DNA from: Daphnia carinata
Taxonomy: Eukaryota
Length of the DNA: 64,000 bases
Assembly: GCF_022539665.2 (NCBI RefSeq)
Contig: NC_081332.1
Span: forward strand, 6,882,001 to 6,946,000
Reading direction: 5' to 3'
In this document: positions 1 through 64,000 of the stretch, piece after piece
Numbering within the stretch: position 1 is the stretch's first letter
How the letters are laid out: every line of letters starts with the position of its first letter
The notes under the pieces: model-generated
Told to the model about the DNA's origin: nothing
What the model saw: the letters and a program-made list of their open reading frames with translations, nothing else
The model's database searches: none
Made by a program: the position numbers and the translations under genes

Positions 1-98
1 TTACCACACCAATATGGCCCCGTCCATAAATTTGAGAGAATTAAGAAAATTCATAGCGACACTCTTATTTACGTAAAAAATTCAAAAAATGTATGGTA

Positions 99-895
99 GG
101 GGAGACTGGGGTGTGTTCGGACACGTTTTGTTTTTCGGCCATATCTTCGACACAAATTACTCGATTTTCTTTTTGATTGTGCCAATATATTGCCTGCTTC
201 TTCCTTTACCGCCGTGATTTTTTTCAGATTTTTAGATGAAATTATGTGCCGTCCACAGAATTTTAAAGTTTTGAAAAATTTGAGGGAGGAGCCTGTGGTG
301 TTGGGTGAATTGGGACACAAGGGTGGGTGATGTGGGACAGCCTCAGTTTATACTTATAAAATACATTTTAAAAATTGTAATAAATCAGCAGGATACTACT
401 AGATGAACTCTTTATTTTAGAAAAGTTAGTTAGTTAGAAAGTAATTTTTTTACTAATTAGTGTAGCGCTATTTTTGTAGCTCCGCCTTTAACCCCACCCA
501 CTACTGTTCCATTTCAGCAGTCCCAACCAGCCCCAAAAAAAGTCTTTTGGTAAAAATACAATTTCGCTCAAAATAATAGTCCTAAAATAAATTTTTTTTT
601 GCAAACGATAGAGAAATGGATATACAACATGTTTGTATGTATAAAATTTTAACTACTTGTAGTATTGCGAAGAAAAACACTAAATGGCGGCGAAAAATTT
701 AAGGAAAAAAATACCGTTTTTTTATTTTCTAAATAACTTTTGTATTTTTTTACATATTCGCTTAAAACTTTTACCCTAAATAGAAAACATAAATACCTAT
801 AATATATAATTTTTTTGAAATTTTAAATTAATGATTACTATTTTTCCTCCAGCTGTCCCACTTCACCCACTGTCCCGGCTCACCCCAGTGTCCCG
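99..895. mobile_element. Non-autonomous TIR DNA transposon (MITE), Tc1/mariner-pogo-like
   Basis: Left end GGGGAGACTGGGGTG (99) and right end CACCCCAGTGTCCCG (881-895) are imperfect inverted repeats. TA flanks both ends (97-98, 896-897). Internal GGGACA/TGTCCC subterminal motifs at ~311, ~333, ~520 and ~854. No coding capacity. Confidence 0.75.
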
Positions 896-3700
896 TACCT
901 GGATAAGAACCATACTAGTATATGTACCAACATATAGTATACGAACCGCATTCCTACGTAACACGTAAAAAGAGCCCAAGTCGGAACGGCACTTAACTTC
1001 CCTTCAAACAACAACGAAATCTATCGTTAGGCATATGATTATGGTTCACCTATCAGGGGACAAGGCCACTGACGAGAACCCCAGGCTCCTTTTGTTTTTG
1101 TTTTAGCGCCAATGAGCCAGAGTGCTACAGAAAGGTACCGGTTCTTCTGGTGCAGCACCGCACTCTAGGACAATACCGCAACATATCAGAAATCCCCACA
1201 TTGAACTTCTCCGTTCTTCTTTTTTTCGGGGAGGGCATGCGGTGTCCCCGATTTCATGATGGCCGAGGCCGAGCCTCCTGGCGGCCGACATACGTACGGC
1301 GAATCAAGGCGGGATGATACTACCGCCATTGCATATCTGAATTATTATTTACTTTTTTAGTTTTGCATATTTATACTGTTTATTATCCGTTAAATGCATC
1401 TATTTTTGCCCTGCTTAATTTTGTTTCATATTTCAATTTATTGCTGTGAAAAACTACAATCGCTTCTGCTTGACACCACTTCTGTGTACAAACTCCATTT
1501 TATCAATTAATTTCTGTTATCTGTAACGAAACATGATCAAGCATTAAGGCCGGGTGCTACTAAACAGTGATATCTGGGGACTGGATCAATAGATAGACAA
1601 CAAACCATTAATAAATTGTAATAAGATAATTAATGCAGTAACAAATCACGAAAAAAAATGTAACAAAAAATGTGCCAAACTGGACCACTCCCCTCTTTTC
1701 ATAATATAAACGTAAATATGCAAATCTTACACAATTAAATTACATTCAATCGAGAAATGAAATGTGCAGAATGAGAAAGATAATCCACAAAACAAACATG
1801 CTTACGCAAATTACTTTTACATCGATAAACAAAACAATTTTCCGAAAAAAAAGTTCATAAATAAAAGAAACCAATTTTTTAGATCCTTAATATTGTCATA
1901 ACGCCGTGGCTTTAAATCCTCATAGTAGCTGAAAGAAGTTCACATCAGAAGATATTCGCACGAAGCCCCCCCCCCCGTATGTGTCAGACAAGTTGCGCCT
2001 TTCAACTATTGGCGCAACACAACCAGTACATCAATGAATAATCTAAAACAAGAAAAAAAGGAAAACAGTCATGCTAAAATATGTCTGGGTCGAAATTGTC
2101 TTCTGTCTTTCTATCATTATTATTCTAAGATACGCAGAAAGACATGAAGACAATTTGAAAGAAGGCGTCGAAAAGTTAAGATTGGCATAATCCGCAATCG
2201 CTTAAAAAACCGACGTCAACAGTTCAGGAAGAAATTCCATTGGAGACAATTAAGGGGAACTAAGAAAAAACTACACTTCATAAAAATAGTAATAATATTT
2301 TAAAACGATAATCTCATACCAGCTCTTGCTAGACTTGAAGTAACTGGCTTCCCTATGAAACGATGACATAAAAATCTTCGTCCGTCACTAGGGTTTTTAG
2401 TTCATCGAAATCATTTAAGTCATAGAAAAATCGGCTGCTATTTTCAGTCACTACATTATTTTTTGCCCCCCTTTCCGTTGACTTGTACCAGGTCTGCCTT
2501 TTAAAGAAAACTTACATGTAGTAAGCGGCAAAAGTTGACTAGCACTTCAAGCAATCTCATGTTTTAATTGTTTTCTGACTGGCATTTCTTCTTAGATTTG
2601 CTAGTGCGAACAAATACCATGACGATTTAGGTCCACTTTTTAAAAACAGGAAAATGTGGTTTTCCAACGACGTGAATGAAAATATGCGTACGGTAGTTAA
2701 CATGACAGAATTTCGTTGGTTTTCTGGCGTTCCATATTCAACGAAAAATCGCCAGAGCCAATCCCAATTGTTGTATTCCCTATCCACATAAATAGTCAGT
2801 GTTTAACTTTCTTTGCCGTACAAATGATTCATTCGACAAGATCATTGATTTTATGTTCCATTGCCACTAATACTTCCCTTGAACTTGAATCCTTGATTGA
2901 ATAATTGTCACCTTGAACTTTCCTATGTCTCGCATTTTCCACCATCAGCTGCTTCTTTGGGTTGACTTTGTTAGACTTCACTGATTATTTATTATTCGTG
3001 TGAGATGTCTCGTTAGCTCAGGTCATTATTAACACACTGAAAAACATGTGGAGTTGGAGTGTCTTAAAGAACTGCCATCCGTGATCCAATATTACTCAAA
3101 CAGAAGCTAACTATCGGGGTGAAATTTCTATGATCCCCCAAAACCAATGAGGGTTTCAATTGCTAGGCACAGGATTTTACTAAATGCCTTCCTAAAAGTC
3201 CTACACATCTGTCTCGTAAAGAAGGGCTCTCGGGTTTTGGTTGCGCTAGCTTATGGGAATAGGTTAAATTGCCTGGGGGAGTCCCATTTCCTCTATCTGA
3301 TTTTCTAAATCAAATACAGATGGCGTTGGGGGGGGGGGGGACTGGTAAAGCAGGCTGTTGCTGTGTTGCACAAGTGATGCTATGCCGAATAGATAAAGGA
3401 CCGACTGCAATTTCGAATCTGGATTCTTATCCGGGTTTATAAATGCCATCGTCCACCATTCACGTTTTATCAAGATATGTTGATAAGGCGACAAAGGGAA
3501 ACTTTGGGACAAGGTACGTCATAGAGAGGCACACAGGAAAATGCAATTAGTTCGGGATTAAGATAATCGGGGAGCAGAACAAGTACATTTTAGTCCCCTT
3601 GACGTGACTATCCTTCATCGTGCGCGAAAGAAAAGCCTTGTGGAAAGCATTCGACAAACGCGTTTTTTTTTGTGTGTGTGTTGTTCGTTCTTTGAATGCC

Positions 3701-6700
3701 ATGAAAGGTGACTACATTTTGGTAACGGGACTGCTGATTGCTGCGCTCGCCAATCTGCCGGAAATCCAATCTCAAGGTAACACCTTATGTGTTTTCTTAA
3801 ATATACCTACACGATAACATATCCCATTTATAAATTTCTCGTTTGAACGCGTGTGAAGCAGGAAAAGTGCTTTTTTCCTCTGAGTTTTAGTTTCAGACTT
3901 TCAAGGGGTTAATTTTGAGAATTTAGATAGGCAAATTTATCAAAGAAACCCCTTCAAAGCATCTCCTTGAATTCACTGTGAAAAATTATGAGTAAAAAGT
4001 TGTTAAAAAATTCAAAAAAGAAAGGCAAAATTTTAATGACCTAGTTGTATAAAGTTTAAATGTCATACTTTTTTACTCAAAGTGATATATATGGCCAATG
4101 ATTTTCAGAATGCGCATTTTATGGAGAAAACATAAAGGAAAACCAAACTAATGTGAACATCACCGAAACTATACCAAAAGACACAGTCATCTTAAGTGTA
4201 ACAACATCTGCGGGATGTAATATCTTCTCTTATATAATGTCTCACGTTGGCAGAAAATGTTTGTATTAAACAAATTAATCCAATTTTTAGACTTGAACTG
4301 CTCGGATCTCTCTTCGAGTTCGTTGGAGTTTTCGAAATATATAGGATACAGACACACTCCGACTGCGACTGCAAACAAAACGCTGGAATTGTTTATGGCT
4401 CAAGCGATTGGTGACGACCTTGACAACGGCGACTTAAATATTGCGGTAAGATAGTAAGGAATTTCTTTTTAGACACGGTTTTAGCAAGGTTTTGCAAGAA
4501 AAAAAAAGAACACTGTCGCAGCGCTTCCGACCCCCAGTCTGTTGCATGGCCCTGTCAAAAACAGCGTAAGCTTCGCCCCATTTCCGGGTTGAAGCTCTGC
4601 CGGTAAAAAACTGTGTTGTCTAGTCCTGGACCATCGCTTCGTGATTGTTACAGTAATTTTGTAAGCATCTAAGTCCGAGAAATTTGCCATCCAAAATTAG
4701 TTGTTTGTTATAACTTACAGACTTTAAAATATCAATTCCATCTGAGGACTTCCTTGCGCTATATTTTATTTCACATATAAGCATTTTATTAATATTTACC
4801 ATGTATTTTTTTTGTTCCTCGATCTTTGTGACAAAGTATGTTTTGTCGTTTCTCCCAGTTTTTAGTCCTGTTTGAATGACATAATTCTTCAAAAGTCGGT
4901 TCTGCTACTTATTTGACAACGAGTATAGTAATCGTTTTCCATTTTCTGCCATTTATTCGCAGGAGCAAAAATATGCATTGCTGATAGGCCAATGCAAGCT
5001 CTACTGCCAACAAACCACCACCAGATTATCCGTACGTCAAAATTAATTTCATTTACCGTCTTGAAAGGTGATAACACTCATGTTTGACACTTCGTAAATA
5101 ATTTAGGTTGCCGTGACTATTGAACCCGAAAATACCCAGACACCGATATTCAGCCAGAATTCGGCCCATTTGACTTTGGACGAAAACTATCCCATCGGAT
5201 TAGACTTTAGCGATCTATTGATCGTTAATGAGCAGCGGTTAAAAGTCTCTGATAAGGACCTCCCTCTCGAAGAACTCACCTTTGATGTTAGTGATTCACG
5301 ATTCAAGGCATTCCCGCCGACATTTCGATACTACAATGATTCCAAAAATCATTTACGTGTCGAGTACGAACCACGCATTGCTGTTAATCAGCCGTTGAAC
5401 GCCGAAGATAGTCCTATCATCTTTAATTTAATCGCCCAAGTATATGGTCTATTAACGATAACTTAGTTTTGTCGGACAATTAATAAGCTCGTGTGCTTTC
5501 CCGCTTCTTTGCCGTGTCCCGTTCTAAAGAATAACCAAACTGAAAGTCTCTTCCCGATTACAATCGACATATCTCCGAACGATATGCGCGACCCAGAGTT
5601 TGTATGGCCATACTACACTTCTACAATTTCAAATTCTCAAGTAAACATTTTTCTTCCTTCTCCATCCAATGAAATATTTGACAAGTCTTTTACGTTGCCT
5701 TTTTTATTCTTTATGTTATTGTGTTGTTTATTGTTAGTTCACAGGATTGCTGACAATCAAGCAGGGAAATATTCTCGCATTCGACGGTGACAGAAAAATC
5801 AATCAGACGATCCGTTATGAAATTACCGACAAAGGTACGACTTCCATTCAAATCCCACAACTGATGTTTCAATATTTACTGTATATTACTTAAGATGTCG
5901 AATCAATTGTCATCTAGGTGGTCTCGAAGTACGTATAAGGAACCAACAGCCAGGTAAAGGTGTTCCAATAGAAATAGAACTAACGCTGTCTGTGGAAGGC
6001 TCGGCAACCGACAAAATGCGTTACGTCGTTATTAAGGTACATTGGTATTCACGCATTAAAATCCTGTCTGCGATGCACGTTCACAGCTTGTAACGCCATT
6101 CAATTACCTCAGGCGACACAAGTAGATGACGTAAATCGATACGAAACCGTCGTTCTCGCCGTAGAGCTCCCGCAAACCGTAGTGACGACGCCAGTTCCAA
6201 CAACCCAGCCAACTTGTCCTCCTTGCCCGACCTCCAGCACAGCCACCGTGCCAACGACGACCACGGCAATACCATGTACTACTCCAACCCCACCGACTTG
6301 TGCGCCCTGTTCAACGGTGACGACAATCTCAACTACGTGCCCGACGTTCGATCCCACTACAGAATGTCCGACAATCAGCACAACAGACTGTTCCGCTTCT
6401 TCGACAGAGGCTACCCAGACTACCCTGTATACAAGCACGGCCTCATCTACGTATCCTAGCAGTTCTCCAGTTACGTCAACTACAACGGAAGGTAGAGCTA
6501 CCCCTTATCCTTTTCACGAGACTTCCCTCTGTCTGCTTGCGTTCGAACACCGTTTTTAGCTTTTGTCGACTCAATGCGTATGATCGAAAACCCATTGGGT
6601 TTCTCCCTTTTCTGTATGATTGCTCAGCAGGAACGACAAGTTGCAGTTGCCCTACGTGTCCCGATGAGACCGTAACGGCCTGTCCAACAACACAATGCCC

Positions 6701-9700
6701 AACGCATCCGACAGAATGCCCAACATGTCCGACAGCAACTACCTTAGATTCATCTTCAGCTTCTACAGAAAATCCTTTGTCGACGGGTAAGCTCATAGAG
6801 TTCGGGCATTTATGAGCAATGCTTGTTTTGGGAATGCCAAAATCTTTGAGCAAGATTGTCCAGATTAGGTATTATGTTAATTAAGGTCATGAGCAGATCT
6901 TCGAGGTCCCAAAGGCATTTCAGATAAAAAAAAACACGAAAACAAATAAGGAAAAAAGAGGACCTGTGCAACGATTTACAACAGCGAGATACATGGGTCG
7001 TTGCATGTACTGTTTTAGCAACACACGTCAGCTCCGGCTTCTTATCCGACACATTGACTCGTGGCCTTAAAAACTTGCCAAACATACCCCTAACTAGGTG
7101 GTGACGCAATCACTACAACTATGACATCACCTAGAAAGCGATATTAACTTTTCCTTTTTTTTTTTAAATCTATAATCTCCTCTCTTTTTCCTCCATTAGT
7201 AACTTCAAACCCAACGACTTACTCAGAACTGACGACTGAAAGTTCTTCGACATGCGACTGTTCCACAACCCCGTCGACAGGTATAGCCCTCAGCTACTTT
7301 CTACGTTTAAAAAGCTTGACAACATACGTTTTACCAAACGATGACGCAATGACTGTAACTAGGTGTGACTTTGCATAGCAAACGGCGGTTTTTTATTTCT
7401 GTGTTTGATGCCCTTTCTTTTTCTTCCGTTGGTAGTTTCGCCTTCATCCCCAGTGACTTGCCCCGAATCAACGACTGCCAGTACTTCGACATGCGACTGT
7501 TCCACCACCCCGTCAACAAGTACAATCCTTGGACGCTATCTGTATTTTAATGCCATTAGATATGCCACAACATACGTTTTATATGATGACGCAATGCCAC
7601 AATTATGCGTAACGTCGTCAAAACAGCTATGGCGCGAAATATTTTAAATTCTTTTTTTCTTTTTCGTTCTCTTTTTCTTCCAACTTCAACCTCATACCCA
7701 ATAGGTTGCCCAGAAGCGACACCTACCATTACTTTACCCTGCGAATGTCCGACAGGTATAGGCCTCAGCTGTTGTCTATGTTTAACTTCTTTTTTTTATT
7801 TGTGTCCTACAACGATAGCTATTCATTTCCCCACTGAAACGGATGCTGAACGCACTTTTGTTGTTTTCTCAGCAGTTACGTGCCCAACAACCTCTACGCC
7901 GACCCCAGGAAGTCCTACGGTGCATTTCGACAAACAGCAATACGCGTCCGAATTGGTGGAAAACTCGCCCGCGCAAACTTTGGTTGTCAGTTTGAATGCC
8001 GAGAGCAGCTCGATGGACGAACAACCGGCATACAGCTTCGCGGAAAGTAAAGGAACATTAGGCCAGGCCTTGACGTTCAATGATTACAGTATACTTAAAT
8101 GATTGAGTGTTTTTTTTGCGTCTATGAAAGGTTACGACGCCACGTATTTCAGTGTCGATTCCAAAACGGGAGTTGTCACCACCGCACGATCTCTACCAAT
8201 TGGCGATTATACTTTGGAGGCCATTGCCGAAATTCGTAGTGGTGCCAAAGATTATACTCGGGTAAGAATTTGCCTCCAAGTGAAGAGAAAAAAACAAACG
8301 AAACAAACTAAACAACATATTTATTTAAAGATCGTCGTCTCATCGGTCATGGGAACCTTGTGCAACGGAACCCAGTTCAGCTCACCTCTGTACGAATTTC
8401 CTGTTGCTGAGCGAACAACCGGAATCGTTGGTCAAGTAGAACTGCGATCGACCGAGGACACCGTGTACGATTTGACTATCACATCATGCAACCCGCCGTC
8501 CATGATCGGTAACCTTCAAATGCCCTAAATACCCCCCGACCCTGCTCAGAAACATCCCAGTTTGACTTTTTAAGCGTTTTAGGTGACTTTGACGTGAAGC
8601 CAAATGGAACACTGGTCGTACTTAGGCCATTCGGTTGGACAGCCACGCTTCTGAAAATTACGATCACAATCACAGCCACAGGCCAACGCAATGTGAGACT
8701 ATCGCCGATTTCGACAATAGTCAATCTCGATGTTTTGGATATCAACGAAGCACCCGAATTCGTTGGCTATGGTACTTCTGTGGTGGTTGGCTACCCAGAG
8801 CGCACCTACTTTGATCCTTCAGTTCAAATGCCACTCTACACAGTTAAGGTAAACCCCCACAATTTTTAATTTTATTTCTCTTTTTTTTTTTTTTTTTTAA
8901 ACTGCCCTACTTAACTTGCGTCACAACATTTTTCAGGCATTCGATCCCGACAGCCAAGAAAACGCTAGTCTGACTTATCATTTGGCCAACGAATTCGAAT
9001 ATTTCGATATCGATGTGCTGACTGGGTCATTGTTTGTCAGAGGTCTCGACAGCTTGGATTCGACTTCTAGCCGCACGGTTCAAGTCCTCGCCAGAGATAA
9101 GCACGGCTTGCAGGACAGCCTAAGCATAACTGTACGGTTATCGATCAAAATGCCGCTATCACCGTTCGGACATTTATTGACTGTCTTGTATTTCAATTTT
9201 GATGCCGATGCTTCTATTTTCAGGTGAAATCTTTGGGTGAAGATTTCATCGCATTCATGAAAGCTAAAAGCGACACCGACGTCTTGACGGCAGACACGGT
9301 CGCTAGCGATTTGAGCCGCATTTTAGGCTATCAGACGGTCGTTTTGCGCATTGAAAAGGGTCCGGATTCCGGCGCTAGTGTCCGACAACTACCTAATGGT
9401 TACGCCTACAGCATAACTTTTTACGCTGTAAACCACACGGCATTCATCGCGAGGGAAGAAATTGTTAAGTGAGTTTGATCAGTTCCATTCGTGATGGGGA
9501 TAAAGATCATCAGATTTTGATTGTAAATCTAAAAGGAAATTGGATCAAGCCAATACTAATGGCTTGAGTTGGACCATCGAAGGAAGTTTAGCCGCACCAC
9601 TAGAATATGAAGTTGACACTCTTGTTGACAACTTAACTGCGGAAATGCAAGGTTACGAAATCGCCACTATTGTCTTGTCAACATTATTTGGAGTGACACT

Positions 9701-10637
9701 CCTCCTTATTGTAGCGTACATCATTTACACCAGAAAATTGTACGGGTCTAGTAATCGACGACGTCGAATCTAAATGTGTCATCCTAAATTTATGTTTTCT
9801 GTAATGATGTTGTAGCGAAACGAAACGTCCCTGGAGCAAAGCTGTCCACGCCGCGTCTCTGGAAATAGACAAGAAACACTGGGATCAGCGCTCGTAAGTT
9901 CCATACGTGATCCTGTGGCAAAAATAGGAGACAATGTTTGCATTTCAAAAGCTTTTCATCAAATTCTTACCTCATCTTAGATTCGCCCAGTCGAGTGGGA
10001 TGGATGACGAGCAAATATTGGAGCCGGAAATCGGTAGCTTTAACAGGTGACGTACCGTTTCGTGACAAATTTTATTTCGATTCAAATTCAGAATTAGACA
10101 TGACGAACGCGTCAATTGTTAATCTATAGCTCACTGTCCGGATTAAGCAACGGAGGAGCGAGACCATCACCTACCATTCGCTTCGTCACGGGAAAAACAT
10201 TTGACAACGACGTTGAACAAGCGCAATCACCTACAGAAGAAGAGGCCTATTGCCCTCCAACCCCCCTTCCGAAGAAAAGCATTTTAAAAGATTCAAATGC
10301 CACGGACAAGAACAACAAACAGGTATATTGAGAAAAACGCAAAAATAAAAATAAATCGATAACCGGTTCGGACGGTCAATCATGACCTACAACGTATTTG
10401 GCTAGAAAAACTGCTCATTTCCGATTGACATTGGAATAATTTTATCGATGCTTATAGAGGACGGACGGCGATAGCAAGTTAGAGGACACTAGTGTTGGCG
10501 TCAAGTTCAACTCGACTCCGGAAGTGATTGAAGTGGCTGCCACCTCGTCTGGCCCTCCATCGCAAGGGATAGATTTGTCTACCGAGAGTAATGACGCCGT
10601 TGACGACGACAACGATTTACTGATTGAGGAATTCTAA
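3701..10637 (+). CDS. Multi-exon type-I membrane cadherin-related protein with a central Cys/Thr/Ser/Pro-rich mucin-like region
   Basis: Signal-peptide exon 3701-3776 (MKGDYILVTGLLIAALANLPEIQSQ). Cadherin motifs (DISPNDMRDPEF, PTVHFDKQQYASELVENSP, LDVLDINEAPEF, AFDPDS, YFDIDVLTGSL). TM helix IATIVLSTLFGVTLLLIVAYIIY (~9660-9728). Acidic tail ending DLLIEEF* at 10637. GT-AG junctions throughout; exon structure between 4450 and 5100 is not resolved. Confidence 0.85.
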
Positions 10638-12732
10638 ATCCTGTAAAATATGACTATAATGAATTTTTAACGTTTTCTACTGTAATCGTTGACTATGTTA
10701 TACGTGCGTTATGTTATTGGGTGGTCTTAGATCTTTCCGATTTTCGTAGACAAGTTACGTCATTACTACTATTGTTACAGCATCATTTTTTACTCGATAT
10801 GAACTATATCTTTTACGGGATAATTATACTTACATAGCAGAGAGACAAGCTACTGGGAACAGAGCCGCAGAACCTTTGTCAATTTGCCGCCATATATGTG
10901 AATTTAATCAAATAAAATATGCCGATTAATAACCGTGACTGCCTAACTATGGCAAATGAACGTGACGTTACTTGGCAACACGAATTTTATTGCATGACTG
11001 CGGCACAACTAACAGGAGGATGAAAGGAAAATGAGCTTCAGTCATGTCAAGGCTGTACTGCCCATTCCGGCATTATTATGTCTGTAGATTGTGCAATGAA
11101 TTTCGCAACACTGTTCGAGTGAGAATACATTTTCGGCAAGTTACAGTCCTCAGCACTACAAATTGCGGACGTCCGGCCAAGGGGGCCAACAGTAGGACGC
11201 CAGATTCAACTAGGTTAGATGAGTGGCGACATTCAAAATGCACATAAAGCAGTAAATGGTATCAACGCTCTTTGAATTGTTGGTTACAGCCAGAAAGCAT
11301 ACAGCATAAATGTGAGCTTCGACAAGCCAACAAGCGAAATTATAAATCAGTCAGAAATGTGTAAGGAGAAGAGAAATGTCAACGTCAGGCCGGCGCCCAG
11401 CGATGTGTCCGTCTGCTGCTTGACTGCTCACTAGTCACTCCTCACCCCTGCTTACCAGCCGCCTTCCTCGTTTGCTGACATATCTTCTCTCTCATGTCGT
11501 CAATCAGTTACATTTTCGTGCGAAGTCTTCATTTGTTGTTTTGCCATCGTTCCCACCATCAGGCAACGAGAAGTGCAACCACCAAGACCACACTCTTCAC
11601 CTCCTGTCTCTCGCATAAAACATGCGTAGACAGGCACAGGCCGTCCCCCTCACCCCTCCCTCCTCCGCACGACGATGCGTCTCCATTACCAAATGCTAAT
11701 GATAGACATTACGGCCCTCCTCCTGAAAAAAAAAATAAATAAAAGAAAAAAAAAAGAAAAAAAGGGAAAAAAAAAAAGAAGAAAATAGTCGACTCAAATA
11801 AAACGTGTGTGTGTGTCTCTCTACATGTCTATATGTCTAATGTACAGACAGTATATATTAAAAATAAGAAAAAAAAATCAAGGACAAAAGCGACCTCAAC
11901 AAGAGGATGTCGTTCCGGCCCCTTCGGTGATGGATTGATTCGAAGCTTGGAAAATAACCCAAAACGAGGGACAGCACAGCTACCTACCTATGTATACCTA
12001 TCTATCTTTATCTCTTTCCCTCTCTCTCTCTCTCTCTTTCTCTATTTCACTCTCTATCCATCTAGCCATATGGCCTATCCATCTATACACATTTAGTAAC
12101 TTTCAAATTCTCCATGCGAGACGCTCAAGTTTCATTACTGACTCGTAAATTTTCTGTTCCTTCCAACCAAAACAAAACACTATAGCTGGCATAGACGAAG
12201 ACGAGCAAAAGGGATAGAAGGCAAGGTGACTACAATGTCTGGGGTGGAAACGGGAAACAACTCTTGGCATTTCATGGTCCATCACTGCAGGAGCTCTACG
12301 GACCACGATCTACTTGATTTAAAGCTGTCAGAGCCAAAAATAAAAATACAAAAAAAAAATAAATAAATAAATCTCATTCTTCTTCACCAAAAAGAAAACC
12401 CGGAGCTTTTTTTTTTTTTTTTTTTTTGTCGTCCTGTCTTTTTTTATTTATTTATTTATTATTATTTAGTTTAGTTTTTTTTTTCTTATGTCTATTTTTG
12501 TTTTGGTTCCTTCTTTTCTCTATCGCTCTCGTGGTGTTTTGCCTCTGAAAAAGAATGCATGACAAATGGTGAGTGGTGGAAATAGCCCGAAGACAAGGAG
12601 CGAGGCTCGTGCCCAGCGTTTGATGAGGTGTGTTTCTCGTCTTGGACCTTTTGGGGCTTTGATTGATATCGACTCCTCCCTCGCCAGTTGAAATGGTATA
12701 TATACATGTACATATATAGTAGACTACGCTTA

Positions 12733-12736
<4 letters not shown>

Positions 12737-12778
<42 letters not shown>
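12737..12778. repeat. (TA)n microsatellite
   Basis: Uninterrupted TA dinucleotide run. Further (CT)n, (GT)n and poly-A/T tracts are spread through 11.7-17.5 kb. Confidence 0.95.
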
Positions 12779-12779
<1 letters not shown>

Positions 12780-13959
12780 TCAAAATAATTATACATTGTA
12801 AATAAAAACATTATACAAGCCCCACGAGCAGGAGCAGCACTAGTTGAGGCCATTACTCTCTCTCTCTCTCTCTCTCTTTTTCTTTCTTTTCTTTTTCGTA
12901 GCTAACGTAGCCAGAAAGCAACAGCCAAAACAAGACTGCAAGTAATAAATTATTCTTTTTCCCGTTTGTATTAAAAGAAAGATAATGATTATGAATGATA
13001 GAAGGGGATGGGGGGACAGTGTGCATTGGTTGTGTTGATTTGTTTTTGTTTTGTTTTTTAATAGTGTGTATTTTTTTTTTCTTTTCTGTTTTATTTTGAT
13101 GGAAAGAAAACTTGGCCAACCCACAAAAGAAGTTTTCCTATCTGCTCTAGTACTACCATCTCTCTGGTCAGACTCTTTTCTTGATTTCCCAAGGCTCCCT
13201 CATTCGATGCTTTTCATTCTTTTTCCCTTTGAAAAAATATCGTTTAAACCTTTACTGTTCTCCACGAAAAATGTATAAATTTATTAACGTCTTCCTTTTT
13301 TTTTCGTCTATTTTTTTTTCTTGTCTTTTTCTTTCCTGGTTTCTTCATCTTGAGATTCTTAACGTTCTCATGGTCTAACCTGTCGGGGGTCGCCACCTCC
13401 CACTACCAAGCACACCGGCCCCCTCCTTCCCTCTCGGTTGCTCGCTCTGTTTTTGTCAGAGTGGGCACCCCAGCATGAAACCAGCTACGGCAACAGGTTG
13501 TTTGGAGGAAGAATCAGAAAAAAAAAAAAATAAAACGATGAAGATGGTGAAGAAAAAGAGAAGTGGAAGAAGTAGAAAAAGAAGCAGAGAGGTATGAAGG
13601 TGGGAAGAGAATAGAACGAAGTTGGTGAAGATAGAAGAGATGGAAAGAGAAAGAGAGAGGTAGATAAAAAAAAAAAAAGGAAAAGACAAAAAAAAAAAAA
13701 AATAAATATAAAAAAATAAATATAAAAAAAAAAAAAAAAAACAGAAAGAAAAGAAAAAAGAACCAAAGAGATAACCTCAAGCTGCTTTGAATGTTGGCCT
13801 CTCAGTTGAGGTTTCGCCCTTGGCGCGACGAGATATAGCTTTATTTTCCCGTCTATTGGCAATCCCAGAGAAGCGTTTGTACGTGAACCTTCGGCATCCT
13901 TGCGTGTATGCGAGAACGAGCCTAGTTGTCGAGTCTTCCTCTCACCCACTCTCCGTCTT

Positions 13960-13990
<31 letters not shown>

Positions 13991-14445
13991 CGTTTCTCCC
14001 TTTATTTTTCTTGGTGTGTCTTTTAGGTGTGCCTAAACCTCTTTTCTCGCTCAATCCTGGATGCGTGATCTAGCGTGTCCGTGTGTTTCCGTGAGTGTTA
14101 TAGTGTTACCTCAACTGACCGGGTCACAATTTGTGTTGCACTGCCATACCGGACCGACGGAACAAATAGTTAATTTTTTTTTTTTTTTTTTAAATTGCTG
14201 TTGAGTGTGTGTGTGTGAGTGTGTATGTGAAGGGGATTTTGGCGCGCTTGAGTTGGCCCGCTTCGTCTTCAAGCGGAAACGGAAGTTTCACTTGCGCCAT
14301 CCACTGCTTCTAACGACATGCTGAAGAATCAATATGAAAGTATGAGATCGTCACGTTGAGAAGCAACAGGAAGTGTATAGAATTTTTGACGGCTGTTTTC
14401 AACCCAGTTCGACAGATTCATTGAAAATAAGGGCGCTTGCGAATC

Positions 14446-15244
14446 ATGGCCAGTGCTACGAACGAACGCCAAAGAGTGGTGGTAACTCGTTTTCTTTGTC
14501 TTTACGTCTTGGTCTTCGCCATCTCCTGTTTGAGCGTCATACCGTCTTCTTCCGCCAAAACACAGGTAAAATCATTCAACTGCATAGGAATTATTATATT
14601 TTTTAAAGCAAAAAAAAAAAAAAATGAACGAAAGTCAATGAAAAAAGATACACACGCAGCTAGGGTGTGTCACACTGTATACAGCTGTGCTGTATGATTA
14701 TGGCATAGGTTACCGTAGGCATGAGGAATAAGGATGTAAGACCCGTTTTCAGGTGGCTCGGGTTGGAGCCCAAACAGGTTCTATCCTTCACGTTCTCCAT
14801 AAAGCTCTTCCCAACGGTCCAAACCGCAAAACAAATCAGAGACAAGGTTTTTTTTTTTTTTTTTTTCTTCTTCTTCTTCTCCTTTTTGTTTTTGTTTTTC
14901 TTATTCTTTTTTCCTTCTTGGAAGATCATTGGGACAGGCGCGACATGACAAGACGAATGATACCTTAGATTCCATTTGGGAATGGAGCCGGACACGAATC
15001 CCGGCAAGCGACTGTGCTGTTTTTGCTGCGTACTCATTCATGAAGCCCATAGATAGACAAGTCGGAAGTGTGTATGTGTGTGTGTGTGTATGTGTGTGTG
15101 AGCGTGCGTGTGTATGCAACCAAGGGAAGAACTGAAAATCAGCTGGCCTTGCCGCCGCTTGACTGAATGTTGAATACATTGGCGAGCTTCTATAGGTTTT
15201 TATGATTCGAAATTTCCATATAAGCGTTCCACGTCACTGGCTGT

Positions 15245-15286
<42 letters not shown>

Positions 15287-16945
15287 CCTTTTTTTTCATT
15301 TTTTTCCCTTCCCTATTCCTCCCGTCGGCCTCACGCGTTCTCTCTCTTTCTCTATTTGCCTCTCTCTCTCTCTCTTTCTGTTTCTGCGTCCCGCCCACTC
15401 GTGGCGCGCAAGTGCCAACTCTGGCAGACATTGGGGACTGGCACAGAAATGAGCCACGTCCTTGTCCGAATCTTCAACCACCTCAGCGTACATGTGTTCC
15501 GTATTTGCATTGGAATTGTGGCCAGAAGTTTGCTTGTCTTCGTGATACCGCCCGTTTAGCCATTCATCCGCAATCCCGGAAGGCCAAATCGATTCGCACA
15601 AAAAAAAAAAAAAAATACAAATAAAAAAGGCGAAAAAAGAAAAGGGGGGAAAAACAACAAAACGAAACAAAACAAAATGAAATAAGCTGACCTCAAATCT
15701 CGCCGTCGTTTCGTCCAGTTCCGCTTTGCCCATTACCCGTCTAACAAGGCATGCTTCAGTAGAAACGATTAATTTTGCTTTCGTGTCCAAATTATCTAGC
15801 GAAGACTAGGAAAGTTTGTTTTGAGTGGCTGCTGTTGACGACAGAGTTTGTCTGCCTTTCGACTGCCTACCCTGCAATGACTAAGGAGCTTCAACAATAA
15901 GCCAAATAAATAAATTAAATAAAGTTAAATAAATAACAGTCATTAAGACAGAGACCAAATCATGATGTGCATCTCTTTTGATTAATTTTTTTTTTTTTTT
16001 TTGGGGGGGGGGGGGGGGGGGGAGGGACAACGTGCTATTGGCGGGTACTATGCAATTGCCGATTATCTTCGAATAGTCCGTGTAGCCGTTGTAGATGATG
16101 TTTCGTGGCCAGCGGGGACGCGAAGGCCATCTGTCTTGCCTCTTGCGATCTGTCTTCACGCTGCAGGCTTCAAGAAGTGCTCACGTGTTAGGAGGAGGAA
16201 GACTCGTTTAAAATGCGTCGTCACCCATGTATCGCACTACAACGCAGGTGCACTCACTGCCACCGCTTTTCCTACGTCAAACATGGTAGCTCTTTTTGTT
16301 TTCTATGCAGCAAGTCGCCACAGTTCGTGACGCGTTAAAACAAGTTACAGCCAACAGGTCAGCCACGACATCCACCGGCAGGCTGATGGCAATGATTACA
16401 ATCAGGGACTCTTTCTTGTGATTCACCCTCTTCTGTTTGACATTAGGAAGCAGGCAAAGAAAAATGAAAACAATACAAAGAAATAGAATTAAATTTTCAT
16501 CTAAAAAAAAAAATAGGAGAAAAAAAGAAGGCCAGCAGGAAAAATCATCGATTGGATGCATAGTTCCCTTTTACGTCTACGCACCGTAAACTGATACCAG
16601 TCTGACATGCCAGATGAGATCGTGTGGCATTGTGGCAGTCAGCCACCTGAGTTACGCAACTGTAACATTCGACCTTCCTTTTTCTCTGCTATCGTCGCAT
16701 ACTTTTTCTATCGCTTTTATTTTATTTTATTTTTTTTTTATTATTCGTTTTTTTTTCTTTTATTTCTTTTTTTCCGTAGCTTTTCTTTTGTGTTCCCAAC
16801 CACGATCGACGAAGAATTTTTACGATTCCGTTTAGGGAAAAGAACAAGGAATTTTCTTCTCGAGTATGGTTGGCGGGAAAAGAGGCACCCATGCCTCTCT
16901 CCACCAAAGAAATAAAAACTACTTACAAAACTAGAAAAATAATAC

Positions 16946-16976
<31 letters not shown>

Positions 16977-19900
16977 GAGCGGACGATGACTCAATCGTAT
17001 AACTTGCAAGCGCATTGTCGATATGGAGGCAAATTGTTTCTTATATTTTCAATTTATTTGACGTGACTATTTGGTTTCTTGAAGTCGTATGTCTTTGGTT
17101 TAGGGAAAGCTGAATAAAAGGGCAAGCGATACCTGCAACTTCTTTCACCTATGACCTTTCGAATACCAACGCGTTTTTGCATTCTGTTATTCGTTTTTTT
17201 TTTTTCTTTTAATTTCTTTTCTGAAGAAAAATTTATTTTCAATATAGTTGTACTTGAATACTTCGTTTTATACCGGAGCGACTTGTTGCTGCACTCCACT
17301 CGATCGCCTACAGAAAATGCTTCATCGAAAAACTTTTACGGTCGCCACGGCACTGAGGCTCGAGATGGAGTCTCTTCCTATGTAGAACTAATGCAGGACG
17401 AAAGACTTTGTCTTTCCTTTTTTCTTTTTCTTTTTCTTTTTTTTTAAATCATAATTGCAGCCATTATTATTTTTACACCCCACTTTGCTAGTGTATATTT
17501 AGTTTGTACTTTAATTTCTATGTTGAAAGTGTGCTTACAGAAGGCCAGCTGACGGCTGTCTGAGAAGAAAAGCAAACGGACAACCAAACAACGAATGTGG
17601 TTGCTGTGATTAAAAATTTTCCGCGGATGAGATACGCTATCTTGGATGGCTCTTTTGTCAATAGTGCATTGCAAACGGCAACTGCTTTATGCGTGCGTAA
17701 AAAATTGTAAGCGAACCACGAAACGAACATGGTGGCAAAAATTTGAAAAAAAGTTATCTTTCTTTATCTTAATCGTCGTTAGTTACGATACCTCAACCTG
17801 ACTGTATGTCTAGTTTCGCTAGCGGATACTGCTACCTATTCGATAGCGAACAGCAGTGAGTGCCCCCTTCACAGCCGCTGTGTCTTTTTGCCTTTTTTGT
17901 TGGCTAATCATTCATCGTAGGCACACAAAGAGAAATAACTCAGGTTTCTGAGTAATAATGTTACTCGAGTTTAATCCACATCATTCAACCAAATAGCGTA
18001 ATAGGCACAATCATGGTAGAGAGCAAGCACCACCATAATCGGGCCTGTGAGGAAAACGAATTTTTTTTTTTATACTGCACTTGATTTCTAGCCTTCTAAT
18101 GGCCTCGTTTCTTCGTTCGCCCAGCGGGATCCAAATGAAAGTGGACCGCTTCAGGATAGCATGGTGACGCAGGGAGCATGATAGTTCTCTAGTTTGAACT
18201 GTCATCGTTACACACGTTCTTCGCTTACTCCACCTTCAGCTGTCATAATCCAAAACGGAAAATAGGCGTAAGAGTTGAGGACGCAAACAGATGCTGTTAC
18301 TGAAATTTGAGTTTCGCAGATGTGAAACATCTGCTAGCGGAGCTTGAAAAGTGAAATCGCAAGCAGGAGAAGCTATTGCAAAGTTTATTTATTTGAGCTC
18401 CTATTCTAGGTCAAGTGCGTGAAAAACTGGATAATCTGCGTCCAGAAACACGATTGCTCTGTGTCGCCGAATTTGGTGTGAAAAACAGGAACGTCAGTTA
18501 CTGTGACTATAGTCTGTGCGTTCACTCCAAATGTCTAAAATTTCACTGATGATTTAACGTCGTCGGTACTCTTGGTATAAACTTTTACGGTCTTGTCGTT
18601 TGTTACGTCCTACAGAACAGCACCGAATGGAAGAGAAAACCCACCGCCATCAGCCATCCCGCAACGTCCAATGGCTCGGGTGTGCAGATGGCGAAACCAC
18701 TTCGCCAGCATCAGCATCGCAATCACCATCGCAACAAACGAGTTGAAGGTACGTGATGCACATTGTTCGACTGCAAAGCGTGGCAGACGTGGCAACTTAA
18801 GCCCTCGCCTCCAACCCTTCCGCCTGTCGTCCTCTGCTTTTAACCGGCCAATTTCAATTTGTCTTTTACCAGCCAGTATCCTTGAGCAGAACGGGACGAC
18901 CATCGCCAACAAGAACAAGAATATTAATGGCAGTCATAACAACAACGCAACCAAAGTTAGTCCGACCACCAGCGAAGAATTATCTCCTTGGTCACCGTGG
19001 TCCAAGTAAGTCCCATTGGCGAAGTATTTGGCGTCACGATTTGCAATTTTGATTTCTCCGGACATGAAGTGCTTAGATTTATCATGAGGCACCCGTTGCT
19101 GGGTTAGGTCTGACGCGAGGTGCATCCGGTACTCTGGGTGCTCGACTGGGTGGACAAAAACGATAACCGTCGGCGCCGTCACGTTGATTTATGAGCTCGG
19201 TTAAAACACCTTACTATGACTGTGAAAAAAAAAAAAAAAAGATAAAAAACGCCGTAAATCAACGGGCTAGACAAGGATAACAGAATTTGAAAGGATCCCA
19301 AATCATAGCGCTATTTTGTCAGTTAACTATAGTCTGTATTGTTACGGGTGACTAGTACTACGTCAATGCCTGCCTGCTTTCCTCCATTTTTAAAAGAAAT
19401 TCCTTTTGCTGTTGTTTTAAACATGCAAGGACATATACGTCAAGAAGACAACATCCGTTTCATCCGGCTACATCCCCTTTTTTTAAATAAATTTTTTTTT
19501 ATTTTTTCAACCTTGTTAAATGCTAAAGGGAAAACAGCGGGATTTCCGGGTTCGAACAAGCCCAGTCTCGCCTTAACAAGGTACTGTAGTCCGAATTGAT
19601 GTATCGTGCGTGCAAAAAAAATTCCGTATGTTGGTAATGACCACATGCGCTATAAAGACGATTAGTAAAAAAAAAAAATGATAATAATAATAATTCGAGG
19701 TTCGCAGTTGAGGACGATAAATACAAACCCCACTTGATTTTTTTTCTTGGGGCGGTTAGGTGCAACAAACGGTGTCGCCAAAATCGCCAGCGCAAGTGTA
19801 TTCCGTCGGCAGACTCCGAAGCGCTAAGGCGATGCATCCAGCAACACGTGCTGAAGCAGGAGCGCACGTGCCGCAAGGGGCGCTGCAAGCGCGGCGGTAG

Positions 19901-21627
19901 GGCTTTCCATGTTGTTCTTCCGCCGAAACGGGAGAGCCTCAAGCAGCCAACCACGACCACGTCGTCGTCCGCTTCGTCGACCCAAAACCAGCAACAGTCC
20001 GACGTGCGCGTGCTGCTTAGTCTCAATTCCATTTTCTATTCTTCGTGGAGTAGGTGGTCGACGTGCACCAAAGCTTGCACCACTACACGTTACAGGTAAA
20101 CCTAAAGTGTAGCACCAATTCAAAACGATCGATTCAAAAATTGCAAACACCTACACCATGTAGGACGTGTCGCTTTCAAGTGATCTGTGGCAACACTGTG
20201 CTTCAGGAAGACGCCTACTGTTACACGGAGGGTACCAACTGCGAAAAATGGTACAGCGGCCGATCGCGGTACACCAAAGATGATGACAGTGAGTTCACTT
20301 TTTTTTTTCTTTCGCGTGTGACGTTCGCCCAGTGAAAATGTATTTCAACACCGCGCTACCTTTGCTAGGGTATGAGCACAGTCCCGTTGCAGTGGCAGAG
20401 AAAAGTAATGGCAATAGCAGCGCGAATACAAGCAATAATAAAGGTCAGAAGAAAACCAAAGAAGATTCCGAAGTTGAAATTCAACCGGAATGCGGCGTTT
20501 CGGCGAGTGGCAATGGAGGTGTCGGAAGTAGTGGCGTCAGCAACCTGTCCTATAATTTGCAACTGCGCATTATCGGCGGCAGGGAAGCAACACCAGGCAG
20601 GTGGCCGTGGCAAGTGGCTATTCTCAATCGCTTCAAGGTAAGGCGTTTCGTCATCCACCGTTTTTTTTTTCTTTTATTATTTTTTTAACGTTGAGTCATT
20701 CCTTCATTTTTTTTTTGTTTGATGCCCTTCTTCGTAACACGTAAAAAAAAAATTTTCATACTAGGAGGCGTTTTGTGGAGGTACTCTGATCGGAGCCCGT
20801 TGGGTGCTGACAGCCGCCCATTGTATACGAAAGAGACTCTCCGTCCGCATAGGAGAATACGATCTAGTAGAGGACGATGGCACCGAAATGGATTTCCGGG
20901 TTAGTTTGTATATTCTGTTTATTTTTTTAAACTTCAGCTGTCGTGCCAATCGAAGTGAACCGATACGGGATGCGTAATGTTTTAAAATGCTAACTGTTTG
21001 GCTTTTGGTTTTCAGGTGGAAGAAGTATTCGTTCATCCGGATTATGATCCAGAAACGGTGGACAATGACGTGGCCTTGCTTCGGCTTCCTGAGGCCATTA
21101 AGCTCGGTCAGCAGGGCATTAGGCTGGCCTGTTTGCCTCAACCTGGCCAGTCATTGCCGATCACGCAAAAGTGCACCATCATCGGTTGGGGTAAAGAAAG
21201 AAGCTCACACGTCTTTGGCACCGAAGTCCTGCACGAGGCCGAGGTTACAGGCGAAGAAGGCCAATAAGTTCTAATTCAATGCCGGAAAAAATGCTCCTCA
21301 ATTATTTACCATTTTTTTTCTTTCTTTCTTTCTTTATTTTTTTTTTAGGTTCCTATAGTAAAAACTTCAGCCTGTCGTGAAGTCTACGAGGACTATTTCA
21401 TCACGGACAACATGTTCTGCGCCGGATATCGCAAAGGTCGGATCGACTCGTGCGCCGGCGATTCCGGTGGTCCACTTCTCTGTTCCGTGGGCGACAGGTG
21501 GACAATATTCGGTATCACCAGCTTTGGTGAAGGTTGCGGTAAGCGCGGAAAGTTCGGCATCTACACCAAAGTGCCTAATTATGTCACCTGGATCCAGCGA
21601 GTCATCGATCTAAACGGCGGCATCTAA
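14446..21627 (+). CDS. Secreted S1A (trypsin-type) serine protease with two N-terminal thrombospondin type-1-like repeats
   Basis: Hydrophobic leader exon 14446-14565, then a ~4-kb intron and exons from 18616. TSP1-like [19 protein letters not shown] and [19 protein letters not shown]. Activation site R|IIGG ([12 protein letters not shown]). Intact catalytic triad TAAHC / DNDVALL / GDSGGP, with S1 Asp (DSCAGDSGG). Stop at 21627. Confidence 0.92.
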
Positions 21628-22319
21628 CGGTTTTGCGTAGAATCGTTCCCTACACCGTACAATCGTCTTCCCTTATCTATTGCCGAGCGAACGCGCTAGC
21701 TCCGAGATCGTCTTGCACAGAAACTCGCGTTTTTGTTTATTATTATTATTTTATTATTATTTTTTTTTTTTTGCTTCTTGTCTTTTTCGGTTTGTTTTGA
21801 TTATTTGTTTCCAGTTTTTTCTCGATTTTTGGTTTTTGTTTGTCCTTATTTTGTGCTGCTCCAACAAATGAACACATATTTATAGATTTTTAAAAACATT
21901 ATATTTGACTCGCCATGTGACAACTAACTCCGTATAATACATCCAAAGTAACGAAGAGAATCAATAATAAGAAGCCAGTAGAATTTGAAGAATCAATTGA
22001 TTTCAAGGCCGAACGAAGCCAAAAACGTGTGACAGTTTATCTAGCTACTTACAAACGCCACCAACTATTCAATAGGTCCCCCTTCGTCCCTGCTGTGAAA
22101 CTGTGATATGAGCGCATAGTTTACACGAAAAACTGAGAAATTCAAGTGTTTTCACGCGCAACAGCAGAAAATGAGAAAAAAAAAGAATTCAGCCCTAACG
22201 CTGCCCGTCATAAATAGCTCTTTGCTTTGCGATGGTGCCTTAAGCACCTGGCTTAGGATGAAACTCCATTTTGCGTATCTAGATGATACAGGTTGCTTAG
22301 TGGCTTCGTATTTCTATTA

Positions 22320-24589
22320 TTACATTATCGAATGCCAACGTTCCACCGAAACTCCGGGTCGGTGTGCCATGTCATGCCAGTGATCAATCCCAGTTGTAAC
22401 AGCTGTACTGTTTGCCCAGGTAGAAAAGAAATGACGATGACCCAAGGTGATCCGTCCCAATGTCCTCTTTGTTCCTAAAATAAAAAGGTTTAATAAATAA
22501 CTCGAAAATCCATTACGTTGTTCATTTTTGGACGAAGAAACGTTTGCGAACGACTTGAGTGATATAGAAAGAGGTTTACCTATTGTGGATTTGGTGACAA
22601 GGACGAGCTGGCAGGAAGCTTCGTGAAGCACTTTCGACTGAAGGGCGAAAACGAACTTCTCTCGTAGCGCGGCCGTGGCCTCATCCCGCCGGATGCCATT
22701 AGTCCTTCGCGTTGCCATTAAATATCCGCGTTCGTACAACAACACCTTAATCGTAACTAGACAAAAAAAAAGTGGTAAGTTTTAGAAGGTTTCAAGGGTT
22801 TCTCATCAATGTGCTTGTTACAGCGAACTTGGAACTCTTCCACAATTCTTCGTAGAATTTGAAAGAAACCTTTGTCTCTCACCTTTCTCTTTATCTTGGT
22901 TGTTTGGAATGAACATTGCTGGACGAATTTGCAAAAGTTCCAATATAATCCGCCCGTGGTTAATCAGTTTTGCTTCATCCCACCAAACTCGATACAAAAG
23001 TGCAATTTGCATTTCGGCCTTGGCCAATGATTCCGCATTCTATAACGAAACATTGTTGTTCAAAATAAATAAATAAACAAATAAAACGTTATTCAAAGAA
23101 GCAGTTAGTCCCAATCCATGCGAAGATATTTAACGTTGCAGATTTCGATTGGGTGCGGTGAAACGCCAAATCACAGCTAAATGATTCAATGAATTGTTTC
23201 ACGATAATAATACGAATAGGATCGTGCTAATAAGACGAATTGTTTCAGGCACAACTTGCAGACCATTGAATTAATGTAGAACAAGCTATTGCTCAAACTA
23301 TCAGTTTGTTTGCAGTTGCAGAAACGTGTACACAGATGCAGCTAGCCACCTGTTCAATTACGAGGTTTACCGAAAGCAACGCAGCTTTCGTCAAGCGAAT
23401 GCACTTGAAACTTTGTCTGTTGCGAACGTTCGTATGCGCATATGCCATTATAGCAATAGATGAATCACTCGAAAATGAGACTACTGACCACCTTACCACA
23501 ATGTCTGCGTGAGGTGAAATGGCTGGTATATTCTCCAGTAAACACCACCTCACTTGACGCCGGTGATTCACTCCGTCGAAGTCGGCCATGCTGAAAATTG
23601 CCTGACCTAGCGTTACTGAGCGTGAAACACACCTTTCGTAGCAGGATGATTCTGGACGGTCACGAACCATCAGCAAAATTTCAGTTTTATTCAAAAGCAA
23701 ATTGGACATGTCCAGTTCGAATACTTGATTGAAGAGCGGATTGCAGTTGGACTTCAGCGTTTTAGTTATGCATTTGATCTGTCTTTCGGGAAGGATTACA
23801 ATCTGCATAATGAAAAACAATACTATTCAAAAATTTTGTTCTTTTAAAATATTATGTGAAGCAGTTCCGTGAATTTAATAAATCACCTTGACATATGGAT
23901 CAGGAGCAATATTTTTACTCCTTGTCGGCAGATTGAGTGCACCCAAAATCTTGAGGGTTAATAATTGACGCGAAGAATTAAATTGCAAAGAAAAACCAAT
24001 TTTGGCTTGGCTTGTGTGGATGAGCTCATTTGTTTCAAGATCACGCGAGTAGAGTTTCAAGTTTAAATTGGCAGGACCCAATAATTTGCTGTTGACGCGT
24101 TGAGGACAAACGGTGTCGGCAGCCGAAATGCTCTCCGAACAGGTTCTGTTTACTACGTTGTTCAATGGTTGAGATTCGTCCGTAACACTTGATTGAGATT
24201 CAACAGTGGCGGGATTTTTTTGCTGAAAAAAAAAATAAATTAAAGAGAATTGTACATTTTGGTGAAGAGAAAACATTCACTCTAAACAAGTTTCAGTTTG
24301 CGATCTGTGTGGTGGCAGTACTTTACGAGTTGCTGGTAGAACGAATGAGACGATGTCCTCACTGCGGATAACGGGTATTTTAGAGGTAAGTTTAAATTTC
24401 TGTTTGGCTGCGAAGCCGTTTTTTGTCTGCTCATGCTTATATAAGTTCTTCTTTCGCCACCAGAAGAAGAGGCAACACACAGTAGCGGACATGATGATGA
24501 CGAAGAATGAACAGACAGCTACGAATAGAGCTAGCCCGTGAGTTGACAGTCTGGAGTCCACTAAGCGATTGAAACTCAAATTACCAAAC
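22320..24589 (-). CDS. Synaptotagmin-like protein (N-terminal TM plus tandem C2 domains), probably Ca2+-independent; start codon unresolved
   Basis: TM segment LALFVAVCSFFVIIMSATVCCLFFWW followed by a basic stretch. C2A: IGFSLQFNSSRQLLTLKILGALNLP...DPYVK...NPLFNQVF. C2B C-terminus GRITLG...HWHDMAHRPGVSVERWHSIM*. Spliced exons. Confidence 0.82.
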
Positions 24590-26817
24590 TATTAAAGAAT
24601 GAACTTTATCCGACTGACTTGAAAAACAAAATCAACAAAGACGAACTAACGTTGTTTCTTGAGGTACGCCAGGCGTAGGTTAATGATTCCCTGGGCAGCA
24701 GCGACACGTCCAGTTAAACACGGTGTAACAAGCGAATTGCGTCAGAAGCATAGGCAACTGGGTAACTTCACGCGGAAAAAAGATGTACAATTGAAAGACA
24801 CGTAGGCAGCTTTGAAACTAATGCCGTATTCGTCCCGGAACCACAAATGCGCGTTCAGATCAAACCTGTGTGACGTCAGAAATTTTTATTGACCAGCGGT
24901 CACTGACAAAAGCGGGCAAAATCCTGGACGCGACTATTTAAAAATTTTTTTTTTTTGTGGCGTTAAACGAGCGTCCAACACCATCGCACCCCAATAAGGT
25001 AATAAATATAATTTTGACTGGGAAAGGCTCAGTATCGTTTAAAGTACCTTGCGTGCAAACCATATGATCCCCCATCTGTATTGCACTCAAGGATAAAGCT
25101 AGAGTTTGCAGAGAAGCTTTTGTGTGTACAGTAGCAGTATTTATTTTTATTTTTATTTTATTTTTTTAACCATACGATTATCCAAGGTTGTTCCAACGCA
25201 GACAGCGAGCACACTTGTTTTGTGTTTTTTATCAGTTCCGGGACTGAGCGTGAGATGGCAAGGTCGCAGTGCCATAATCGTCAAACTACGCGCGTCGCTT
25301 GCAGGTGTGTGTGTTTTCACTGACGGCTGCATCGTGATTACGGTTGCCAGAGATGCAACTAGAGAACATGGAATGCCTTGATCACCTTCACACCAACGTG
25401 CTGATGTGTTGTCTCTTTTGGCCGACATAATTCTGAAACGGTGAGTCACCATTCGATAAATCGTAGAAAACGAATGGGGAGCTTCAATGCAACGGAATCC
25501 GCTAAAGAAAGGAGGCTGGCTGTTATATAGCCATTGTCTAAACAATGGTACAAAAATGGGGACATAAATTGATTTTGCCGGTATATTTTTAAAAATCTGC
25601 ATTGTGATAAAAAATTGGATTTGCTTTGAATGAAAAAAGTTTTCGCTGTCTTAATACAGCTGTGTAGTTGTGTGTTAACACACCAAACAAATCCTTGTCC
25701 TCAACCTCGAAACTTCAAATTGGAATACAGAATACAAAATAAAGAATGATTCTTCCAATAAATTTAATCTGATTCCTTTCATTTTTCTTATTAATTTTGG
25801 CCTCAAATTCTATTCTCATTCGACATTCGAAGTTCGAATAAGAATTCAGATAGTTGATTGGTTTTTATTGTTCTAAGCACCTAGGACTCGACCCGATTTG
25901 CAATAAATCCGCGACGCCCTATAATTTGCCGAACACAGCTTGTTCAAATTTGTTATTACTTGTGACAAAATAAAAAATGCCTTAACAACTTAACCGTGAC
26001 ATGTTACATGCGTGTCATCCAATTTCTTCGTTAGTCGTTTGTTTGGTTATTTATTTATTTATTTGGTTGCCATTTTTCTTTCAGTAAAACCGCTGCTCTG
26101 TTCGATGTTACATCATAGTTTATGGTTTAACAAGATTTTAGGATTTTAATCGATTGATGGCCAATAAAATTAAAATTTTCTTTTTTCTACTTTACTTTCG
26201 ATATTAAAGCCCAAGAACTTTGCTGTTTCCCCTCTATCTTTCTTCTAGCTTTCGCCCGTTGTAAGCATATACGCTATGAAATAAAACCATCTCACCCGAA
26301 CAAAACAAATATAATAATGTTGAACCAGAGTAAACCATAATCACTACATTCAAATTGTGATATAAAACTAAAGCAATTAAAGTAATTTCCTGAAGTAACT
26401 CATAACTGGTAGTATTATAGGCCGGTGTTATTCCCCTCTGGCGTTAATTGAGTAAACGTTTGCTGTCAACGAGACATTTTCAACGGAAAAGATTGCCAAA
26501 GAAAACGTACAATTTGCGATTTTTCTTTAATATCCATAAGTTAAGTATAACATTCATTTGCTTAGCATAATATTTAATAAATGACTAAAAATCTAAATGA
26601 TCGTTGACCAAATACACAATTTTTGAATGAGTTGGCAACCTACTGAAATCTTGCGTCACACGTTAACCTTTATCATTAAAAAAATTTATATAACGCTGAA
26701 TGATAACAAAAGTCATTTGGGTCGGCGGGACGTTGCTATCGATGGCTCACATCACGTGCTTTAACATGTGAGAAACAATTGCGTACTGCATATCGATAAT
26801 TTACCGTGCCCATAGCT

Positions 26818-26824
26818 TATAAAA
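26818..26824 (+). promoter_or_regulatory. Candidate TATA box
   Basis: TATAAAA about 50 nt upstream of the ATG at 26875. Confidence 0.5.
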
Positions 26825-26874
26825 GTTCTTGCGGCCTTCTTTTAGGTGTACACTGACACCAATAAGCATTCACG

Positions 26875-29093
26875 ATGGAATTTCTTCTAGTTGCTTTGCT
26901 TTTCGTGAGTGGCTTAAGCAGTGTAATCAATGGGCAAACAGTTGGTACACTTCCACGCCTGGTAAGTAAATTCCAGTTTTAAAAAAGATTTTATTTTAAT
27001 GAAATTGTTCAAAGGAAGTTGGTTGGTATTTGTTTTGCAGATTGGTGAAATTAGCGCTTCAGCTCCTGCCTTTGCCGACATTCACGAATCCAGTGACAGC
27101 TCACTGCCTTATGCAGATAGATTTACGCTTTATGTGTCAACATTCAAACCATTTCAGCTCAAGGTATTAAACGATGTTCTCTTATTTCAGAACTATTTAT
27201 GATACCGTTACTATCGTTGGCTAAATAAACCAACAGACAGATCCAGTTCTTTTTTTGCGTTCACCTGGAAGATATTTGTATGATACCACCAACTGGCCGA
27301 TTGAGATTCTAGCGGATAGCGCCCTTTGGCCTAATAACCCAGACCTTCTACCAAGTAAGAGGAGATGCGTAGAGTAGTGAGAATAAAATTTATCGGATAA
27401 ATACGATGACTAGACGGGGTCGTCATTACGTATTGTGAACACGCGCTTATTGTATCTGTAAACAGAATAGTCGGTTGTACGCAGATTTCTTACGTTTTAC
27501 GCAACTTACTGTGTTCGGTTTTTTTCGTCCCATTTGAACAGAATCTGTTGTTGATGGCTATGAAGGAATTGTTCAGACCTCTGGATTTTTGGTACCCGGA
27601 AAAACTAAAGGGCAACTTCAGCTATACAACATGAATGCAGCTATTCCAGCTGATACAGAAATCAACATCGCCAGCAGTGATGTAAGTAGAAAAAACAAGT
27701 ATTGGGTAAAAGCTAAAGAAATCTAAAAAATCTGGCCGAAAACAAAATGTGAAACTTTTACAAATGAAAATTGTTCCCTTGAAAGTTACATTTTTACTTG
27801 TTCGTTGAAGATTAAGGACTATTCGTATCATCGTGTTATCTGGAAGGATATGGACGGCGATGGTGATTTAGACGCTGTAACAGCTCGTTTTCACAATAGT
27901 AAGATAAATTCATGGCTAAAAGAAATAAAACAAAAACGTAGATAAAGACCACAAATTCTGTTACAGCTGCGGAAGAACAAAATTTTCTTTGGCTGGAAAA
28001 TCCAGGCCAAGCCGTTCCAGGTATTCATATCGATTACAGCGGTAGGGAATGTTGAAACTTGGCTCATTGCACTAACCTTTGGCAGGCTGGACCCAGCACG
28101 TCATATACAACCAAGGGCCTGATGTTCACTTTCGTAACATATTGCTAAATTCTTCTGGCCTTCCCTTTGACTGCTTCATAGCCGGTGAACTTTGGAATAA
28201 GCGCGCTACGCTATACTGCATACCGCTTGGAGCCAACAATGGCTGGAATAATCCTGAAAATGTTATTTGATTAGCTGATTGAAACACTTTTAAAAAAGTG
28301 TGATAAATTTTATCTTGTGTTACAGATTCAAATGAGAATCATTGATGATACCGTAGGTCAAACATTCGACCTGCTACTTGAAGACTTCGATAATGATGGA
28401 CGTATTGATTTCCTGCTAACATCATTTGATGATAGATTCGGAGTTAAATCCGGCAGTGTTTATATTTACGAAATTCCTGATGACCTTTTGTAGGAATCTT
28501 TTCTTCCCAGATCTACTTAGTTTGATAAATTTCTGAGTGCTAAAAAGAAATTATTTAGAATCAATTTTATGTTATAAATAGTGCTGGCACCTGGGTTCGC
28601 CATATCATCGCTGATAACTTCATTCCTGACGGAGCTAACACGATGTCTCCTGGAACACCACAATCTTTTTATCCTAGCGCTGACTATGCCAATGAAATTC
28701 TTCCGGATGGCAGGTGAGACTTAACGTGTAGGTTGTGCAACTGAGAGCCATTCCAAACTTCAATTTGGGTTTACCATCTTTCAGGAACCACCGCAAGTGG
28801 ATTCTCGTTAGTGGAGATGATGACGGTAAAATTTACATTCTGCGACCGAAAACTGAAGCAGCTAATGACTTCTCACCCTACGAAAAAACTGTGCTTATAG
28901 ATACAAATGCCCAAACAGCAGGTGAGCGCACTATTTTTTCGGTAAAGCTTAAACTGGTGGTTATAATTGGCTCTTTAATCATCCAGGAAAACCAGCAATA
29001 GGCGATTTGGATGGAGATGGTTATACCGATTTCGTAGCTCCCGGCTATTCCGCTAATAAACTTTATGTATTTACATATGCTCCATTGCTTTAA
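26875..29093 (+). CDS. Secreted FG-GAP/VCBS-repeat (beta-propeller) protein, multi-exon
   Basis: Signal peptide MEFLLVALLFVSGLSSVING. Three DxDxDG Ca-binding motifs (WKDMDGDGDLDAVTARF, EDFDNDGRIDFLLT, GDLDGDGYTDFVAPGY). About 10 short GT-AG introns. Stop at 29091-29093, with AATAAA at ~29158. Confidence 0.82.
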
Positions 29094-40920: not shown

Positions 40921-43900
40921 ATAATGATATTTCAACACCTCCTCTCATTATGAGCATCTATTGTGGAATTTCCACAATGTTCAACAATTCACAGAATTTA
41001 CTGAAACTAGAATAAGCTAGCGCTTTGGTAAAGATATCTGCTAATTGCTCATTGCTATTAATATAGGAGATGTTGATTTTCTTTTGATCTTCTGCATCCC
41101 TGATGAAGAAGAATCTCACGTCCATGTGTTTTGTCCGTTGATGGAATAGGGGATTTTTTATTAGCGTGATTGCTCCTTGATTGTCGCATCTAAGTTCTGT
41201 GGTTCTTTCTGGCCACCCCAGCTCCATTAACAGTCGTTGCAGCCATATCGCTTCTTTTGTAGCTTCTGCCGCTGCCATGAATTCCGCTTCAGTTGTGGAT
41301 AAAGCTACACACGTTTGACGTCGACTGAACCATGAACCTCCTAGGAAAATAAATATCGAGCCCGAGGTTGACCGACGAGTCTCTAAGTCACCTGCATAGT
41401 CGGAATCACAGTATCCGACTAGTAGACTACTTCCCCACGAAATCGGATTCCAAAGTTCAGTTTTCTTGAGATACGCTAGAATTCTTTTGGCTGCTTTCCA
41501 GTGTTCTTTTCCAGGCTTTTGGACGTATTGGGCAACTTGTCCAAGAGCTTGTGCGATGTCAGGGCGTGTGATATGTGAGATGTGTGTAAGGCATCCAACT
41601 AACTCTCTGTAGGATATATTGGACATTGATGCTGTTTCCTCTTCGTTTTGTGGACACATTCCGGGTGCAAGTTTGCAACAGGGGTCCTCTGGAATTGTGA
41701 GAGGATTACAGTTGAGCATATTAAATTTTTTAAGTATTTGCTTGATGTACTCCAAGAGCTTGATTGAGATAAATGAATTGTTCGGTTAGTGCGATCTCTG
41801 GTTATATCTATTCCAACAAACCGGTTTGCTGGCATTGATCTTATCTCAAATTCTTTTCCAAGGTGATCCAGTATGTCTGTGAGAACTTTGGGAATATTGC
41901 TAAGTATGATTCCGTCGTCTCGTCCGTCGTAACAAATGAAGACCGTAAACTCTTGGCTTTTTTTACTTGGTTGGTTGTGGCGAAAATAGACCAATGCATC
42001 CGCTTTGCTTCTGGTGAATCCGAATAATAACAGGAATTCATTAAATTTTTTGCTCCAAGCTCGTGAGGCTTGTTTGAGTCCGTACAGGCTTTTCTTTAAA
42101 CGGCATACGTCCTTTTCTCTTCCTGGGATAACAAATCCTTCAGGTTGGATCATGTAAATTTCTTCATCTAAGTCACCATTTAAGAACGCCGTTTTGATAT
42201 CTAACTGCATCATAGCCTCGGTTCTGCTTGTGGAGTTTCGCTTTCGTTGTTTTCTGCTACTTGAATATCATTTGTTTCAGCTGTATTGGAAGGGGGCATC
42301 AAAAGAAAGATTTCGTTGTTCCTAGACTGTCCCATTATTGAAGAAGGAGATTTTTCATTCAGGTTGCTGCAGATTATTTGTTCATCTACCTTGAAATTAT
42401 TGCTTGTGATGACTTTTCTGGTGGCAAGGATAAGGATGCGGGCAGCATTTTGTGTATGGCTTTGTCCTAGAAAAACTCCTTCTTGGCTTTTTGCATCAAG
42501 TTTCGTGCTGGTTGGAATACGTACAAAGGTTTTGGAGCCGAAAATCCGTAAGTTAGAAAGGTTTGGTTTCTTTTTAGTCCATGCTTAATGAGGTGTCATT
42601 TTTCTAGTAAGAGATAGAACGCGATTGTGAATGTAGGTAGAATAAGATGTTGCTGCTGCCCATAGTTCTGGTTGAAGTCCACTTGAGATTAACATGCTTG
42701 GGGCTGAGTTTTGTATTGTACGGTTGGTCCTTTCTGAAACACCATTTTGAGATTGGTTGTACGGGGCGCTGCTTTCGTGTCTAATCCCTTTTTCCGCAAG
42801 ATATTTTCTGAATTCGTTTCCATTGCATCCATCGCATTCGCTGCGCATTCGCCAACTTGGTTTTAAGGGGCGACCAAATCTAGAACGACGACGTTCTCCA
42901 ACAGCTTCTATTCCATTATTGGCAGCTGCGCCTATTGAAAAAAGGCTTGTTCCTAGTTCTGGGACGTATAGTGCGTCTTTAATAGTTGAATGCGTTATTA
43001 TTTGGTCCAATTCTATGGTTACGTTGATGCCTCCTTTGCCCAGTACGTTTAGTTTTGTATCGCCAATGCCTTGTGAAAGAGAGCAAGAAAGAATAAAAAA
43101 ACATCCACTTAGACATCGTGTGTTTAGTATGTCGTTTACCTGACACAGACCATTTTCCTTCTTCAATTGGTGTAATAGTTGAGAAAACACTTTTTTGATC
43201 TGACATGTGTCTGGTTGCTCCCGAATCGGCAAAGAAGGCAAAGATACTCCTGGGATCAAATGAAGATGGTGATGCCATGCCCCATTCTTCATTGCTTTTC
43301 ACTTTTTCTGCTCTCTTTTTCTTAACTCTTTCTTTTCATGGCCCCGGATCTTGCAGTAGTTGCATCTTGGTCGAGTGTCATTATAATTCGGTAGAGACTG
43401 GTGATTATGTCTTCCATATTTGTTGATGAATCCTCCTCTTATTCCAAAATGTCCTCCTCGGTAATTACCACGACCATAACCTCCTCTGCTTCCATTAAGG
43501 GCTCGAATTCTTCGTCATTACTTGTTTCTTGTTTTGAGTAAGAATCCATCACGTTTTCTTCATTCAATAAACGTTGAAGTAGGTTTTCTAGTGTGCGCTC
43601 GTGTACCGGAACACTTGACCAGACTAATCTCACTACTCTAAATCTCTCAGGTAAGGTAGCTAGAGCTTTGCTAACGACTTGAATTTCTTCGATGACTAGG
43701 TTTCGTTACCTCAGTCTATTTACACATGTTGATAGTTTTTGTAGATGTGTTCGCATGTCTTCACCTGTTGGAAGAGGTTTATATGAAGTGCAAGATGTGT
43801 ATCAATAACTTTAAATTGTAAATACCTTGTGTGAAGTTGAAATCATAGAAATTTTGCCAAATGAGATGTATCTGTTCCACAGTGTTGATCTCATATTGAT

Positions 43901-44789
43901 TATTCAACTTTTTCCACATATCGGCTGCAGTCAAACCAGGAGTGTAAAAGTTTTTTTTTCATTTCTCTTGTTAACGTACTGAATATGCAGTTTCGGGCTG
44001 TAATGTCTTTCTTGATCCAACTATTGATAACTGCTTCGTTTGTGATTTGGTCACCATCATAGGTCTAATAACACACTATAAACAAGAAATTATGTGTAGT
44101 TACTGTGATTTCATTTGCCATTTTGAGTTAGCAATGTAAATTTTGAACTGTGTAATTGACAGTGACAGTTGAGAATCGTAAAACTGAAAAGGTGTAAATA
44201 AACCAGAATTGTACTTCTAAACTGTGTGATTGTCAGTGACAGTTGAAATGTAAGACATTGTATTCAAAATTGTGTTACTCGCAGAAATAGTTTCAATTGC
44301 GAAGGTAAAAAAAAGGTAAATACCTCTTCTGGTCGCACTTCATATCCTGACACAATCATTGAAAGATCCAACAGTTTCAACACCAGATCCAATTAAAAAT
44401 GCCATTCACGGTAATTGGATTCGTCGAACTTGGGAACATTTTGTACTGCTTTGATTGAAATGTCACCGTTTTCTGCCATATTAATTTTGGGAAGATTCTG
44501 TAATTCTGGGCCCATAACCTGTTGGAATAAGTGATAGCTTATTCAGTACAGTTTATATAAGTTACACTAGCTCTCTATTTGATATCCAAATGGAAAGAAT
44601 AATCAGTTCATAATATTCAAACTTATATTAGGACAGAGTACCTTTACATACGGAGTTTGAAAGAAAAGAGAGCGCCGTAAGGCGACACCTACCCATGAAG
44701 AGAACAACCGAGGGTTAGGGATAAACAATACAAGATGATTCAGAAACCTAAATAGGTTTCCGTAACATGCTCATAATGATATTTCAACA
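40921..44789 (-). mobile_element. Ty1/copia LTR retrotransposon, decayed, with intron-interrupted gag-pol
   Basis: 5' LTR 44789-44520 (TGTTG...CAACA). Copia-type PBS GGTTATGGGCCCAG at 44519-44506. gag ATG at 44479 (KFDESNYREW; CNYCKIRGH knuckle). Protease FADSGAT, integrase APYNQSQNGVSERTNRT, RT QLDIKTAFLNG...KSLYGLKQA, RNase H YCDSDYAGD...RTKHMDVR, stop at 40958. PPT GAGAGGAGG, then only 17 bp of the 3' LTR (40937-40921). Contains stops, frameshifts and internal deletions. Confidence 0.93.
44520..44789 (-). repeat. 5' LTR of the copia element (270 bp)
   Basis: TGTTG...CAACA termini and directly abuts the PBS. First 17 nt are identical to the sequence after the PPT at 40937. Confidence 0.85.
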
Positions 44790-47413
44790 CTTTGCTCTTT
44801 TTTAGGTTTCTCGCTTCCGCTTCTGCTTTTTGTTCGACTTCTTCTTCTATTCGTTGTTTCAATTCGTCATCGGGACCGTCATATCGGAAGTTGATGGTGT
44901 TAAATCTTCTTCCAAATACGTCGTACAGTGTTTTGATCACGGTTTCTAAGGGATTAAACATGAAGTCAGAGATGACTACTCTTTCAGAATCAGAAAAGGC
45001 TTATTTCTCCTTCGGACTTCAAAATGACACCTTAATAGGCGAGTGTTTCTTTTGAAGTTGTTCGTCGTGACATCACGGTAAGCAGTAGCAGCAACGGTTA
45101 GGTTAACATTACTGTATCTCTTTGCACTATGCGAACAGATCTTCCTACGGATATAATTCCTGTTCTAGCCCCTTGTGCCTCTTCTGCTTTTTTTGCGTCT
45201 TTGATGTTACATTCGGACCTTATGTGTCCGTTTTTGTAACATCCGGCGGAGTGTTACTTTCGTGTGACGTATTGTGCGAGGATCTAATGCATTCTTTTGG
45301 CAGTCTTTCAGGTTCCGCAGAATTTGTGATTAAGCATCTTTCTGGCTGCTCATTCTAGTTACTTTTTTAGCTGTTGATAGTAAATTGATTTTTGGTGTAC
45401 GGTGCGATATTCTTCATGTCAATCAAAGGTTTCATTCGTTCGATGTGTGCAATGTTTGTTTTTGGTGATTTTTCCAAACGAAGCTCGGTAATTACTTTGC
45501 GTCGTCTGTCTAATCACTATATAAGGTCCAAGCCAACGATGTAGAAATGTCTCCAGGTTGGTCACCTTCATAATAGGTTTGTAGACCAGTACTTCTTCAT
45601 TTGGTAGGTACGCCATTGCTTCCCTTTTTTTTCGTCGTAGATGTCCTTTTGTCTCAGCTGCACTACGGTAGCTCGTGCTTGCTACAAGAGTTGAATTTCC
45701 TATTCCAACGAATCGCAATCTTAAGGTTGTATCCGGTTTGGGTTTGCGTTTGAAGCCACATCTATTGGGGGTATGGCTTCTGATTGGAACACGAGATAAA
45801 GTTGGGTTCTTCCCGTGGTCACGTGCCGTGTAGTATTGTATGCGAATGTTACAAAAGGTATCGATTACGATTCCCAGTCTCGATGATCTGCACTTACATA
45901 CGCCGTAATCATACATTGACAAAATATTTGCCAATGTATGATTACGGCGTTCCACCAATCCGTTGGCTTTTTATGCCTGTATCATTTTTCGTGTCACTCT
46001 TGCAGTAAAGCGGCGGCCTTGATCACTTGTTAACTGGCGTGGCGACCCATGTTTTAATAAGGAACTTTTACTAAGAAGTCAACTACTTCGTTAGCGTCAG
46101 CGGTAGGAAGTGCCTTCGTATCTGCCCATCTTATCACGTAATCAACTGCCACGACGATGAGTTTGTTCTTCTTTTTGATAATGGGAACGGGCCCGGGATA
46201 TCCATTCCTAATGTTTCAAATGGTGGTCGGTTCTTTTCCCTTCCATTTATCCGGCCGATTTGCGGTACACCGGTTTGCGAAATTAGCACTCCCTGCAATT
46301 GCGAACGAACTCACTGATATCTTCGGCCATCGCCCACCAAGAGGAACGATCTTGTACTTTCGCTAGCGTACCTGTCAATCCTGTCGTGATATCATGATGG
46401 CAAGAACGCATAACTTCTTTTTTGAACGACTGAGGCACACACAGTTTTAAAAGTCGTCCATAGTCAACTAATTTCTCGTAGAGCAACAGACCATATTTGA
46501 TTCGATACTCTCCTGGGACTTTTTGATCGCGACAAACACTTCATCCCATTCTTCTTGCTGGGCGCGTTGCCTTTCTTCTTTGGTATCATGGTAGATGCTC
46601 AAGGCGGCCACTATGGAGTTTTGAGCCTCATCTGTCCCTGTTACGACGTTTACTGGATAACGTGATAATGCGCCCGCATCCGTATGCAGTCTCCCGTTAC
46701 GACGTACAATTCTTAGTAAAAATTATTGTTACTGTAGATTCCAGCGTGTCAGACGTCCTGCTAAGTCTTCTTTGCTTAACAGCCAACAAAGCGCGTGATG
46801 GTCAGTCACCATCATGGTCTCCATTCCCCATGCGTAGCTTCTAAATTTCTTCACCGATCATCCAGACCAACGGCAGGCATTCCTTTTCCGTGATGGAATA
46901 ATTGTTTTCACTTAAGAGGTGACTCCCGTAGGCGAGGGGACTTTAGACGTTGTCGATCCGTTATAACAGCACCGCTCCAAGACCGTAGTCACACGCATCA
47001 TGATGTGTTTCGAAGGGCTTGGAGAAATCCGTATACGCTAACGTAGCAGCTTTAATTAGTGCTTTTCTCAACGATTTTATACAACATCATCTTCTCTCAA
47101 CGATTTTTTTTAGCTTTCTTCCTTGGGTCCTTCCCACACGAAGCATCCACCCTTTTTGAATCAGTTAGAGGTTTAGCAACGTTCGTGAATTGTGCAATGA
47201 GCCGTCTATAGTAGGAGCATAGTCCTATGAAACTTCAAACACATTTCAGTTGATCGGCTGGCTTGTTCAATGAGCACACTTACGGGAATTTACACATTTT
47301 TCCGCTAATTACTTGTCCAAAAGTTTTCATTCCTCGGGTTGCAAATTAACATTTCAAGAGTTTCATTTTTAATCCCGCTTCGTGCAATGCACTTCGCACT
47401 TTTCAAGACAGCT
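44790..47413 (-). mobile_element. Decayed Ty3/gypsy pol fragment (RT C-terminus, RNase H, integrase)
   Basis: Minus-strand fragments EAGLKMKLLKC, HHDACDYGLGAVL, VPQSFKKEVMRSCHHD...EFVRNCREC, VERRNHTL and LHRWLGPY. Many stops and frameshifts. Confidence 0.85.
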
Positions 47414-50400
47414 TGTCCACCTTAAGCCTGATCACACTAGATCCATCATCCGCTGGAAAGCCCCTTGGGCGGATGCCAATCCAAGCGGCATTACAAAAAA
47501 CTAGTAAAGGCCATCTGGTATCACGAATGCTGCTTTTGCCTTGTGCTCTTTGTGCATTGGGACTTGCCAGTACCCGCTATCTAGATCTGTTGCTTCAACC
47601 CAGTCTCGTTGCTCTTTCCCGTCTCAATCAAGCGTTCGGTTTTTTTTTTGTCCGTCTCAATAAAGAAGTCCTTTGTTTTATATCATCGTCATTTTCACTT
47701 CATCCCTCATCACTCATCCATCCCACTCTGTCTCTGTTACCAACTCTCGCACGGAGTCAGTAACAAATGGTGTCCGGGATTTGACGAACACTTGCATTTC
47801 CCGTCATCGTTAGTAAAACCCTCGCTTGATTTGTGAATTGTCGGGTATTCTCCCTGTAAACCTTTGGCAGACGTCTACGCCAGCCTGAAGGCACCCACCT
47901 GTCCACCACGTGTTTGCCATCTGACTAGAAGATCGGTGTATCTACGTGAATTATCGACATCCGTTAACGTGTGACTCTATCAGCCTAAAATAACGTTTCT
48001 ACGCCATGAGTGAAGCCGTACCCAAAGCCGAAAATATGGAAATTGGCCACATTTGGGGGCCCACCCCCAATGGTAGACGCATCGAAACCTGAACGGCAGA
48101 AGAGTGAACGGACCTTACTTCCCGAAAACGTAAATCTCAAGAAGAAACGTGGGAAGAGAAAGGCGGCCCACACGAAATTAACGACACAACTCAGAAAGGC
48201 TGTGGAAGACCACAAGATGGGAGCCATCAGATTGAAGAAATTGCAAGTAGCAGCATGGCGTGACGAATTGATTCGTATTTATGACGAAGTCAAAGTAATT
48301 CACAACCAATATACAGAAAGTATATACGACCTCACTGAGCAGCAACGTCAAGCATGTGACAAGTGGGAAGCAGACTTCGAAACAGACCACGTTGAAGTTA
48401 TCAAATTCACAAGTCGCTACGCCACTTCCTCAAATCAGTCCGTCAACTCGATCGGGGCATTAGCTTCGGACATCACATGTAGTACCACGTTATCTGGCTG
48501 CTGAAGCTGGAAGTGAAGTTGGAAACAGCAAGGGCTCAGATGGAGGCAAACACAACTTCCATCACAGAAACCCTCAACAAGGCGTTAAGGAGCATGAGCG
48601 AACAACTGAGTAAGCTCATTGATAGTTCGGCGGCGACAACACGCTAGTCAGAGAAGCACACCACACATTGGACGGGTTAGACCAGAAAATTGATGCAGTT
48701 AAGGTGGAATTAAATGCCAAAATCGAAGACCTTCGAACGGAAGTAGACGTCATGAAAGTTCAACCACGAACGATTCAAGATCAACGACCTCCCGGGCGAT
48801 CACCAGTCTTACCAACTCGTCAAGATGTTTCTACCCTGTCACCCCTGCGAACGATGAAAGATGCAGTCCGATATCGCAGAAGATTGGTCGCCGCCGATGC
48901 ATCTCTACGAGACCCCGATGTCGTCCAGCTGCGACCCTACGGATCACGGCGAAGATGACCGTTCTGAACGTTCGAACACCCACAGTCAAGCCAATCGACC
49001 TCATAGCAGCTGCTGCAGTCGCCTGCAACCTCCCAACTTCAAGATCCAGCCATTTGACGGTAACCCGAAGAACTACGCGCGATTCAAGGCCAAATTCCAG
49101 GCCTTGTATGAAGAGTATGAAGATTCTCCGGTACTTCTTTTTATGTAGGAGGAGCTGCTAGCCGAAGATGTACGAAACAAAATCGGTGAATGTCTTACCG
49201 ATGGAACGACGTTTAGACGCGATGTACGGTCGTACGGAAATTATGGATCAGACGTACCTCGACGACCTATTACAGGTCCCGCCATTGAAGAGCCTAGACG
49301 CTGCCCGCCTCAAGACCTTCGCAAACCGTCTTCATGGTGCAGTAGCCACGCTCTCCAAGTCGAAGTATGTCCATAAGCTATACAGCCGTACAACGTTGGT
49401 GGCCCTTGAAGCAAAATTGACGCCCTACCTCAAGGATAAGTGGAACGAGAAACGTAAAAAGACAGGAGTAGAACTGAATGTTCTAGACTTAGAAGACTGG
49501 GTAACGTTGAAATCCATGAGCAAGCAACATGGAAAAAATGTATTCGAGTCTTTACCCACGCCGACGTCCAAAGGTGTAAAGTTCGACGAAAGGAAGCTCA
49601 TCAAGAGACCCAGCTTCCCACACTTGTCGACCATTGGACACGTATCGACGATGGAAGGTTCGAAAGTAGCGGCGTCAACATCTTCAGCAACCATGCCTCC
49701 AAGGAGTCGATCAGCATCGGGGAAGATGCAAGCCGAGAAGACGGAACGGTGGAAATGCTTTGTATGCAACGGCAGGAGCCATCATCTCTCAACCTGCACC
49801 GTCTTCATGTCTCTCACGCCCACGAAAAGGGCTGAGAAAGTATTCAAGTCCGGAAGATGTCTTTATGTCTTACGGGAAAACACGAACGCAAGGAGTGTCC
49901 CAGGGACGTCAGCTGTACTATCGCTGATTGTACTGGAACCCGTCAACACACCTTGCTTCATGGATCCGAATTCACCCCATTGAGGAGGCTAGCGGATCCA
50001 ACTGCTCCATCAGCGCCCCCTTCGACACCATTCCTTGGGACCTTAACCCATTTGGAAACAGTAAAACGACGTGTACGTTTCGAGATCGTACCGGTTCGTG
50101 TTGGAGCTGGCAAAACATGGGTCGACACTTTCGGTTTCCTGGATACCGGAAGCAACACCACGCTGATTCGGAGCGACTTAGCCAAGAAGTTGGGACTCGT
50201 TGGGCCATCTAAACGCATCAACGTTGTCTCGTATGACGGAGCCACGTCTAACGTTACGGCTTCCGTAGTAAACTTCGCCCTAACGTCTCGCGATGGTAAT
50301 AGCCAGTTTGAAGCCAAACACGCTTACGCCGTCGACAATTTGAAGGTGACGCCGAATTCGCCGATCGACCCTCGACAGTTCCAGTCATGGAAACACCTAC

Positions 50401-53400
50401 GTGGTATTGACGTCCCGACCGTTCAACAAGAGGACGTGACCGTGCTGATAGGAATCGACGTCGCAGAGGCCCATGATCATGTAGCTTGCATCAAGCCACC
50501 GGCTTGAACGACTGGGCCCATCACCTTCAAGACGCCGTTTGGCTGGTGTTTGGGTGGACAAACAAGCCCGCCACAAGACGGACGCCCGTTCATCGCTCAT
50601 CTGGCCACCGTGGAACGTCCCGAAGACCTAAACGAGCTGGTGAAGAAGTTCTGGCAACTTGAGGCCAGTAAAGTAGAAATAGAACCACCCGTTCTATCTG
50701 AGGAAGACTTACGGGGAAATCGTATCCTAGAATCTTCCGTAAAACGTATTGGTAACCAGTATCAAGTCGGCTTAATGTGGAAGGCCGACGAAGTAAATCT
50801 CCCAAACAATCGGGCATCTGCATTGAAGAGGCTCTACGCCCTCGAACGACGTTTTCATCGAGACGCGGAGTTTGCCCAACGGTACGATGCAGTGGGCAAG
50901 GAGTACATCGGCTTAAAACACGCCCGACTCTTAACGACCCAAGAAGCCCAGACGGAGACAAATAAAACGTGGTATCTGCCACTCCACGGGGTCGTGAGCC
51001 CTTCCAGCTCATCGACCAAAGTTCGTGTCGTATTCGATGGGGCTGCTGAGTTTGGTGGCACATCGATAAACAAAACCTGCTCCGGAGCCCTAACTTACTT
51101 GTTATCCTGCTTGGTGTGCTCATCCGCTTCCGCCGTAACCTCGTACCAGTCGGAGCGGACATTGAGAAAATGTTCCACCAAGTGAAAGTCCCGGAAGAAG
51201 ACCAGGCCGCCTGGCAGTATTTCAGCTGCGTTAACGTACCAGATGACGGTGCAGGTATATGGAGCCATCTCCTCCCCAACGAGCTGCATCTTCGCCCTCA
51301 ACAGGACGGCTGACGACTACCGCAGCCAGTTTCCAGACGTAGCCGATAGCGTTCGACGTAATTTCTACGTCGAAAATTATCTCGACTCCTTCGACTCCGA
51401 AGACATGGTCATCAAACGGTCCCGCCAAATGAAATCCCTTCTTCAGCTAGGGGGATTCAACTTGACCAAGTGGACGTCGTCATCCAGAACGGTGATAGCA
51501 GTGCTACGAGAATTCGGCCTCGCATCACCAACTCTAGATCTGGACTTGGAGAAACTTCCGGTCGAGAGAACGCTTGGAGTAATGTGGGACAGCGAACGAG
51601 ATGACGTTCAAGATACGGAAGCCACCGAACAACGTGACCCTCACGAAACGAGCCTTTCTAAGCATCATCTCTAGCGTCTATGATCCGTTGGGACTGGTTG
51701 CCACAGTTATTTTCGTGATGAAGTCTCTACTCTAAGACATATGGACTAACGAAGAGCGGATCGGATGGGACGACGTCATACCGGAAACGTTGAGGCAACG
51801 CATCCATTGCTGGTACGACCATCTGGAAAATTTGGTGTCGCTGTCACTGCCGAGATGCTTCCATTCCAAACGAGGACGTTGGACTCAACAGCACCTCCAC
51901 GTCTTCACGGATGCAAGCTTCAAAGGGTACGGAGCAGTAGCGTACTTCCGCACTCTATTCGAGGACCAGTCCGTCAAGGTGTCATTCGTCATGTCGAAAA
52001 CGCACGTCACGCCGGTGAAAGGTCTCACGATTTCACGTTTGGAGCTACAAGCTGCCGTAGAAGGTCTCAACATCGCCCTCACGATTTGTCGTGAGCTGGG
52101 GATCGAATTACGGCAAGTGACCTTCCACACAGACTCGCAAACGGTGCTGCAGTGGATCCATTCAAAGACCTGCCGATTTGAAGTATTCGTTAACAACCGC
52201 ATCGGAAAAATACTCCGAAACACGGGTCGTCGACAATGGCGTCACGTTGCGGGAGACTTAAATCCAGCGGATCTCTGCAGCAGGGGTATCGACCCAAAGG
52301 ACGTCGAATTGGTCTACTTCCATCGAGGACCTTCGTTCCTGAACCTAGACCCCTCAGAGTGGTACACTTGGGAAGAGATTGCGGAGCCAGAAGAACGAGG
52401 CGTAAATGTAATCCGCGTCTTGGCAGTCAAAACGGAAGACGAGAATCATGTCATCGACCGGTGCGTCGCACGTTTCTCCAGTCTGTTGAGACTTCAACGA
52501 GTGCTGGCCTGGAGTAAAAGATTTGCCAACAACGCTACAGCAAAACTACGTGATGAAAAACCAATTGTCGGAGAGGACGAAATGCATCGTACGCGCGCAA
52601 GAATTGGCCTTTGCTGATGAAGTCTACGCCCTTCGCAAGAATCTGGAATTACCACTCAGATCAAAACTTCGCACCTTCCAGCTCTTCTTGGATGAAGCTG
52701 GACAGATGCGAATTGGCGGACGTATACTTCAAGCGCCGATCGACTATGCAGCCAAACACCCCATAATTCTACCGGCATCTCAACCTTAAAGGAAAAGGAT
52801 AATTTGGGATCACCGCGTTAGAAACATGCACGTCAAACACAGAGAGAAGACAGAGAGATTGCTAACTGACCTCCGTTCTCGCTATTGGATACTCTCTGGA
52901 CGTAAAGCGGTAAAATCCGTACTCAACAACTGCTGGCCTTGCAAGCGCACGTCGGCGAAGCTCAGCCCGCCGTTGATGGCTTCCCTTCCAGTACATCGTT
53001 TAATGCCTCATCTACTCGCGTTCACGTACACAGGGATCGATTACTTTGGTCCCTTGACCGTAAGAATTGGTGAACGGGGAAGAAGACAGGAAAAACGGTG
53101 GATCAGCCTATTCACGTGATTCACCACACGAGCAGTTCACCTGGAAGTAGCCAACGGGCTCTGTATGGAGGAGTTTTTACTTTGCTTCTCCCGCTTTGTT
53201 AGCCTACGTGGAAAACCCAAGGTCGTTTACAGCGACAATGGGACAAACTTTGTCGCCGCCGAGCAAGAGTTACGACAAGCCCTAGAAGAACTTGTTGCTA
53301 AACACGAAGAACTTCAGAGGTTAATGGCTTGTCAACAGATTCAGTGGCACTTCTCTCTACCCCATGGGCCCCACTTCGGTGGTGTTTGGGAAAGGATTGT

Positions 53401-55030
53401 ACAATCCTGTAAGCGGGCAACGAAAACCAGCATAGGCAATTGCCTAGTCACGGATCAAGTACTACGAAATACGAAATATAATTGCTGAAGTGGCAGCTTT
53501 ATTAAACGCCCGTCCGTTAACTCATCTGAGTATGGATCCAGAAGACCCGGATCCATTAACGCCAAATCACTTTCTAACAGTGGAGCTCGGCCGTAATTGC
53601 CCCTACAATTGGCCGACGTGGAAGACATGAACGTAACCAACAAGCAGTTTTTGCAAAGTCAAGCCATCCTCCAACATTTTTGGAATAGATGGCTACGTGA
53701 ATACGTTCCACACCTAACAAAAAGGAGAAAATGGCAAGAAAACAGACCTAACGTTACCGTGGGAGATTTAGTGCTTGCAGTTGAACCAAATATTTTACGT
53801 GGTCAGTGGCCGATGGGCAAAGTGTTGGAAGTTATTCCCAGTGCAACGGATAATGTTGTTTGAGTTGTAAAAGTGAAGCTTACCAATCATCCAAAACCAT
53901 GTATTCGGCCGGTGGCCAAATTGTGTATCATGGTTGCGGCAAAAGAACAACAAGTTTACGCAAAAGAAGAAAAAAAGGAATCTTCTACAGCGTAAATGTT
54001 CAACCTCAATATTGTAAAAATGTAAATAGTGTTTGTAATGGAGCTACGATCAGTAGCTCCCCTGGTAAAAGTAAAATTGTAATGTAAAGACACAAATGTA
54101 TACAACGTAGGAGAATCGCAACTCAACTCTGGTGGAGAAGTCACCAAGCTTAGCGCCACCTATATTCAAGTTCAAATATAGGGCAAATGGCAAAAGTCAA
54201 GTCGCTTACTGTTTAGTAACACAGAAAATTTGGAAACTGTTTAGCCTTACCTGCTAGCAGACAGCATTCAGTCGACCTAACTTCGTCTAAGTGAAACCTG
54301 TGAACTCCTACGTGAAACGTGTAACATGGCCGAGAATCCATTGCCATCCGCGGCATCAGTAAAAGAAAAACTCAAAGTAAGCCGGGAGAGAAAGGAGGAG
54401 TGTGCGGTCAACCTTAAAGACACAGTGGACAACTTATTACGTGCAAAAAAGGAACTAGTGGACAAAGTGTATTCTTGCCAGCGGGCCATCTTAGAGATCG
54501 ACAAAGAAATCGCCAAGTACTCCGAGGATCTAGACAATGTACGCGTCCACTTCCGAACTGAGCGAGAGATCTCGATGAGCAAATTCATCGGATCTCTTTT
54601 ACGCAAAGTTCGGGAGTTGGAACCCGACGCTCCGCCAGCCACGCCGGTCGCCACTCCAACACGTCCTACGTTCGTGGTCCCTCTCCACACGCCGATCATC
54701 CTGTGCTTTTTAAAGTCCCACGTGTTGGGACCGACCCCCTGCTGGAATAAGACCACGGAGTGTGAGGAGTTCATGCTCCTCACAAACGAGGATAAATTGG
54801 AGCTCCTTTTTGCCCAGCGACGGTGTTTTGGTTGCTTTGTCGCAACCGCCGTCGCGGGGCACACGAAGACCGCAGACTGTCCCCATCCCCGACGTTGCAC
54901 GTTGTGTAACACACAAGATCATCATCAGATCTTGTGTGCGCCAAAAAGGGCGTACAACAACCTGCCCGCGCACTAGGGATGACCCATCATTTCATCCAGT
55001 CCTCAAGTACACAGCTGCGGGGAGAAGACT
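47414..55030 (+). mobile_element. BEL/Pao LTR retrotransposon, near full-length internal region, decayed; 3' LTR not found
   Basis: Candidate 5' LTR 47414-47765 (TGT...AACA, AATAAA at ~47658), then TGG-starting PBS-like sequence at 47768. Gag (FDGNPKNYARF; CFVCNGRSHHLSTC...HTLLH), protease FLDTGSNTT, RT (WYLPLHGV, KVRVVFDGA, NFYVENY), Pao RNase H (LHVFTDAS...ISRLELQAA, NPADLCSRG), integrase (GIDYFGP, SDNGTNF, PHFGGVWER). Purine tract GCGGGGAGAA at ~55020. Confidence 0.9.
54326..54976 (+). CDS. Extra 216-aa ORF downstream of BEL pol: coiled coil plus BEL-Gag-like Cys/His zinc-binding cluster
   Basis: ATG-initiated uninterrupted ORF. C-terminus CEEFMLL...RRCFGCF...GHTKTADCPHPRRCTLCNTQDHHQILC parallels the element's own Gag C-terminus (CTVFMSL...RCL.CL.GKHERKEC...CTIADC...HTLLH). 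Confidence 0.65.
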   Translation: MAENPLPSAASVKEKLKVSRERKEECAVNLKDTVDNLLRAKKELVDKVYSCQRAILEIDKEIAKYSEDLDNVRVHFRTEREISMSKFIGSLLRKVRELEPDAPPATPVATPTRPTFVVPLHTPIILCFLKSHVLGPTPCWNKTTECEEFMLLTNEDKLELLFAQRRCFGCFVATAVAGHTKTADCPHPRRCTLCNTQDHHQILCAPKRAYNNLPAH

Positions 55031-55094
55031 CCACATTCACTTTGTTTCCTCTTTTTCGTGTGTTCTACGTTTCGTAAAGTTGCCTCTTTGTTAA

Positions 55095-55705
55095 TTTTGT
55101 TCTTTGCACCTGTGGTAACGGTGGGTCCCGCTGTCACCTACGGTACAATCCACTTTTGTAAAAAAATTCTTTAGCGATGGCGACATACCAGTATTGATTT
55201 CGTGTTCGGCCGCCTTACACATTCCAAGTTCACTGCTCTTAAAGGCGAAACGGTGATTGAATTATTTTTAGACGTCTATGACAGATTTAAACTCCATTCC
55301 TTGGCAAACAAAGTCTTCAGTGCTAAGGTTGGCTGGCTTGATGACAAGGACGGTGGATTCTTCATCTTCTTCATCTGTCGACACTATTCCAGTATCACTG
55401 GCTAATCTCTTTCTTCATTTCACGTAGCATTCTTCTCGTCTCTTTTGCCTGGTCTTCTATCATCTCGCTTAGGAATGTCTTTTAAATCCTTGCTTTAGTA
55501 CTGTTTTCATTCCCCATCGGATTCAGAGATTCCGCTTCCGAACTTGAAACGGAATGCACTATCACTTGAGCCGCTTGAACCTTCTTCTTGACGCTGTCCT
55601 TTGTAAGTTCCCCAGGTCTTGTTACTGCTTCACCATTTTTACTGCGTACCTTCCGTTCTCTGATGGGTAAACCTTCTATTCCCTTAACCCGCTTACTCTG
55701 CCAGG
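55095..55705 (-). mobile_element. Probable upstream remnant of the gypsy element at 44790-47413
   Basis: Minus strand reads FAFKSSELGMCKAAEHEINTG, typical of the gypsy PR-RT linker. Same orientation as the 44.8-47.4 kb fragment. Confidence 0.55.
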
Positions 55706-55795
55706 CTCACCAGGCTTCATCTATCCCTTACAATTTATATTGTGTATTATATTTATACAATTTACAACATCTACGGACCTCACGGTAGGTCCTTA

Positions 55796-57584
55796 TGTTT
55801 ACGGCTAAGTTCCATGACCCTTCTACGACTCCCTTCCAATACCTACCGCTAGATGTTCTAACATACCCCATGACGGGACAGACGAGGTAAATGTGAGGGG
55901 GGCAGTTCCCTTGGTGACTTGATAGAGTAAGCTCGCTGCGTTTGAGAGTCTGGGAGGGTAGCCCTCCGTTTTCGAGTGACGGGCCACCGCAGAACCCGTC
56001 GTCAACTTTATGAAAGACAACATCATCAATCGCCATGGGTTTCCGACACGCATGATAAGCGACCAAGGAGCGGATTTCACTAGCGGGGAAATGGATTCAG
56101 CGATGCAAGCGTGGAGGATTAGCCACGTTTTTTCCACTGCCGAACACCCCCAGACGAACGGACTTGTTGAAAGGGTAAAGCGGACTCTTGCGCTCATTCT
56201 AGCCGCAGGGGTAGACCCAATTCATGCCAATTGGGATAACCTGCTTGGAGATGCAGTCTATGCAATCAACTCGGCCAAACAGAGCACGACAGAAGAATCG
56301 CCGTTTGAGTTGCTTTACGGCCGACTACCAACCCATACGGGTGAAAATGCGTATGAATGGCCAGACGATAGGCAGGAGACACATCGCGCCTTCACACGCA
56401 GAGTGGCCGCCCTGAGGAAAGCAGCGAGAGAGAGAATGAAAAACAAGCAAGAGCGAAGTAAACAGTTGACAGATGCCCGTCGCCAAGCTGCAGTTCAGCT
56501 CAATGTTGGCGATCTGGTGCTAGTCCGACGGCATATATTAAGAAGAAGGGTCTAACAAGGAAGTTCTTGGCGAAGTTCACGGGCCCCTTTCAAGTTGTGA
56601 AACAACTTACCTAGTAGAGGATCTGCCGGCTCGTGGGAGAAAGAGGCGTTTCCGACGCTTTAACGCCCATGTGTGTCAAATACGACAGTTCCGAGCAAGA
56701 AGGGATGACGACTGGGAGGAGGCAGTTGAACGCGAGCCGGAAATACTTGACGAAGATTTGACGCCGGTAGAGCACGATCTTGTAACAAACCCCTCGCTAG
56801 AGGAAGAAGGCAGGATACCACCGCAAGTCATTTCACACAGGGGGAGGAATATCAGACCACCTCAATGGCACGCAGATTTCGTACGCTTCTAGCAAGGCGT
56901 AAGTGTACCGGTCCTCGGGTTGAAGATCCGCTATCGTGGTTGCGCAGGTTGTTTCTATACCATTATGCTATTATTGTTCTTTTTTAAGTGTTTACCATTG
57001 TAAGTGTTGACCTAGTACTCAGGGCTTTGTGTCAGCTGGGATCTGTTATTAGTATTTTTTTTTATTTTTCTTATTATTATTTTTTTTTTGTTTGTTTTGT
57101 TTTTTTGTGTTGTTGTTGTTTTCGTCAACCGTGAGCCAAGAACCGTCCCATGCCCATGGGTATAGCCACCATCTCCCATACTGGTTCCAAATTTTCCTAA
57201 TATTTATTTCAGTTAGGCAAGAGGGAAGGGAAAATATTAAAAAAAAAATCGTATGTCAGGAAAGGCCGAATGTTACGGCTAAGTTCCATGACCCTTCTAC
57301 GACTCCCTTACAATACCGACGGCTAGATGTCCTAACATACCCCATGCTGGGAAAGACGAGGGAAATGTGAGGGGGGCAGTTCCCTTGGTGACTTGATAGA
57401 GTAAGGACAGGCTCGCTGCGTTTGAGAGTCTGGAAGGGTAGCCCACCGTTTTCGAGTGACTCCGTGTGTTAAGGGTTCCCTGCATGTGTCATGTGTCTTG
57501 CTGCCCCGTAATACAAGTAAGTTATAGTAGAATTCTGTCTTTGTTGTTCTCTTTTTCTTGTATCGAGAGCCTCAAGAGCTAACA
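55796..57584 (+). mobile_element. Internally deleted Ty3/gypsy LTR retrotransposon
   Basis: Truncated 5' LTR 55796-55980 matches the first part of the 3' LTR 57271-57584 (TGT...AACA). CTTA target duplication on both sides. Integrase core ISDQGADF...HPQTNGLVERVKRT and a KFTGPF motif. PPT-like TCAGGAAAGGCCGAA before the 3' LTR. Confidence 0.9.
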
Positions 57585-58842
57585 CTTAATTTCATCAAGA
57601 AAAAAGCAATAGACCACTATTCGTGAATATCAGAAACAGGCAAGAAACTTGGCCACACCTGTGGTCCTATACCCAAGCAATTTAAGGTAGTTATACCCGC
57701 TGGTCAGTCCATGTCCAAGGATCTCCCCAAGAAAAACAAATTTTAATATTTTTAGCGATTTTACTTTAGGTTTTTATATAAACTCTTTAATCTCATAAAA
57801 GCGGATTTGAATTTTAAATTTAATCTGTTTTACACTTTTTTTAGTATTTATATTTTAAGTTGATGTAAAAGCATAGAAGATTTTGCCATCAGTACCTGCC
57901 TCCTAGTCTCTTCCTTAACGCTAGATTCACATACAAATTGGTCTTACCTTGCCTTGCCATAAAGGACTACCCTGCATCTCACCATGTAACGAGATCGTCG
58001 GTACGGCCGTTTATTTGAAATTTAAAGGATACAGTCTACAGAATGAAAACGTGTTTTAACTAGGGTCTAGAGTTGAGTAGGAACAAAGGGACTTTTGTAA
58101 GATAAAATCTAACATGCTTAAGCAACTTAGCTGTACTTCACTTCACTTGTTCACTTGACTTCGGCCGCAGTGGTTGCATAGTGTCCGATGTTTTGCGACC
58201 TTAAAAAGTTGAAATGTCCTATGAATATCCTCGTCCATGTGAAGTTCAGCTCTACCCTACTGTTATGAGTATGTGGGCGTCTGGGAGTGCGTGAACTTGA
58301 ATTGGCGGGTACCTTCACGATTTGTCAATGGAAGATTACGGCCTCTGGCAAATTACGATTGGTGGCGACTCAAGAGGCCACAAAAAATCATGTATAAAAC
58401 TAATCTTAAGTTAAAATTTCATTTTCAGAATCATCTATGTCCGATGATTAGTATATTTTTAAGAGCTTAAAGAAAACCCGGTTTTTCCATAAGCCGCTCT
58501 CGGCTGTCCGGAAACTTTCGACAGGTACTGTAGGTTCACCATTTTTTTATCAAGAGGCGAACAAGCTATTTTCAGTAATTAATATAACTTTCAATCTACG
58601 TTACAACGTAAGGTAGCGTTACCGCAATTTGCTTATCTGTAGATCATGTATGGGCTTCGATCCTCAATGACAAGACTGCTGTCACCTATGGTGCTGCCCT
58701 CATGGCAAGTACTGTAGTAGGCAAGGGACTGCCTGTGTCTATCGCGATTTTATATTGTGTGAACAACTTCATTCCTACAATCATCTACGTTAGATGATTA
58801 CCGTATTTTTGAGATTTTTATAACAACGAGGTTGGGTATGCC

Positions 58843-59269
58843 CAGACTTGCCGTCCGATTATTTCTTGAGCGATTATCGGTAGCCGTCGATAATCGCAAA
58901 AAAAATGATCGGCGATCATTCGTCTGTTGAAAAAATTTGATCGGCGATTAAATTTTCTTAGCGATTGTTTTTCCGATTATTTTTGAGCGCCATCTAGCAG
59001 TAAGAAAATAGCTTGCCACTGTTTAAATTGAAAAAAATTGAAAAAGAAAACATTTCAAAAAAAGCGTCTGCTACAAAAATGACAAAGCTATGAGTAGACT
59101 TTCATATAGTCTCATCTACCGTTCATAGATGTCGCTAAATAATCGAAAAATAATCGCGATTAAAAATTAATTTTTTCCACTTTAATCGCCGATTGCGATT
59201 ATTTTAAAATAATTTGATCGCCGATTAAAATTTTAATCGAAATCGCAATCGCCGATTACGGCAGCTCTG
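58843..59269. mobile_element. hAT-type MITE
   Basis: TIRs CAGACTTGCCGT / ACGGCAGCTCTG. 8-bp target duplication GGTATGCC / CGTATGCC (1 mismatch). Many internal CGATT/AATCG motifs. Confidence 0.8.
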
Positions 59270-59280
59270 CGTATGCCATG

Positions 59281-60760
59281 TACCAACCAAATCTCGTAAA
59301 TTCCTACAGGATAATAAGTTACAGTTTAGCAACATGGATTCCTTGGATGAAAATAAATTGTCCTTGTTAGTGTTGTTTGCGTGTAATTGAAAACCAACAA
59401 GAGCTTAGAATTTTCGGTTCCTCGATGGATTTTGCGATTGTTGAATTAACTTCATAAAGTAGCCGAACTAGCGAGTAACGTTTTTCACTTTTATTCTAGA
59501 TTGTAATCAGTCAGAACACGACCAAGAGCAGACACTTGAGCTTACACTCTTTTACACACTGCCATCTTAACTGTAAGGGGAAAAGGGCAGAGAGCAACAT
59601 TGCCGGATTAAATCAGAAGAGAAAAGTACATTCGGTTTGACACAATACAAAAAACAACAGCGATTGCCCTTTTTCCTAGTTTCCCGGAAAAAAAATTAAT
59701 ATCTTATTAAAAGTTCATTAAAAGTGTAGGGATATTTGGTTAGTTCATTGTTATTTTCTAATGTTTAATATAAACTTTTGAAAATAAAGTGCATAACTGA
59801 CAATTGCCGTTTAACCCATTCATTATTTAAAGATCTCTGTGTCCCGATTAACTCAGTTCTTAAAGCATGAAACTCTTCACTACTGGATAATGGATTCGAC
59901 CAAAGAAAAAGAGGTACGAAACCTAATGTTGAAAGTGCGCCAAAATGCTTCCATTGTCCTTGAATTGTCCTCATATCCTTTCGTTTTCCCAGCCAGTCAG
60001 TTCCTTTCCCTTAATTGTTATTGATTCAGTTTTCAGTGCTCGGTTAACAGTTATCCCTTTCCTCTTGCTTTAATTTGTCTTCTGTTTTATTCACCTTAGC
60101 AGATTATCGTCTCTTTTCGTTCATTGTTTCTCTTTACTTGTTTACTCGCGAGTCCCATTTATATTCTCAGTGTATTTGTCAAGCCGTGTTGTTTCCTTAT
60201 CCGTTCCGATTTGCACCGTCTCGTATATCCCCTTGTCCATGGTGTAACGCGGTAAGCCCGATTTGACTTGCTGATTGAACTGATTTTTCCAGTTTTCCTA
60301 TTTTCTACGATATTTACATATTTGTTATCTTATTATTCTTCTGTTCAATTAGTAGGAAAATATATTCGGCGCTGTGTGTAAACGCCTCTGAGTTCTATTT
60401 ATTATTATTTATCTTACTTCCGTTAAGTCAGTCACCCTATAGTGGGAATGATTTGTATTACCAACCCAACAGCGTAAATTCAGGCAGATTGATAAGTTAC
60501 AGTTTAGAAACTTGGATTCTTTGGATGAACGTAAAATTTCCTTTTTAGTGTTGTTTTCGTGTAATGTAAAACCAACAAGAGCTTAGAATTTTTGGTCCCT
60601 AGATGGATCCGGCCATTGCCTTTTATACTAGTTTCCCGGGAAAAAATTTTTATCTCTTATTACAAATTCATTAAAACTGTAAGGATATGTGATTAGTTCA
60701 TAGTTATTTCCTAATGACTAATCTAAAATTTCGAAAGGAAATACATGACTGACAATCGCC
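59281..60760 (+). repeat. Two diverged direct copies of a ~300-bp sequence (59281-59810 and 60459-60760)
   Basis: Shared blocks ATAAGTTACAGTTTAG, AAAACCAACAAGAGCTTAGAATTTT, CTAGTTTCCCGG, TTCATTAAAA and ACTGACAAT occur in the same order in both copies. Confidence 0.85.
59439..59659. mobile_element. Solo LTR (copia-like, 221 bp)
   Basis: TGTTG...CAACA termini with a perfect 5-bp TSD GCGAT. Absent from the paralogous sequence at ~60610, which shows the empty site. Confidence 0.85.
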
Positions 60761-61688
60761 ATTCTGTTCATTCCTTATTCAACGTTTTTGAATTTTCATC
60801 AGTGATTACTACGGGATGATTCAACACGATCGGCCGGTTGGAATTGGCAATACCAATTCCCCACGAAATGCACTAGATAAAAGACGTATTTGATCGTTGA
60901 ATCCAAATTAATTGCCATTTGCTTATTTCCTAACCCCATTTCTGGTTTTCAATAAACCTCTTCTATTTCGTCCCAGGTTCATAACCGCGCTGGCAGAGCA
61001 AGTCAACATTCTCAACAAACTTAATCAGGCAGGGAGACCAACTGCGCCGCGATCCAGTAATCAACTGAATCATTCGTCATCTTCAGCGGATCACTCCCAA
61101 AATCGCCATATCCAAGCCAAACTTCCCTCTTTTTATGCCATTGGGAGTCGAATCGCTCTTTTTTGCTCGTAAATGGTCTATGTTTACAAAAAACCCTTGG
61201 GTCTTGCCAACAGAAAGTAACGGCGGACGGGGGTGATATACAAACTTATGTAGAACGTCGTTGTTTGAAAGGTGAGAGCGACGGTTCGCGCCGGTATGTT
61301 TGTAGCACTTCATTGTCCGATAGCTAGGTGTGAGCAAAAGACACGTCTACCTGCTACAGAGGTTTGTAGGGAGCTCCTTTATTATATTGCCTTATCCCTA
61401 TTATTAGGTTTTTCGTCTGAACCAAAGAAACCCGTCTGTTTTTATTTTTTGTCACACGTTTTTTCCATGTCCATAACATGCCAATTCCCAAACCTCTTTT
61501 TAAACAGTCATGTAATGTAATAAGGAATAAAAATTGAAATAAATGGGAATTTTAAATAAAAAAAATTTGATTCTAGTTGGGAAAAAGATAAATAACTGGA
61601 ACAGAAATGTGAAAATGTAATAGTATGTCTCAGATTCTGCAGCTCGTTGCGTTGAAACAGTTAAAAGTTACCGGAATTTGTTAAATCA

Positions 61689-64000
61689 TGTAGTGTTCTG
61701 GGCTGTCGACAGGTGGCAAGTCGAGATGGAGAAGAGAGACCGGTGTGTATCGGGCGGGCAGTGAGGGACGAGGCTAGAGACAGTGTGGTTGTCTCAGTTA
61801 GCTGTGCAATACACAGAAGTTTATCCAGCAACATCGTGGTACGTTTAATTACAAAACCTTTCGGACTATTACACTGGCGACGAAGACGAGTCTAAGTAAC
61901 CTTTCACGTGAGCAATAAAATGCAAGCGGCTGCATTGCCCTCTTACGAGGCATTCTCCATCAGCCTGGACAAAACCACGCTAAGCGCACGCTGGGTTGAA
62001 TGGATTGAAGGTTTCACTGACCTACTGAATATCCTGGGCTACACTGACGATGGAAAAAAAGTATCAGCTCTCAACTACTACGGTGGAGGTGAGCTAAAGA
62101 AACTGGTCAAAACTCTCAAGGTAAATCCTCAACCTGCGGTAGCCGCTGACCCTGCTCAGAACCAAGCCGCAGTCGCTGCAGAGTCGCTGTTTGATGCAAC
62201 GGTTCGGACGATCTCGGCTCATTTTTGCCCAAATGACCACCAGATCTACAACACGTATGTGTTTCGTCAAGCGAAACAGGCAACCGACGAGTCATTAGAT
62301 GGATTCCACATGCGGTTGACTACGCTCGCGTTGGGCTGTGGCTTCACAGATGTTGATCGGGAAATCCTGATTCAGATCATTACGGGCTGCTCAGACCGTA
62401 AGATACGAGAAATTGGTCTTTCTAAACCAGGCCTGTCTCTGTCTGACCTCCTTCATCGTGGCCGCACGTTAGAGCTAACCAAGGTTCAAGCCACCAATAT
62501 AGAGGACCGCTCAACGGAGGCAGTTATAGACGGGCCCAATGAGTCGAAAGTCTACAAGGTTGGTCAACGTGGCACTGGGACATCGAAGCGTGGTGAGCAG
62601 TTCGGGCGGAAAAACGCAGGTCCACGGAATGTTTGTCAGTATTGTGCAAAAGATGACCATGAAAAACTATCTGATTGTCCGGCGAGAGGCAAAGAGTGCT
62701 CGTACTGCGGAAAGCCCAATCATTTTGCTGCGGCATGCTACACTAAACAAAAAGAGAAGAAGGGTCATTCTCGCAGAAACAAAAGTAGTGGCTCAAACGG
62801 TGGTCTGAAAAAAGACGTGCGTCAAGTAACTTTCAGTGCGACAGAAACAGACTCTGGGTCAGACAGCTCGGTCAGTCGGTTAGTCTTCAAAACAGCTGGT
62901 GGCAAGGACTTATTTCCGTCCGTCTCCCTAATACTCTGCAGCCGCAAGATAAATTTCATCGTGGACACGGCTGCCGGACTAACTATCGTCAATTACCGAA
63001 TGTACAAACAACTTGGTTCCCCTGCCCTTACCACTGTTAACAGACGTGTGTTTGGGTATGACTCTGTGTGTCCCATCACCCTGCTTGGGAAGTTTAAGTG
63101 TGAAATGCGTGTTGCAAAAAGCTCCCGGTCGTGCTCAGTTGTGATACATGTTGTCCGCTCAACAACGGAACCATGCATTCTGGGATATGAAGCTGCAATG
63201 AAGCTTGGTTGCTTCAAGATGGCTGCATTTGTTGAAAACTCAACAGTTTTCAAAATAGGAAGCCCGTCGCTGTCAATTGGGAAGTACAAAGACGTGCAGG
63301 TGAAGCTACACATTGACCCGTCAGTCAAACCCATAGCACAGCCCCATAGAAGAATACCGTATCACCTACATGGCGCAGTAGAGGCGGAAGTTACACGCCT
63401 GTTAGAGAATGACGTCATTGAAAAAGCGGTGGGCCCAACGCCGTGGATCTCACCCATCCATATGACTCCGAAGAGGGATGAATGGAGGATGGTGGTTGAC
63501 ATGCGTTTAGCCAACAAGGCTATCCAGAGAGAACGCCATGTCATGCCGACCATAAGTGACATCATCTCAGATGTTGCAGGCTCCTGTTTCTTCTCAAATA
63601 TAGATCTAGTGTCGGCGTACAACCAAGTTGAGCTAGCTCCTGAGTCCCGACACATCACAACGTTTTCAACCCACATAGGGTTGTTCAGATACAAACGGCT
63701 TTTCTTTGGCGTCTCAGCTGCAGCGGAAGTTTTCCACAACCTCATCCGAGAAACACTTAAAGACATTCCAGGCGTTGTTAACCTCAGTGACGATGTTTTA
63801 ATCCATGGTCGGACAAAAGAAGAACATGACCGTAGATATGCTGCGGTACGTCGTGTCTTCCAAGACAAAGGTCTCACGATCAATGAGAAAAAGGGCAAAT
63901 TCTGCCAAACACGAGTTAAGTTTGCCGGTATCATCATCGGTGCTGATGGAGTAGAGATTGATCCGGCCAAGCGTCAAGCAGTGCTGGAAGCAGGCCGCCC
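61689..64000 (+). mobile_element. Ty3/gypsy (Mag-like) LTR retrotransposon, apparently intact, runs off the window end
   Basis: Short LTR 61689-61873 (TGTAGT...ATTACA), PBS TGGCGACGA at 61875, followed by a single long gag-pol frame. Confidence 0.9.
61920..64000 (+). CDS. Gag-Pol polyprotein (partial; no stop seen before the window end)
   Basis: ATG at 61920. Two zinc knuckles (CQYCAKDDH...C, CSYCGKPNHFAAAC), protease FIVDTAA and RT (PTPWISP, VDMRLANKAI, IDLVSAYNQ, YKRLFFG, NLSDDVLI) are all in one frame. Missing from the ORF track, consistent with having no stop codon in the window. Confidence 0.88.
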   Translation, partial: MQAAALPSYEAFSISLDKTTLSARWVEWIEGFTDLLNILGYTDDGKKVSALNYYGGGELKKLVKTLKVNPQPAVAADPAQNQAAVAAESLFDATVRTISAHFCPNDHQIYNTYVFRQAKQATDESLDGFHMRLTTLALGCGFTDVDREILIQIITGCSDRKIREIGLSKPGLSLSDLLHRGRTLELTKVQATNIEDRSTEAVIDGPNESKVYKVGQRGTGTSKRGEQFGRKNAGPRNVCQYCAKDDHEKLSDCPARGKECSYCGKPNHFAAACYTKQKEKKGHSRRNKSSGSNGGLKKDVRQVTFSATETDSGSDSSVSRLVFKTAGGKDLFPSVSLILCSRKINFIVDTAAGLTIVNYRMYKQLGSPALTTVNRRVFGYDSVCPITLLGKFKCEMRVAKSSRSCSVVIHVVRSTTEPCILGYEAAMKLGCFKMAAFVENSTVFKIGSPSLSIGKYKDVQVKLHIDPSVKPIAQPHRRIPYHLHGAVEAEVTRLLENDVIEKAVGPTPWISPIHMTPKRDEWRMVVDMRLANKAIQRERHVMPTISDIISDVAGSCFFSNIDLVSAYNQVELAPESRHITTFSTHIGLFRYKRLFFGVSAAAEVFHNLIRETLKDIPGVVNLSDDVLIHGRTKEEHDRRYAAVRRVFQDKGLTINEKKGKFCQTRVKFAGIIIGADGVEIDPAKRQAVLEAGR

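Follow-up and report, generated by a model that had tools for sequence, protein, structure and literature searches.

The window, a stretch of 64,000 nt from Daphnia carinata (contig NC_081332.1), contains a Ty1/copia retrotransposon on the minus strand. Its parts, in the order of transcription, are as follows.

44520..44789, minus strand: 5' LTR, TG...CA, 270 nt
44506..44519, minus strand: primer binding site GGTTATGGGCCCAG, common to most relatives
44324..44479, minus strand: gag exon 1, the Gag N-terminus with a KFDxxNxxEW motif; stop at 44395 in the window copy
44065..44323, minus strand: intron 1, 259 nt, phase 0, after P-E-E; stops in 3/3 frames; same site in 27 other loci
44220..44244, minus strand: intron-1 repeat unit, copy 1, 25 nt with 6-nt inverted ends; candidate cis signal
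44146..44170, minus strand: intron-1 repeat unit, copy 2
43826..44064, minus strand: gag exon 2 (Retrotran_gag_2 region); frameshift near 43934 in the window copy
43765..43825, minus strand: intron 2, 61 nt, phase 1; natural joined form in the database protein P0141
43140..43764, minus strand: exon 3, remaining Gag, zinc knuckle, and N-terminal half of the protease with the DSG motif
43070..43139, minus strand: intron 3, 70 nt, phase 1, within the protease; same site in L001, L003, L004, and L009
40958..43069, minus strand: exon 4, C-terminal half of the protease, integrase, SH3-like domain, RT, and RNase H
40938..40946, minus strand: polypurine tract
40921..40937, minus strand: 3' LTR stub, 17 nt, identical to the start of the 5' LTR; remainder missing

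Full-length copia polyproteins align collinearly with the element by tblastn in the order Gag-PR-IN-RT-RNase H, and the Pfam matches follow the order Retrotran_gag_2, Pol_BBD, SH3_retrovirus, and RVT_2. The Ty1/copia hallmarks, a TG...CA LTR, a primer binding site (PBS), and a polypurine tract (PPT), are present. The PBS GGTTATGGGCCCAG presumably fits an internal tRNA-iMet primer of the Drosophila copia type. No tRNA was detected in the window by ARAGORN. Exon 3 contains one stop (43708) and two frameshifts (near 43502 and 43299). In exon 4, the integrase is mostly deleted from about 42900, the family's intron-4 site is gone with this deletion, the start of RT is deleted, and one stop and four frameshifts are found. 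In total, the copy has three stops, seven frameshifts, and large deletions in the integrase and RT. It is nested in another retroelement, which is also decayed, and its target site duplication (TSD) is unreadable because the 3' LTR is reduced to 17 nt. The locus is a dead insertion, with neither the unbroken Gag-Pol frame nor the two LTRs of a transposition-competent copy. An earlier note on this DNA had regarded it as mobile because it kept the LTR, PBS, and PPT; the 5' LTR, PBS, and PPT are indeed there, but the 3' LTR is cut down to 17 nt, and mobility is evident in the relatives instead.

The same note had proposed that three introns split the gag-pol frame. Three segments with GT..AG ends lie at 44323-44065, 43825-43765, and 43139-43070 on the minus strand (259, 61, and 70 nt). 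A spliced profile aligner that was blind to these coordinates called exactly these three introns and none elsewhere in the element. All three are 3n+1 long, and their GC content is 0.30-0.34, against 0.36-0.41 in the flanking exons. Pfam Pol_BBD matches at positions 2-38 and 33-80 in two different frames that flank intron 3. Their removal was said to restore the frame; each junction is locally in register, but the copy also has its stops, frameshifts, and large deletions. In size, two of the inserts (61 and 70 nt) resemble host introns, as had been noted: five introns of 65, 84, 105, 126, and 457 nt were called in a host synaptotagmin-like gene in the window, where some boundaries depend on the guide protein. 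Judging from the relatives, the inserts exceed chance, because the same sites hold GT-AG inserts in many diverged loci, while 17 outgroup loci gave a single gag-protease call, located elsewhere.

The sample comprised 78 loci and the window; several loci represent one family from different assemblies, and metagenome contigs may represent collapsed copies. Nineteen short or low-scoring loci of this sample were left out of a first tree, and a second tree was built from 37 hand-picked loci. The carriers make up many families with 35-71% amino-acid identity to the window copy, and they have LTR, PBS, and PPT. A first gag intron is found in 32 of the 34 clade loci that cover the gag start, about 55 codons into gag, at the P-x-E site of the window copy in 28 loci and at a VE|G site approximately eight codons upstream in four; the aligner put approximately 5-7 of these boundaries in the wrong place (L015, L016, L021, L038, L039, L048, and L069). 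First introns are short (50-120 nt) in 9 of the 25 listed. Introns 2, 3, and 4 occupy fixed codons in nested subclades; among the listed loci, 19 have intron 2 called in or next to one column, five have intron 3, and three have intron 4. Aligner calls in variable linkers (columns 287-297 and 750-900, for example) are false positives, mostly 3n long and GC-rich, and were not counted. At the four sites, all 17 outgroup copia loci are free of inserts. The deep nodes are weak; therefore, one origin and several origins of intron 2 both fit. The proposal that other copies share the segments thus holds for diverged, otherwise intact members, which have inserts at the same codons. The expectation that relatives keep all three introns holds only for the nearly universal first one; introns 2, 3, and 4 are restricted to subclades, and some nested lineages lack one or another of them precisely. 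The D. pulex gene models P0270, P0283, P0285, and P0302 belong to the family, and D. pulex Gag fragments group with it. A stretch of a host gene shares 94% identity with a D. carinata protein. No relatives were found among 18 candidate stretches in viral contigs or 38 in prokaryote genomes.

The 56 inserts at conserved sites have the hallmarks of introns, namely GT..AG ends, a pyrimidine-rich 3' end, and low G. G occurs at -1 in 85%, A at +3 in 91%, and Y at -3 in 82%; the aligner demands GT/AG and is slightly biased to A at +3 and G at -1. The G content of short introns is 0.11, against 0.20 in the flanking exons. A branch-point-like motif is present in 37 of the 56 as a raw count, without a null. 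G at +5 occurs in 17% of the 56 element introns and in 2/5 host introns, numbers too small to judge whether weak donors might leave a pool of unspliced RNA. Lengths fall into all three classes (3n+1 in 23, 3n+2 in 18, and 3n in 15), the class shifts between sister families, and lengths differ by non-multiples of three in 13 of 22 comparisons. Fifty-three of the 56 block reading, being not 3n or containing a stop; the other three are 3n long and open, as is intron 1 of L025. As expected of introns, position is kept while sequence and length vary between constrained exons. The inserts are very likely spliceosomal introns that the host spliceosome would remove.

Apart from the window copy, 11 clade loci are full-length. 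Ten of these have intron 1, and nine of the ten are free of stops and frameshifts. L039 is a complete insertion, with LTRs 96.5% identical and a 5-bp TSD, GTTCT, the only one read among the relatives. L005, L006, L014, and L026 have identical terminal overlaps of 126-127 nt, as expected of collapsed LTRs. The unspliced ORF from the first ATG is 47-149 codons long in all 18 intron-bearing relatives with a PBS, so that their unspliced RNA would be unable to encode Gag; the intronless L017 has an unbroken ORF of 1397 codons. The intronless relatives have exon 1 as their Gag N-terminus. Of 10 comparable pairs, nine show an exon-1 dN far below dS (0.03/1.05 and 0.09/1.22, for example), and the downstream exons behave likewise; the tenth pair (window/L009, dN 1.28) reflects a damaged and misaligned exon 1 in L009. 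At dS above 1, purifying selection is evident on exon 1, Gag, protease, and RT, while the inserts drift. No convincing Rev/CERV-like accessory ORF was found between pol and the PPT in the clade loci shown; in the window's subclade, pol runs almost directly into the PPT.

Introns are also precisely missing from some loci. L002 lacks introns 3 and 4, both of which are present in its sister L003; L008 and L055 lack intron 2, and L017 has no intron at all. L002, L008, L055, and L017 are each nested among carriers (UFBoot 100, 95-97, 100, and 92); supports between the root and the window in the second tree are displaced by re-rooting, and only off-path values are quoted. Intron 1 is absent in L017 and L074. 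Because L017 has an unbroken frame without it, intron 1 is not indispensable. P0141, whose source may be DNA or RNA, is 100% identical to L006 over residues 1-91 and 99.8% over 92-1361; it starts inside intron 1 and is joined exactly across the 64-nt intron 2 of L006. The P0331/P0340 family has an ORF that runs from intron 1 into intron 3, where it stops, and that is joined at site 2. A weak search for longer proteins that join exon 1 to exon 2 found none (six matches, 497 candidates); splicing of intron 1 is therefore argued from the selection on exon 1 and the two intronless loci.

We propose, with a probability of about 0.78, that this is a Ty1/copia lineage whose gag and protease are split by one to four fixed introns, that its proteins are made from spliced mRNA, and that an RNA keeping intron 1 is copied. 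Gag and Gag-Pol would be translated only from the spliced mRNA, and the RNA that is packaged and reverse-transcribed likely retains intron 1. This agrees with the earlier suggestion that spliced RNA is translated and unspliced RNA copied, which the shared insert codons, the intact relatives, L039, and the closed unspliced ORF support at the sequence level. There is a high probability that the copied RNA is an unspliced or intron-1-retaining form from which no protein is made, with the proteins acting in trans. The later introns were probably gained in inserted DNA copies, carried along thereafter, and lost when partly spliced RNA was packaged. In the subclade that has them, retained protease introns could conceivably yield Gag-only products, although we consider this rather unlikely.

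Three alternatives to this cycle were considered. The intron-bearing elements might be non-autonomous; their inserts would then always stay unspliced, and the proteins would come from intronless helpers like L017. An intact intronless L017 does lie inside the clade, but untranslated frames should decay, yet nine of ten full-length carriers are clean with dN far below dS; moreover, GT..AG is kept in all inserts and the junction in P0141 is exactly the predicted one, so this reading is very improbable. An equally small chance is left for introns acquired by a domesticated gag-pol gene once it had inserted, or for copies spread by DNA duplication rather than through RNA. Daphnia is reported to gain introns easily, and the window copy is without an intact LTR pair. 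However, many carrier families, at 35-71% identity to the window copy, have LTR, PBS, and PPT, L039 has its LTR pair and TSD, terminal overlaps occur in L005, L006, L014, and L026, and the window copy is itself decayed inside another decayed retroelement. Finally, the inserts might be read through or bypassed at translation, by frameshifting or by renewed initiation at an ATG late in intron 1, and splicing would not be needed. The three open inserts and intron 1 of L025, as well as the in-frame ATG that P0141 (one family) shows shortly before intron 1 ends, would suit such a bypass. The mixed length classes (23/18/15 of 56) that change between sister families, the unconserved peptides that read-through would produce, and an exon 1 that is under selection and forms the Gag N-terminus of intronless relatives speak against it, and it is the least probable of the three.

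The question of how the copied RNA is selected is more evenly balanced. Intron 1 may owe its retention to a packaging or export signal that lies within it or overlaps it, with the repeat units as candidates; this is a tentative suggestion, at somewhat less than an even chance. Three copies of the unit are found in intron 1 of L009, with a local score of 49 that was reached by 0 of 500 shuffles. The units are common to the window and L009 despite a dS of 1.2-2.5, and the similarity of introns 2 and 3 does not exceed that of shuffles. Elsewhere among the 78 loci and the window, the unit was not found, and other families have different repeats. The intron-1 region of L009 did not fold better than shuffles (z +0.8). 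Alternatively, the introns are real, but intron 1 does not select the copied RNA: a separate class of transcripts with another start, uncapped as in BARE, would escape splicing and alone be able to undergo packaging or strand transfer, and the repeats would be promoter or splicing-regulatory elements. The TATA1 transcripts of BARE are uncapped, unspliced, and the sole packaged ones (PMC3735527), and first introns of 50-80 nt and the intronless L017 indicate that a long intron 1 is not needed. However, P0141, L008, L002, and the P0331/P0340 family lost downstream introns but kept intron 1, a bias that a wholly unspliced packaged class does not predict. Such a class is a plausible possibility that falls a little short of even odds, and it competes with the intron-1 signal only and not with the other steps of the proposed cycle.

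The principle is not new. In barley BARE, a copia element, separate pools of translated and packaged RNA have been shown (PMC3735527). The unspliced RNA of BARE1 has a full ORF, and splicing creates a stop so that only Gag is made (PMC3735527); in the Daphnia lineage this logic is reversed, the genomic form being closed and the frame opened by splicing. Ogre, a Ty3/gypsy element of legumes, has a non-coding spliceosomal intron in its genomic copies, which is spliced from a subset of transcripts to give the whole polyprotein (PMC6317226, PMC12786077). Splicing would likewise open the frame here. Unlike Ogre, with its gypsy order and single intron between PROT and RT, the Daphnia elements have copia order and introns in gag and inside the protease. 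They have one to four introns, mostly of 50-100 nt, the first so early in gag that no Gag is made from unspliced RNA, and both gains and losses of introns are seen over the tree. Arabidopsis EVD and Drosophila copia use the major spliceosome and a splice site in the protease region (PMC5580714; bioRxiv 10.1101/2024.02.21.581285). What they splice out as an "intron" is coding sequence, which leaves a Gag or Gag-PR RNA, and the unspliced ORF spans the element; the short unspliced ORFs of the 18 intron-bearing relatives do not follow the strategy of EVD, BARE1, and Drosophila copia. Penelope-like elements keep introns through retrotransposition, which was termed highly unusual and of unknown significance (PMC8557442), but they are non-LTR elements with another RT clade, a GIY-YIG endonuclease, and introns mostly in the 5' UTR (PMC8557442).

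Copia elements of Daphnia have been reported as the CoDpu clade (PMC3587641) and in a D. pulex survey (PMC2996953); the present family, likewise copia elements of Daphnia and with D. pulex gene models among its members, may belong to CoDpu. The word "intron" does not occur in the main text of either paper, and the passages searched in PMC12810828, PMC12477816, and PMC2911113 contained nothing relevant. No description of introns in Daphnia copia gag was found in the literature searched; Repbase, Dfam, subscription journals, and supplements, including those of PMC2996953, may already record them. The earlier note knew of no description of the architecture; in the literature searched, none was found for the intron-split copia layout, but the principle is known, with separate pools in BARE and a frame-opening intron in Ogre.

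That introns are lost during retrotransposition has been the classic demonstration of an RNA intermediate, and reporter assays are built on it (PMC12786077). If the proposed cycle is correct, a non-coding, intron-laden RNA must pass nuclear retention and nonsense-mediated decay and be packaged in preference to the element's own mRNA. In its widest form, the proposal describes an old and diverse animal LTR lineage, undescribed in print, in which genome RNA is fully uncoupled from mRNA, non-coding RNA is chosen for packaging through a signal in gag intron 1, host-type introns accumulate and are transmitted, and each retrotransposition is a natural experiment in intron gain and loss; we advance this combination with reserve, as somewhat less probable than its negation. 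The choice of genomic RNA by LTR elements, their function without cis-preference, and the rate of precise intron removal by reverse transcription would become testable, as Daphnia is a laboratory model animal with public RNA data. ORF-based pipelines would score intact elements as broken or as host genes, and Daphnia copia activity may consequently be under-counted; P0283 and P0285, two gene models of D. pulex, are pieces of such elements.

The copy under study is a Ty1/copia element, by its domain order and termini. It runs from an LTR through the PBS, gag, PR, IN, RT and RNase H to the PPT and 17 nt of the 3′ LTR. The intron coordinates claimed in the earlier note proved exact:

44789-44520, minus strand: 5′ LTR, 270 nt, TG...CA
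44323-44065, minus strand: intron 1 (gag), 259 nt, GT...AG, 3n+1
43825-43765, minus strand: intron 2 (gag), 61 nt, GT...AG, 3n+1
43139-43070, minus strand: intron 3 (protease), 70 nt, GT...AG, 3n+1

All three have a lower GC content than their flanks. A purpose-written spliced aligner, with a score profile built from 36 related proteins, called exactly these introns and nothing else in the copy. Pfam recognizes the protease domain as two halves (Pol_BBD 2-38 and 33-80) that flank intron 3 and differ in frame. The copy is a dead element, with three stops, seven frameshifts and large deletions. Decayed gypsy-like integrase and coding-like sequence, recognized by eye, flank it at 44790-46500 and 40500-40920 (minus strand), and it seems to be nested in a decayed gypsy-like element.

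The nearest full-length database proteins share 58-65% identity with the window copy across the RT/RNase H part. ORFs from unannotated contigs break where the window copy does; many begin directly after site 1 or site 2, and some end a few residues past site 3. Other contig ORFs read through an unconserved insert of 21-26 residues at site 2, or a similar insert at site 3. The D. pulex gene models P0283 and P0285, which are predictions and not transcripts, belong to the family, and exons 1 and 2 are joined in both. At the DNA level, one metagenome scan confirmed 192 stretches, and the 80 best of them yielded 78 related loci (L001-L078). Counts refer to loci, not families, and some families are repeated (L006/L007, L008/L023, L015/L016, L024/L025 and L037/L038). 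In a 60-row tree, the window copy falls in a large clade that stands apart from 17 outgroup loci.

Among the loci from these best 80 stretches, 34 clade members cover the gag start. An insert lies at the P-x-E site of the window copy in 28 of them and about eight codons upstream in four (L015, L016, L019 and L034); the first intron is absent from L017 and L074. Five further partial loci have just an acceptor-like end ahead of exon 2. Visual inspection served to check several first-intron boundaries that the aligner had put in the wrong place. Across gag and protease of the 17 outgroup loci, the aligner called just one intron, and this lies in a variable linker. Intron 2 is present down to about 35% protein identity to the window copy. 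The window copy's own subclade (FastTree support 1.0) is marked by intron 3 and by a fourth intron, which a deletion removed from the window copy together with its site. Extra short AT-rich GT-AG inserts were observed at profile columns 97 (L015, L016, L019), 228 (L037, L038) and 373 (L031, L078), and at L039 3305-3377 and L009 7645-7747. Some extra-site inserts are common to members of a subclade, and the extra inserts suggest repeated intron gain within the lineage.

We infer that the inserts are spliced as introns, because selection acts on frames that can be joined by splicing alone. The dN of the exons is far below dS in 14 pairs of relatives, and that of exon 1 in nine of ten comparable pairs; in the tenth, a damaged exon was misaligned. 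Inserts of diverged pairs resemble each other barely more than shuffles do, and insert lengths differ by non-multiples of three in 13 of 22 comparisons. Nearly all conserved-site inserts (53/56) contain a stop or have a length that is not a multiple of three; except for intron 1, they measure 53-97 nt. Starting at the first ATG past the PBS, the unspliced ORF is 47-149 residues long in 18/18 carriers, and 1397 in the intronless L017.

The whole polyprotein is spanned by 11 clade loci, ten of which carry intron 1; nine of these ten have no stops and no frameshifts outside the inserts. In L039 the insertion is complete: its LTRs share 96.5% identity and it has a target-site duplication (GTTCT). 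The reading of a mobile copia element with an intron-split frame holds for the lineage and fails for the dead window copy. Identical terminal overlaps of 126-127 nt in L005, L006, L014 and L026 are as expected of collapsed LTRs in young or multi-copy families, which is suggestive only. In L055 (~860-1112), a PPT stands immediately 5′ of the 5′ LTR, as would result from tandem elements with a common LTR or from assembly collapse.

Introns have also been lost precisely. Introns 3 and 4 are absent from L002 and present in its sister L003; intron 2 is absent from L055 and present in its sister L039. Intron 2 is missing from L008, which sits in a clade of intron-2 carriers, and L017, placed among intron-1 carriers, has no intron. 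In all four, the codons flanking the absent introns abut with nothing missing. The JGI/IMG protein P0141 matches L006 at 100% over residues 1-91 and 99.8% over 92-1361; it is joined exactly across the 64-nt intron 2 of L006, and its start ATG lies within intron 1. To our knowledge, IMG gene calls involve no splicing; the join therefore points to a natural molecule from which intron 2 is gone and in which intron 1, or its end at the least, remains. This molecule is either an RNA after partial splicing or DNA copied from such an RNA. The family of P0331 and P0340 keeps introns 1 and 3, with site 2 joined. The downstream introns are gained and lost across the lineage; 32 of the 34 loci retain a first intron.

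In the simplest account, spliced mRNA would supply Gag and Gag-Pol, and RNA still holding intron 1 would be taken into particles. Introns gained later in inserted copies would then be inherited, and a downstream intron would be lost upon packaging of partly spliced RNA. Intron 1 begins ~200 nt past the PBS, in the region that holds the packaging signals of retroviruses. The main rival for the intron 1 signal is a BARE-like separate class of unspliced transcripts; short first introns and the intronless L017 count against a required signal in intron 1. A 25-nt unit whose 6-nt ends are inverted occurs twice in intron 1 of the window copy and three times in intron 1 of L009, the closest relative (dS 1.2-2.5; local score 49, 0/500 shuffles); introns 2 and 3 of this pair have nothing in common. 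The long first introns of other families have different repeats. CACATG occurs there at 8.4 per kb, versus 0.6 per kb elsewhere in the elements; five related loci account for most of this excess, and intron 1 of the window copy has no such hexamer. Tandem repeats based on the CACATG/ACATGT palindrome were observed in intron 1 of L005, L006, L007, L008 and L011, and an 84-nt difference separates the repeat regions of L006 and L007. Separately, L014, L017, L020, L022, L032, L040 and L069 have a pyrimidine tract ending in AG in the first ~120 nt past the pol stop, and no clear extra ORF follows the stop in these loci. This tract may be the acceptor of a long splice of the Drosophila copia type giving a Gag RNA.

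The predicted requirement of splicing for translation of the whole polyprotein resembles Ogre, which is translated in full only after intron removal (PMC6317226), and the proposed separate RNA pools resemble those of BARE (PMC3735527). The opposite layout is seen in EVD, BARE1 and Drosophila copia, whose unspliced RNA has the full ORF (PMC5580714; bioRxiv 10.1101/2024.02.21.581285). Intron keeping by Penelope-like elements is termed highly unusual (PMC8557442), and a 2025 review, in its passage on intron-bearing plant LTR elements, names just Ogre and EVD (PMC12786077). The word "intron" is absent from the main text of the D. pulex LTR survey (PMC2996953) and of the CoDpu-naming paper (PMC3587641). 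Our literature search, with Repbase and supplements outside its scope, found no description of such introns in Daphnia copia elements. Intron-bearing retroelements themselves are a known kind; obligatory, multiple and evolving host-type introns within copia gag and protease would be new.

The window contains further features:

22323-24434, minus strand: synaptotagmin-9-like host gene, five called introns of 65-457 nt
31491-35755: tandem array, 10-12 diverged units of ~358 nt
49162-53488, plus strand: decayed BEL/Pao element with DUF1759, aspartyl protease, Peptidase_A17 and integrase

Across 110 residues, the host gene shares 94% identity with a Daphnia carinata synaptotagmin-9-like RefSeq protein, which makes a Daphnia the likely host. 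The array units contain stretches that, by eye, we take to resemble tRNA internal promoter boxes; ARAGORN found no tRNA in the window. Diverged partial BEL/Pao copies lie near 37438-38036 (DUF5641 at 37524-38036) and 30319-30704. In the region 5100-9227 (plus strand), the frames are either broken or spread over several exons, and a single weak cadherin-domain match was obtained.
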